This document shows, piece by piece, positions 1 through 51,253 of a stretch of 51,253 nucleotides of DNA. This DNA comes from Parcubacteria bacterium RAAC4_OD1_1. GTDB lineage: Bacteria > Patescibacteriota > Minisyncoccia > Phycocordibacterales > UBA9973. The number at the start of each line of letters is the position of its first letter. Within the stretch, counting starts at the first letter, position 1. Position numbers and translations under genes: made by a program. Under the pieces are notes generated by a model. It had not been told where the DNA came from. It was given only the letters and a program-made list of their open reading frames with translations, and searched no databases. The stretch lies in NCBI GenBank assembly GCA_000505065.1, contig AWSN01000001.1:262567-313819 (forward strand), read 5' to 3'.

Positions 1-782
1 TCTATTTTACCACCAAATTTATTTTGTATTTCTTTTAAATTATTTTCATAAACGATAGATGAATACCCTGCAGTGTATCCGTTTATAAGAACAAAAAGTG
101 GATCATCCACTAAAACATTAACACATAAATCCATTAACTCCAAAAAGTTTTCTTCTATCTTCCAAAGTTCATCTTTAGGTCCATGACCAAAAGATGGTGG
201 ATCCATTATTATACAATCATATTTATTCCCTCTTTTAATTTCTCTTTTAAGAAAAGTAACAACATCTTCTATAAGCCATCTAATAGGAGCGTCTTTAAGC
301 CCATTTTGTTCTGCGTTTTCACGAGCCCAAATGACTGCTTGTTTTGAAGAATCCACATGGCAAACTTCTGCTCCCGATGATGCACAAACGAGAGTTGCCC
401 CTCCTGTATAAGCAAAAAGATTTAAAACTTTTATTTTTCTATCTTGTTTTTTAATTATTTTTTTCATCCATTCCCAATTTAAAAGCTGTTCTGGAAAAAT
501 TCCAATATGTTTAAAAGAAGTTGGTTTAAGTATAAAATTAAAATCTCCAAAATTTATCTGCCAATTTTTTGGTATATTATTTTTTATTATCCATTTTGAA
601 GTATTACCACTTCTTATAAATTTAAGATCAGCTTTTTCCCAATCTTTTATACTTAAATTCTTCTTCCATAAAGCCTCTGGATCTGGACGAAGCATAAGAA
701 AATCTCCATATCTTTCGAGTTTTTCTCCACTTCCCGAATCTATAAGTTCATAATTTTTTTGTTTTTCTAATGTTAAAATCAT
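1..782 (-). CDS. Class I SAM-dependent methyltransferase, RlmI/RlmK(YwbD)-like; C-terminus cut by window edge
   Basis: Absent from the ORF track because it runs off the window. Minus-strand ATG at 782-780. My translation MILTLEKQKNYELIDSGSGEKLERYGD...KVLNLFAYTGGATLVCASSGAEVCHVDSSK...YDCIIMDPPSFGHGPK shows SAM motif I and the DPPSF motif IV. Confidence 0.7.
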   Translation of the reverse strand, partial: MILTLEKQKNYELIDSGSGEKLERYGDFLMLRPDPEALWKKNLSIKDWEKADLKFIRSGNTSKWIIKNNIPKNWQINFGDFNFILKPTSFKHIGIFPEQLLNWEWMKKIIKKQDRKIKVLNLFAYTGGATLVCASSGAEVCHVDSSKQAVIWARENAEQNGLKDAPIRWLIEDVVTFLKREIKRGNKYDCIIMDPPSFGHGPKDELWKIEENFLELMDLCVNVLVDDPLFVLINGYTAGYSSIVYENNLKEIQNKFGGKI

Positions 783-815
783 ACTTGTATCGCCATAGTT
801 TTATACGAAGGCGTA

Positions 816-1727
816 TTATTTTAAATATTTACTAATGTTTATTTTATGCTCATCATAACTTTTCGCATAATGTACTTCTCCATCCTTATCGTGTAAATAA
901 TAAATATAAGAAGAATATTTTGGATTTAATGATGCTTTTATAGAAGAAAGTCCTGGATTACAAAGTGGCTTATCTGGCAATCCTTTTTCTTTATAAGTAT
1001 TCTTATCCACATCAACCTGAAGTGGCATACCTATGTCAAATCTTTTCCAAAGTATCCCAGAAATCATCTCTCTATCATTTCTTCCATTTGATTCTAGTTC
1101 AATAATAGAAGCCATAATTATTATATCATTAAAATTTCTTTTATTATTTTCTATATCTTCTTTAATTTCTTTAATTCTATTTTTAAAATTATCATTCATC
1201 TCTTTTATTATTTCAGAAGATGTAGCAAGAGGAAAAATAAGATATGTATCTGGAAAAAGATATCCTTCTTTAGATAAAGCCTCTTGGATAAATAAATCTC
1301 TTCTAAAACCAGATAATTTCTGTGCCAAGATATTTGCTATTTCTTCATTTGTAAGACCTTCTCTAAATGTTATTTTAATAGATTCTGTGTTGTAATCTCC
1401 TTGTGCTAACTGTAAAGCAACCCTAAAAACAGATGAACCTTTTTCAAATTTATAATCTCCTTTTTGAAGAGGAGAATTTAATGAAAAAATTCTAGAAATA
1501 AAATATAAGGTAAAATCATCTCTTACTATATTTTTTACTTCCAATTCTTTAGATATACTTTTTAAAGTATCTAAACTTGTAATATGAATAGTTACATCTT
1601 TATTATTAAGGGGGGCAGAAAAAACATAATATCCTAAAATTAGAAATATACAAATTCCAAAAAAGATATAAATATAAATAAAGAACTTCCTTTTATTTGG
1701 ATTATTTATATAAATAGTTTCTTCCAT
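816..1727 (-). CDS. mltG: Endolytic murein transglycosylase MltG (YceG-like)
   Basis: N-terminal TM helix followed by a YceG domain. Catalytic-region motif MASIIELE and C-terminal GLPDKPLCNPG match MltG as I know it. Confidence 0.85.
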   Translation of the reverse strand: MEETIYINNPNKRKFFIYIYIFFGICIFLILGYYVFSAPLNNKDVTIHITSLDTLKSISKELEVKNIVRDDFTLYFISRIFSLNSPLQKGDYKFEKGSSVFRVALQLAQGDYNTESIKITFREGLTNEEIANILAQKLSGFRRDLFIQEALSKEGYLFPDTYLIFPLATSSEIIKEMNDNFKNRIKEIKEDIENNKRNFNDIIIMASIIELESNGRNDREMISGILWKRFDIGMPLQVDVDKNTYKEKGLPDKPLCNPGLSSIKASLNPKYSSYIYYLHDKDGEVHYAKSYDEHKINISKYLK

Positions 1728-1733
1728 ATATTA

Positions 1734-3035
1734 TTATACCGGCAAATTTGAAGGAGGCTTTGCAATTTTTGTATCGACTCTCTTGAAGCTTGGAGTTTCT
1801 GAAACCATACCAGGAAAATGAAATAGAGTAGCAAGCTCTTCTATCGATAAGACAAAAAGTTGTGGTTTTCCTGATGGAAAAAAGATAGATAAAAGTGGTG
1901 GATATTTCAAATTATACTGAAGAGGTGGATGAAAAAAGACTCTAAGTCTATAAAAATCAAGCATTCTTTTTTTAATTTTTGTAAGAGCAAGACCTGTTGG
2001 ATCTGACCATGGAGCATCAAACTGAGTAGAATTCACACGCCAAAGCTCATTAATTCCTGGCATTGAAAATTGCCTAAACATAAGTCTGGATGATCTTCTT
2101 AAATTATTAAAAGAATCATCGTTGTGTAATTTTTTATCTGCAAGAGTGATGAGTCTTATACCACAATCAAAATGAATTTGATTTTGAACATCTGTGATAG
2201 CTTTAATAACTGGTCTATATTGCTCTGGCACATTTATCTGTTTACCAAAAGTTCCAATAATATTATCATTTTTCTGAGTACGAGTATATGGGGCCAGCAT
2301 ATTTTCTATATATTCATTTGCAGCTTCAGCAAAAGTAATATGACCCCCAGTGTTATGACTATGATATTTGATAATATTTTGCCTAACGATAATTTGTATC
2401 CATACTTGTTGTCCCTTAGGAAGTGAACCTAAATATTCAATAATTGGAGTAATTGGATCAATTTTAAATTCTTCTTTAACTCCTGTTTTCAAATCATCTC
2501 CAAAATTTTTATAAGTTTTTATTGGTAAGAAATCTTCTTTTCTTTTAGCAAATTCACAACCCCACATATTCCAATCTCCATCTTTTTTATATTGAGGAAT
2601 ATCAAAAGCATAATCGTCTACTTCAACAACTTTTGCTTGAGGATACTGAGCATATATTTGAGTTTCTACAAGATCACGAATGCGAGTAGGGGTACGTATG
2701 TAAAAATGAACTCTCCCATCTATAGAAGCTATCTCGAGTGAAAACCACATCCACGGAGCTCCAATTATAAATTCTTCCCAAAATCCTTTAAAGCTTTGAT
2801 GATAAAGTGCATTTGAAAAAATAAGCTCCATAGCGGCTGGACTTTTTATGACTTCTCTGGGAACTTGAATTTCAAGTAAAACCCACTTGATACCCATAAT
2901 AAAACGATCTTGCCTATAATCATGCCAAAGATGAAAAGCCAAAAAAGCAAGAGGTATAGGCATAAGATATCCTATTGCAACTAAAAGAAACTGAATTAGA
3001 TTAAAACTATGAGTAGCAAAAAATTGTTCGATCAT
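1734..3035 (-). CDS. Conserved hypothetical membrane protein (433 aa)
   Basis: Long ORF with N-terminal hydrophobic helices (FNLIQFLLVAIGYLMPIPLAFLAFHLW). It ends 6 nt before mltG, so it is probably co-transcribed. No catalytic motif recognised. Confidence 0.75.
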   Translation of the reverse strand: MIEQFFATHSFNLIQFLLVAIGYLMPIPLAFLAFHLWHDYRQDRFIMGIKWVLLEIQVPREVIKSPAAMELIFSNALYHQSFKGFWEEFIIGAPWMWFSLEIASIDGRVHFYIRTPTRIRDLVETQIYAQYPQAKVVEVDDYAFDIPQYKKDGDWNMWGCEFAKRKEDFLPIKTYKNFGDDLKTGVKEEFKIDPITPIIEYLGSLPKGQQVWIQIIVRQNIIKYHSHNTGGHITFAEAANEYIENMLAPYTRTQKNDNIIGTFGKQINVPEQYRPVIKAITDVQNQIHFDCGIRLITLADKKLHNDDSFNNLRRSSRLMFRQFSMPGINELWRVNSTQFDAPWSDPTGLALTKIKKRMLDFYRLRVFFHPPLQYNLKYPPLLSIFFPSGKPQLFVLSIEELATLFHFPGMVSETPSFKRVDTKIAKPPSNLPV

Positions 3036-3149
3036 ATAAATTAAATTGAATTAAAATACCCAATAAGTATAGCAATAATTATTAATCCCAAAATTATATA
3101 AATGATATTTATAATCCCTCTCTGATACATAAAACTATTATAACATAAA

Positions 3150-3185
3150 TAAAAGAAAACCTCATCAATAAAATATTGATGAGGT
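3150..3185 (-). terminator. Rho-independent terminator after the HTH gene
   Basis: Minus strand reads ACCTCATCAATAttttATTGATGAGGT (12-bp stem, 3159-3185) followed by TTTTCTTTT. Confidence 0.7.
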
Positions 3186-3205
3186 GAATAGCGGTATTTT
3201 GTTAA

Positions 3206-4237
3206 TTACAAAGCTCCATATAATCCATTTTTATTTTTCTTAAAATATTTAGAGTTCTGAAGATTTACTAAAATTGTATTCTTTTTTAAATATCTTTCTT
3301 TCATAACCTGCTCCACAATATCCTCTTTAGACATTGGACCATTTTTCTTTAAAAGTTCCTTAATGACATCTTTGACGACTCCCTTTTTATACCCCCATTC
3401 AGACAAAGCATAAATACCTCTACCCACAAGAACAAATCTATTATCTTTTATAAGTTCATTGTGGCAAGTAGCAGTATGACATTTCTTTGTAAAAGTATCA
3501 GCAATTGCTTTAGCAACTTCTCTAAAGTGCATAGGGCTACCATGCTTACGCATCATAAGAAAAGCATAATCTTTTATCCCTCTTGTTTTAATAGAAGAAG
3601 AATTTGACTTACCCCATTCACCAAGCGGATTCTTGGAAAGAGTTTTCGACATACTAAGCCATCTTTTTGCAATTTCTTCATCTTTATATTCTTCTGCAAG
3701 ATCTTTTACTTCTTCTAAAAATCTAGTGATAAGTTCTCCTTCTGGGATAAGCTCATCATCTGAAAGATTTTCAAAAAGATTTTTGAGGGATTTATGAATC
3801 TTATCTGAGACTTCATTATCCACACTCCATCTTGATTTAAAATGATCGTCTTCTTTATGTTTTGTAAAATCATCACTTAGAGTAAGATAAAGATGTATGT
3901 GATTTTGAGTAAGTCTATCCTTAGAAAGATGTTCTAATAAATCTTTTTCTGAGACAAGAGCCCCTAAAGAATGGACAATTTTTTTAAGCTCTTCAAACAC
4001 TGCTTTTTCTGCTTTGTAAGCATCAGATTTTCTTATCATAGAAAGGGCAACATTCTCTATCTGACGAACTCTTTCACGAGTAATACCATACTTTTTACCA
4101 ATTGCTTCTAGTGTCTTTCTTTCATAATCATTACCAACTCCAAATCGATCAACAATAACTTCATGTGCTCTTTGGGGTAATTCAGAAAGTATGTGTTTCG
4201 TAATTTGTTTTGGTTTAAATGTAAGAATGTTAGCCAT
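3206..4237 (-). CDS. Sigma-70 region-4-type HTH protein with C-terminal HARE-HTH-like winged helix
   Basis: N-terminal KTLEAIGKKYGITRERVRQIENVAL resembles a sigma region 4.2 HTH. C-terminal SPMHFREVAKAIADTF...GRGIYAL looks like a winged helix. Confidence 0.7.
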   Translation of the reverse strand: MANILTFKPKQITKHILSELPQRAHEVIVDRFGVGNDYERKTLEAIGKKYGITRERVRQIENVALSMIRKSDAYKAEKAVFEELKKIVHSLGALVSEKDLLEHLSKDRLTQNHIHLYLTLSDDFTKHKEDDHFKSRWSVDNEVSDKIHKSLKNLFENLSDDELIPEGELITRFLEEVKDLAEEYKDEEIAKRWLSMSKTLSKNPLGEWGKSNSSSIKTRGIKDYAFLMMRKHGSPMHFREVAKAIADTFTKKCHTATCHNELIKDNRFVLVGRGIYALSEWGYKKGVVKDVIKELLKKNGPMSKEDIVEQVMKERYLKKNTILVNLQNSKYFKKNKNGLYGAL

Positions 4238-4351
4238 TTGTTTTAAAAATTTTAATAATAATTAATTTCTAGTTTTATCATAATATCATTAGTATCAAAC
4301 AAAGTCAAATGTTTATAGCCAATATTGTTTAATCGTTGTAAAATAAAGGTT

Positions 4352-6205
4352 TTAATCTTCTTGTTTTTTTGTTTTAGACTTACTTTTTGATCTATCACTC
4401 TCTGTTAATAGCTTTTTTCTAAGTCTTACATTTTTAGGGGTTATTTCTAAATACTCATCATCTGCCATAATTTCAAGCCCCCTTTCTATAGAAAGCTTAT
4501 ATGGTGGTTTTACATTTATAGCTTCATCAGATCCAGAAGCACGCATATTACTAAGTTGCTTACCTTTTGTTGGATTCACAGCCATTTCATCTCCCTTAGT
4601 GACATTACCCACTACCATCCCTTCATACAATTCATCACCATGTTCAATATAAAGTACCCCTCTTTCTTGAAGTGTCCAAAGAGAAAAAGCCGCTGCATAA
4701 CCATAAACCATAGAAGTCATAGAACCCACATCTCTTTTTTTTATCTCTCCTGCGTATATTTTAAAACCAATAAACCTAGAAGCAAGAATTCCTTCGCCTT
4801 TTGTATCAACAACAAATTGTCCTCTATAACCCAAAAGTCCACGAGTGGGTATTTCCATTAAAATTCTTGTAATACCTTCTTTTTCACTCATATGAGTAAT
4901 GAGACCTTTTCGAGAAGTTAACTTTTCTATCACAACACCAGAGGTTTCGCTTCTAACATCAATGGTCACTTCTTCATATGGTTCTAATTTTTCACCATTT
5001 TCTTCCTTAATTATAACGTGAGGTTGAGAAACTTGAATTTCATAACCTTCTCTTCGCATATTTTCAAGAAGAATCGCAATGTGTAATTCTCCTCTACCGT
5101 AAACTAAGTAACCCTCAACTTCTTCTTCTAAATCTGAATTATCAAAATTAATTCGAAGTCCAACATTTATCTCAAGTTCTTTTTCAAGTCTTTCTTTTAT
5201 TTGTCTACTTGTGACAAATTTACCTTCACGCCCAGCAAAAGGAGAATTATTCACTAAAAAATTCAAAGATATAGTTGGCTCATCTATTGCAATAGAAGGA
5301 AGAACCTCGGTATTTTCATCATCACAAATTGTTTCTCCTATATAAACATCTGGAATTCCAGCAATAATAGCAATATCTCCAGTTTTTAATTCTCCAACCT
5401 CCTTTCTATTTATACCCTCAAAAGTAAACATTTTAGTAATTTTTGCATTTCTTGGTTTTCCATCTTTATCCTTAACTATGATCTGAGATCCAGTTTTTAT
5501 AGAACCTCCATATACTCTTACTATAGCAAGTCTTCCTAAAAAATTATCATAACCTAAATTAAAAACTTGAGATAAAAAGGGAGCATTATTTTCCCCACCA
5601 GCTTCTTTGACTTCTTTTAAAATAAGATCAAGAAGTGGTGATAAATCATTTGATTTTTTATTATGAAAATCTTCTAAACTTACAAAAGCTTTTCCTTCTC
5701 TCCCTATTGCGTAAATTGTCTTAAAATCAATTTGTTCTTCTGTCGCACCGAGCTCTAAAAATAATTCTAAAACTTCTTCGTGAACTCTATCTGGATTTGC
5801 TGCAGGTTTATCTATTTTATTTATAACAACAATTGGTTTAAGCCCAAGCTCAAGAGACTTTTTAAGAACAAAACGAGTTTGTGGCATTGGCCCTTCTTGA
5901 GCATCAACTAAAAGAAGAACTGAGTCGATAGCACGGAGTACTCGCTCTACTTCTGAGCCAAAGTCTGCGTGGCCTGGAGTATCTACTATATTTATTTTAG
6001 TAATTTTACCTCGTCCGTCCGAAGGATTAGGATAATTAACAGAAGTATTTTTAGAATATATAGTAATACCACGCTCTTGTTCTAGAGCATTAGAATCCAT
6101 AGATACACCTTCTTCTACCATCTTGCATTGCTTCATAAGCTCATCAGTAAGAGTTGTTTTCCCATGGTCCACGTGTGCTATTATCGCTATATTTCTAATT
6201 TCCAT
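4352..6205 (-). CDS. typA: Translational GTPase TypA/BipA
   Basis: G motifs [17 protein letters not shown] and NKIDK, then EF-G-like domains. Start moved to ATG 6205 ([11 protein letters not shown]); the track ORF extends to 6235. Confidence 0.95.
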
Positions 6206-6303
6206 ATATATTATAATTTTTAATTTAATCTTCAATAAAAATATCCGCCGAAGCGAATACTTTTATAATAATATCATATATTTTACAAAATGTAAATAAA
6301 ATT

Positions 6304-7410
6304 TTAGAATAATTTCATAACATCATGAAAAGTAATTACTATCATAAGAAGCATAAGTAAACCAAAACCAATAGTATTTACCCAATTAGCTACTTCTGGT
6401 TTTATACGAGATCCTTTGATTTTTTCTATAAGTAAGAATAATAATCTCCCCCCATCTAATGCTGGAAATGGTATTAAGTTTATAACTGCTAAATTTATAG
6501 AAATAAGAGCAGTAAAAGAAAGTAGATAAATAAATCCAAATTCACGAGCGTCACCAACGACCCCCACAATACCAACAGGACCTGTAACAGAAGACATATC
6601 AGCTTGACCAAGCACTGCATCGTGAATCAAATTATAAAATCCTAATACTGTTGCCCAAGTGACACTCCCTGTAAGCTTAAGACCCTCCCAAAATGCCCTA
6701 TGTATTGGTAAACTTAATGTCCCTATCGTATCCATACTTATACCTATAATTTTATTCTCACCTCCTTCTATTTTTTCTGGTATCAAAGTGAATTCCATAT
6801 TTTCATCTGCTCTTTTTATAGATATACGAATCTCTTCATTATTATGTCTCTTTACAAAATCTTGAACATCTGTAGCTCCTAAATTTTCAGAAATTTCATT
6901 TATTAACTTTTCTCCACTTTGCATAGATAAAATTTTATCCCCCACCTCTATACCTATTTTTTCAGCGGGAGATTCTTTTACCACACTTGTGACAGTAAGT
7001 GATGTATTTTTAAGAATTGCTCCATTTGGTACTGCTCCAGATGAAGTAGGAAGACCAGACATAAGTCCAACAGATAAAAGAACCCAAGCTACGAGTAAAT
7101 TCATAAAAACACCAGCAAAAAGAACCATTGCTTGAATATATTTTGGTTTATTTACAAAACTTCTATTTTTATCAGGACCATTTATAGAATCTTCATCAGG
7201 ATTTTCTCCAAAAATTTTCACATAACCACCAAATGGGATAAGATTAAAATTATAAGATGTCTCCCCCACCTTACGCCCAAAAAGTTTTGGGGGGAAACCA
7301 AAAGAAAATTCATCAACTCTAATTCCTGACTTTTTTGCAACAATAAAATGCCCAAATTCATGAGACAAAACTAATACAAGTAAAATTACTAAAAAAATTA
7401 AAATATTCAT
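6304..7410 (-). CDS. rseP: RIP metalloprotease RseP (site-2 protease, M50, with PDZ domain)
   Basis: HEFGHF zinc motif at the N-terminus, central PDZ-like segment, and NLIPFPALDGG motif in the C-terminal TM region. Confidence 0.9.
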   Translation of the reverse strand: MNILIFLVILLVLVLSHEFGHFIVAKKSGIRVDEFSFGFPPKLFGRKVGETSYNFNLIPFGGYVKIFGENPDEDSINGPDKNRSFVNKPKYIQAMVLFAGVFMNLLVAWVLLSVGLMSGLPTSSGAVPNGAILKNTSLTVTSVVKESPAEKIGIEVGDKILSMQSGEKLINEISENLGATDVQDFVKRHNNEEIRISIKRADENMEFTLIPEKIEGGENKIIGISMDTIGTLSLPIHRAFWEGLKLTGSVTWATVLGFYNLIHDAVLGQADMSSVTGPVGIVGVVGDAREFGFIYLLSFTALISINLAVINLIPFPALDGGRLLFLLIEKIKGSRIKPEVANWVNTIGFGLLMLLMIVITFHDVMKLF

Positions 7411-7412
7411 AA

Positions 7413-7949
7413 TTAATTATTCATCAAATCTGTTTCCTTCTTTGTAAAAATTGCTTCTAGATTTTTATTGGTTTCATCGACACATTTTTGGATATCGTCT
7501 TTAGCTCTTTTAGCTTCATCTTCAGGAAGATCTTCTGTGGTATCTATCTCATTTTGTCTTTCTTTACGAACAGAAATCCTAGCATCTTCTAATTTCTCTT
7601 TTAAAATTTTTACAAGCTTTATTCTATTTTCTGTAGTAAGCATTGGGAAAATAACTCGGACTCCATCACTATCTGAAACAACAGAAAGTCCAAGATTTGA
7701 AGCAATAATTGAATTTTCGATAGATTTTATTTGTGTTTTATCCCAAGGTGCAACACGCAAAGTTTTAGAATCCTCTATACTCACACTTGCGATATTTTTA
7801 ACAGGCATCATTGATCCATAACTTTCTATATTTATAGAATCAAGGACCATAGGGGTTGCTCTACCTGTTTGTAATGAAGAATATTCTTTGGAAAGCCATT
7901 CTTCTATCTTTTTTAATTCACTTTTAAAATTTGTTGTATTGTATGACAT
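7413..7949 (-). CDS. frr: Ribosome recycling factor
   Basis: 178 aa. Typical RRF sequence (LQTGRATPMVLDSI...VRKERQ) and length. Confidence 0.93.
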   Translation of the reverse strand: MSYNTTNFKSELKKIEEWLSKEYSSLQTGRATPMVLDSINIESYGSMMPVKNIASVSIEDSKTLRVAPWDKTQIKSIENSIIASNLGLSVVSDSDGVRVIFPMLTTENRIKLVKILKEKLEDARISVRKERQNEIDTTEDLPEDEAKRAKDDIQKCVDETNKNLEAIFTKKETDLMNN

Positions 7950-7980
7950 ATTTTTTATTATAACATATTAAATTATTAAT

Positions 7981-8679
7981 TTAAATTATCATCATTAAAT
8001 GTTCAAGAATCATTTTCACAGAAGCTCCTGGAGTCGATAGATAAACCCTTCCTTTTTTAATTTCTTCTAAAATAAAAATCAAATCTTTATTATTTAAATC
8101 CTTTTTCCATTTTTCGTAAATAATTTTTTCTAAACTATTTAGAATTGAAATCGCTTGAAACCTTAATCCTCCACTACTTTCTTTATCTTTAAATCTTTTT
8201 ATTATTTCTATGATTTTATCAAGTCTATTCTTTAAAGAGGATTTTAAAAGTTCTTCTGCAATTTTATTAGAGTCAAGCTTTTCTTGATAAATATTTTTTA
8301 AAATATGAACACGAGAAAGTATCGTGCTTAAAAGTAAAGATGAGTCAGGAACTATAATAAAAAAATGGGTATTTTCATTTGGTTCTTCTATTATTTTTAA
8401 TAACGATTGTTCGGCTTCTCTGTTGATAAATTTTGTACTGATAATACAAATCTTTTTACCAAGACCAATAGATTTACTCTTATGCCATTCTTTTATTTTT
8501 AAACCATCTTCCATAGTCAAAGAATCACAGGTAAGAATAAAAACATCACCATTATTTCCATTTATGATTTTTCTTTCTTCTAAAATTTCTAAAAGATAAG
8601 ATGATACAATATCATTATTTGATTCAATAACATAACTATGATAAAGATTGTTGGGTAATAATTTAGATAATTTTTCCAT
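7981..8679 (-). CDS. DNA polymerase III delta'-like clamp-loader subunit
   Basis: 232 aa. AAA+-like but lacks an intact Walker A. The SRVH sensor-like motif (TILSRVHIL) is typical of HolB-like proteins. Sits in a housekeeping operon. Confidence 0.55.
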   Translation of the reverse strand: MEKLSKLLPNNLYHSYVIESNNDIVSSYLLEILEERKIINGNNGDVFILTCDSLTMEDGLKIKEWHKSKSIGLGKKICIISTKFINREAEQSLLKIIEEPNENTHFFIIVPDSSLLLSTILSRVHILKNIYQEKLDSNKIAEELLKSSLKNRLDKIIEIIKRFKDKESSGGLRFQAISILNSLEKIIYEKWKKDLNNKDLIFILEEIKKGRVYLSTPGASVKMILEHLMMII

Positions 8680-8680
8680 A

Positions 8681-9694
8681 TTATCTCTTACTAAAAATTG
8701 TTTTCTTATAAGTATCTAAATGATTAAGAGCTTCTCCTGTCCCTTTAGCAACACAAAGGAGTGATTCGTCCGCAACACGAGCTTTCACCCCAGTCCGACG
8801 ATATACCAAATCTGCAAGATTTCTTAATTGCGCAGTACCACCAGTCATTATAATACCATCATCTATTATATCTGCAGCAAGTTCAGGTGGAGTTTCTGAT
8901 AAAACACTCTTGATAGCATTTATCATAATTTTTAATTCTTTATCTATTGCACGAACTATTTCATTAGTAGAAATTTGTGCAGTTCGAGGAAGTCCTTGAA
9001 TAAAATCACGCCCCTTGATGGTGATAGTCAATTCTTCTTCAACAGGAATAGCTGAACCTATTTTTATTTTAATCGCTTCAGCTGTTTTATCCCCAATAGC
9101 TAGATTAAAATTTTTCTTTATATAGTCAGCAATAGCTTGATCTATTTTATCTCCTGCACATTTTACTGAAGTCGAAGCAACAATACCTCCGAGAGCTATC
9201 ACAGCCACATCTGTAGTTCCTCCACCGATATCCATTATCATATATCCACGAGATTCATTTATAGGAATTCCAGCTCCTATAGCTGCAAGAATTGGCTCTT
9301 TCACAACATAAGCATTTTTGGCTCCGGCTCTTATTGCAGCCTCCACTACCGCGCGACGCTCTGTAGAAGTAATACCAGCTGGCACAGAAACCATTACATC
9401 TGGCTTCCATAAATTAAATCTGCCTAAGGTTTTACTTATAAAGTATCGTAACATTGCTTCTGTCACTCTATAATCAGCTATCACTCCATCTTTCATTGGT
9501 CTATAAACTATGATATTTTCAGGAGTTTTCCCTACCATTTCTTTTGCTTCAAGTCCTATAGCTAGAACAGTATTATCTTGTTCTGATACAGCGACAACAG
9601 AGGGTTCATTAAGTACAATCCCCTTGCCTGGTAAGTAAACAAGTGTATTTGCAGTCCCTAAATCTATTCCAAGTTTTTTTGAAAAAATTCCCAT
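8681..9694 (-). CDS. mreB: Rod-shape determining actin homolog MreB
   Basis: GIDLGTANT and DIGGGTTD phosphate motifs. Start moved to ATG 9694 (MGIFSKKLGIDLG); the track ORF extends to 9730. Confidence 0.95.
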   Translation of the reverse strand: MGIFSKKLGIDLGTANTLVYLPGKGIVLNEPSVVAVSEQDNTVLAIGLEAKEMVGKTPENIIVYRPMKDGVIADYRVTEAMLRYFISKTLGRFNLWKPDVMVSVPAGITSTERRAVVEAAIRAGAKNAYVVKEPILAAIGAGIPINESRGYMIMDIGGGTTDVAVIALGGIVASTSVKCAGDKIDQAIADYIKKNFNLAIGDKTAEAIKIKIGSAIPVEEELTITIKGRDFIQGLPRTAQISTNEIVRAIDKELKIMINAIKSVLSETPPELAADIIDDGIIMTGGTAQLRNLADLVYRRTGVKARVADESLLCVAKGTGEALNHLDTYKKTIFSKR

Positions 9695-9724
9695 ATATAT
9701 TATTTCTTTATAAAAAAGATTATA

Positions 9725-9762
9725 GCACAAAATAGCCAGTTTAAAAACCAGCTATTTTGTGC
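9725..9762 (-). terminator. Hairpin terminator after the giant surface-protein gene
   Basis: Perfect 12-bp stem: GCACAAAATAGC (9725-9736) pairs with GCTATTTTGTGC (9751-9762). It lies between the stop at 9780 and the mreB start. Confidence 0.6.
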
Positions 9763-9779
9763 ACTTTTCTTAAATTTTA

Positions 9780-12700
9780 TTATTTCAATTTCCCTCTAGT
9801 CAGTGGCCCTACTATTCCATCTCCTACTAATCCATTTGCTAATTGGAATTTAATAACAGCTTGTTTAGTTAAATTACCAAAATAAGTTGTTTCGTTGTTT
9901 AGTGAACCTGCTCCAGATGAAGATACAATATATCCGTGAATATTTAAATATTTCTGTAATTCTTTAACATCTTCTCCTTGCATTTTGTATTTTAGAGTTC
10001 TGATTAGAGTTAAAGGATTGGATGTATTGTTAGGATTATTTGTAATAGTTGGAGTGATGGGTGTGATTTGATTTGGAAATTCTTGTTTTAATTTCTCTGC
10101 TTCTTGTTTTTTACCTATAGATATTAGATTAAAATAGCGTGAAGATGCAGAGGAACCAGAAGATTTATATCTTGTAATTATTTCTACTGGTGAATCAGAC
10201 AAATAACTTATTGTTATAGAATGTAAAGTGGGAGTACTATCATTAGTAGTAGACAGAACAGCTTTTACTTGAATATATCTGTTATCTGGTGAAGTGATAG
10301 TTCCTGTAGATTCTACCCATTCACTCCATGATTCATCTGGGATAACAGTGCTTCCAGTCCTAGTATAATACAAAATAGAAGTGCCTGATGGTTTTGTTTC
10401 TTCTTTTGTTAAAGTCTCCCATTTAACACTCTGACTTGCACCAATAACCGAAGAGATAAAAGTTCCAGAATTAGAACCTTGCATTGGAAATTTGTAATTA
10501 GTAACCATAGGACTCCATGCTGTATCTCTACCACCTATAATATATAAATTATTATCTACAACCTGAACTACTGATCTGTGTATTGCCTGAGGAAGAGCGT
10601 CTAAATATGAAGTCCATGTATTAATTGTTATATCATAAACAAATATATCATCTACAGTTTCATAACCCTCATCTGTTCCACCAATATAATAGAATAAATT
10701 GCCAATAGAAACAGAAGTTCCACCAGACCGAGGGGCAGGAATAGGACTTAAATTGGTTTGCCATGTATTACTCTCAATATTATATGAAATTAATTCATTA
10801 GAGAAAGAAATTCCACCATCAATTTGACCTCCAGCAATATACATAATTCCATTTATTATTTGAGAAGTTGTTCCTGCCATTTTGGTTACAGGAGATGGTT
10901 CAAGGAAGCTCCAACTTTCTCCATCAAATACTTCTATTGTTTGACTTGGATTACTACTTGAAATAGGAGAACCACCAGCAACATATATCTTACCATTATA
11001 AACTCCTCCGGTTGCTCCAATTCTTGCAATATTCATAGATGGTCCAACCGTCCAAGAATCATTACTTGGATCATAAATCTCCATAGTGCTCTCACCTTCC
11101 CAGTTTACGTTTCTTCCACCAATAATATATAATTTATTATTTAAAACAACAGAAACCGCTCCGGTTCTCGCAATAGACATAGGATTTAATTCTACCCAAG
11201 AATCATTACTTGGATCATAAACAATAGTGGAATTCAAATCTTCCCAATTTTCTGTTCCCCCAGCAATATATATTTTATTATTTATAACTCCATTACCAGC
11301 TGATATACGAGCTATAGGTAAAGGTTCCTTTTCTTCCCAATTTGAAAAATCTAAAACTAAAACAGAATTAATTGATAAATCTCCAGAAGATATAGTTTCA
11401 TCAAGTGAAGTTAAAGTCCCATCTTCAAAATCTTGTTGTGAAGTAATCATAGCCGAGCCATTTTCTGTTTGAATTCTAGGACAAGGTAAAATGGTTATAT
11501 AAGTTTCTGACCAATCTGTTTCATTATTATCTAAACCCTTTCCTTTTACTCTAAAAGAATATTCTGCATCACAAGTTAATCCAGTAAATTGATAAGTTTC
11601 AATTGTAATCCAATCTGAATTAGTATTGTTAGTAGTATTTTCTATATAGTAGCTAGGTGTTGTTCCTTCATACGTAAGAGTTAAACTTGTTTTAGAATCA
11701 TATGTAACATTGATGATGTATGGTGTAGATGAACATATAGATGTGGTAAATGTTTGATCACTCCCATATGAAGTACCAACATAGTTTGTGGTAATAGCTC
11801 TATAGTGATATGTGGTATTACAAGTTAAAGATGTAATATTTTTAGAATAGATGCCATTGTAGTATGAACCTGTTTCTTTAGAAACTTGTCCATATGAAGT
11901 CGTAAAACCATATTCGAATCCTCTTTCCCCCACTTCCCCACCATCATTTATGATTTCTCCATTTAAAGTGACTGTTGTTGGAGTGATAGATGAAGATAAA
12001 CCTGTAGTAACACTAGATATTGTAGGACAGATAGATGTGGTAAATGTTTGATCACTCCCATATCCTGTTCCCTTACTATTAGTTGCATATGAACGATAAT
12101 GATATGTCGTTTCGCAAGAAAGTCCTGTGAGACTAGTAGAGAATGTTCCTATATTAAAATCTCCGTTTTCTGTTGTAGTTGTTTCGTAGCTATCTGTGAG
12201 ACCATATTCAAATCCACGAATGGTTGGATTCTCTCCACCAATGTCTGTGATTTCTCCATTTAGAGTGACTGTTGTTGGGGTGATAGATGAAGATGGATTG
12301 GTAGAGAGAGATGGAGATAATGATGAAAGTAATATTGAAACAGTGTTATCAGCTCTATTTGATACCACTAAATCAGGATAGGGATCAGAATTGAATAAGT
12401 CAGAGATGACAGAGTTTGGATTATTTCCAGTTACATAATCAACTTTAGTCCCAAATGTGCCATCTCCATTACCAAGAAATATAGAGATAGTGTAATTAAA
12501 ATAATTAGTTACTGCCAAATCAGGATATGAATCAAAGTTGAATAAACCAGAGGTGACAGAGTTTGGATTATTTCCAGTTACATAATCAACTTTAGTCCCA
12601 AATGTGCCATCTCCATTACCAAGGAGGATTGAGATAGTATTACTAGATTGATTCACTGTCACTAAATCAAGGTATGAATCAGAGTTAAATAAACCGGAAA

Positions 12701-13421
12701 TAATGAACCATGGATTATTTCCAGTTGCATAATCAACCTTAGTCCCAAATGTACCATCTCCGTTTCCAAGAAATATTGAAACGGTGTGGTTACTATAATT
12801 TGCTATCACTAAATCAAGGTATGAATCAGAGTTAAATAAACCGGAAATAATGGAGTATGAAATAAATCCAATTTCATAATCAACCTTAGATTGAAATGTG
12901 CCATCTCCATTACCAAGGAGTACTGAAAAACTATAACTACCAAGATGCGTTACCGCTAAATCAAGATATGAATCAGGGTTGAATAAGCCGGATGTGACAG
13001 AATATGGACCACTTCCAGTTCCATAATCAACTTTAGATTGAAATGTGCCATCTCCATTACCAAGGAGGATTGAAACAGTGTTACTACTATAATTAGTTAC
13101 CACCAAATCAAGATATAAATCAGAGTTGAAAAGTCCGGAGATGACAGAATATGGACCACTTCCAGTTACATAATCAACCTTAGATTGAAATGTGCCATCT
13201 CCATTACCAAGGAGGATTGAAACAGTGTTGCTCCCATTATTCGTTACCGCTAAATCAAGATATGAATCAGAGTTGAATAAGCCTGTGGTGACAGAACGTG
13301 GAGAAGTTCCAGTTACATAATCAACTTTATTAACAAAAAGTCCTTCTGCAAAAACATTTTTTGATAATAAAAAAGTTATAATAATAAAAAAAAATAAAAA
13401 TATATTTTTAAATTTAAACAT
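9780..13421 (-). CDS. Giant secreted mosaic protein: signal peptide, 7 FG-GAP/VCBS-like repeats, 3 Ig/FN3-like modules, Kelch-type beta-propeller, C-terminal peptidoglycan-binding domain
   Basis: 1213 aa. N-terminal signal/TM. Seven 49-aa repeats VDYxTG...LFNSDSYLDLxVTN...VSILLGNGDGTFxxK. Three TVTLNGEI...TTYHYR modules. Repeated NNKIYIAGG/LYIIGG Kelch-like blades. C-terminal GEDVKELQKYLN...VGDGIVGPLT resembles PG_binding_1. Confidence 0.85.
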   Translation of the reverse strand: MFKFKNIFLFFFIIITFLLSKNVFAEGLFVNKVDYVTGTSPRSVTTGLFNSDSYLDLAVTNNGSNTVSILLGNGDGTFQSKVDYVTGSGPYSVISGLFNSDLYLDLVVTNYSSNTVSILLGNGDGTFQSKVDYGTGSGPYSVTSGLFNPDSYLDLAVTHLGSYSFSVLLGNGDGTFQSKVDYEIGFISYSIISGLFNSDSYLDLVIANYSNHTVSIFLGNGDGTFGTKVDYATGNNPWFIISGLFNSDSYLDLVTVNQSSNTISILLGNGDGTFGTKVDYVTGNNPNSVTSGLFNFDSYPDLAVTNYFNYTISIFLGNGDGTFGTKVDYVTGNNPNSVISDLFNSDPYPDLVVSNRADNTVSILLSSLSPSLSTNPSSSITPTTVTLNGEITDIGGENPTIRGFEYGLTDSYETTTTENGDFNIGTFSTSLTGLSCETTYHYRSYATNSKGTGYGSDQTFTTSICPTISSVTTGLSSSITPTTVTLNGEIINDGGEVGERGFEYGFTTSYGQVSKETGSYYNGIYSKNITSLTCNTTYHYRAITTNYVGTSYGSDQTFTTSICSSTPYIINVTYDSKTSLTLTYEGTTPSYYIENTTNNTNSDWITIETYQFTGLTCDAEYSFRVKGKGLDNNETDWSETYITILPCPRIQTENGSAMITSQQDFEDGTLTSLDETISSGDLSINSVLVLDFSNWEEKEPLPIARISAGNGVINNKIYIAGGTENWEDLNSTIVYDPSNDSWVELNPMSIARTGAVSVVLNNKLYIIGGRNVNWEGESTMEIYDPSNDSWTVGPSMNIARIGATGGVYNGKIYVAGGSPISSSNPSQTIEVFDGESWSFLEPSPVTKMAGTTSQIINGIMYIAGGQIDGGISFSNELISYNIESNTWQTNLSPIPAPRSGGTSVSIGNLFYYIGGTDEGYETVDDIFVYDITINTWTSYLDALPQAIHRSVVQVVDNNLYIIGGRDTAWSPMVTNYKFPMQGSNSGTFISSVIGASQSVKWETLTKEETKPSGTSILYYTRTGSTVIPDESWSEWVESTGTITSPDNRYIQVKAVLSTTNDSTPTLHSITISYLSDSPVEIITRYKSSGSSASSRYFNLISIGKKQEAEKLKQEFPNQITPITPTITNNPNNTSNPLTLIRTLKYKMQGEDVKELQKYLNIHGYIVSSSGAGSLNNETTYFGNLTKQAVIKFQLANGLVGDGIVGPLTRGKLK
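12300..13331 (-). repeat. Seven tandem 147-nt coding repeats (FG-GAP-like blades)
   Basis: The block aatgtgccatctccattaccaag recurs about every 147 nt on the plus strand and encodes the GNGDGTF part of each blade. Confidence 0.8.
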
Positions 13422-13486
13422 TTTTTTATTATATCATAAATATTTATAAAAATGCACTTAATAAAATATTATGCTAACATATAAAT

Positions 13487-15436
13487 ATGTTTATAATAAC
13501 CGTTATTCCAATTGAAAAAGGTCCATTTGGGGAAAGCCTCACCTATTTCTATCCTAAAGACATTCCTATTGGATATATCGTCTCTGCTCCACTTCGTTCT
13601 AGGAATATAAATGCGATCGTAGTTGGAAATGAAGAAATATTAAACGCAAAAACAGATATAAAAAATGCAGATTTCACTTTAAAAAAAATCACTAAAGTTA
13701 TCGGTGAATCACCCTTTAGTAGTGACTTCTTTTTAACGTGTGAAAAAATGGGTATATACACCACAAGCAACACTGGCTCAATAATAAGAAATATGATACC
13801 CGTTGATATACTAGAAAATTTAGAAGAAATAAAAAGAAAAGAAAAAATTATTTCAGAAGAAGAAATAAAAGACATAAAACAAGAAAAATTAATATTCCAA
13901 TCTCCAAAAGAAGATAGAATAGCGTTTTATAAAACATTAATCAGAGAGGCTTTCGCAAAAAAAGAATCTGTGTTTATTTGTATGCCGACCAAATATGACA
14001 TTGAAATATTTGAAAGTGAACTTAAAAAAGGAATCGAACAATATGTTTTCTCCTTTCATAGTGATATTAAAAAGAAAAAATTAATAAATGATTTTAATAA
14101 ATGTATTTCAATTGATCATCCAATACTCATAATAGGGACAGGTAAATTTTTATTTATAGACAGGAATGATATAAAAACTATGATCTTAGAACACGAGAGT
14201 AGTGAATCATATAAGCAATTTATAAGACCCTATTTAGATATAAGAGGCTTTGTGGAATCTTTATCTTTTCACAAAAAAACAAAACTCATAATAGGAGATG
14301 AAATTCTTCGACCTGAAACACTTTGGCGTCATGAAGAAAAAGAATTTGGTGAAATTTCTTCTCCAATATTTCGACTACCAGAAATTGAAAATAGAATTTT
14401 AGTGGATATGAAAGAAGAAATAATAGATAAAACAAATAAAAAATTTGCGGTTTTAGGAGAAGAAACAATAAAAACAATAGAAAAAGCTCTTACTTCTCAA
14501 AAATCAGTTTTTCTATTTTCAGTGAGAAAAGGTCTCGCACCCATAACTATCTGCTATGACTGTGGTAATACTCTTCTATGTCCATCTTGCGACACTCCAA
14601 TAGTACTTTATAATGTAAAAAATAAAGAAAATAAAGATTCAAAAATGAGAATCTTTATGTGCAACAAGTGTGGCAAAAAAGAAAAGACAGAGATTAGATG
14701 TCCAAAATGTAATTCTTGGAATCTAACACCCCTTGGTATTGGAACAGAAAGAGTTGAAGAAGAAATAAAAAATCTTTTTCCAAAAATCAATATATATCTT
14801 TTTGACAAGGAGAGTGTTAATGGGGACAAAGAAGCAAAAGAAAAAATAGAAAAATTTAAAAAAGAAAAAAGTGCAATACTGATCGGAACAGAACTCGTTT
14901 TTTCTTATTTAGATAAAAAAATTGGAGATAGTGTAGTAGTATCATTTGATGGACTTATGTCTATACCAAGTTTTAATATGACTCAAAAAATAATCCATAT
15001 TATAGAAAAATTAAACAACATAACAGAAAACAATCTAATCATTCAAACAAGGAATTCGGATAATCCATTATTAAAACAAATTTTAGCTGGAAATGTTCTT
15101 CCTTTATATAGGCAAGAAATAAAAGAAAGAAAAGATTATAATTATCCGCCCTTCAAACGATTAATAAAAATAACTTTCCAGGGAACTAAACAGGAAAATG
15201 AAAAAGCAAGATCATTTTTAAACAATATCCTAGGTGGTTATGATCCTCAAATATTCAGTGCTTTTATAGGTAAACAAAAAGGAGAGTATGTGACAAATAC
15301 AATAATCAGAATCGAACCAAAATTATGGCAAATTCCTAATACAAAAAACAACATCATTTCTATCCATTTAAGAGATAGCCTACTTAAACTTCCTCCTTCA
15401 TTTTCTATAAACATAGATCCTGAAGACTTATTATAA
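13487..15436 (+). CDS. priA: Primosomal protein N' (PriA)-like protein with degenerate helicase ATPase motifs
   Basis: 649 aa. Cys-rich zinc region CYDCGNTLLCPSCDTPIVL...CNKCG...CPKCNS and overall PriA layout. The expected Walker A and DEEH positions read QSPKEDRI and LEHE. Confidence 0.75.
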   Translation: MFIITVIPIEKGPFGESLTYFYPKDIPIGYIVSAPLRSRNINAIVVGNEEILNAKTDIKNADFTLKKITKVIGESPFSSDFFLTCEKMGIYTTSNTGSIIRNMIPVDILENLEEIKRKEKIISEEEIKDIKQEKLIFQSPKEDRIAFYKTLIREAFAKKESVFICMPTKYDIEIFESELKKGIEQYVFSFHSDIKKKKLINDFNKCISIDHPILIIGTGKFLFIDRNDIKTMILEHESSESYKQFIRPYLDIRGFVESLSFHKKTKLIIGDEILRPETLWRHEEKEFGEISSPIFRLPEIENRILVDMKEEIIDKTNKKFAVLGEETIKTIEKALTSQKSVFLFSVRKGLAPITICYDCGNTLLCPSCDTPIVLYNVKNKENKDSKMRIFMCNKCGKKEKTEIRCPKCNSWNLTPLGIGTERVEEEIKNLFPKINIYLFDKESVNGDKEAKEKIEKFKKEKSAILIGTELVFSYLDKKIGDSVVVSFDGLMSIPSFNMTQKIIHIIEKLNNITENNLIIQTRNSDNPLLKQILAGNVLPLYRQEIKERKDYNYPPFKRLIKITFQGTKQENEKARSFLNNILGGYDPQIFSAFIGKQKGEYVTNTIIRIEPKLWQIPNTKNNIISIHLRDSLLKLPPSFSINIDPEDLL

Positions 15437-15476
15437 ACTTGATTGGAAATAAAATGTGTGCTAACATATATGAACT

Positions 15477-15713
15477 ATGATTACAGTAATTGAAGTTAAA
15501 AAAAATACAAACGAGAGTAATATGAATCTCATTAGGAGATTTTCTCGTAAGGTTCAAGAATCTGGAATTATCCAAAAGGTTAAAGGCAAAAGATACAATG
15601 AAAGAGCAGAATCAAAAGTAAAAACAAAAGCTCAAGCATTAAAGAAAATAGCCCGAAGAAAAGAGTATGAAAGACTTTTTAAATTAGGTAAGGCCTCAAA
15701 AGGAAAGAAATAA
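15477..15713 (+). CDS. rpsU: 30S ribosomal protein bS21
   Basis: 78 aa, basic. LIRRFSRKVQESGI...KKIARRKEYE is typical of S21. Confidence 0.85.
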   Translation: MITVIEVKKNTNESNMNLIRRFSRKVQESGIIQKVKGKRYNERAESKVKTKAQALKKIARRKEYERLFKLGKASKGKK

Positions 15714-15714
15714 G

Positions 15715-16101
15715 ATGGATAATAAAGAATTCTGCACAATCAAGAACGAAACAAAAGGCAAGCTCCCAAGCTTGCCTTTTGTTTCGATTAAAGAAAAAAT
15801 TTTAGGTAAAAAATATGACCTTTCTATTATTTTTTTAAAAGAAAAAGATCAAAAGAAAATAAACAGGAAATATCGTGGTAAAAACAAATCCACAAATATA
15901 TTGTCTTTTCCCCTTGAAAAACTCTCTGGAGAGATAACATTTGACCCCCAAAAAGTAAAGAAAGATGCTCCCCTTTTTAAAATGAGATATAGGGAATTTT
16001 TAAAACTTCTATTTATCCACGGTTGTTTACATTTGAAAGGTTTTGAACATAGTAGTAGAATGGAAAAAGAGGAACAAAAATTTATGAAAATGTTTTCTTA
16101 A
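15715..16101 (+). CDS. ybeY: rRNA maturation endoribonuclease YbeY
   Basis: HGCLHLKGFEH zinc-binding motif (HGxLHLxGyDH). Starts 2 nt after the rpsU stop. Confidence 0.85.
   Translation: MDNKEFCTIKNETKGKLPSLPFVSIKEKILGKKYDLSIIFLKEKDQKKINRKYRGKNKSTNILSFPLEKLSGEITFDPQKVKKDAPLFKMRYREFLKLLFIHGCLHLKGFEHSSRMEKEEQKFMKMFS
15746..15785. repeat. 40-nt perfect palindrome inside ybeY
   Basis: cgaaacaaaaggcaagct-ccca-agcttgccttttgtttcg: 18-bp perfect stem with a 4-nt loop, in frame (encodes NETKGKLPSLPFVS). Confidence 0.9.
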
Positions 16102-16115
16102 TTTAATTTTAATTA

Positions 16116-17291
16116 ATGAATAAAAAAAATTACACTTGTGGAATAGATATTGGTTCGAGTTTTACAAAAGTTGTAGTACTCGGATACGAAAAAGGCGGAA
16201 AAGATTTAACTTTGCTTGCTTCTTCATATGTTGAAACAAGGGGTGTAAGATTAGGATATATTACTAATGTAGACCATGTCGCAGGAACTGTAAAAAAAGC
16301 TATCTCTTCTGTTGAAAATGTTTTAGGATTTAAAATAAAAAATGCATACATTTCAATAGAAGGTATAAATTTATCTTCTGTTGTATCTATAGGCTCTTCT
16401 ATTATATCGAAAGCTGATCAAGAAATTACTGAACTTGACGTACATAAGGCAATAGACAATAGTGAAGAAAATTTAGATACCCCCAACAAAAAAATCATTC
16501 ATACAATTCCTTTATCTTATAAAATAGATGGTAAAGATATCTTTGGTCACCCAGAAAGTATGAAAGGTATCAAACTTGAAGTAAGAACACTTTTCATAAC
16601 GTGCCTAAAACAAAATGTCGAAGATATTATTACTGTCTTTGGTTTATTAAATATAAATATTTTAGATATTATCGCTTCACCTATTGCTTCTAGCAATATC
16701 TTACTTAGCACAAAACAAAAAACAGCTGGGTGTGCACTTTTAGACATAGGCTGTGAGACAGTATCCCTTACTGTTTTTGAAGAAAATTCTCCTATATATC
16801 TTATTACATTTCCATTTGGAAGTATGGATATTACTAAAGATATAGCACTTGGATTTAAGATAAGCCTAGAAGAGGCAGATAGTATCAAGCATGGAAACGT
16901 AATAGGAGCTGATTATTCTAAGAAAAAAATAGATGAAATAATAGAAGCAAGACTTGTGGATATTTTTGAATTAGTAAATAATCATTTAAAAAAATTAAAA
17001 AGGAACGAGTTGTTGCCAGCAGGAATTATAATCACTGGTGGAGGGGCTCTCATAAATAAAATAGAAGAAATAGCCAAAAGAGAATTAAAACTACCAGCTA
17101 GTGTGGGAACAGTAGATCAACAAACCAACAATAAATTAAAAATCAAAGATTCTTCTTGGTATACAGCTTATGGTCTTGCTCTTTCTTCAAAAGAGAATTT
17201 TGATAATCAAAATATTTATAATTCTTTAGGGGTGGATGTTAAACAAGTTAAAGGGTTTTTTAAAAGTATTTTCTCACAACTTTTACCATAG
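16116..17291 (+). CDS. ftsA: Cell division protein FtsA
   Basis: Actin-fold motifs GIDIGSSFTKV and IIITGGGA. Lies immediately upstream of ftsZ. Confidence 0.85.
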   Translation: MNKKNYTCGIDIGSSFTKVVVLGYEKGGKDLTLLASSYVETRGVRLGYITNVDHVAGTVKKAISSVENVLGFKIKNAYISIEGINLSSVVSIGSSIISKADQEITELDVHKAIDNSEENLDTPNKKIIHTIPLSYKIDGKDIFGHPESMKGIKLEVRTLFITCLKQNVEDIITVFGLLNINILDIIASPIASSNILLSTKQKTAGCALLDIGCETVSLTVFEENSPIYLITFPFGSMDITKDIALGFKISLEEADSIKHGNVIGADYSKKKIDEIIEARLVDIFELVNNHLKKLKRNELLPAGIIITGGGALINKIEEIAKRELKLPASVGTVDQQTNNKLKIKDSSWYTAYGLALSSKENFDNQNIYNSLGVDVKQVKGFFKSIFSQLLP

Positions 17292-17420
17292 AAATCTTTA
17301 AAAAATATCATCTGTAAAGACACAATATAAAATATTGTCAAATATATTCTTTTTTGTAATTTTCTGCTATTATATGTGTATAAAATTATTAGTAATGAAA
17401 GACTTCAGTCTATAAAAAAT

Positions 17421-18596
17421 ATGCCTAAAATAAACCCAGAAATTGAATCATTCGCAAGAATAAAAGTTATCGGAATTGGTGGCTCAGGGAAAAACGCCTT
17501 AAACCACATGATAAACTCCAAAGTTAAAGGAGTAGAATTTATTGTTATGAACACAGACACTCAAGATCTTCATAATTCTCTCGCAGAAAAAAAAGTTCAT
17601 CTTGGTAAAAACTTAACAAAAGGATTAGGGGCTGGAATGAACCCAGAAGTTGGTCGTCGTGCAGCAGAAGAAACTAAAGCCGAAATCCAAGATGTAATCA
17701 AAGGAGCAGATATGGTCTTTATTGCTTGTGGTATGGGTGGAGGCACAGGAACAGGGGCAGCACCAATAGTCGCGCAAGCAGCAAAAGAACAAGGTATCCT
17801 TACTGTTGCAGTTGTGACAAAACCTTTTTCATTTGAAGGAAACCAAAGAATGAAATTAGCAGAAGATGGTCTTTCTCTTCTTGAAAAAGAAGTTGATGCA
17901 ATTCTTGTTATTCCAAACGATAGATTGATTGTTATTTCTGGTAAAGATGTAGGGTTCCGACAAGCCTTCGCTATGTGTGACGAAGTTTTGAAACAAGCAG
18001 TTGAAGGAATTTCTGAGCTTATAACCACCCCCGGAATGATAAATGTGGACTTTGCTGACATTAAAGCCGTCATGCATGATGCAGGAAGCGCTCTTATGGG
18101 AGTAGGTATTGCAGCAGGAGAAGGAAGGTCTGAAAAAGCAGCTCTCCAAGCAATTAATTCCCCTCTTCTTGATTTATCTATTTCAGGAGCTCGTGGAGTA
18201 CTCTTTGCGATTTCTGGTGGAGATGATCTTACAATTCATGAAATCCAAGAAGCAGCCAAGATAATAACCGAATCAATAGACAAAGATGCAAAAGTTATTT
18301 TTGGAACAATTAAAGATGAGAAATTAAAGAAAGGTGAAATAAAAGTGACCGTCATAGCCACAGGGTTCCCTACTGATATGCCAAAAAGAACACTTTTCCA
18401 ATCTTCAAAAATTCTAGAAAATTCAAATACAATTCCTAACACAAAAGAAGAAGCTCCAAAAACAGAAACTAAAGAAACTCAATCCGAATATATAAAAAAA
18501 TCTGGAGATAAGGTGGAAAAAATAGAAGATGATTTATTTATAGATGACACAGATGATTGGAGCACAGTTCCAGCATTTTTAAGAAGAAAAAGATAA
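17421..18596 (+). CDS. ftsZ: Cell division GTPase FtsZ
   Basis: GIGGSGKNA and the tubulin signature GMGGGTGTGAAP. The track ORF starts at GTG 17376; ATG 17421 (MPKINPE) is the more likely start. Confidence 0.97.
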   Translation: MPKINPEIESFARIKVIGIGGSGKNALNHMINSKVKGVEFIVMNTDTQDLHNSLAEKKVHLGKNLTKGLGAGMNPEVGRRAAEETKAEIQDVIKGADMVFIACGMGGGTGTGAAPIVAQAAKEQGILTVAVVTKPFSFEGNQRMKLAEDGLSLLEKEVDAILVIPNDRLIVISGKDVGFRQAFAMCDEVLKQAVEGISELITTPGMINVDFADIKAVMHDAGSALMGVGIAAGEGRSEKAALQAINSPLLDLSISGARGVLFAISGGDDLTIHEIQEAAKIITESIDKDAKVIFGTIKDEKLKKGEIKVTVIATGFPTDMPKRTLFQSSKILENSNTIPNTKEEAPKTETKETQSEYIKKSGDKVEKIEDDLFIDDTDDWSTVPAFLRRKR

Positions 18597-18621
18597 TTTT
18601 AGGTAACTAGACATATATGAT

Positions 18622-18664
18622 ATAATAATAAGACCATAAACTATGTTTATGGTCTTATTATATT
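18622..18664 (+). terminator. Terminator after ftsZ
   Basis: ATAATAATAAGACCATAAAC-tat-GTTTATGGTCTTATTATAT long hairpin, AT-rich tail. Confidence 0.6.
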
Positions 18665-18707
18665 AAATACTAGCCACTATAAACTAGCTTGCTAGAAACT
18701 AAACCTT

Positions 18708-19634
18708 ATGTACGATTTAATCATTTTAGGAGGAGGCCCAGCAGGAGCCGCCGGAGCGGTCTATGCCGCTCGTAAACAATTAAAAACCGCTATTATAGCT
18801 TATGAATTTGCTGGTCAATCAGTAGTATCTGAAACTATTTACAACTGGATTGGAACCAAAGAAATTTCTGGTGGAGATTTAGCTCAAAATCTTAAAGACC
18901 ATATTTTTTATTACAAAGGTCCATTTTTAGATATTTTTGAAGGAGAAAAAATCAAAGATATAGAAAAAATAGACAATCATTTCAAAGTTATTACCGAAAA
19001 TAATAAAACTTATGAAGGAAAATCTATCCTAATAGCAACAGGAAGTGGAAGAAGAAAACTTGAAGCTATTAATGCAGATAAATTTGAACACAAAGGTATC
19101 ACCTATTGTGCATCTTGTGATGGGCCAATGTTTGCCGATATGGATGTTTTAGTTATCGGTGGAGGTAATGCTGCTTTTGAAACAGCCCTTCAATTACTTG
19201 CTTATTGTAAAAGTGTCATACTCATACACAGAAGTGAAAATTTCCGTGCGGATGAAATAACAGTAGAGAAAACAAAAAATAATCCTAAATTTAAAGCTAT
19301 CACAAATGCCGAGGTTATTAGAATCGATGGAGATAACTTTGCAAATTCTCTCACATATAAAGATAAAATCACAGGAGAGACAATTACCATTCCGACATCT
19401 GGTATTTTTGTAGAAATAGGACAAATTCCAAATACTTCATTTGCTAAAAATGTTGTTTCTCTTGATGAAATAGGTAAGATAAAAGTAGACCCTATAAACC
19501 AAGCTGGAGAAACAGAAGGTATTTGGGCTGCTGGAGATTGCTCAAATGGTAGATACCACCAGAATAATATTGCCGTCGGAGATGCGGTCAAAGCTATCGA
19601 AGACATATATATTTGGCTACATAAAAATAAATAA
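18708..19634 (+). CDS. trxB: Thioredoxin-disulfide reductase
   Basis: FAD motif GGGPAGAAGAVYAAR, redox-active CASCDG, NADPH motif VIGGGNAA. Confidence 0.88.
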   Translation: MYDLIILGGGPAGAAGAVYAARKQLKTAIIAYEFAGQSVVSETIYNWIGTKEISGGDLAQNLKDHIFYYKGPFLDIFEGEKIKDIEKIDNHFKVITENNKTYEGKSILIATGSGRRKLEAINADKFEHKGITYCASCDGPMFADMDVLVIGGGNAAFETALQLLAYCKSVILIHRSENFRADEITVEKTKNNPKFKAITNAEVIRIDGDNFANSLTYKDKITGETITIPTSGIFVEIGQIPNTSFAKNVVSLDEIGKIKVDPINQAGETEGIWAAGDCSNGRYHQNNIAVGDAVKAIEDIYIWLHKNK

Positions 19635-19664
19635 AAGAGCTATTTGAGTTTTTCTATACACAAC

Positions 19665-20426
19665 CTAAAGATTCTCATTCGCCAAAATACCCTCTAAAAT
19701 TTCTAATTCTTCTTTAGAATTTGGCTGAAAAATTTCCATTATATTTACAAGTGGAACAGCATTAATTTTACCCCCTTCTTCAAAAGCAATCTTTATAAGA
19801 TCTGTAAGATAATATTCTTTTTGAGCATTCTCATTTCTTAATTTATCAATATTTTCCCAAAGCCATACACTATCAAAAGCATATATGGCTGGATTGATTT
19901 CTAAAATTTTCTTTTCTTCATCTGTCGCATCTTTTGCTTCTATTATTTTTACAACCTTGCCACTATTATCACGAATTATTCTACCTAGATTATATGCTCC
20001 TGCCCTCCAATCTTTAAAATTAGGAAGTATCACAGTCCCCATAGTTATTACAGCTCCACTTTCATTGTGTATTTCTATTATTTTTTCAATTGTATTTTTA
20101 GATATCAAAGGCTGGTCTGTAGATATTACAAATATAGTCTTATGATCTTTATGCAAAGCATCTTTGGCAGAAAGCACTGCATGCCCAGTTCCTAATTGTT
20201 CTTCTTGATGTGCATATTTTAAACTATCACCAAAAACATCAAATATTTTTTCTTTTTTATATCCTACTACTACGATTGGATCTAATTCTAACTTAACTTC
20301 TTTCAATGTATCTAATATGTGTGAAAGAAAAGGCTTTCCACGAAGCATCGCAAGAGCTTTTGGATCTTCACTTTCCATTCTTTTCCCCTTCCCTGCTGCT
20401 AAAATTATTATTTGTGTATTTTGCAT
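19665..20426 (-). CDS. Sugar-1-phosphate nucleotidyltransferase (GlmU N-terminal-domain-like, no acetyltransferase domain)
   Basis: LAAGKGKRM signature near the N-terminus. Start moved to ATG 20426 ([17 protein letters not shown]); the track ORF extends to 20519. Confidence 0.75.
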
Positions 20427-20584
20427 AAAAAATTGTTTTAATTTTTGTTTTTTATAATTTTTATGGTCATTTATAATTTTCTGATGAAAATTTATGCGAC
20501 CCTTGAAGAGTAATAACATTACTCTTCAACAGCCCGTCGGCCTCCATCTTTCTAATCCTATATCCCTGACTTCGTCAGGTGCTG

Positions 20585-20657
20585 TGCGCGATATAGGATT
20601 CGAACCTATGACCCTTCCCACGTCAAGGGAATGCTCTACCAACTGAGCTAACCGCGC
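20585..20657 (-). tRNA. tRNA-Val (anticodon GAC)
   Basis: Reverse complement GCGCGGTTAGCTCAGTTGGTAGAGCATTCCCTTGACGTGGGAAGGGTCATAGGTTCGAATCCTATATCGCGCA folds as a cloverleaf. Anticodon loop is TTGACGT. Confidence 0.9.
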
Positions 20658-20670
20658 AAAACCAATTCTG

Positions 20671-20757
20671 CGGAAGCGGTGAGATTCGAACTCACGATAC
20701 GGTTTCCCGCATGCCACTTTTCGAAAGTGGTGCTTTCAACCTCTCAGCCACGCTTCC
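20671..20757 (-). tRNA. tRNA-Ser (anticodon CGA), long variable arm
   Basis: Reverse complement GGAAGCGTGGCTGAGAGGTTGAAAGCACCACTTTCGAAAAGTGG...GTGAGTTCGAATCTCACCGCTTCCG. Anticodon loop is TTCGAAA; has a class II variable arm. Confidence 0.9.
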
Positions 20758-20793
20758 TTATTTTAAACTTTCATCGATTATACAAAAAATATC

Positions 20794-22299
20794 TTAATTT
20801 ATCAAACTTTCTCCCGTCATCTCTTCTGGTTTATTTATTCCCATAACATCAAATACAGTAGGTGCAACATCAGCCAATGTCCCACCATCTTTTAATTCCT
20901 TATCTATTCCAAACATTATAAATGGAACTTTATTTGAAGTATGTGAGGTGTGCCTCTCGCCTGTATTTTGATCTATATTTACTTCAGCATTACCATGATC
21001 AGCTGTGACAAGTAGTACAGCCTCTCTTTCCTTTATTTTTTCTTTAAGTCTACCAAGTTCCCTATCTATAGCTTCTACAGAAGATACAATAGCGGGAACA
21101 TTAGCAGTGTGCCCTACCATATCTGCATTTGCAAAATTTGCAAAAATAAAATCCTTACCTTCATCTAATTTTTCTAAAACTTTATCTGTTATTTCGTGCA
21201 CTTTCATTTCAGGGGCCATATCGTGAGTCTTTATATCCCTTCTACTTGGAACAAGAACATATTCTTCGTTTGGGTATGGATTCTCCATCCCTCCATCTAG
21301 GAAATAAGTCGCGTGGGCATACTTTTCTGTTTCTGCTATATGTGATTGAGTTTTACCATTTAAGTATAATTCTTTAGCAAGAGTAGTTTCTATTTCTATA
21401 GAAGGAAAAGCTACATCGCAATCAAAATCATCCCCATATCTAGTCATTGTTATAAGTTTTAAATTCATCTCTCCCCTTTTTTCTAAAATCTTACTTGTTA
21501 GCATTCTAGCTCTATCTGCTCTAAAATTAAAGAAAAATACTCCATCATTATTTTTAATTGTAGTCCTATTCCCTTCATTATCTAAAAAGACAATTGGCTC
21601 TAAATATTCATCTGAAATATAATCTCCACAAGAATTTTCTACAAAAGAAGAAGGCTGTTCCTTGATTGTCATACCTTCTCCTAAGAACATTGCATTAAGC
21701 ACCTTATCTGCTCTATCCCAATTCATATCCCTATCCATAGCATAGTATCGTCCAGAGATGGTAGCGATACGTCCCACACCTATATTCCTTAGCGTGTCTT
21801 CAAGTTCTTTAATGTAAGAGCAAGCACTTTTAGGTGGTACATCTCTCCCATCTGTAAACATATGCAGTGCAATTTTTTCTATATTATTATTCTTTGCAAG
21901 TTTAATAAAAGCGAAAAGATGATCCATATGACTATGAACTCCACCAGGAGAAAGAAGGCCCAAAATGTGAAGAACTGAATTATTTTCTTTTATGTGTTTA
22001 AATAGATTTAAAAAAGCTTGATTATTATTAAAAGATGAATCTTTTATAGCATTGTCTATTCTCACCAAATCTTGATAGACAACTTTTCCTGCCCCTATTG
22101 TAGTGTGACCCACCTCACTATTTCCCATTTGTCCCTCTGGAAGCCCCACAGCAATACCAGAAGCAGAAAGTGTTGTATGAGGGGAACCTTCCCACAAACT
22201 ATCAAAATTAGGCTTTTTTGAAGCCTCTATTGCATTATCTTTTTTATCTTCTCTGTATCCCCATCCGTCCAAAACCAATAAAACTACTTGTTTATTCAT
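20794..22299 (-). CDS. gpmI: 2,3-bisphosphoglycerate-independent phosphoglycerate mutase
   Basis: 501 aa. LLVLDGWG, GNSEVGH and TADHGNAE motifs of iPGM. Confidence 0.95.
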   Translation of the reverse strand: MNKQVVLLVLDGWGYREDKKDNAIEASKKPNFDSLWEGSPHTTLSASGIAVGLPEGQMGNSEVGHTTIGAGKVVYQDLVRIDNAIKDSSFNNNQAFLNLFKHIKENNSVLHILGLLSPGGVHSHMDHLFAFIKLAKNNNIEKIALHMFTDGRDVPPKSACSYIKELEDTLRNIGVGRIATISGRYYAMDRDMNWDRADKVLNAMFLGEGMTIKEQPSSFVENSCGDYISDEYLEPIVFLDNEGNRTTIKNNDGVFFFNFRADRARMLTSKILEKRGEMNLKLITMTRYGDDFDCDVAFPSIEIETTLAKELYLNGKTQSHIAETEKYAHATYFLDGGMENPYPNEEYVLVPSRRDIKTHDMAPEMKVHEITDKVLEKLDEGKDFIFANFANADMVGHTANVPAIVSSVEAIDRELGRLKEKIKEREAVLLVTADHGNAEVNIDQNTGERHTSHTSNKVPFIMFGIDKELKDGGTLADVAPTVFDVMGINKPEEMTGESLIN

Positions 22300-22399
22300 A
22301 AGTCTATTATAGCAAATTTTTTGAAATTAGAAAAAAAATACAATTTGCTTAACCTAAAAAAGTTAGTGATTTGTAAAAAATAATCACTAAAATAAATAT

Positions 22400-22433
22400 A
22401 AAAAGCAGATTAAATAAATTTAATCTGCTTTTT
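22400..22433 (-). terminator. Terminator after the secreted-protein gene
   Basis: AAAAAGCAGATTA-aataaatt-TAATCTGCTTTTT: 13-bp stem with a T-run on the minus strand. Confidence 0.7.
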
Positions 22434-22455
22434 ATCTGTGACAAAAATGATATTA

Positions 22456-23403
22456 TTACCAATTACCTAAACCAGATCTTATATCACTCTTAAAATCCAT
22501 TAAGCCCATATCTTCTCCGCAAGGATTGCTACTTACCTCTTGAATAATAGCAAATTCTCCCCATATAACAGGACCGATTTCTTTATCATTTAATTTCCAT
22601 ACCCCACCGTCATTAATAGCATCCTCTGGTACAGCAACTATTTTTACAAAATCAGACCATGAACACATTTCGGGTATTTTTGTAGCAAAACCTGCTATAG
22701 ACCAAGAACCGGTAGCATTTTCTGTACCAGTCTCTGACCATGTTCCACTAACCTTTCCTGCTGAATCAATTGTTCCAACATATGTTCTTATACCTTGAAC
22801 TGATCCAACTGGGTAAATAAAGCTAAATGTTACATTATTTCCATCAATGGTTCCAATTAATGAATTTGTTGTTGGATAATACCCATCAGTTAATGTCCCA
22901 GTTAACACAGCTCCTTCTTTAACAAAAGAAACATCATAAGAATAAGTAGTACCTGCCCATGGAATATCTAATTTATTTGGAGAAGTATTTACTTCCCATA
23001 CATAATTAGTTGAACTTTCATATGTTCCTGAAGCATGATTTGTAAGCCATGCACCAGAACCTTTATAACTACTGAAACCAAGATGTCTATCAAGCTTACC
23101 ATCACCATCACAATCTTGATTACTTAACCATGCATCATTCCACTTCATTATTAAACTATCACCACTTACTACAGGTACTGAAGGACGTGAATAATTACCA
23201 TACCAACCATTAAACATCTTAGCTTGATAATTATAACCCCATTTATCATAACCCACAGTAAGGAAACCTCCGTTTGAATCAACCAAACTACCATCTTGAA
23301 TTTTTACACAAGAATTATTTGGCTTCGCTGCAAAAGCTGGAACTGCCACCAACATAAATCCAGCAATCACCAAAATACCACTTAAAACTAATATTTTTTT
23401 CAT
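22456..23403 (-). CDS. Secreted hypothetical protein (315 aa)
   Basis: Signal peptide MKKILVLSGILVIAGFMLVAVPAFA. Gly/Thr/Ser-rich beta-type sequence with no recognised domain. Confidence 0.7.
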   Translation of the reverse strand: MKKILVLSGILVIAGFMLVAVPAFAAKPNNSCVKIQDGSLVDSNGGFLTVGYDKWGYNYQAKMFNGWYGNYSRPSVPVVSGDSLIMKWNDAWLSNQDCDGDGKLDRHLGFSSYKGSGAWLTNHASGTYESSTNYVWEVNTSPNKLDIPWAGTTYSYDVSFVKEGAVLTGTLTDGYYPTTNSLIGTIDGNNVTFSFIYPVGSVQGIRTYVGTIDSAGKVSGTWSETGTENATGSWSIAGFATKIPEMCSWSDFVKIVAVPEDAINDGGVWKLNDKEIGPVIWGEFAIIQEVSSNPCGEDMGLMDFKSDIRSGLGNW

Positions 23404-23560
23404 AAAATATTTTATTTATAATTTATAATTTTATTCGACTATTAGAAACATTAAACTCTTAAATTAATTATAAACTAATATTTAAAAAATAGACAACTTA
23501 AAAAGTTAATAAGTATTTATTAAAATCAATAACCTTATTTTATAAGGCTTAATTAAGCAT

Positions 23561-23605
23561 GTGACCCTAGGGGTTAGTAATTGGAACCAGATTGTGGAGA
23601 ATATA
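23561..23605. repeat. Partial copy (E0) of the island boundary module
   Basis: gtgaccctaggggttagtaattggaaccagattgtggagaatata aligns with 25374-25418 (gtgacccaaagtggtctaaattggaatcagattgtggataatata). Confidence 0.7.
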
Positions 23606-23615
23606 AGAGGATTTT

Positions 23616-24584
23616 CTAATTTAAGATTAAATTAAATAGATATCCAGTAAAAATTATACCCGTACTTACTATTCCAGCAAAAATAATTATCAACCTAGTT
23701 TTCATTACTTTCTTAAGAATCATAAATTCAGGAAGTGATAATGCTGTTACTGACATCATAAATGCAAGTGTAGTACCCATAGAGACACCTTTCTCAGTTA
23801 AAGCAGATACAAGAGGTATGACTCCAGCGGCATTCGAGTACAAAGGAATACCTATTATTACAGCAAGTGGAACAGCATACCATTTATCACTTCCTGCATA
23901 TTGGGCTAAGAAATCAGTGGGTAGATAACCATGAATCCAGGCACCTAAACCAATACCTATTAATATGTATGGCCAGACTTTTTTAAATATATTTAAAGTA
24001 TACTTCACTGCATAAATAACTCTTTCTTTTATTGTCATACTAGGTAAATAAATACCCCCATTCTTATTTATAGTATTTTGATAAACAAATGGTTCTACAA
24101 GGTTTTCTATTTTTAAATGTTCAATAACAATACCTGAAATGATAGAAATAATAAGACCAGAGACTACATAGATAAGTGCAATCTTCCAACCAAATAAACC
24201 AAGGAGTAAAACAAGGGCCACTTCGTTAATCATTGGAGAGGCAATAAGAAAAGAAAATGTGGTTCCCAATGGGATCCCAGTCTGAACAAACCCTAAAAAT
24301 AAAGGAATAGCTGAACATGAACAAAATGGAGTAATAATACCCAAAAGTGAGGCAAGAATATTACTAACATATTTATTCTTACGAGAAAGAATTGACCTGA
24401 TTTTTTCTGGTGGTAAATATGAACGAATTATTGAAACAACAAAAATAATGACAACTAAAAGAAAAAATATTTTGATAGTATCAAAAATGAAAAAATTTAT
24501 TGTATCTGCGAGTAAAGTTCCAGGTTGAATATTAAAAACAACATATGTTAACCAATCTGCAAATAGTTGTATTGGGTAAAACAT
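23616..24584 (-). CDS. Multi-pass permease (DUF318/ArsP-like family)
   Basis: 322 aa, about 8-9 hydrophobic helices, FCSCSAIP motif. Operon partner of a thioredoxin-like protein and ArsR. Confidence 0.8.
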   Translation of the reverse strand: MFYPIQLFADWLTYVVFNIQPGTLLADTINFFIFDTIKIFFLLVVIIFVVSIIRSYLPPEKIRSILSRKNKYVSNILASLLGIITPFCSCSAIPLFLGFVQTGIPLGTTFSFLIASPMINEVALVLLLGLFGWKIALIYVVSGLIISIISGIVIEHLKIENLVEPFVYQNTINKNGGIYLPSMTIKERVIYAVKYTLNIFKKVWPYILIGIGLGAWIHGYLPTDFLAQYAGSDKWYAVPLAVIIGIPLYSNAAGVIPLVSALTEKGVSMGTTLAFMMSVTALSLPEFMILKKVMKTRLIIIFAGIVSTGIIFTGYLFNLILN

Positions 24585-24586
24585 AA

Positions 24587-24826
24587 TTAAATATTTTTTG
24601 AAATAATATCTTTCAATTTTTCTTTATCTGGAAGTATACCAACCAAGATTGGCTTGTCATCGATTGTAAGAATTGGACTACTAATAAGACCAAGAGTAAT
24701 AATTTTATTTATATCTGTGCTATATAAAACTGCATCTTTTATTCCCATCTCAGAAATAACTACCTTTGTAAGCTCAAATAAATTTGAGCATTTTTTACAT
24801 CCTGAACCAATAACTTCTATTTTCAT
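24587..24826 (-). CDS. Thioredoxin-fold small redox-active disulfide protein
   Basis: 79 aa. N-terminal GSGCKKCS CxxC motif. Overlaps the arsR stop by 4 nt. Confidence 0.75.
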   Translation of the reverse strand: MKIEVIGSGCKKCSNLFELTKVVISEMGIKDAVLYSTDINKIITLGLISSPILTIDDKPILVGILPDKEKLKDIISKNI

Positions 24827-25095
24827 ATTATTTTTTTAGTTAATATTGATTGATAATTTTTAATAGCTTCTTCATTACGATAATATATTATTTTATTTCC
24901 TTCCTTTTTAATCTTTAATAAATTTAAATTTTTTAATACTTTTAAATGGTGCGAAGATAAATTTTGAGGTAACTTCAGTTTGGGATGTATATCACAAGCA
25001 CATTTTTCTCCATTTTTTAATAATGACAAAATTGCTAACCTATTAGGTTCTGAAATGGCTAACAAATATTTTTTTAAATTTAATAATTTATTCAT
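24823..25095 (-). CDS. ArsR/SmtB-family transcriptional repressor
   Basis: LAISEPNRLAILSLL...CACDI...LSHHLKVLKNLNLL is a typical ArsR wHTH with a CxC metal/redox site. Start moved to ATG 25095; the track ORF extends to 25140. Confidence 0.8.
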   Translation of the reverse strand: MNKLLNLKKYLLAISEPNRLAILSLLKNGEKCACDIHPKLKLPQNLSSHHLKVLKNLNLLKIKKEGNKIIYYRNEEAIKNYQSILTKKII

Positions 25096-25103
25096 AAAAA
25101 TAT

Positions 25104-25127
25104 CTATATCAATAGATATTGATATAG
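25104..25127. promoter_or_regulatory. Inverted repeat upstream of arsR (probable autoregulatory operator)
   Basis: CTATATCAAT-agat-ATTGATATAG: perfect 10-bp arms, 9 nt upstream of the proposed arsR start. Confidence 0.55.
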
Positions 25128-25168
25128 TATCATCAAACAATTATAAATACAATATTTAATTTTATGCA

Positions 25169-25381
25169 GTGACCCTACCGGGAACGTGAGTACACTTATC
25201 TCCCTCGACTAAAACTTTTTCGTCAAAAAGTTTTGTCTGGGCACCAGCTCATCTATTTTTCTTACTAGGAAAAATATGATTCCGCTGTTCGATTCCCGGA
25301 CGCGAGATATGCAGATATCTCGCTTAGGGTCACACCTAAAAATACCACTCTTGACGAGTGTCTATTTTTATGGTGTGACCC
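25169..25381. repeat. Boundary module E1: tRNA-Glu 3'-end copies in alternating orientation enclosing a multi-hairpin fold
   Basis: gtgaccctaccggga (25169-25183) pairs with tcccgg (25294-25299) and tagggtcac (25325-25333). Internal hairpins lie at 25211-25234, about 25254-25276 and 25302-25323. GGGTCACACC (25327-25336) pairs with GGTGTGACCC (25372-25381) around a further hairpin. Confidence 0.7.
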
Positions 25382-25506
25382 AAAGTGGTCTAAATTGGAA
25401 TCAGATTGTGGATAATATATGGGATTTGCTCACTTATCTTGCCAAAATTAATAAGATATGTTAATTTTATAAAAAAGTAACATTCATAAACTTAAAATTT
25501 AATAAC

Positions 25507-25809
25507 ATGAAACTTTCAATTATTTTTACAAGTATTTCAACTTTTAAATTTTCAGGGGTTGTCTATCCGCCGAAAACAGATTTTTTTGAAGAATTATTTT
25601 TGGCAATGAGACAAAGAAAACCAGAAGATTTTATTAATCTTAAGAGGAAAAGAGGATCACCACTTAGTGTTCAAAATAAAATGATTTTAATTGATTCTTT
25701 AGATCAGGAAATTAAATTTCCAATAAAAAGAAAAAAATATTTTATTTTTGGCCACTTTGTAGAGATACGGAAATCAATTTACTTTGAAAATTTCGCTGGA
25801 GTTTATTAG
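25507..25809 (+). CDS. Hypothetical protein (100 aa)
   Basis: ORF followed by a good terminator at 25836-25868. No homology recognised. Confidence 0.4.
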   Translation: MKLSIIFTSISTFKFSGVVYPPKTDFFEELFLAMRQRKPEDFINLKRKRGSPLSVQNKMILIDSLDQEIKFPIKRKKYFIFGHFVEIRKSIYFENFAGVY

Positions 25810-25835
25810 TAAAAATTTAATCAAAGAAAAATTTA

Positions 25836-25868
25836 AAAAGCGTTTGAAAATATTTTCGGACGCTTTTT
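25836..25868 (+). terminator. Terminator hairpin
   Basis: AAAAAGCGTTTGAAAATATTTTCGGACGCTTTTT is a near-perfect palindrome ending in a T-run. Confidence 0.65.
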
Positions 25869-25878
25869 GTATTACTTT

Positions 25879-26052
25879 GGAACCCTACCGGTAATCGCGA
25901 GTACGCTTTCGGTCACGCATAATTTTCTGCTGAAAATTTGCTCTACCTCGCCTCGGCTCGTCGGCCTTCGGCTTTCGATTCTCTCCGTAAGGAGATCACG
26001 AGCGATACAAAAATAACCCACTGGTGTGGATTATTTTTGATCGTGTGACCCT
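25879..26052. repeat. Boundary module E2 (diverged paralog of E1)
   Basis: ggaaccctaccggtaatcgcgagtac aligns with E1 gtgaccctaccgggaa-cgtgagtac. It shares ttcgattc, a hairpin at the same place (TCTCCgtaaGGAGA), the AAAAATAA...TTATTTTT hairpin with compensatory stem changes (CCAC/GTGG versus CACTC/GAGTG) and a terminal gtgtgaccc. Confidence 0.65.
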
Positions 26053-26194
26053 AATGATACCTGATTTGAAACTCTATGTAAATACATTCAAGGAGTTATA
26101 CTTTATTATTTCTAATTTTGAAAAACCCTTTTATTATCAGGAATCTAAGATTGAAGTTCTTCAGAGTATATACCCCTAATGGTATTTAAATACT

Positions 26195-27307
26195 CTATAA
26201 AATATCTTTGTCTAGTTCCTCTTCATTTTCAGGAATACTTAGTGATGTTGGTAATTCATCATCAGTAAATATATATTTATTAAACTTAGAATAATGTAAG
26301 TGCATTAAAATATCAGAAACTATTTTTTTCTTATCCTGAAAACTAATCTCTGCCTCAAAAGAGTATTCCTTCACAATTTTTAATTCTGGAAATGTCTTTT
26401 TAACAGAGGAGTAAATATCATACATAAAATTTCTATTATCTATGTTTCCTACCAGATAAATATTAGGGTAACCATTTTGTATCCAACTTTCTATAATTTT
26501 TCTTCTACCTTCAATTTTTCTAGCTTCTCTTACACCCTTAGTTGCTATTATTCTAACTGCACATCTTATATATTTTCCTGTAAAAGTTTCTGGTAATGTC
26601 ATGTCTCCAACTTGTCTTTTAGAAAAGTTTTCTAAAAAATCAGTAAATTCTTTAATTTCTTTTGTTATTGCTTCATTGGGTTTTTCAATATAAATAGTAT
26701 TACCTAAAAATGTAAGTTCTTGCACTAATATTGGGAAAAATAATCCTACCTTCTCAATATTGATATATTGTTTAATAAAATCACTAACCTTATCGTGCTT
26801 ATTTAGTTGAGGAATAAAATAACTACTAATAAAATATTCCAAAGCTTCAGGACTAGCTTTTTCTAAAATAAGTTTTACAGAGAATAAATCGAGTGATACT
26901 TTTTGACTTTTTGTTATATGAACCTTGGATCGTCTTAATAAAGTTTCTGATACAAATAAATGAGATGCATGAACAAGGTTTTTCACTTTATGTTTTTTGT
27001 CTCTCATTACAAGAATAATCTTTTCTTTCTCCCAAATTACCTCTTCTTGATTCCTACCAGCCCATTTTATAGAAATTTTAGGAAAATTAGTAGCTGAATT
27101 ATTATTTAATGTCTCTACAAAAGAATTGACTTTTGATTGCACCTCATATTTAGTAGCTTCATATTTAAAACCTTTCCATATCTTATTTAATAATTTGAAA
27201 ATAATAGCTAACCACTTTTCAGTCTCATCGGGATGTTTATATAAATAAACACCAACTATTGTTGGAATACCAAGCCCTGTAAAGAATGCAATGATGATAT
27301 CTATCAT
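26195..27307 (-). CDS. Hypothetical protein (370 aa), N-terminal hydrophobic helix; candidate defence/abortive-infection effector
   Basis: Long ORF. Its start overlaps the stop of the upstream 101-aa ORF (ATGA-type overlap at 27304-27307). No motif recognised by eye. Confidence 0.7.
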   Translation of the reverse strand: MIDIIIAFFTGLGIPTIVGVYLYKHPDETEKWLAIIFKLLNKIWKGFKYEATKYEVQSKVNSFVETLNNNSATNFPKISIKWAGRNQEEVIWEKEKIILVMRDKKHKVKNLVHASHLFVSETLLRRSKVHITKSQKVSLDLFSVKLILEKASPEALEYFISSYFIPQLNKHDKVSDFIKQYINIEKVGLFFPILVQELTFLGNTIYIEKPNEAITKEIKEFTDFLENFSKRQVGDMTLPETFTGKYIRCAVRIIATKGVREARKIEGRRKIIESWIQNGYPNIYLVGNIDNRNFMYDIYSSVKKTFPELKIVKEYSFEAEISFQDKKKIVSDILMHLHYSKFNKYIFTDDELPTSLSIPENEEELDKDIL

Positions 27308-27573
27308 ATATTTAAATCTAAATTAGTAGAGCTTTTATTATCTAAATACTTTATTAATGTTTCTATACACGTAGGGTTATCACAGATAAAACTAAATGTA
27401 TCTGATTGAGGGAGTATAGAGTGTATGTTTTCTAATGTAATTGTAGAATTACAAAACTTACAAATTACTTTATTTTCAAGTAATTTATCATAAAATCCAA
27501 TTTTTTTTAATACATCAATTAAATCATCTTCGTGTATTACATCAATATCTTTTTTATCTAATTCCATATACAT
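27304..27573 (-). CDS. Small Cys-rich (zinc-ribbon-like) hypothetical protein
   Basis: CKFC...(23 aa)...CDNPTC four-Cys pattern. Translationally coupled to the 370-aa ORF. Start uncertain (ATG 27573 or 27567; the track uses TTG 27609). Confidence 0.55.
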   Translation of the reverse strand: MYMELDKKDIDVIHEDDLIDVLKKIGFYDKLLENKVICKFCNSTITLENIHSILPQSDTFSFICDNPTCIETLIKYLDNKSSTNLDLNI

Positions 27574-27649
27574 AATAATATAACAAATATCTGGTCTTGT
27601 AAACACCAATTAGTTTATAAATATATTTATTTCTGTTATAATATTGCTT

Positions 27650-28498
27650 ATGGAAACTAACCTTTTGAAAGCAATTAGAAATATAATAGCTAATCCAAGT
27701 AATGATTTACTTTCCCAATATAGGTCTTTAAATCGTATGAATTCTATGGGGGAAGCTTTGGAATTTTATGTTAAAGATATATTTTGTGATTCCTTAAAAG
27801 AAGATAATTCTGATAAAGGTAAAATATACTCTGAATATTTTTCTTACTTAGGAAACCAGAATAATCCTCCAGATATTATTATAAAAAATGGTGATGCAAT
27901 AGAAGTTAAAAAACATATTGGAGCTCGTGCAAGTGGCTTGGCATTAAATAGTTCATACCCAAAAGATTATTTATATGCTGATAGTCCAATGATTACCACA
28001 GCGTGTAGAGGATGTGAGAATTGGGAAAAGAAAGACCTTTTGTATGTTATAGGAAGTATTGTTGATAGTAAAATAAAATCTTTATGGTTTGTTTATGGAG
28101 ATTGTTATGCTGCTTCTAGAGAAATTTATGAGAAAATAAAAGATGCTATATCAGATGGAGTCAATTCTTTGCCTGATATTGAATTTGGAGAAACAAACGA
28201 ATTAGGAAGAGTAAATAAAGTTGACCCACTTGGAATAACAGATTTAAGAATTAGAGGAATGTGGGCTATTAAACATCCCAATAAAGTATTTGATTATATA
28301 TCTGAAATTTCTAATGAAGCTGATTTTAAAGTTAATGCTATTATGCTATCTTCCAAATATAATTCTTTCCCAGAGAGTGATAGAAAAGAGTTAGAGTCTT
28401 TAATTTCTCATAATTTAATAATAAATGATATAAAAATAAAATCACCTAACAACCCTGCTAAATATTTAAATGCTAAGTTAATAAGATTCTCAAAGTAA
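27650..28498 (+). CDS. Type II restriction endonuclease, PD-(D/E)XK (NgoPII/HaeIII-partner-like)
   Basis: NNPPDIIIKNGDAIEVKK fits PD...(D/E)xK. Lies directly upstream of, and co-oriented with, a C5-methyltransferase. Family name is from recollection only. Start taken at ATG 27650. Confidence 0.7.
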   Translation: METNLLKAIRNIIANPSNDLLSQYRSLNRMNSMGEALEFYVKDIFCDSLKEDNSDKGKIYSEYFSYLGNQNNPPDIIIKNGDAIEVKKHIGARASGLALNSSYPKDYLYADSPMITTACRGCENWEKKDLLYVIGSIVDSKIKSLWFVYGDCYAASREIYEKIKDAISDGVNSLPDIEFGETNELGRVNKVDPLGITDLRIRGMWAIKHPNKVFDYISEISNEADFKVNAIMLSSKYNSFPESDRKELESLISHNLIINDIKIKSPNNPAKYLNAKLIRFSK

Positions 28499-28505
28499 TT
28501 ACTGT

Positions 28506-29528
28506 ATGAAATTAGTATCTTTATTTACAGGTGCAGGAGGTTTAGACTTAGGCTTTGAAAGAGCTGGTTTTGATATTATATGGGCAAATGAATTTGATAA
28601 AGTTATATGGGAGACATTTGAAAAAAACTTTCCTAAAACAAAGTTAGACAAGAGAAGTATTGTTGATATTCCAACTCCTGAAATTCCTTTTGCTGACGGA
28701 GTTATTGGAGGTCCTCCTTGTCAGAGCTGGAGTGAAGCTGGAGCTGGACGTGGAATAAATGATAAAAGAGGTCAATTGTTTTTTGAATATATAAGATTTT
28801 TAAAAGATAAACAACCTGCTTTCTTTTTAGCTGAAAATGTCTCAGGTATTTTATCTGCTCGTCACAGTGAAGCATTTAATGAAATTATTAAGCAATTTGA
28901 AGATGCTGGCTATAATGTCTCACGTAAACTTCTCAATGCTAATGATTATGGAGTTCCAGAAGACAGATTGCGTATAATTATTGTTGGCTATCATAAAAAG
29001 AAAGTTGGTTTTTCTTTTGAATTTCCTGAACCATTACCACATAAACCGACCCTTAGAGAAGCTATCTTTGATTTGAGGTTAGCTAAGCCAGCAAAACCAT
29101 TTAATAAAACTAATGGTAGTGATTTAAAAATACCTAATCACGAATATTTAACTGGTGGATTTTCTACAATGTATATGTCTCGTAATCGTGTTCGTTCTTG
29201 GGATGAACCATCTTTTACTATACAAGCTGGAGGTCGTCATGCTCCTATTCATCCACAGGCTCCAAAGATGAAATTTGTAGAACAGAATAAAAGAATATTT
29301 GTTCCAGGTAAGGAAAATTTATATAGAAGATTATCTGTTAGAGAATGTGCTAGGATACAAACTTTTCCTGATGACTTTATTTTCTATTATAAAGATGTGG
29401 CAGATGGGTATAAAATGATAGGCAATGCAGTTCCAGTTGAATTTGCTTTTAATATAGCTAAAAAAATATACTCTGACCTATCTAAAATAAAATCGGTTTC
29501 TAATAGTAAAAAAGTTGTTAAAAAATAA
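28506..29528 (+). CDS. DNA (cytosine-5)-methyltransferase, M.HaeIII-like (probable GGCC specificity)
   Basis: Motif I LFTGAGGLDLGF, motif IV GGPPCQSWS, ENV (FLAENV), motif X YKMIGNAVPV. The variable region (PNHEY...FSTMYMSRNRVRSWDEPSFTIQA) closely matches my memory of M.HaeIII. Confidence 0.93.
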   Translation: MKLVSLFTGAGGLDLGFERAGFDIIWANEFDKVIWETFEKNFPKTKLDKRSIVDIPTPEIPFADGVIGGPPCQSWSEAGAGRGINDKRGQLFFEYIRFLKDKQPAFFLAENVSGILSARHSEAFNEIIKQFEDAGYNVSRKLLNANDYGVPEDRLRIIIVGYHKKKVGFSFEFPEPLPHKPTLREAIFDLRLAKPAKPFNKTNGSDLKIPNHEYLTGGFSTMYMSRNRVRSWDEPSFTIQAGGRHAPIHPQAPKMKFVEQNKRIFVPGKENLYRRLSVRECARIQTFPDDFIFYYKDVADGYKMIGNAVPVEFAFNIAKKIYSDLSKIKSVSNSKKVVKK

Positions 29529-29532
29529 ATAG

Positions 29533-29905
29533 TAAAATGCAACACATTTATGTTGCAAATACAGCATAATGAACTCTGGTGTTTTACCTGCTAACTCTGG
29601 GCTTTTGAATACGGTCATTTTAACCGTAAATACGGTCTCAGAATAACCGTGTTTATCGGTTTAATAAATGAGAGAAATAATAGTGGAAAGCTATTAAATA
29701 ATAGCTACTTGAATAAAGGGAGTTTGCCTATAAATAAAGGATCTTGAATAATGGTGAAAAACTATCAGTTGATGGGTCTGTGAATAATGCTGATTCCACA
29801 CTAAATAGTGTTAAATTCTGAATCCCAAAATGCAGGTGTTTTACCAGTAAATACAGGTGAAATGAATACTAGGTTTTAGCTAGAAAATTCTAGTGAATTA
29901 TTTGC
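29533..29905. repeat. Tandem array of about 10 units, period about 35-36 nt, with two short conserved motifs and two variable segments per unit
   Basis: tGAATAa-type motif at 29607, 29641, 29674, 29711, 29746, 29782, 29820, 29864 and 29895. tAAATAa-type motif at 29557, 29628, 29663, 29696, 29732, 29803, 29849 and 29885. No ORF; fills the whole intergenic gap. Confidence 0.8.
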
Positions 29906-30399
29906 TAGTTATATGAGTCTATTATACCGTCATTATTGGTATCATAATAACAGCTCGGAGTATTGTCATGCCAGCAGTATTGATACTTAATTCCATTACC
30001 ATAATTAGATGGGTTTGCAGAATCAGGTTTACCATTTAAATAAATAAGCATTTCATATGTCATACCTATCCATATTCTTTCATCAACCAATCTATCACAA
30101 TCTTCTTTTTTCCATGTAGGATGTTTCTCGCATAATTTTCCAGCAGGAGTAATTTTCCATTTTGCTAATTCCTCAGGAGAGATCGTTTTAGCTGGTGGTT
30201 GAGTTGTAGTAGTTGTAGTTTTATCACTACTGAAAAGACCAGAAGAAAATATCATAAATACTATTACAGCTAAAATAACAGCTACTATCTTTTTTTCTTT
30301 TGTCCAAACATACATTTTACCTTGGCAATGAGGACATCTAGTTGCCATGGCATCTATTTCTTTTTTGCAGTGGGAACATTTCTTTGTTTTTGTTTCCAT
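29905..30399 (-). CDS. Zinc-ribbon membrane protein with small extracytoplasmic domain
   Basis: CSHCKKEI...CPHCQG zinc ribbon, one TM helix (IVAVILAVIVFMIFSSGLF), a Thr-rich linker, and a C-terminal GMTYEMLIYLNGKPDS BamE/SmpA-like motif. Confidence 0.7.
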   Translation of the reverse strand: METKTKKCSHCKKEIDAMATRCPHCQGKMYVWTKEKKIVAVILAVIVFMIFSSGLFSSDKTTTTTTQPPAKTISPEELAKWKITPAGKLCEKHPTWKKEDCDRLVDERIWIGMTYEMLIYLNGKPDSANPSNYGNGIKYQYCWHDNTPSCYYDTNNDGIIDSYN

Positions 30400-30437
30400 A
30401 ATAATTTTTATTTATTTACTAGATAGGAAACAAAAAG

Positions 30438-30553
30438 CTCCCAGCCAGTATGGTGGATTTTAACCCACCTGTATCCGTTTCCAGATACAGCCCCGTAAAA
30501 GGCAAACTCTGACTAGGAGTTCTTTATCTTTTACGGGGACTTGCTTCACCATG
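30438..30553 (-). ncRNA. Candidate structured leader/ncRNA upstream of the zinc-ribbon gene
   Basis: Three adjacent perfect hairpins: 30452-30469, 30469-30490 (7 bp) and 30491-30538 (11 bp). An 11-bp pseudoknot pairs 30509-30519 with 30438-30448; it has G-U pairs only if the minus strand is read. Confidence 0.35.
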
Positions 30554-31102
30554 CCATTAATTACTTAATTGGTTTAGGCTACTCTTATTAAATTATGCCT
30601 TAATGATACCTCGTAATTAGCTTTTAATCAATAATTTTCATAAAATAAATCTCAATTTGCTAAATATTGAATTATGTTGTGTCTTGATTGGCTCATATTG
30701 TAATTTAAGAATTAGGGGTATAAAATGTCTTTTATGTAGTTTAGTCAGAACTACATAGTTCATTGAAAAAAAATACTTTTTGTAATGGAGGGATACCCGG
30801 CAAGAGTCCGTAGTCCCCAAAGTTTTTGGAGATATATTTATTAGCATCATATGAGTAAAATGCATATGAAAGTAAGAAGTTAATTTTTAATCATTAAGAA
30901 TAAATATATGCAATACTGTCAGCAGATTTGAAATAACAATCTGTGAGTTAGGGAAACTAACTCCACATGTGATTAGCCAATGCCTAAAAGTAAGTTATTA
31001 AGTAATAAGCTAGATTTTTATTTAGCTTGTTTGATAATTTACTTTTGAACATTGGCTTTTATTTTTTTCAGCCACTGTAATCAAAAGTAGCATAAAAAAA
31101 AC

Positions 31103-31318
31103 ATGCTACAGCCCAGTGAAGAAGAAAGTGTATCTAAACTCCAAAGATACATAAGGGAGAAAAACTCTAATCTCAGTAATGAGAAAATAGTTGAAATATC
31201 AAACCAATTTTATGAATTGGCTGTTTTGATAGTGCGACTACAAGTAGAGCAACATCTAAATGTGGCTAAAACACACAAGGATAGTGTTTTAGTTCCTGAA
31301 TCAAGAAAACCTCCGTAA
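31103..31318 (+). CDS. Small helical hypothetical protein (71 aa), possible recombination accessory factor
   Basis: ORF immediately upstream of the two recombinase-family genes on the same strand. No motif recognised. Confidence 0.35.
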   Translation: MLQPSEEESVSKLQRYIREKNSNLSNEKIVEISNQFYELAVLIVRLQVEQHLNVAKTHKDSVLVPESRKPP

Positions 31319-31398
31319 TTATGTTTATCTGTGCTTAGATAACAAATTTACAAAGAATTTGTCCTAGTCAGACAAATTATATAAAAAAAATTAAACTT

Positions 31399-31770
31399 AT
31401 GATTAAAAATAGAAAGAACAATGCAGTTGGTTATTGCAGGTTTCTAAAAACAGAAAAAGGAAATAACTATTCATTGGAGCAACAGAAAGAAGCTATAGAA
31501 AAATATGCTTCAGAAAAAGATTATCACTTGGTTAGAGTATTCCAAGATGCAGAAATAAGTGGCAGAGAATTTAATAGAGAGGGGCTTAAAGAAATGATGG
31601 AATTTGTTTCTTTCTGTGAAGACAGTGCTCATGTATTAATTGTGTCTGATGTATCTAGATTATTTATAAAGTTAAATAGTAAATGGTATTCATTGAAAAG
31701 ATTTTTGGATGACAATAAGGTTCGTTTAGAATCTTTAATTCATCAAATGAATAGGTATATCAAAAAATAG
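31399..31770 (+). CDS. Resolvase-domain protein lacking the catalytic serine (123 aa)
   Basis: AVGYCRFLKTEKGNNYSLEQQKEAI aligns with the neighbour's AVIYLRVSSREQITNFSLESQEKVC. The RVSS nucleophile motif is replaced by RFLK, and there is no recombinase or zinc domain. Confidence 0.65.
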   Translation: MIKNRKNNAVGYCRFLKTEKGNNYSLEQQKEAIEKYASEKDYHLVRVFQDAEISGREFNREGLKEMMEFVSFCEDSAHVLIVSDVSRLFIKLNSKWYSLKRFLDDNKVRLESLIHQMNRYIKK

Positions 31771-31872
31771 AAATTATTGTTTCTTTACAGAGAGATTTTT
31801 GAATAAAGTCTCTCTGTAATTGAGACAATCATTTTGAGATTACAGATAAAAGAGTTTAAATTAGATTCAATC

Positions 31873-33414
31873 ATGATAGGTAAAAAAATAGAAAAACCAA
31901 ATAATGCAGTAATCTATCTTAGAGTTTCTTCTCGTGAACAAATAACTAACTTCAGTTTAGAAAGTCAGGAAAAAGTATGTAGAGAATATTGTAGAAGAAA
32001 TGGCTACGAAGTTTTACAAGTTTTTAGAGAAGAGGGAGAATCCGCAAAGACTGTAAACAGAACAGAGTTACAAAAAATGATAAGGTTCTGTGAGATAAAT
32101 AAAAGACAGATTAGTAAAATCGTTTTTTATAATGTGTCTAGAATGTCTAGAGTGGCAGCTGATTATTTAATCTTAAAAAGAAATTTTAAGAAGCATGATA
32201 TATCAGTTGTTTCTGCAACGGAAGGATTTGATGAATCTCCATCTGGTAAATTACAGGAAACAATGCTTTCTGCTTTTGCTGAATTTGATAATAACCAAAG
32301 GTCAGATAAGACAAAGGAAGGTATGCAAACTCGCTTACTTAAGGGTCTATGGAGTGGTATTGCTCCTTGGGGTTATTTTAATGGTCGTGATAAAGATGAT
32401 ACTAAAATTATTATTCCACACCCAGATAAAGCTCCTATTGTAAAAATTTTATTTGAAAAGTATGCTACTGGAAAATATTCTTTTAAAGAACTAGCTAGAA
32501 TGGCTAATAAGCAAAATGTAAAAACTATGCATGGATCTAAAATGTGTAAACAGCTTGTAGCTAAGATAGTTAAAAATCATATCTATTATGGAAGAATGAT
32601 TGTGTCTAAATTAGACATTGATATTATGGGTAAGCATGAACCTATTATCACAAAGGAATTATTTGATAGAGCTAATAGCAATAGAAGTAGCTCTAGGAAA
32701 GGATTACCTCGTAGTAGAGAAAATAAAGATTACCCATTAAGAGGTATTAAATGTGGTTGTTGTGGTAAAAGTATTTCAGGTGGAAAATCTAGAAGTAAAA
32801 CTGGAAAATATTATCAGTATTATAGTTGTGTTAATAGTGAGTGTGAAAAAAGAAAAGCTATAAGGAAAGAGGCTTTAGAAAATGACTTCACTAGCTTATT
32901 AAGTGAACTCACTCCAAACAATGACTACTTAGATGTTCTTGGTGAAGCTATAAAGTTAGCTCATAAGAATGAATTAAATTATGTGATAAATGAAGAAAGA
33001 AAATTTAAAGGGATATTAACTGAATTATCTGATAAGAAAAATAAATTATTGGATCTTCGTATTGATGGAAAAATAAATGATGAAGATTTTATTTTAACCA
33101 GAGATAGAATAAATTCTAAGATAAGTGAAGCAGAAAAAGAATTAAGTATGCTGTCTTCACCAGAAATAGAAATAAATAATGTCATTGATGCTGGAATAAA
33201 ATTCATAAAAGACCTCCCAAGGAACTGGAAAGACTTAGAAGTGAAAGATATCAGAATCTTAATTGGGGTTTTATTTAAAAATTTATTAATTTATTCATAC
33301 CCCGACATTAAAACCCCTGAAGTATGCTGTATTTACAACATAAAACCTGAATTATTGAGTGATAAGACCCATTGGGTGACCCTACCGGGAATCGAACCCG
33401 GATTACCGGCTTGA
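31873..33414 (+). CDS. Large serine recombinase (integrase)
   Basis: YLRVSSREQ catalytic motif, recombinase domain, zinc ribbon CGCCGK...YYSCVNSEC, C-terminal coiled coil. The last about 13 codons (WVTLPGIEPGLPA) are antisense of tRNA-Glu. Track start is TTG 31834. Confidence 0.9.
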   Translation: MIGKKIEKPNNAVIYLRVSSREQITNFSLESQEKVCREYCRRNGYEVLQVFREEGESAKTVNRTELQKMIRFCEINKRQISKIVFYNVSRMSRVAADYLILKRNFKKHDISVVSATEGFDESPSGKLQETMLSAFAEFDNNQRSDKTKEGMQTRLLKGLWSGIAPWGYFNGRDKDDTKIIIPHPDKAPIVKILFEKYATGKYSFKELARMANKQNVKTMHGSKMCKQLVAKIVKNHIYYGRMIVSKLDIDIMGKHEPIITKELFDRANSNRSSSRKGLPRSRENKDYPLRGIKCGCCGKSISGGKSRSKTGKYYQYYSCVNSECEKRKAIRKEALENDFTSLLSELTPNNDYLDVLGEAIKLAHKNELNYVINEERKFKGILTELSDKKNKLLDLRIDGKINDEDFILTRDRINSKISEAEKELSMLSSPEIEINNVIDAGIKFIKDLPRNWKDLEVKDIRILIGVLFKNLLIYSYPDIKTPEVCCIYNIKPELLSDKTHWVTLPGIEPGLPA

Positions 33415-33448
33415 AAAGCCGATGTCCTAACCGTTAGACGATAAGGCC
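33377..33448 (-). tRNA. tRNA-Glu (anticodon UUC)
   Basis: Reverse complement GGCCTTATCGTCTAACGGTTAGGACATCGGCTTTTCAAGCCGGTAATCCGGGTTCGATTCCCGGTAGGGTCA folds as a 72-nt cloverleaf. Anticodon loop is TTTTCAA. Confidence 0.9.
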
Positions 33449-33597
33449 AATATATTTAATTTTACACAATTCACTTAATAAACCTTGCAAGCACATCGGC
33501 TTTACTTATTTTTGAAAAGCCTTGCTTATTGTCTCATAAATATCGACAATTCCTTCGGACCAGATAAAAAGTAAAGCAGTTTACTTTTTATTCCAAT

Positions 33598-33618
33598 AAC
33601 AGTTAGACGATAAAGCCC
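33598..33618 (-). repeat. Orphan copy of the 5' 20 nt of tRNA-Glu
   Basis: aacagttagacgataaagccc versus the tRNA gene's aaccgttagacgataaggcc (18/20 match). No T-arm follows. Confidence 0.6.
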
Positions 33619-33777
33619 TAAAACATTTTGTAATCAAAATGTTCGGGCGTTCAAATTAATATTTGGATTAGCCAAACTATTTAATTGAAAACAAGTAACT
33701 AAATAATTAATTACTAAAATGAGTATAACATTTTTTTATTAAAAATCAAATCTTTAAAAACTCATATAAAACAAGGA

Positions 33778-33810
33778 TTGTCGGACGTTGTCGGACGTTG
33801 GACGTCCGAC
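33778..33810. promoter_or_regulatory. Three GTCGGACG boxes (two direct, one inverted) abutting the -35 element
   Basis: ttGTCGGACG ttGTCGGACG ttgga CGTCCGAC. A GC-rich block in AT-rich DNA that ends 8 nt before the -35 element. Confidence 0.6.
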
Positions 33811-33818
33811 TGCTAACC

Positions 33819-33847
33819 TTGACTTTTTCATATAAAAGTGATATAAT
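33819..33847 (+). promoter_or_regulatory. Near-consensus sigma-70 promoter of the SPFH/His-rich operon
   Basis: TTGACT (33819-33824), 17-nt spacer, TATAAT (33842-33847). AGGAGG Shine-Dalgarno sequence at about 33892, before ATG 33905. Confidence 0.75.
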
Positions 33848-33904
33848 ATAACAGATAAATAGATTTTTGAAAAATTAATAAACAAAAAAATAGGAGGAAA
33901 AATT

Positions 33905-34945
33905 ATGTGGACAACAATTATTGTTTTATTTCTGATAACCATAGTGGCTATCACGATTAGTATTAAAAAGGTTCCTGAAAAGTACTGGCTTCAATTAAGC
34001 AAATTGGGCAAAAGACTTGAAGGAGAGTATAAAGATGAAGGATGGAGAATATTATTATTCTACCCTTTTTATATGAGTGGGACCCTACTCTCTAAAGAGA
34101 GAAAAAATCTGGAAATCGCTTGCGAAAAAGAGATGACTCCAGATAAAGTTGATTCCGACATCTCAGTACACATTACTTATGTCATTAATCCAGAATATGG
34201 TGTAAATTTTTTGAATTCTGGTGGATTTGAAGGAGTAGAAAAACAATTAACAGGAAAAGTTAAAGAACGTATTAGGGAATGGTGTATGTCTGAAGAAGAA
34301 GGTCCTGCAAATTGGAGAGAACTCCAAAAAAGCAAACTTGAAGCTGTTCATGTAATAATTAAAAAATTACTTGGGGATTCAACAGATCCAATACCAGAAT
34401 ATGCACAAGATGTCCCGACAACCATTTGGATGAGATACTTCCAAAGGCCAAGACCAACAAAACCATTAGAATACGAAGAAAAATGGTTTGAAAATGACTG
34501 GGAAATGGTAACTAATGTGTTAAGTGGTTTATCTGATGACCAAATTAATGAACTAAAAGAAAAAGTAGAGACAAGAAGAAAAGAAATTACTGATTTATCT
34601 ACTGGTTCTGGAAAAAAGTTTTCTGAAGACTTGGGTGTTATTATCCAAAGAATTAACATTGGTAGTATTAATGTTGACCCAAAAGTAGCAGAACAAGCCA
34701 CTAAAGAAGAAAGGGAGAAATTGGAAAAAGCCGGTGAGGTGATTGAAATAAGACATATCATCGAAATGGCAAAAGAAATCGCTGAAAAAACTGGAGTTTC
34801 TCCAGAACAAGCTTTTGAAATTCTCCAAACTGAACGGAATAAAGTTGTCAAAAAAATAGATGAAAAGAAAATATCTATTTCTAACGACACTAAGTCCGCC
34901 CTAGAACAGGTTAGTGAAAATATTTCCAAAATTTTTAAGTCATAA
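33905..34945 (+). CDS. SPFH/band-7 (prohibitin-like) membrane-anchored protein
   Basis: N-terminal TM helix, then an SPFH-like core (ISVHITYVINPE...) and a long charged coiled-coil tail. Confidence 0.65.
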   Translation: MWTTIIVLFLITIVAITISIKKVPEKYWLQLSKLGKRLEGEYKDEGWRILLFYPFYMSGTLLSKERKNLEIACEKEMTPDKVDSDISVHITYVINPEYGVNFLNSGGFEGVEKQLTGKVKERIREWCMSEEEGPANWRELQKSKLEAVHVIIKKLLGDSTDPIPEYAQDVPTTIWMRYFQRPRPTKPLEYEEKWFENDWEMVTNVLSGLSDDQINELKEKVETRRKEITDLSTGSGKKFSEDLGVIIQRINIGSINVDPKVAEQATKEEREKLEKAGEVIEIRHIIEMAKEIAEKTGVSPEQAFEILQTERNKVVKKIDEKKISISNDTKSALEQVSENISKIFKS

Positions 34946-34948
34946 AAA

Positions 34949-35629
34949 ATGGAAAAGAAAATTGAATCACTCCCTGGGATAGGATTGATAATATCAATAC
35001 TATCTATAATTACCCTCCTTTTTATTATCATAATGAACTTTGATAATAAATTTACTGATTTCTTGAGTAAAAATTTGATATGGATAATACTAATATTAAT
35101 TATAATAATATTATTTATGTTCTTTAGAAAAAGAAATCATGCGCACGGTGATGATCATAAATCACCACATGGAAGTCATGACGAAGGTCATGGTGAACAT
35201 GATGAACATGGTGATCACGGTCATCATGGAAACGGTTTTTTCAAACAGATTTGGGAAATTATACTCTTAGGAGTTATAATTATAGCCCTTCTTACTGTTT
35301 TGTTCTTTATAGTTTACGGAGCTTGGACATTCTTTACAAAAGATAGTTCAAAGGAAAAACCAAAAAAAGAAATTGTGATCTATGATAAATCTTCAACAAA
35401 AACTTATACTCTAACTAAAGAAAATAGCCCAATAAGAATAGATATTCCAGTTGGGTATGATTATAGTTATGAAAATAAGGGAACTATAAAAGTTCAAATA
35501 AATGAATTGAAAACTTTTATAGATGATGGTAATTATAGAGACCTAAGGAATATTAAAGCTAAATATATTAAATTTTTCTTTTATGAAGAAAACGTTGATA
35601 TCTTGGTTAAAATATTTCCTAAGAAATAA
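34949..35629 (+). CDS. Membrane protein with histidine-rich loop
   Basis: Three TM helices. Loop HAHGDDHKSPHGSHDEGHGEHDEHGDHGHHGNG. Starts 4 nt after the SPFH gene. Confidence 0.75.
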   Translation: MEKKIESLPGIGLIISILSIITLLFIIIMNFDNKFTDFLSKNLIWIILILIIIILFMFFRKRNHAHGDDHKSPHGSHDEGHGEHDEHGDHGHHGNGFFKQIWEIILLGVIIIALLTVLFFIVYGAWTFFTKDSSKEKPKKEIVIYDKSSTKTYTLTKENSPIRIDIPVGYDYSYENKGTIKVQINELKTFIDDGNYRDLRNIKAKYIKFFFYEENVDILVKIFPKK

Positions 35630-35632
35630 CGC

Positions 35633-35668
35633 AAATGCAGGACTTTTCAGTCCTGCATTTTTGTTTTC
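35633..35668 (+). terminator. Bidirectional terminator between convergent genes
   Basis: AAATGCAGGAC-ttttca-GTCCTGCATTT followed by TTGTTTT. Confidence 0.8.
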
Positions 35669-35680
35669 TAAAACTTATCT

Positions 35681-36004
35681 TTAATACATCTCCCCCACTT
35701 GATAGCTCCCATCTTTATCTATTTTTATATTCTTCTCTCCGATGGAATTAAGTAAGAATCTCATTATTCCAAATACAGCTACCATCACAAACAATCCTAT
35801 TATCCCCCAGAGCATATGATTCTTGCTTGTTTTGCGAACTTCTTCATTATCTGGATTTAATAAGAACTTCATAGCTCCCCAGATAAAATAAGCGACCGCA
35901 ATAGCAAATAAAAGAGTGATCAGAGGATTTAATAAATGCTTGCTTATACTCCCCATAAGAGAGACTACATCTGCTTCTGCAATTGGAATAAGACTTATCT
36001 CCAT
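35681..36004 (-). CDS. Small two-helix membrane protein, TrbC/VirB2-type (T4SS pilin-like) paralog 5
   Basis: AVAYFIWGAMKFLLNPDNEEVRKTSKNHMLWGIIGLFVMVAVFGI: shared helix, charged-loop, helix pattern. Confidence 0.7.
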   Translation of the reverse strand: MEISLIPIAEADVVSLMGSISKHLLNPLITLLFAIAVAYFIWGAMKFLLNPDNEEVRKTSKNHMLWGIIGLFVMVAVFGIMRFLLNSIGEKNIKIDKDGSYQVGEMY

Positions 36005-36009
36005 AAATA

Positions 36010-36387
36010 TTAGCAGTTATAATAAAGTTGTCCGTCTTGCATTATAGGTGTACAAGGAACGATTGGGCTCTCAGGATTAGAATCTACTCCAAATGTTCTC
36101 TGAACGATAGCAATAATACCCCAGAATGCTACGATAACAAATAGCCCGATAAGACCTTGGATTATTATATTCTTTGCATTTTTCTTTGATTCTTCATCTC
36201 CAGCAAAAGAATACTTAACAATTCCCCAAATAAAGTATGCTACAGCAATTGTAATAAGAACAGGGATAACATAAGACACTAACCCTCCAATAGTAGCAAC
36301 GATGTCTCCTATTGTTGTTCTAGAAGCTGCAAAAGCCAATACTGGCATAAGACCGAAAACTGCACCAAGTGAAACTATTTTTTTCAT
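36010..36387 (-). CDS. T4SS pilin-like small membrane protein, paralog 4 (with signal peptide)
   Basis: AVAYFIWGIVKYSFAGDEESKKNAKNIIIQGLIGLFVIVAFWGI; N-terminal signal sequence. Confidence 0.7.
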   Translation of the reverse strand: MKKIVSLGAVFGLMPVLAFAASRTTIGDIVATIGGLVSYVIPVLITIAVAYFIWGIVKYSFAGDEESKKNAKNIIIQGLIGLFVIVAFWGIIAIVQRTFGVDSNPESPIVPCTPIMQDGQLYYNC

Positions 36388-36485
36388 AAACTTAATTTTT
36401 ATTTTAATAACCTTATAATTTTTAATGCCGACTGCATTAAACTGATATAATATTCTATAAATATATTATATCATAAAAAAACTAA

Positions 36486-36803
36486 TTAATCTGATTGTCC
36501 ATTAGGTGTAATACTTGGTTTATCTAATTTAAAATCATCTATAAAAGTATTACCAATTATTCTAACCAAACCCCACATAGCCACAATCACAAACATAGCA
36601 ATCAAACCCCAAATTATAAACTCTTTACCTTTTTTCCTTCCCTCTTCGTTATCTGGATTCATATAAAATTTAACGACTCCATAAACAAAACCTAAAACAG
36701 CTAATGTTATTAAAAATGGTATAACAAAATTACCAATCAAACCATTAAAATAAGTTATAATTCCTTCTACATTATCTTTTGCTGCATATGCAATATTAAT
36801 CAT
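36486..36803 (-). CDS. T4SS pilin-like small membrane protein, paralog 3
   Basis: LGFVYGVVKFYMNPDNEEGRKKGKEFIIWGLIAMFVIVAMWGL. Confidence 0.7.
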   Translation of the reverse strand: MINIAYAAKDNVEGIITYFNGLIGNFVIPFLITLAVLGFVYGVVKFYMNPDNEEGRKKGKEFIIWGLIAMFVIVAMWGLVRIIGNTFIDDFKLDKPSITPNGQSD

Positions 36804-36815
36804 ATATTTTATTTT

Positions 36816-37235
36816 CTACGCATCACTTTTAATTTCATCGACCGTTTTAACAATTGCTTTTGAAATAACAAATGCTCCAAGAAGTAATATAGCACCGATC
36901 AGAGTGTAAAGTAATGCTTGCTTTGCTTTATTTATCTCTTCTGGGGCACCTTGAGCTTTAATGAAAAGGAATCCTGTGTATATTATAGCCAAAGCGATAA
37001 TAGGAATACCGACAACAAGCACTATTTCTACGATTTGTTCTATAAGAGATGGGATGTCGTTTATTTTGTCTCCTAGTGGATTTTCTATACCAGTACTAAT
37101 CGAAACACCACTACCAATACCACTAGCCCCCACAAACACAAACGGTAGCATAATAGAAAAACCTATTATAAAAATAAAAATGTATTTTGAAAGTTTATAT
37201 AAAACTGTGTATTTTTTTTCTTTTAATTTACTCAT
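36816..37235 (-). CDS. T4SS pilin-like small membrane protein, paralog 2
   Basis: LAIIYTGFLFIKAQGAPEEINKAKQALLYTLIGAILLLGAFVI. Confidence 0.65.
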   Translation of the reverse strand: MSKLKEKKYTVLYKLSKYIFIFIIGFSIMLPFVFVGASGIGSGVSISTGIENPLGDKINDIPSLIEQIVEIVLVVGIPIIALAIIYTGFLFIKAQGAPEEINKAKQALLYTLIGAILLLGAFVISKAIVKTVDEIKSDA

Positions 37236-37257
37236 AAAAATTTAAATAAATAATAAT

Positions 37258-37656
37258 TTAAAATGAAAGGAAAGTTGTCCCTGACTCAAATCCAAGAGAT
37301 GTAAGTATCGTCTTCACTATGAGCCAAGCCGCAAGTGCTATCACATACCCAATAACTGCATTCTTTAAAATCTTCTTGGCCTTACCGACATTCTCTGAAT
37401 TCCCCCCAGCAGATAAATAGAGCCACCCCACATATATTATTATAAGGGCAAAAATTGGTGTTGCCAATGTGTATAACACATAATTTATTAAATTATTTAA
37501 AAGTGTCATAAAATAATTAAAATCACAGCTATACACTCCGTCGACAGCGGTGTTGTCTGCACAATCAGGTACACGCCCAGCAGAAAAAAGTGCTATTGGA
37601 GTAAGAATGATTATAAGAGAAACTATATAAGCCAATATTTTTTTATAATTTTTCAT
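37258..37656 (-). CDS. T4SS pilin-like small membrane protein, paralog 1
   Basis: LIIIYVGWLYLSAGGNSENVGKAKKILKNAVIGYVIALAAWLI; signal/TM at the N-terminus. Confidence 0.65.
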   Translation of the reverse strand: MKNYKKILAYIVSLIIILTPIALFSAGRVPDCADNTAVDGVYSCDFNYFMTLLNNLINYVLYTLATPIFALIIIYVGWLYLSAGGNSENVGKAKKILKNAVIGYVIALAAWLIVKTILTSLGFESGTTFLSF

Positions 37657-37657
37657 T

Positions 37658-38956
37658 TTATTTTAATAAAAGATTTAATTGATCTCCCGCATTTCTTAGT
37701 GCACCACTTGTAGTATCACCACCTAAAAGAACTCCGTCTATCATATTTTCAAATATTTTATCACTTTTCTTTTTATCTGGATCTATCCAAGATCTAGATA
37801 TAATGGCACTATCCCAAAAAGAATAAAGATATGTTTGTTTTGGTTTTTCAGTAAGCAATGATCTGCTTGCTGTAGGAAGAGAAAAATTTATACTTAGAGA
37901 TTTGGCAACATCGGCTGTCCCTAATTTACTTGCTACAGAAACAGCAGTGCTTAAATTTCCAGATTTTTTATTAATAGCAATAGCATAAATTTTACCATAA
38001 TTTCTTTTGTTTTCAATATTTCTAAGTTGTGGAATTTTGGCAATATCAAAACTTAAATTTGTATTAATTTCCTGTATTTTAAAAAGCTCACTTGCATACC
38101 CCAAATAAAAAGCGAGCTTACCAGAAGTAAACATATCGAGTGATTTTGGAAGTGATTTATTCCAAGAATAAGCTTCATTAGAATTTTTAGAAAAACTCAT
38201 ATAAAATTCAAGTGCTTTAAAAGGAGAAAGTGTACTATCGTCTGATGAATCAAGATAGACTTCATAGCCGGCACCATCTCTGGTGATAATAGGGCTATTG
38301 CTTTGAATAAATAAGGTTGAGAGTATTTCTTTAGCATTATTTATGTTGTCATATCCTCCCAAAGCAATCATACTTTTATCTATTCCTCCATTTGTGTTTT
38401 TCTTTGTTAGTTTAGAATTTAAAATAAAAAATTCATCCCAGTATGATGGAGGAGTTGCAATGCCTTCATTAGAAAGAAGATTCTTGTTGTAATACATCAC
38501 CATCGGATCTACAAGAAAAGGAAAAGCATATATCCCATCTGCACCTAAATAAATATCAGCACCATCTATGTAAGTATCTCTAAAAATCTTCTCAGGAAAA
38601 CTATCATAAGATGTCTTATAAACAAACTTATCATTTCTTATAATCATCGAAGGATCAATAATAAAAAGATCTGGAGCAGTACCAAGAGCAAAAGCTTCAA
38701 TCAATTCTTCTTGATATGTATCTACATTTTTCTGTATGTATTTTATAGATAATTCACTTTCTTTTGAAGGATCTACTTCTGGTAAAAGACTATCCATATT
38801 TTTAGAATCGAGAGTCCCCCAAACGATAATATTTCCTGTAAGCCCAGTTGTTGCTTTATCTTTCTGTCCAATATTAAGCATTCCAGAGAAAACCAAAACA
38901 GCAAAAACAAAAATTGCTATAAAGACTGCAGTTAAAATTGTTTGAAAATTATTCAT
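37658..38956 (-). CDS. Extracellular solute-binding protein (family 1-like), membrane-anchored
   Basis: 432 aa. N-terminal anchor helix. Periplasmic-binding-protein-like sequence (IIVWGTLD...PDLFII...YYNKNLL). No adjacent ABC permease or ATPase. Confidence 0.7.
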   Translation of the reverse strand: MNNFQTILTAVFIAIFVFAVLVFSGMLNIGQKDKATTGLTGNIIVWGTLDSKNMDSLLPEVDPSKESELSIKYIQKNVDTYQEELIEAFALGTAPDLFIIDPSMIIRNDKFVYKTSYDSFPEKIFRDTYIDGADIYLGADGIYAFPFLVDPMVMYYNKNLLSNEGIATPPSYWDEFFILNSKLTKKNTNGGIDKSMIALGGYDNINNAKEILSTLFIQSNSPIITRDGAGYEVYLDSSDDSTLSPFKALEFYMSFSKNSNEAYSWNKSLPKSLDMFTSGKLAFYLGYASELFKIQEINTNLSFDIAKIPQLRNIENKRNYGKIYAIAINKKSGNLSTAVSVASKLGTADVAKSLSINFSLPTASRSLLTEKPKQTYLYSFWDSAIISRSWIDPDKKKSDKIFENMIDGVLLGGDTTSGALRNAGDQLNLLLK

Positions 38957-38968
38957 CCTGTTTATAAT

Positions 38969-39487
38969 TTATACTGTAAAGATTATACCATAATTTTGTG
39001 GATTAAGAGCTATGTTTTCCACATAACGAAAACCCCTCTTTTCAAATAATTCTTTGACTTCATTTTCTTTCAAGAATAAATGATGATGCGAACCGAAAGT
39101 GGGAGTGGATTTATCTATGAGTAAAATTTTGCCATTATTTTTTAAAATTCTTTTTGCTTCATCAATAAGCCCCACTTTATCTTTTGCCTGAAAAAGAACA
39201 TTGGCGATTATGATCGCATCGATAGATTTATCTATGATCTTTGTTCCACCCTTTATTTCTATGTCACCCCAAATAGAAGAGACATTAGAAATCTTAAGTC
39301 TTTTTAATTCATCTTCTAGTTTTTTCACAAGTCCTTTTTGAACTTCAATAGCATAAACTTTTCCAGAATTCCCTACTCTTTTACTAGAAGCTATAGTATA
39401 AGCTCCCATCCCTGCACCAAAGTCAGCAACTCTCATCCCTTCATGAAGGACTAATTTTGCTACATTTTGTTCTGGATTTCCAAACAT
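38969..39487 (-). CDS. Class I SAM-dependent methyltransferase
   Basis: Motif I VADFGAGMGAYT and post-I/II acidic residues; 172 aa. Confidence 0.8.
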   Translation of the reverse strand: MFGNPEQNVAKLVLHEGMRVADFGAGMGAYTIASSKRVGNSGKVYAIEVQKGLVKKLEDELKRLKISNVSSIWGDIEIKGGTKIIDKSIDAIIIANVLFQAKDKVGLIDEAKRILKNNGKILLIDKSTPTFGSHHHLFLKENEVKELFEKRGFRYVENIALNPQNYGIIFTV

Positions 39488-39592
39488 ATTTATATTATAT
39501 CACATTATTTTTAAAAAAATACTAATTTATCCCCATTTTTAGCAAAAAGATAAATTAAATCTATATATTTACATATATGTATACATATATAA

Positions 39593-39630
39593 TTTTACAA
39601 ATATTACGCCCCTGCGTAATAATTGCAAAA
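39593..39630. repeat. Extragenic palindromic repeat, copy 1
   Basis: Contains attacgcccctgcgtaataattgcaaaa (39603-39630), identical to 40301-40328. Core palindrome ATTACGC-ccct-GCGTAAT. Lies downstream of the PaaX-like gene. Confidence 0.8.
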
Positions 39631-39679
39631 CAATATATATTATATATCATTACTCCATATCTATATTTTTATATATTTC

Positions 39680-40261
39680 TTAATCTAATTTAAAAAAAGT
39701 TCTAAGGGCTTTATCATTTTCAATTTTTTCAGCAATTATATAAATAATCTCCTTCCCTATTTTAAAATCCAATTTTAAAAGAGTTATTAATTCTTCACAA
39801 TCATAAGGATAAATCCAGACACTGTGCTGTAACTTTATAAACCCAATCTGTTTCAATGTAAATCTTAATTTATCTCTCTGGTTTTTTCTTGATTGAGGAA
39901 TATCAAAAATAACAATCCTCCATTTTTTATCCCATTTTTTGGGTTTTTTAAATTTAAAATTACTTTTTTCAAGATTAATTAATTTCAATTTACCTTTCTC
40001 TGTTAATTTGAGAAATTTATGTCCATCTTTTTCAACAAAAATAACAAGCCCTAATGATATCATTTTTGATAAAGAACGCTTGGTGTCATTTTTAAAATTA
40101 TTTAATTTTTTATCTATCCCAAAAGATTTCAACATCTGAATTGCATTTGGAGCAACAAGTGCCACACTAAGAAGTCCTGCCGTCGCAACAGAAGCCAAAA
40201 TAATTTTTTGAATATTTATTTTCTTTTGTTCTTTTTTTAATTCTTTTTCTAATCCAGACAT
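39680..40261 (-). CDS. PaaX-like transcriptional regulator (winged helix plus Cas2-like ferredoxin fold)
   Basis: WRIVIFDIPQSRKNQRDKLRFTLKQIGFIKLQHSVWIYP resembles the PaaX/Cas2-type beta-alpha-beta core. An N-terminal wHTH-like segment follows a hydrophobic helix. Confidence 0.6.
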   Translation of the reverse strand: MSGLEKELKKEQKKINIQKIILASVATAGLLSVALVAPNAIQMLKSFGIDKKLNNFKNDTKRSLSKMISLGLVIFVEKDGHKFLKLTEKGKLKLINLEKSNFKFKKPKKWDKKWRIVIFDIPQSRKNQRDKLRFTLKQIGFIKLQHSVWIYPYDCEELITLLKLDFKIGKEIIYIIAEKIENDKALRTFFKLD

Positions 40262-40290
40262 ATATAAATATAATATTACTTATAATTATC

Positions 40291-40328
40291 TTTTGCAATA
40301 ATTACGCCCCTGCGTAATAATTGCAAAA
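40291..40328. repeat. Extragenic palindromic repeat, copy 2
   Basis: ttttgcaataattacgc-ccct-gcgtaataattgcaaaa: 17-nt arms with one mismatch. Lies downstream of the aldo/keto reductase gene and upstream of the PaaX-like gene. Confidence 0.8.
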
Positions 40329-40350
40329 TCATAATAATATTGTTTTGTGT

Positions 40351-41220
40351 TTATTTAAGTTGAACAGCATTACTCCTATCTAATTGTATAGGATAATTAA
40401 TTATTAAAAATTCCACATCTTCAGGTGACATATTCCATCCAACAGATCCAAAATTTTCTTCTAGATGTTTTATATTACTTGCTTTAGTTAGCGTAATTAC
40501 ATTTTTTTGAGAAATAAGCCAATTAATAGCAATCTGTGCAGGAGTTTTATTATATTTTTCACATAATTTATCAGTCACATCAATTCCTGTTTTTGCTAAA
40601 TTACCCTGTTGGATTGGTCTCCAAGCCTCTATAAAAATATCGTTTTCTTGGCAATATTTTATAACTCTTTTTAATACAGGTTCTCTAAAAATTAAATTAT
40701 AATGAACTTGGTTTAATACAATTTTATTTTTAGTTTTACTTTGAGCTTCTGTTAACCTTTCAACATTAAAATTACATACACCAATATTTTTAATTAATCC
40801 TTGCTCTTTCAAATAGTCAAAAGCTTTCATTGTTTCTTCTATTTCTATATCAGAATTAGGGGCATGAATAAGATATAAATCTAAATAATCCATCTGTAGA
40901 CGAGCTAAACTATCTTTACAATGAGAAATAACATCATCATAACCTAAATTAGCAGGGCTAACTTTAGAAGTTATAAATAATTTTGACCTATCATAATATT
41001 TTAATGCTTTACCTAATATTTCTTCACTATATCCCTTTGCATACATTTCAGCTGTATCAAAACGATATCCGCCTAAATCAATAGTTTTCTTTATAGCTTC
41101 TATGTCACCACTTTCATCATAATCATTTTCTTTTTCAAAACTTCCACCCATAAACCAAGTACCAAATCCCAAAACTGGAATTTCAAATCCATTATTTAAT
41201 TTTTTAATTGGGATATTCAT
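40351..41220 (-). CDS. Aldo/keto reductase
   Basis: GFGTW, FDTAEMY and LIHAP motifs. Start moved to ATG 41220 (MNIPIKKLNNG) so that it does not overlap gyrA. Confidence 0.9.
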   Translation of the reverse strand: MNIPIKKLNNGFEIPVLGFGTWFMGGSFEKENDYDESGDIEAIKKTIDLGGYRFDTAEMYAKGYSEEILGKALKYYDRSKLFITSKVSPANLGYDDVISHCKDSLARLQMDYLDLYLIHAPNSDIEIEETMKAFDYLKEQGLIKNIGVCNFNVERLTEAQSKTKNKIVLNQVHYNLIFREPVLKRVIKYCQENDIFIEAWRPIQQGNLAKTGIDVTDKLCEKYNKTPAQIAINWLISQKNVITLTKASNIKHLEENFGSVGWNMSPEDVEFLIINYPIQLDRSNAVQLK

Positions 41221-41222
41221 TT

Positions 41223-43679
41223 TTACAAACAAGTTATCGATGCAATGCTATCTCCATCACGAAGTTTCATTATTGTCACCCCTTGAGTCTGTCGTCCTGA
41301 TGTAGGGATTGATTTAAGATCAACTCTTATTACTTGACCCTTTTGAGACACTGCGATAATTTCATTCTCATCACCAACAATTTTAGCAACTATGAGCTTC
41401 CCAGTCTTTGCTGTCACTTTTGCAGTTTTGATACCAGAGCCACTTCTCTTTTGAACTTTATATTCTTTGATATTTGTTTTCTTTCCGAGACCATTTGAAC
41501 CAAGTGTAAGAAGTGACAAGTCAGGAACTCCACGAGGAACTCTATCCACACCGATAACAAAGTCTCCCTTACCAAGCTTTATAGCCCGTACCCCTCCAGC
41601 AGTTCTCCCCATCTCTCTCACATCACTTTCTTTAAATCTTATTGATTGTCCTAATGTTGTAGCGAGCATAACATCATCACCTTTTGAAATAGGCAAAACA
41701 TTCTCGAGTTCATCATCTTTATCAAGTTTGATAGCAATAAGTCCACTTCTTCTTACATCTTTAAATCCTAGAGCTTCAACCTTTTTAGCGACCCCCATCT
41801 TGGTCACAAGCATAAGTGACTCCACGGTCTTTTTGGTTTCTTTATCTATAGGAAGGATTGTCGTTACTTTTTCTTCACCATCTAATGAAATAAAATTCAT
41901 TATTGATTTACCTTTTGTAGCACGTTTACCTTCTGGTATATCATACATCTTGATCTGGTATGCTTTACCCAAATTAGTAAAGAAAAGCAAATCACTATGA
42001 GTATTAGCAGAGATGAGCATCGTCACAAAATCTTCTTCTTTCGGCTCGATATCTATCACCCCCACCCCGCCTCTCTTTTGAGCTTTGTATTCACTTGGAT
42101 CAGTGCGCTTCACATATCCACCTTTAGTAAAAACAAGAACTGATTCTTTTTCTGGAATTAAATCTTCTTCATTTATAGCTTTTACACCACCTTTAACTAT
42201 CCTTGTTCTTCTTTCATCAGAATATTTTTCTTTTATAGAAACAAGTTCATCAGAAATAACCTTGAGCATTTTCTTTGGATTAGCCAAAAGTGCTTCTAAT
42301 TCTTTTATGAGTTCTTGTTTTTCTTTGAGTTCTAGTTCAACATTCTTTCTTTCTAGTCCTGCAAGCTTTTGCAATTTCATTTCAAGAATAGCAAGTGCTT
42401 GAAGTTCTGAGAATTTAAATTCTTTCATCAAGTTTGCTTTAGCTGTAGCAGTGTCTTTGGATGCTCTAATAACAGAAATAACTCGATCTATATGGTCAAG
42501 TGCTTTCTTAAGTCCAAGAAGTATATGCTCTCTGTCTTTTGCTTTCCTAAGATCAAACTCAGTTCGACGACGAACAACCACAACTCTATGATCAATAAAC
42601 TCACCAAGAAGTCCTTTTAGAGAAAGAGTTTGAGGTACTCCATCTACCAAAGCCACGATATTAAAATTAAAAGATTGCTCAAGCTGTGTATGCTTATAAA
42701 TATAATTTAAAACTTTTTGAGGGAAAACTCCGGATTTTAAATCTATTACAACTCTTATATCTTTGGTTGACTCATCACGAAGACCTTTTATACCTTCTAA
42801 TTTTTTTTCTTGGATAAGGTTTGCGATAGATTCTATAAGTGCTGACTTATTTACTCTATAAGGTATGGATGTAATTATTATTTGAAATGTTCCAGATTTC
42901 TGCTCGACAATTTCAGCTTCTCCACGAGTGACTACTCCTCCACGTCCAGTCGAATATGCATGAAGTAAATCGGCTTGATTATAAGCCACACCTCCAACGG
43001 GGAAATCGGGACCTTTAATAAACTGCATTAAGTCTTCTGTCGTTGCTTCTTTATTTTCTATAAGATGAATTGTGGCATCTATAACTTCATTTAGATTATG
43101 GGGTGGAATGTTGGTCGCCATACCAACAGCAATACCCAATGTACCGTTTATAAGAAGATTAGGAACTGAAGTAGGTAGTACTATAGGTTCTTTACGAGTT
43201 TGATCATAATTGGGTCTAAAATCTACAGTTTCCTTTTCTAAATCAAGAAGAAGAAGTGAGGAAATTTTAGACATTTTAGCTTCAGTATAACGCATCGCAG
43301 CAGCTCCATCCCCATCAATAGATCCAAAGTTTCCTTGTCCGTGTACAAGTGGATATCTATAAGAAAAATCCTGTGCCATACCTACCATAGAATCATAAAC
43401 AGCTACATCTCCGTGAGGATGATATTTACCGAGCACATCTCCAACCACCGCAGCACTTTTTCTAAATCTAGAAGAAGAAGTAAGACCCATTTCATGCATA
43501 GCATAAAGTATCCTTCGGTGCACTGGCTTTAAACCATCACGAACATCAGGAAGTGCACGATCTGTAATAACAGACATAGCATAATCTATAAAAGAGACTT
43601 TCATCTCAGATACAATATCGACGGGAACTACATTTGTTTTTACCTCTTCTTTATTATTTAAATCTTCTTTTTTAACCAT
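41223..43679 (-). CDS. gyrA: DNA gyrase subunit A
   Basis: [16 protein letters not shown], the active-site region AAMRYTE, and C-terminal beta-pinwheel repeats. Confidence 0.97.
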
Positions 43680-43682
43680 AAA

Positions 43683-44009
43683 TTAATTATTATATTCTAC
43701 AGGTATGAGCTCAATCATCTTTTCTTCACCCTTAATCTCTCTTTTAATATCTTTCAAATCTTCAATATTTCCAACACTGGCTAAAACATTTTTATAAGTG
43801 GAAGATATGGAATCTTTAAAAAGAACAAATGGTTTAGGAGAATTATCTTCTACTTCATTTTTTGCGACTATGCTATTATTAAACCTCGAACTTACTGTCA
43901 AAGCCCAAGCTCCAACAACAACAAAAACAGAAACAAACATCCATTTTGCGAGGACTCTTTTCCTGGCACTTTCATTTTTTTCTTTTACTTTTTGAATGTA
44001 TTTATACAT
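43683..44009 (-). CDS. Hypothetical single-pass membrane protein
   Basis: 108 aa with one TM helix (WMFVSVFVVVGAWALTV). Tightly packed between the gyrA and MBL-fold hydrolase genes. Confidence 0.5.
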   Translation of the reverse strand: MYKYIQKVKEKNESARKRVLAKWMFVSVFVVVGAWALTVSSRFNNSIVAKNEVEDNSPKPFVLFKDSISSTYKNVLASVGNIEDLKDIKREIKGEEKMIELIPVEYNN

Positions 44010-44017
44010 AAAAATTA

Positions 44018-44638
44018 TTATGATGTTAATACTATTATTTCACCTTCACGACCTACTAATTCTTTTGATTTAATTGTGAGTTTGTCTTGTGAAGCTACCT
44101 TTTCTTGACCACCTTCTTTTAAGAATGCTTTTAAAGATTTATCATCATAATCCATCGGTATAATAACTTTTGGTTCAAGAGCCACGGCAAGCTTATAAGC
44201 ATCTCCAGGTGAAGTTATAGCAGAATTTATTGAAACAAAAAGTATATCAGGTGGATCAATTTGACCTCTTATATCTCCACCCAATTTATTTCCACTTATA
44301 GAACCAAGGAAACAAATATAAATGTTCTCAAGTGATAAAGAATAAATGGTATTGATATATTTTTTATTATCGATTTCTATATTAGTCATTATCCCTTTTA
44401 TAAAAATATCTTTGATTTCATAATCCCCAGGGCTTTTAACTTCAAAAGGAAAAGTATCTCCATGAGAAAGCATATCGAGTCCATTATAATCAGGATGATT
44501 GATTGTAGAAAAGGCAATATCTGCACCAAAGCGAGAGACTTTAGCATTTTTAGAATCTTTACTTATGGGATTAAAAGCTAAAGTTAGATCCCCTTTCTGA
44601 ATCTTAAAAAATTGCTTACCAAAGTATGTAATAATCAT
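44018..44638 (-). CDS. Metallo-beta-lactamase-fold hydrolase (UPF0173-like)
   Basis: 206 aa. The N-terminus MIITYFGKQFFKIQ and overall pattern match the UPF0173 family as I recall it. The classical HxHxDH motif is not evident. Confidence 0.6.
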   Translation of the reverse strand: MIITYFGKQFFKIQKGDLTLAFNPISKDSKNAKVSRFGADIAFSTINHPDYNGLDMLSHGDTFPFEVKSPGDYEIKDIFIKGIMTNIEIDNKKYINTIYSLSLENIYICFLGSISGNKLGGDIRGQIDPPDILFVSINSAITSPGDAYKLAVALEPKVIIPMDYDDKSLKAFLKEGGQEKVASQDKLTIKSKELVGREGEIIVLTS

Positions 44639-44753
44639 ATGGGTATTATATCAGATAAAAGATAATTAATCCAATAATTTTAGTTTATGCATCTCTCAAA
44701 TAATTAATTTCTCTAGATAGAGGTCGGGCCCCTATCTCTATTATATATATTGT

Positions 44754-44875
44754 TTGATTTTTGATTATGGATATGCTATAATATAGATATTACTAGCTCA
44801 GATTGGAATTTAACCCTTTTGAAATCGAAAGATGAATAAAGAAATCCAAACTGTGCCGCATAATGCGGTTTTTTT
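44754..44875 (+). promoter_or_regulatory. Promoter plus structured leader/attenuator upstream of the S1-domain gene
   Basis: TTGATT (44754-44759), 17 nt, TATAAT (44777-44782). Stem 44799-44811 pairs with 44841-44853. Then CCGCAtaaTGCGG and T7 (44856-44875), which overlaps the track ORF's spurious N-terminal extension. Confidence 0.5.
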
Positions 44876-44907
44876 ATTTCCAGATTAAATTTCTGGCAAA
44901 AAAACAT

Positions 44908-46053
44908 ATGAACAATAAAGATGACAAAGATATAGTTTCTAGCATTGCCGAACATGCAAAAGTAGAACTATCAAGCATAGGTAAGATGTTAGAAAAAACA
45001 GATATGCCCCCTTCTTTAGAAGAATTAGTAGAAGGCCCTGTTATTTCTATACAAAAATCTTCTGTATTTATTGATATTACTCCTTTTGGAACTGGTATTA
45101 TTTATGGAAGAGAATTTATAAATGCAAAAGACATCATAAAAAAGATAAATATTGGTGATGTTATAAAAGCAAAAATAGTAAGTACAAATAACGAAGATGG
45201 ATATATAGAGCTATCTTTGAAAGAAGCTAAGCAAGCACTCATCTGGAGTGAAGCAGAAAAAGCTATTAAATCAAAAGCTCCTCTTGAACTTACGGTCAAA
45301 GAAGCAAATAAAGGTGGACTTATCCTTGAATGGCAAGGTATAATGGGATTCCTTCCCGCTTCTCAACTTAAGAGTGAACACTACCCTCGCGTAGAAGATT
45401 CTGATAAAGATAAAATACTCAAAGCTTTGAAGATTTTAATTGGTAAGAGAATTAATGTGGTTATGATATCTGCTTTACCTAAAGAAGGTAAATTAATATT
45501 CTCAGAAAAAGATAATAATCCAGAAGAAAGACAAGAAATAATTGGTAAATATAATGTTGGAGATGAAATGGAATGCTCTGTCGCAGGAATTGTTGATTTT
45601 GGAATATTCTTAAAGATAGAAGAAGGATTAGAAGGATTGGTCCACATTTCTGAAATAGATTGGGGTCTAGTGGAAGATTTGAGATCTATGTTTAAGGTAG
45701 GAGATATGGTCAAAGCTAAAATTATAGAAATTAAAGAAGGTAAAATTTCTCTTTCTATAAAAGCCCTAAAAGAAAATCCATGGAAAGAATTTGAAAATAC
45801 ACTCAAGAAAGGAGATATAGTCAAAGGTGTCGTTATCAAATTTAACAAACATGGCGCGCTTATATCTATCAAGCAAGGGGTCGCAGGACTTGTCCACAAT
45901 TCTTCATTTGGATCTGAAGAGAAATTAAGAAAAGCTCTTGATTTAGGTAAAACTTACAACTTCCAAGTCACACTCTTTGAACCAAAAGACCAAAGAATGA
46001 CTCTAATCCATCTAGATGGAGCAAAAAAAGTTGAAGAAAAAATAGAAGAATAA
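44908..46053 (+). CDS. rpsA: Ribosomal protein S1-like protein (four S1 domains)
   Basis: Repeated S1 OB-fold motifs (GDVIKAKIV, GDEMECSVAGIVDFGIFL, GDMVKAKII, GDIVKGVVIKFNKHGALI). Start moved to ATG 44908. Confidence 0.8.
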   Translation: MNNKDDKDIVSSIAEHAKVELSSIGKMLEKTDMPPSLEELVEGPVISIQKSSVFIDITPFGTGIIYGREFINAKDIIKKINIGDVIKAKIVSTNNEDGYIELSLKEAKQALIWSEAEKAIKSKAPLELTVKEANKGGLILEWQGIMGFLPASQLKSEHYPRVEDSDKDKILKALKILIGKRINVVMISALPKEGKLIFSEKDNNPEERQEIIGKYNVGDEMECSVAGIVDFGIFLKIEEGLEGLVHISEIDWGLVEDLRSMFKVGDMVKAKIIEIKEGKISLSIKALKENPWKEFENTLKKGDIVKGVVIKFNKHGALISIKQGVAGLVHNSSFGSEEKLRKALDLGKTYNFQVTLFEPKDQRMTLIHLDGAKKVEEKIEE

Positions 46054-46068
46054 AAAAGAAAGAATAAT

Positions 46069-46101
46069 AAACATACCCCGGCCTTCGGCCGGGGTATGTT
46101 T
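46069..46101. terminator. Bidirectional GC-rich terminator between S1 gene and pth
   Basis: AAACATACCCCGGCC-ttc-GGCCGGGGTATGTTT: 15-bp stem. Confidence 0.85.
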
Positions 46102-46111
46102 TAATTTTAAC

Positions 46112-46699
46112 TTAATTAAACTCACTCATTGTTTTGTCTTTCCCATACAATGCAAAAGATACCAAAATCTCAGACATTTTTTTAGAAATCTTTTTTAGTT
46201 CTTTAATTTCTTCTTCTTTAAATTTCCCAAGCAAGAATTTTACCACAGCTTCTTCTCCTTTTGGTTTTCTTGTTTTACCAGTTGGAGTAACAGGGCACAC
46301 CCCTACTCTGATACGAATAAATTCTTGTGATTTAACTTTTTTTATCACTGATTCTAAGCCATTATGCCCACCAGATGATCTATTCCAAGATATTTTAATT
46401 GACCCAAAAGGTAAATCTATATCATCATAAATGACCACTAAATTTTTCAACTTTTTTGAATTATCTATAATTTTTGAAACAGATAGACCTGAATTATTCA
46501 TAAAAGTTTCTGGGTTTATAAAATCAAATTTCTCTCCATCTATTTCACCTTTTGATCTTAAAGCTTTTAAACCTATATCATTTTTCCAATCAGAAAAATC
46601 ATTCATTTTAGCAATATGATTTAAAATTATTCTCCCAGTATTATGGCGAGTATCTTCATATTCTTTTCCTGGATTACCCAACCCAAAAACATATATCAT
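46112..46699 (-). CDS. pth: Peptidyl-tRNA hydrolase
   Basis: GLGNPGKEYEDTRHNTG N-terminal signature with the catalytic His. Confidence 0.95.
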   Translation of the reverse strand: MIYVFGLGNPGKEYEDTRHNTGRIILNHIAKMNDFSDWKNDIGLKALRSKGEIDGEKFDFINPETFMNNSGLSVSKIIDNSKKLKNLVVIYDDIDLPFGSIKISWNRSSGGHNGLESVIKKVKSQEFIRIRVGVCPVTPTGKTRKPKGEEAVVKFLLGKFKEEEIKELKKISKKMSEILVSFALYGKDKTMSEFN

Positions 46700-46797
46700 T
46701 TTTTTATTATAACATATTTAGCTTTAAATAATATAACTAAACACCACACTCTTCCCTATTCTGTCAATCATAATTATGTGGTAAAATAAGATTTAAT

Positions 46798-47415
46798 ATG
46801 GAAACAGAAAAAAATAATTTGGTAAAAAATGAGCCCAAGGACTCAAAAATTAATAAGTTTCTTGCTGATGTTTGGGATTTGGTAAAATTTGCAATTATTG
46901 CAATCATCATAGTAGTACCAATAAGACTATTTATAGCTCAACCTTTTATGGTCTCGGGAGACTCAATGTTCCCTACTTTTCATAATGGAGAATATCTAAT
47001 AGTAGATGAAATATCTTATATAGTTAATAACCCAAATAGAGGTGATGTAGTTATCTTTAGATATCCAAATGATAAAAAAAGATATTTTATAAAAAGAATT
47101 ATTGGATTACCAAATGAACAAATAATAATTAAAGACGGTACTATTACAATAATAAACAAGGATAATAAAGATGGGTTTTTGCTTGATCAAAATTATCTAG
47201 ATGGAAATTTTAACACTATGCAAGAATATCAAAAATTTGAAACAAAAAATGGAGAATATTTTGTAATGGGAGACAACAGAGACAGAAGTTCAGATTCTAG
47301 ATTCTGGGGTAATCTACCAGAAGATTTACTTATCGGGAGAGCTTTCCTAAGACTTTTCCCTATAAGAGATATGAGTTATATGCCTGGTTCATTAGAAAGA
47401 TTAACAAATAAATAA
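46798..47415 (+). CDS. lepB: Signal peptidase I
   Basis: SGDSMFPTF (catalytic Ser), KRIIGLP (Lys box), GDNRDRSSDSRFWG. Confidence 0.92.
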   Translation: METEKNNLVKNEPKDSKINKFLADVWDLVKFAIIAIIIVVPIRLFIAQPFMVSGDSMFPTFHNGEYLIVDEISYIVNNPNRGDVVIFRYPNDKKRYFIKRIIGLPNEQIIIKDGTITIINKDNKDGFLLDQNYLDGNFNTMQEYQKFETKNGEYFVMGDNRDRSSDSRFWGNLPEDLLIGRAFLRLFPIRDMSYMPGSLERLTNK

Positions 47416-47416
47416 T

Positions 47417-48715
47417 ATGATTGATAATAAAAAGAAAATAATAAAAGGACCTATGTCATCAGTAAAAGGAATGAGAGATATCAGAGATGATCTTTATTAC
47501 CAATTCCAAGGTCTATTTGAAAAAGCACAAGAAGTTGCAGTGTATTATGGATTCAAGCCAATAGAAACTCCAATAGTAGAACATGAATCTGTTTTCACTT
47601 CTTCTATAGGAATAGGTACAGATATTATAGATAAAGAAATGTACACCTTAAAAACAAAGGGTGGAGATCATTTAGCTTTAAGACCAGAACATACAGCACC
47701 CCTTATGAGAAGTTATATAGAAAATGGGATGCAATCCCTACCTCAACCTCTTATGTTTTATAGCTATGGGCCAGTTTTTAGACACGACAATCCTCAAGCT
47801 GGAAGATATCGTCAATTTTATCAATTTGATATGGATGTTATTGGAAGTGAAAAAAGTATTTTAGATGCACTAGTAATAAAAACAGCTTGGACCATACTTA
47901 TAGAAGCTGGGGCAGAAAATCTTTCTGTAGAAATAAATTCTATTGGAGATAAAGAATGTCGTAATACATACATAAGAGAGTTAGTGTCTTACTATAAGAA
48001 ACATATAGGAAATCTTCCAGCAATAGATAGAGAAAGATTAAAAACTAATCCGCTTCGTATATTAGACAGTAAGGAGGAAAAAACAATAGAACTTAATCAA
48101 AATGCTCCTGATTCACTATCATATCTTTGTCCTGCTTGTAAAAAACACTTTAAAGAAGTTCTAGAATACCTAGAAGAAATGGGAATTCCCTATAATATAA
48201 ATAAATGTTTAGTCAGAGGTCTTTCATATTACACAAGAACAGTTATAGAAATAGTCGAAGAAGATAAAGAGACAGGGAAAAAGACAACAATCACAGCTGG
48301 TGGAAGATATGACTATTTAGGTAAACAACTAGGTAGCAAAAAAGATGTTTCTGCTGTTGGTATATCTTTAGGTATTGATAGAATAGTAGAATCACCTTGG
48401 TTTAACAAACTAACCCCAAGAATAATTAAAAAACCAAAAATATATTTCATACAATTAGGATTTGATGCAAAATTAAAATCTTTAAATGTGATTGAGATAC
48501 TCCGCAAAGGCAAAATACCTATAATCCAATCAATATCCAAAGACAATTTAAGTGCTCAACTTGCTGGAGCTGAAAAGATGGGAGTACGTTATGCTATAAT
48601 CTTTGGGCAAAAAGAAGCACTTGAGAATTCTGTTATTGTTAGAGATATGAATAGTAGATCTCAAGATACAATTAAATTAGATAAACTTCTAGAATATTTA
48701 AAAGAATTAAAGTAA
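47417..48715 (+). CDS. hisS: Histidine--tRNA ligase
   Basis: Class II motifs (LRPEHTAPLMR, YSYGPVFRHDNPQAGRYRQFYQFD, GGRYD) and a C-terminal anticodon-binding domain. Confidence 0.95.
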   Translation: MIDNKKKIIKGPMSSVKGMRDIRDDLYYQFQGLFEKAQEVAVYYGFKPIETPIVEHESVFTSSIGIGTDIIDKEMYTLKTKGGDHLALRPEHTAPLMRSYIENGMQSLPQPLMFYSYGPVFRHDNPQAGRYRQFYQFDMDVIGSEKSILDALVIKTAWTILIEAGAENLSVEINSIGDKECRNTYIRELVSYYKKHIGNLPAIDRERLKTNPLRILDSKEEKTIELNQNAPDSLSYLCPACKKHFKEVLEYLEEMGIPYNINKCLVRGLSYYTRTVIEIVEEDKETGKKTTITAGGRYDYLGKQLGSKKDVSAVGISLGIDRIVESPWFNKLTPRIIKKPKIYFIQLGFDAKLKSLNVIEILRKGKIPIIQSISKDNLSAQLAGAEKMGVRYAIIFGQKEALENSVIVRDMNSRSQDTIKLDKLLEYLKELK

Positions 48716-48724
48716 AATAATGAT

Positions 48725-49264
48725 ATGGTGGTAAAAATAATACAAAAAGAAAATAAAACTTTAAGAAAAATTGCAGAAAAAGTCCAAATAGAAGATTTAA
48801 AAAAACCAAAAATCAAGAAAATTTTAGATGATATGAATGAAGCTCTAGATAGAGAATATGATGGAGTTGCCCTAGCTGCTCCACAGATAGATGTATCACT
48901 TAGAATTTTTATTGTTTCTGGAAAAATATTTGATGAAAATTTTATAAGAGGACACAAAATTCTAGAAAGGGTAAAAGCTAGACCAAATTTAGTTTTCATT
49001 AATCCAGTTATAAAAAAAATGTCAAAAGATAAAAAACTTATGGCTGAAGGATGTCTTTCTGTAAGACCTCTTTATGGTAAAGTTCGTCGTGCGACCCGTG
49101 CCAGTATAGAAGCTTATAATGAAAAAGGAGAAAAATTTGAAATGGAAGGATCAGGATTACTTGCTCATATTTTCCAACACGAAACAGACCACTTGAATGG
49201 GATACTCTTTATAGATAAAGCAAAAGATATTCATGAATCTTACCCCGAAGAAGAATATAAATAA
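48725..49264 (+). CDS. def: Peptide deformylase
   Basis: GVALAAPQI, EGCLS and HETDH motifs. Confidence 0.95.
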   Translation: MVVKIIQKENKTLRKIAEKVQIEDLKKPKIKKILDDMNEALDREYDGVALAAPQIDVSLRIFIVSGKIFDENFIRGHKILERVKARPNLVFINPVIKKMSKDKKLMAEGCLSVRPLYGKVRRATRASIEAYNEKGEKFEMEGSGLLAHIFQHETDHLNGILFIDKAKDIHESYPEEEYK

Positions 49265-49269
49265 TAAAA

Positions 49270-50127
49270 ATGAATAAATTAAATTTTGTATTTTTGGGTA
49301 CTCCAGATGTAGCAGAAAAAACATTAGAGATTTTAAAGTCTAATGGCTATTTACCATCAATTATTATAACTTCTCCAGACAAGCCTCAAGGTAGAAAAAT
49401 GATTATAACCCCCCCACCAGTAAAAATATGGGCGGAGAAAAATAATATTCCTTATTTTCAACCAGAAAAAATTGACGAAGAATTCATTAAAAGTATATCT
49501 GTGCCAGAGGCCTTGCCTATGGCTAATTCTAGCCATAGGCAAGGCCTCTGGCAATTATTTGTTGTTGTTGCTTATGGAAAAATCTTACCAGAAAATTTTA
49601 TAAAAATACCAAAACTTGGAACTATAAATATTCATTATTCTTTGCTACCTAAATATCGCGGAGCCTCCCCTGTTGAAACTGCTCTTTTAAATGGGGACGA
49701 AGAAACAGGTATTTCTATCCAACAAATGGAGTTTAAATTAGATAGTGGACCAATTTTAATAGAAGAAAAAATAAAAATAGATATAAATGATACAAAAGAT
49801 ACTCTTAGAAATAAATTAATAAAAATTGGAGGAGAATTACTTTGTAAAATTTTACCAGATATAATAGAAGAAAAAATACAAGGCAAAATTCAAAATGAAA
49901 ATGATGCAACTTTTTGTAAAAAAATCAAAAAAGAGCATGGGGAAATAGACCCAAATGGAAACGGAAAAGAAAATTGGAATAAATATAGAGCTTACTATGG
50001 CTGGCCAGGAGTATACTTTTTCAAAGATGGTAAACGAATAAAAATAACAAAAGCTCGATATGAGGATAATAAATTTATTATTGAAAAAATAATAAAAGAA
50101 GGAGGTAAAGAAACAAACTATAAATAA
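49270..50127 (+). CDS. fmt: Methionyl-tRNA formyltransferase (with in-frame palindromic insertion)
   Basis: FLGTPD, VVVAYGKILP and NIHYSLLPKYRGASP motifs. Directly follows def. Confidence 0.9.
   Translation: MNKLNFVFLGTPDVAEKTLEILKSNGYLPSIIITSPDKPQGRKMIITPPPVKIWAEKNNIPYFQPEKIDEEFIKSISVPEALPMANSSHRQGLWQLFVVVAYGKILPENFIKIPKLGTINIHYSLLPKYRGASPVETALLNGDEETGISIQQMEFKLDSGPILIEEKIKIDINDTKDTLRNKLIKIGGELLCKILPDIIEEKIQGKIQNENDATFCKKIKKEHGEIDPNGNGKENWNKYRAYYGWPGVYFFKDGKRIKITKARYEDNKFIIEKIIKEGGKETNYK
49502..49553. repeat. 52-nt perfect GC-rich palindrome in frame inside fmt
   Basis: tGCCAGAGGCCTTGCCTATGGCTA-attc-TAGCCATAGGCAAGGCCTCTGGCa: 24-bp stem. It encodes VPEALPMANSSHRQGLWQ, and the antisense strand encodes an almost identical peptide. 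Confidence 0.9.
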
Positions 50128-50139
50128 AAATATTATTTA

Positions 50140-50520
50140 TTATTTCGATGTAAACGGATTCCTCTTGGAAAATCCTTTGAGCATTTTCTTAACACTCATA
50201 GAACCTCTTTTGAAAAGTGTCTGACTTTTATCTTTCTTTGAAGTTATTTGTCTTACTATGTCTTCTTCTGATCTATCTATAGCTTTATAAAGATCTTCTT
50301 TTTCTGAATTTGTGAAAAACTTTTTACCATCTAAACTTAAATTAATTTCCGATTTAAATAATTCCCCTTGTTTATGATGATTAGTTGTCTTCCCCACCTC
50401 AACATAAACATTGATCTCTCCATCTTTATTAAATTTTTCTAAAGATATAAGCTTTTTATTTATATAATCTTCTATTGCAGGGGTAAGCTCCATATTGGTT
50501 GCTTTAATATTTATAATCAT
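50140..50520 (-). CDS. hpf: Ribosome hibernation promoting factor / RaiA family
   Basis: MIINIKATNMELTPAIEDYINKKL matches the typical N-terminus of the S30AE/HPF family; 126 aa. Confidence 0.85.
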   Translation of the reverse strand: MIINIKATNMELTPAIEDYINKKLISLEKFNKDGEINVYVEVGKTTNHHKQGELFKSEINLSLDGKKFFTNSEKEDLYKAIDRSEEDIVRQITSKKDKSQTLFKRGSMSVKKMLKGFSKRNPFTSK

Positions 50521-50607
50521 ATTTAAAATTTAAATTACTATTAATACCTATATTATAACCTTTAATTTATTTTTATCAAAAATAAATATAATCTTTATTT
50601 TATAAGC

Positions 50608-50835
50608 TTAAAAAATGTCATTTATAGAAAGAATTTTACTCGGGGATTGATGTCCATTTATTATCCTTACAGATTTTATTGACACTGAAAATTCTCGAGC
50701 TATGATTTCACAAACTCTTTTATTAGCCATATTTCTTTCAGCCTTTTCTTTTACCTTTAAAATAAAAGAGTTATTATTCTTTTTTACAATTTCTTCTTTT
50801 TTACAACCCGAAAATACTCGAACTTTTATAAACAT
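50608..50835 (-). CDS. DUF167 (YggU-like) protein
   Basis: 75 aa. The pattern KVRV...G.ANK.V...IA..F.V....V.I..G..S..K matches the YggU family as I recall it. Confidence 0.65.
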   Translation of the reverse strand: MFIKVRVFSGCKKEEIVKKNNNSFILKVKEKAERNMANKRVCEIIAREFSVSIKSVRIINGHQSPSKILSINDIF

Positions 50836-50921
50836 AAGTTAATTATACCAAAATATAAAGTTTTACACAGTTTGACTTACTTACTAATTACTTATATTTT
50901 AAAAAAGGTTATAATATAAAT

Positions 50922-51253
50922 ATGAAAAACTTTTTACAAATAATCAAATACATAATTCTCACTTTATTTATAATATTACTAATATATATAATATTAAATA
51001 GGTTTGATATCGCCTTAATGTTTGATATCCCTGCTGTTCTTATAACCATAATATCATTAGTATTTTTTATTTATCTTTGGTTTTATTTTTTAAAAACATA
51101 TTTCAAAATTAAAAAAGTTGAAAATGAATTTATAGGAATAGTTAATCATACCTTTCGAACTCCTCTTACAAACATATCTTGGACTATTAAAGAGCTCGGA
51201 AAAGCAATGACAGAAAATGACAGATCGATATACATTCAAAATATCAATAATTC
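50922..51253 (+). CDS. Sensor histidine kinase, N-terminal part (runs off window)
   Basis: Not in the track. ATG at 50922. My translation MKNFLQIIKYIILTLFIILLIYI...FIGIVNHTFRTPLTNISWTIKEL gives two TM helices and then an H-box (HTFRTPLT). Confidence 0.7.
   Translation, partial: MKNFLQIIKYIILTLFIILLIYIILNRFDIALMFDIPAVLITIISLVFFIYLWFYFLKTYFKIKKVENEFIGIVNHTFRTPLTNISWTIKELGKAMTENDRSIYIQNINN

Follow-up and report, generated by a model that had tools for sequence, protein, structure and literature searches.

The window analysed here, a stretch of 51,253 nucleotides from Parcubacteria bacterium RAAC4_OD1_1 (contig AWSN01000001.1, positions 262,567 to 313,819), carries on its minus strand two genes of unassigned family that point away from a restriction-modification (R-M) system. 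The first, small gene (27304..27567, minus strand) most likely encodes a putative zinc-binding protein of 87 aa with four cysteines (Cys4), and the second, large gene (26195..27307, minus strand) encodes a protein of 370 aa. The stop codon of the small gene and the ATG of the large gene share the four nucleotides ATGA (27307-27304), so that the two-gene anatomy described in the original prediction is present as stated. On the opposite strand lie the genes of an NgoPII-type type II restriction endonuclease (27650..28498; Pfam RE_NgoPII, 1.2e-111; PADLOC REase_II, 2.1e-113) and of its partner, a C5 cytosine DNA methyltransferase (28506..29528; Pfam DNA_methylase, 5.2e-96; TIGR00675, 5.5e-80), which agrees with the predicted divergence of the pair from a restriction gene.

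The start of the small gene required revision. A length of 101 aa from TTG 27609 had been assumed; because homologues align only from M15 of this longer form, the 87-aa version beginning at ATG 27567 is favoured. The divergent intergenic region consequently measures 82 nt between the two ATG codons (27568..27649) instead of the 40-75 nt proposed earlier, and would shrink to 34 nt only if both TTG starts (27609 and 27644) were used. The endonuclease reading frame is open from TTG 27644, with an ATG at 27650. Two back-to-back promoter-like sites can be read in this region, where consensus matches are not above chance (14 against 12.7 expected). On the plus strand, TTTATA-17-TG-TATAAT (27614-27642) precedes the endonuclease ATG. 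On the minus strand, TTTACA-17-TATTAT (27603-27575) falls within the supposed N-terminal extension of the small gene and stops 8 nt ahead of its ATG, and could possibly give rise to a leaderless or short-leader small-gene mRNA.

The whole arrangement sits on an island connected to a tRNA gene. The tRNA-Glu(UUC) gene (33373..33449, minus strand) is the integration target; its 3' end, represented by a 16-mer at 33376-33391, overlaps the last codons of a large serine recombinase gene (31834..33414, plus strand) that lies upstream of the pair and diverges from it. An exact copy of the 16-mer (25169..25184) forms an att-like outer boundary of the island, and a second copy of 81% identity (25879..25894), located 300 nt past the stop codon of the large gene, may mark the inner end of an element. 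These repeats and the recombinase substantiate the tRNA-linked island that had been proposed.

The two proteins of the pair

The earlier statement that neither protein carries an assignable motif holds across Pfam, NCBIfam, PADLOC, PHROGs and PDB sequences. The large protein has no match in Pfam, NCBIfam or PADLOC at E ≤ 1 and none among PDB sequences at E ≤ 10, and for the small protein the scores and a sole PHROGs match remain at noise level. In PADLOC-DB v2.0, with catalogues up to 2023, no family reaches E ≤ 1 for either protein. PDB sequences were searched with each protein singly and with a profile of each family, and nothing significant was returned; a plasmid collection held no match, and neither housekeeping nor phage structural families showed homology.

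The cysteine motif CKFC...CDNPTC, already recognised in the original prediction, is the best-conserved feature of the small-protein family. Its pattern CxxC...Cx4C comprises C36 and C62, both conserved in 43/43 sequences, as well as C39 and C67, each in 42/43 (numbering of the 87-aa form), and is preceded by an N-terminal helix that bears 'VHExDL'. Pfam and profile searches gave no match to a helix-turn-helix (HTH) for this protein. A role as nucleic-acid mimic was considered and dismissed, as the family lacks a consistent negative net charge (median -1, with a range of -9 to +12). At one locus (L042) the two genes at first seemed to be naturally fused, but a TAA stop at 484-486, one codon ahead of an in-frame ATG of the large gene, separates them.

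The large protein belongs to a large unannotated family of 1,124 representative clusters at 50% identity. Its AlphaFold2 model (pLDDT 92.6, pTM 0.89) consists of an N-terminal hydrophobic helix (residues 2-24), a basic helical stalk (25-70), a three-stranded sheet (77-102), a helical core (106-232) and a C-terminal domain of Alba fold (about 238-340). The N-terminal helix had been noted before and is a real feature, kept in 94% of 114 relatives (Kyte-Doolittle ≥1.6 over 19 residues); the segment that follows has a net charge of +4, consistent with the positive-inside rule for a membrane anchor. Near-invariant residues in the core of the 114 relatives are N110, K128, D140, E197, E217 and R231. 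Foldseek found no structural match for this helical core, and the protein has no recognisable fold of a nuclease or other enzyme. The conserved stretch 'QELxFLG' (residues 196-202) resembles the RNase III signature ERLEFLGD, but an RNase III-like reading was rejected: the acidic residues needed for catalysis have no counterparts here (Q196, T199 and a variable position 203), and RNase III is not among the Foldseek matches.

The C-terminal domain shows the beta-alpha-beta-alpha-beta-beta order with a long beta3-beta4 hairpin that defines the Alba superfamily (strands 241-253, 282-288, 309-323 and 326-339; helices 257-277 and 289-305), and more than 20 Alba structures match it (Foldseek probability 1.0, TM 0.70-0.77, rmsd 2-3 Å). 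Like Alba/Sac10b and Rpp20/Rpp25, whose fold its roughly 100 residues share, the domain is basic (net charge +5). It differs from them in that the large protein has no Pfam Alba match at E ≤ 1, in that the profile of 114 relatives retrieved no Alba chain from the PDB sequences, and in being one domain of a membrane-anchored bacterial and phage protein of 370 aa instead of a subunit that is free-standing in chromatin or RNase P. Some relatives of the large protein are fused to four S1 domains (5.6e-33), to a cold-shock domain (CSD; 1.2e-12), to KH_5 (5e-14) or to OB_RNB. The Alba-fold domain of the model, its basic charge and these fusions point to nucleic-acid binding, and the large protein probably binds RNA or single-stranded DNA rather than acting purely as a membrane effector.

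A relationship with Schlafen proteins was weighed, since a Schlafen-like protein of vaccinia and SLFN5, 11, 12, 13 and 14 appeared as weak fold matches, both families are sporadic and associated with defence islands, and the Coriobacteriia copy of the pair has a helicase of SLFN-g3 type next to it. In prokaryotic Schlafen (pSlfn) nucleases the C-lobe carries the catalytic motif Ex4(E/D)xK (PMC13056530). This motif occurs in only 24/114 relatives of the large protein, at scattered positions with a maximum of 9 in one column. The Foldseek probability of 0.82 that was obtained with a weak model fell to at most 0.41 with the model of pLDDT 92.6, the two-lobed Schlafen core superposes poorly (TM 0.14-0.18, rmsd >9 Å), and neither AlbA_2 nor any other Pfam family (E ≤ 1) nor a PADLOC model matches. 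Membership was accordingly rejected.

Pairing, restriction neighbours and mobile elements

In order to read the following counts correctly, it should be kept in mind that CPR metagenomes supplied most of the loci and that the patterns used to find them represent one subfamily, being derived from a narrower alignment because the broad one was too diverse; the sample is thus biased toward the subfamilies of the window. In 21/21 and 41/41 fetched loci with upstream DNA, the small gene immediately precedes the large one, which amounts to 46/46 non-redundant groups after grouping at 90% identity. The same pairing is found in six distant loci, namely the Thermotogae phage MCV1, Solirubrobacteraceae, Coriobacteriia and three further actinobacterial copies. 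The two genes, whose co-occurrence elsewhere was an explicit check of the original prediction, therefore travel together throughout. The large-protein family is present in 0/400 other genomes of the phylum of the window and in 3/151 genomes of an actinobacterial class, and the genome of the window itself has a single copy. Altogether, this is a rare, mobile and strictly conserved accessory gene pair.

Such sporadic distribution brings a housekeeping role close to refuted. Fusions to S1, CSD and KH domains are typical of RNA-processing enzymes, and one actinobacterial copy follows tig-clpP-clpX, as might be expected of a membrane-associated factor of RNA metabolism; with the family absent from nearly all genomes searched and the pair sitting on islands, phages and R-M operons, we consider this explanation extremely improbable.

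The gene order raises another possibility, that of an addiction module stabilising islands, akin to toxin-antitoxin (TA) systems, in which the large protein would be a latent toxin, the small zinc protein its antidote and any effect on phages secondary. As in type II TA systems, two adjacent and co-directional genes are coupled, with the small one first, and this order is kept in all loci. The strict pairing, the sporadic distribution and the location on mobile islands next to R-M systems, addictive in their own right, would fit as well. Neither protein, however, has homology to toxin or antitoxin families in Pfam, NCBIfam, PADLOC or PHROGs, and a multidomain protein of 370 aa with a predicted RNA-binding tail would be atypical for a simple toxin. 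We judge this possibility to be distinctly unlikely; it also largely overlaps with a reading as defence, since abortive infection is how many TA systems work.

The neighbourhoods of the pair are linked to restriction. R-M genes directly adjoin the pair, meaning gaps of 2-123 nt or a position across one small gene, in 14/43 informative loci (15/43 if a tentative one is counted), and they are found within 5 kb in 19-20 of the 43. The adjoining systems are of type I (L041, L045), type II (NgoPII, TdeIII twice, MvaI/BcnI), type IIG (L016, L030) and type III (L004, L017), or comprise C5 methyltransferase/Vsr genes (L008, L033, L044, L046, L076). With three methyltransferase loci in the 693-kb genome and about 2.5 DNA methyltransferase matches per CPR genome of about 900 genes as a baseline, adjacency by chance would be expected in approximately 1% of cases, compared with the 14-15/43 observed. 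The linkage is scattered over the tree, and near-identical pairs flank different R-M types. The Coriobacteriia copy resides in a defence-type island, with HNH_2, MazG-like, SLFN-g3 helicase, HSDR_N_2 and NERD genes as neighbours. The association of homologues with restriction and defence-type surroundings is strong, and none of the three refuting conditions named in the original prediction was observed. At the same time, over half of the informative loci have no R-M gene nearby, some have housekeeping flanks (L007, L015/L024, L036, L070), and common residence on mobile islands may be all that joins the pair to R-M systems.

At no fewer than nine loci the pair is part of an operon with R-M genes, at gaps of 2-30 nt, and in one of them (L021) it is inserted between the genes of a methyltransferase and a TdeIII endonuclease, with gaps of only 2-3 nt. 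Together with the divergent control region common to the pair and the endonuclease in the window, this operon placement might indicate a dedicated helper or regulator of restriction, which would time the endonuclease upon entry into a new host, or retain entering DNA at the membrane to let restriction outpace methylation. The same pair nevertheless accompanies mechanistically unrelated R-M types, and also occurs on phages and islands without R-M genes. Its small protein, a Cys4 protein without HTH match, is unlike the controller (C) proteins of R-M systems, its gene being invariably accompanied by the large gene but in many cases by no R-M system, and the domains fused to relatives point to binding of RNA or single strands and not to handling of double-stranded DNA. 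A dedicated helper is hence quite improbable in our estimation.

The recurrent association with mobile genetic elements fits a role in the life cycle of those elements equally well. A divergent large serine recombinase lies upstream of the pair in six loci (the window, L001, L014, L018, L020 and L060), genes for a rolling-circle Rep (L001), Replic_Relax (L035) and ParB (L042) adjoin it, and in two phages (MCV1 and L011) it is positioned between the replication module and the terminase or packaging genes. The large protein could then be a membrane-tethered organiser of nucleic acids, or the pair a regulator of replication, entry or packaging, with R-M systems as fellow cargo. The phage phi29 protein p16.7, a membrane organiser of DNA replication, offers a parallel: the modelled membrane helix, long helical stalk and C-terminal nucleic-acid-binding domain resemble it, and it is encoded near phage replication genes, as the pair is in MCV1. 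Yet there is no sequence or fold similarity to p16.7 or match to any replication protein, and the large protein is much larger, has a conserved polar core and an obligatory zinc partner and is often encoded chromosomally within R-M operons. In many of these chromosomal operons no replication or recombination genes are in view (L012, L021, L033, L041, L046, L047), and near-identical pairs beside different R-M types also speak against such a life-cycle role. We regard this explanation as unlikely.

A candidate adjunct to restriction

A rare, mobile and strictly paired set of genes that stands beside R-M systems in about one third of cases is a candidate anti-phage accessory. We interpret the pair as one functional unit, a mobile accessory module that accompanies R-M systems, integrative elements and temperate phages and most likely serves as an adjunct to restriction directed against phages or mobile elements, a reading to which we give about even weight. 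As no PADLOC model matches, the argument for defence is one of guilt by association, and a defence role is supported by genomic context. The original prediction of a defence module is thus supported in part, through the gene neighbourhood. The roles it proposed, a zinc-ribbon sensor or adaptor and a membrane-tethered effector, with abortive infection as a possible outcome, stay conjectural; the Alba fold and the S1, CSD and KH fusions point to nucleic-acid binding by the large protein more than to a purely membrane effector, and the frequent occurrence of the pair on integrative elements and in phages would also suit functions of mobile elements other than defence.

In mechanistic terms, we infer complex formation, topology, ligand and each step of the response from the models and conservation described above. 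The N-terminal helix would hold the large protein at the cytoplasmic face of the membrane, where its basic Alba-fold tail might bind invader nucleic acid, most likely RNA or single-stranded, a task that additional S1, cold-shock or KH domains would share in relatives. The conserved polar core residues could then bring about a response through catalysis or a conformational switch. The small Cys4 protein, made in a fixed ratio through translational coupling, would bind the large protein as a regulator that either keeps it silent or confers specificity for the trigger. One elaboration, which we offer tentatively and hold to be rather unlikely as it stands, envisages a generic companion of restriction: a widespread, hitherto overlooked two-protein system with a new catalytic or switching fold that watches the inner membrane face for RNA or single-stranded nucleic acid of an invader and imposes, for instance, translation shut-off or growth arrest as a second line once restriction has been evaded. 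Such a companion would suit any R-M type, because it would read the consequence of failed restriction and not the R-M enzyme itself.

Among the closest known systems is the anticodon nuclease PrrC, whose gene lies within the type Ic R-M locus EcoprrI, along with its relative RloC (PMC3458546, PMC2610378). Shared traits are the position of an accessory gene in or beside an R-M operon, here in the 14-15/43 directly adjoining loci, an RNA-directed flavour and a plausible restriction-coupled second line; the insertion between methyltransferase and endonuclease genes in L021 mirrors that of prrC between hsd genes. The pair differs in having neither an ABC-type NTPase nor an anticodon-nuclease domain nor a sequence match, with no P-loop among the conserved positions of the 114 large-protein relatives, and in consisting of two genes, one for a zinc protein and one for a protein with predicted membrane anchor. 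Nucleases of the PrrC/RloC kind are silenced by the R-M enzyme and set off by an anti-restriction factor. The linkage of the pair to all R-M types, as opposed to the single cognate type I enzyme of PrrC, argues against a specific protein-protein guard.

Kiwa (KwaA/KwaB) is a two-gene defence system that likewise combines a membrane-associated component with nucleic-acid-binding activity, and the pair, too, would suit a mode of action in which nucleic acid is met at the membrane as it enters. Differences from Kiwa are the lack of a match to any PADLOC model, that of Kiwa included, and the predicted union of anchor and binding domain in one protein, with a small soluble zinc protein as partner.

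Pfam, NCBIfam, PADLOC and PHROGs do not include the large-protein family, and no structure related to its core fold has been solved. Should the pair assist restriction in defence, more than 1,100 clusters (50% identity) would join the prokaryotic immune repertoire. They would represent the second RNA-oriented function in restriction operons after PrrC, in this case across all R-M types, and this broad linkage would bear on how layered immunity is organised. CPR/Patescibacteria have tiny genomes and little defence besides R-M, and few candidate systems other than the pair are concentrated in these organisms. Its presence in the cultured temperate Marinitoga phage MCV1 (Marinitoga camini virus 1) provides a tractable natural system. 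Even if the pair should turn out to serve the maintenance of mobile elements, the strict combination of a zinc protein with a membrane-Alba protein would add a new kind of component to integrative elements.

The gene pair and the element that carries it

Inspection of ORFs and sequence bore out the original prediction of two minus-strand genes that overlap by 4 nt and diverge from a restriction-modification (R-M) system. The upstream small gene and the large gene (26195-27307, 370 aa) have in common the ATGA at 27307-27304, which holds the TGA of the former and the ATG of the latter. The plus-strand neighbours encode an NgoPII-type restriction endonuclease starting at ATG 27650 (Pfam 1.2e-111; PADLOC REase_II 2.1e-113) and, next to it, a C5 cytosine methyltransferase (Pfam 5.2e-96). 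The small protein, initially read as 101 aa, is most likely 87 aa long (ATG 27567 to the stop at 27304), because alignment of its homologues begins at M15 of the longer reading and because the best minus-strand promoter-like site (TTTACA-17-TATTAT, 27603-27575) falls within the presumed N-terminal extension, with its end 8 nt upstream of ATG 27567. This site is a consensus match only, in a region with 14 such matches versus 12.7 in shuffles, i.e., no excess. With these starts the divergent gap measures 82 nt instead of the 40-75 nt proposed.

The 16 nt at the 3' end of a tRNA-Glu gene (33376-33391) recur exactly at 25169-25184 and as an 81% copy at 25879-25894, and a large serine recombinase is encoded at 31834-33414. 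These features place the recombinase on one ~8.2-kb element with the pair and the R-M system, integrated at tRNA-Glu, in line with the tRNA-integrated island suggested earlier. The same island encodes another small zinc-plus-membrane protein, unrelated in sequence to the pair (29905-30399, minus; 164 aa), with an N-terminal zinc-ribbon (weak Pfam matches), one hydrophobic helix and a match to PHROG 14275 (6.7e-6). A 123-aa ORF (31399-31770, plus) is located immediately 5' of the recombinase. Just beyond the island boundary, the minus-strand stretches 24823-25140 and 23616-24826 hold an ArsR-type HTH regulator (Pfam HTH_5 2.7e-11), a 79-aa ORF and a 322-aa multi-pass membrane protein, a probable permease; this group looks like chromosomal metal or redox cargo outside the element. 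A tandem array at 12327-13329 (147-nt unit, 6.8 copies, 79% matches; also readable as periods 294 and 441) probably encodes a repeated protein domain.

Pairing and distribution of the family

A word-based search returned 23 clusters of the large protein, none annotated, while an exhaustive profile search yielded 1,124 representatives at E<=0.001, 303 of them at E<=1e-30. A small-protein homologue lies immediately upstream on the same strand at every fetched locus with upstream DNA (all 21 of the first set and all 41 of the metagenome set), and after collapsing loci at 90% identity the partner gene is present in 46/46 groups. Six distant loci carry it as well: genes UF08_10/UF08_11 of the cultured temperate phage Marinitoga camini virus 1, a Solirubrobacteraceae MAG whose small partner has CxxC...Hx4C, a Coriobacteriia MAG and three more actinobacterial loci. 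Co-occurrence in other genomes, one of the checks run on the original prediction, was thereby confirmed. The best-kept positions of the small protein are its four cysteines (43/43, 42/43, 43/43 and 42/43), together with an N-terminal 'VHExDL' motif. This strict pairing, along with the translational coupling, argues that the small and large proteins act together. The Solirubrobacteraceae MAG contains two diverged family copies (C21:110021-111856 and C40:108562-109578), each with its own small partner; one is a cold-shock-domain fusion after tig-clpP-clpX, the other a 437-454-aa form.

Named genome loci belong nearly all to Patescibacteria/CPR MAGs. The window's genome, a single 693,530-bp contig (95.7% complete), has one family copy. 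A sample of 400 other genomes from across the phylum yielded no match at E<=1e-10, and in the class of the actinobacterial carrier 3/151 genomes have one; on these counts the family is a rare accessory, not a housekeeping component.

Structure of the large protein and comparison with known families

As originally stated, neither protein has an assignable motif, and no meaningful database match was obtained for either. Comparison of the 370-aa protein with Pfam, NCBIfam and PADLOC returned nothing at E<=1, its PHROGs match is at noise level, and PDB sequences give nothing at E<=10. A structure model from 23 sequences reached a pLDDT of 72, and one from 114 diverse relatives 92.6 (pTM 0.89). The N-terminal hydrophobic helix of the original prediction was recovered at residues 2-24 and is hydrophobic in 94% of members. 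Next come two long helices (26-69), a sheet of three strands (77-102) and a core made up of helices (107-229); the C-terminus forms an alpha/beta domain (241-339). Foldseek matches against the PDB are confined to this last domain, which resembles Alba/Sac10b (prob 1.0, TM 0.70-0.77, rmsd 2-3 Å, ~90 columns) and, to a lesser degree, SpoVS and Rpp20/25; it has the Alba fold, yet no sequence membership in that family. No PDB structure is related to the remainder at E<=0.001, and in BFVD a single protein, uncharacterised and from a siphovirus, matches over the full length (E 7.7e-19, TM 0.73). The most conserved polar residues (N110, K128, D140, E197, E217, R231, R248 and Y284) are all kept in the window's copy. 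The conserved polar core hints at a new kind of centre, catalytic or switching.

Median net charge is +4 for the segment after the helix and +5 for the Alba-like domain, from which we infer that the protein is anchored N-out/C-in, its nucleic-acid-binding body facing the cytoplasm. Longer relatives carry C-terminal additions, namely four S1 domains (5.6e-33), cold-shock/OB_RNB repeats (1.2e-12), a NusA-like KH domain (5e-14) or TPR repeats. S1, cold-shock/OB_RNB and KH modules bind RNA or single strands; considered alongside the modelled Alba fold, these fusions point to a nucleic acid, probably RNA, as ligand. Anchor, positive-inside charge, basic Alba-like tail and fusions argue for a nucleic-acid-binding machine at the cytoplasmic face of the membrane.

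The Schlafen family was considered and rejected: the Foldseek probability of 0.82 obtained with the weak model fell to <=0.41 with the pLDDT 92.6 model, and the hallmark Ex4(E/D)xK motif (PMC13056530) is unconserved among relatives of the large protein. The check for a known defence system came out negative, as no model of the PADLOC v2 catalogue matched at E<=1. The pair is neither Schlafen, PrrC/RloC, C-protein, a known toxin-antitoxin nor a PADLOC-listed system, since the defining features of these were tested and not found.

Restriction-modification neighbours and proposed role

In an all-against-all comparison of flanking ORFs, conservation is limited to the two genes themselves. Identified R-M genes directly adjoin the pair in 14/43 non-redundant loci with at least one flanking ORF, a sample biased toward CPR metagenomes and the window's subfamilies. 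Among the homologous loci fetched from other genomes and metagenomes (L numbers), type I HsdM/S/R genes lie 6 nt away in L041, type III genes occur in L017 (Res/Mod, convergent, 46 nt) and L004 (Mod/Res, separated by one 150-aa gene), and a type IIG Eco57I/MmeI-like gene in L016 (28 nt). Besides the divergent NgoPII endonuclease and C5 methyltransferase of the window, C5 methyltransferases adjoin the pair in L033 (2 nt) and, with Vsr, in L008 (immediately upstream), L044 (5 nt) and L046 (3 nt). N6/N4 methyltransferases do so in L034 (123 nt), with a TdeIII endonuclease in L012/L031 (12 nt) and with an MvaI/BcnI endonuclease in L047 (30 nt). L030 has a type II endonuclease plus Eco57I-type methyltransferase at 10 nt, and in L021 the pair sits between a methyltransferase and a TdeIII endonuclease with 2-3 nt gaps. 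L038 is a tentative fifteenth case, with a homologue of the ORF accompanying the L008 methylase. This unannotated ~250-aa protein (L008 1206-1964, beside C5 methyltransferase and Vsr; L038 284-1078; 53% identity) is a candidate uncharacterised restriction endonuclease.

R-M genes lie within 5 kb in five further loci (L045, L064, L018/L025, L063 and phage L011), and one of three further actinobacterial loci, outside the 43, reads C5 methyltransferase, 361-aa ORF, then pair. Among the 140 flanking ORFs closest to the pair, PADLOC matches are likewise mostly to DNA methyltransferase models. For comparison, three methyltransferase loci occur in the 693 kb of the window's genome, and a sample of 100 phylum genomes averages ~2.2 PF01555 and 0.3 PF00145 matches per ~900 genes; on this rough baseline, adjacency to an R-M locus would be expected for about 1% of random genes. 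Enrichment beside defence genes, also a check on the original prediction, was upheld. The two other methyltransferase loci of the window's genome (C1:573712-575794 and 598080-599760; two tandem C5 genes, and C5 beside N6/N4) lack the pair. In a maximum-likelihood tree of 46 large proteins, R-M-adjacent loci are dispersed through the window's clade (14/29 rows), and near-identical pairs accompany different systems (L041 type I, L016 type IIG, L017 type III; L031 TdeIII versus L033 C5 methyltransferase).

After the two genes themselves, the ORF most often seen in the all-against-all comparison encodes a large serine recombinase, which lies upstream in divergent orientation (five loci there, six with L060). 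Other loci show tyrosine integrases, rolling-circle Rep, Replic_Relax, ParB, Mutator transposase or IstB; phage-borne copies adjoin terminase and phage methyltransferase, and housekeeping genes flank the pair in some loci. A function in the life cycle of such mobile elements, an addiction module or a helper of restriction jointly hold a sizeable minority of the probability. After the Coriobacteriia copy come HNH_2, MazG-like, SLFN-g3 helicase, HSDR_N_2 and NERD genes. In L004 (9113-10436) the pair precedes overlapping genes for NfeD/S49 peptidase-like and DUF2726/DUF559 nuclease-like proteins, all 3' of the type III system and possibly a larger composite defence operon. L045 (6729-7823) encodes a 364-aa PIN_12-domain protein 93 nt 3' of the pair, itself 3' of a type I system. 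In L013 (707-3877; MAG labelled Bacteroidetes) the pair begins ~80 nt past the end of the gene for a 1,056-aa WD40-repeat protein reminiscent of STAND-like conflict proteins, with a small-GTPase-like P-loop and cyclase-like C-terminus by eye, Pfam scoring WD40 alone.

The full-text literature yielded no account of a comparable R-M companion, and sequence comparison reached PADLOC v2. The closest parallel in logic is offered by PrrC, an effector that cleaves RNA and is encoded within a type I R-M locus (PMC3458546, PMC2610378); PrrC is tied to that type, whereas the pair stands beside R-M systems of all types. This promiscuity favours a response to the aftermath of failed restriction over a specific protein-protein guard. 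The scattered occurrence on mobile DNA and the marked excess beside R-M systems of every type argue for a part in conflicts with phages or other mobile elements, one that would complement restriction. Such a defence adjunct, which we infer beyond the anatomy and the statistics, has in our estimation an even chance of being the true role of the pair.
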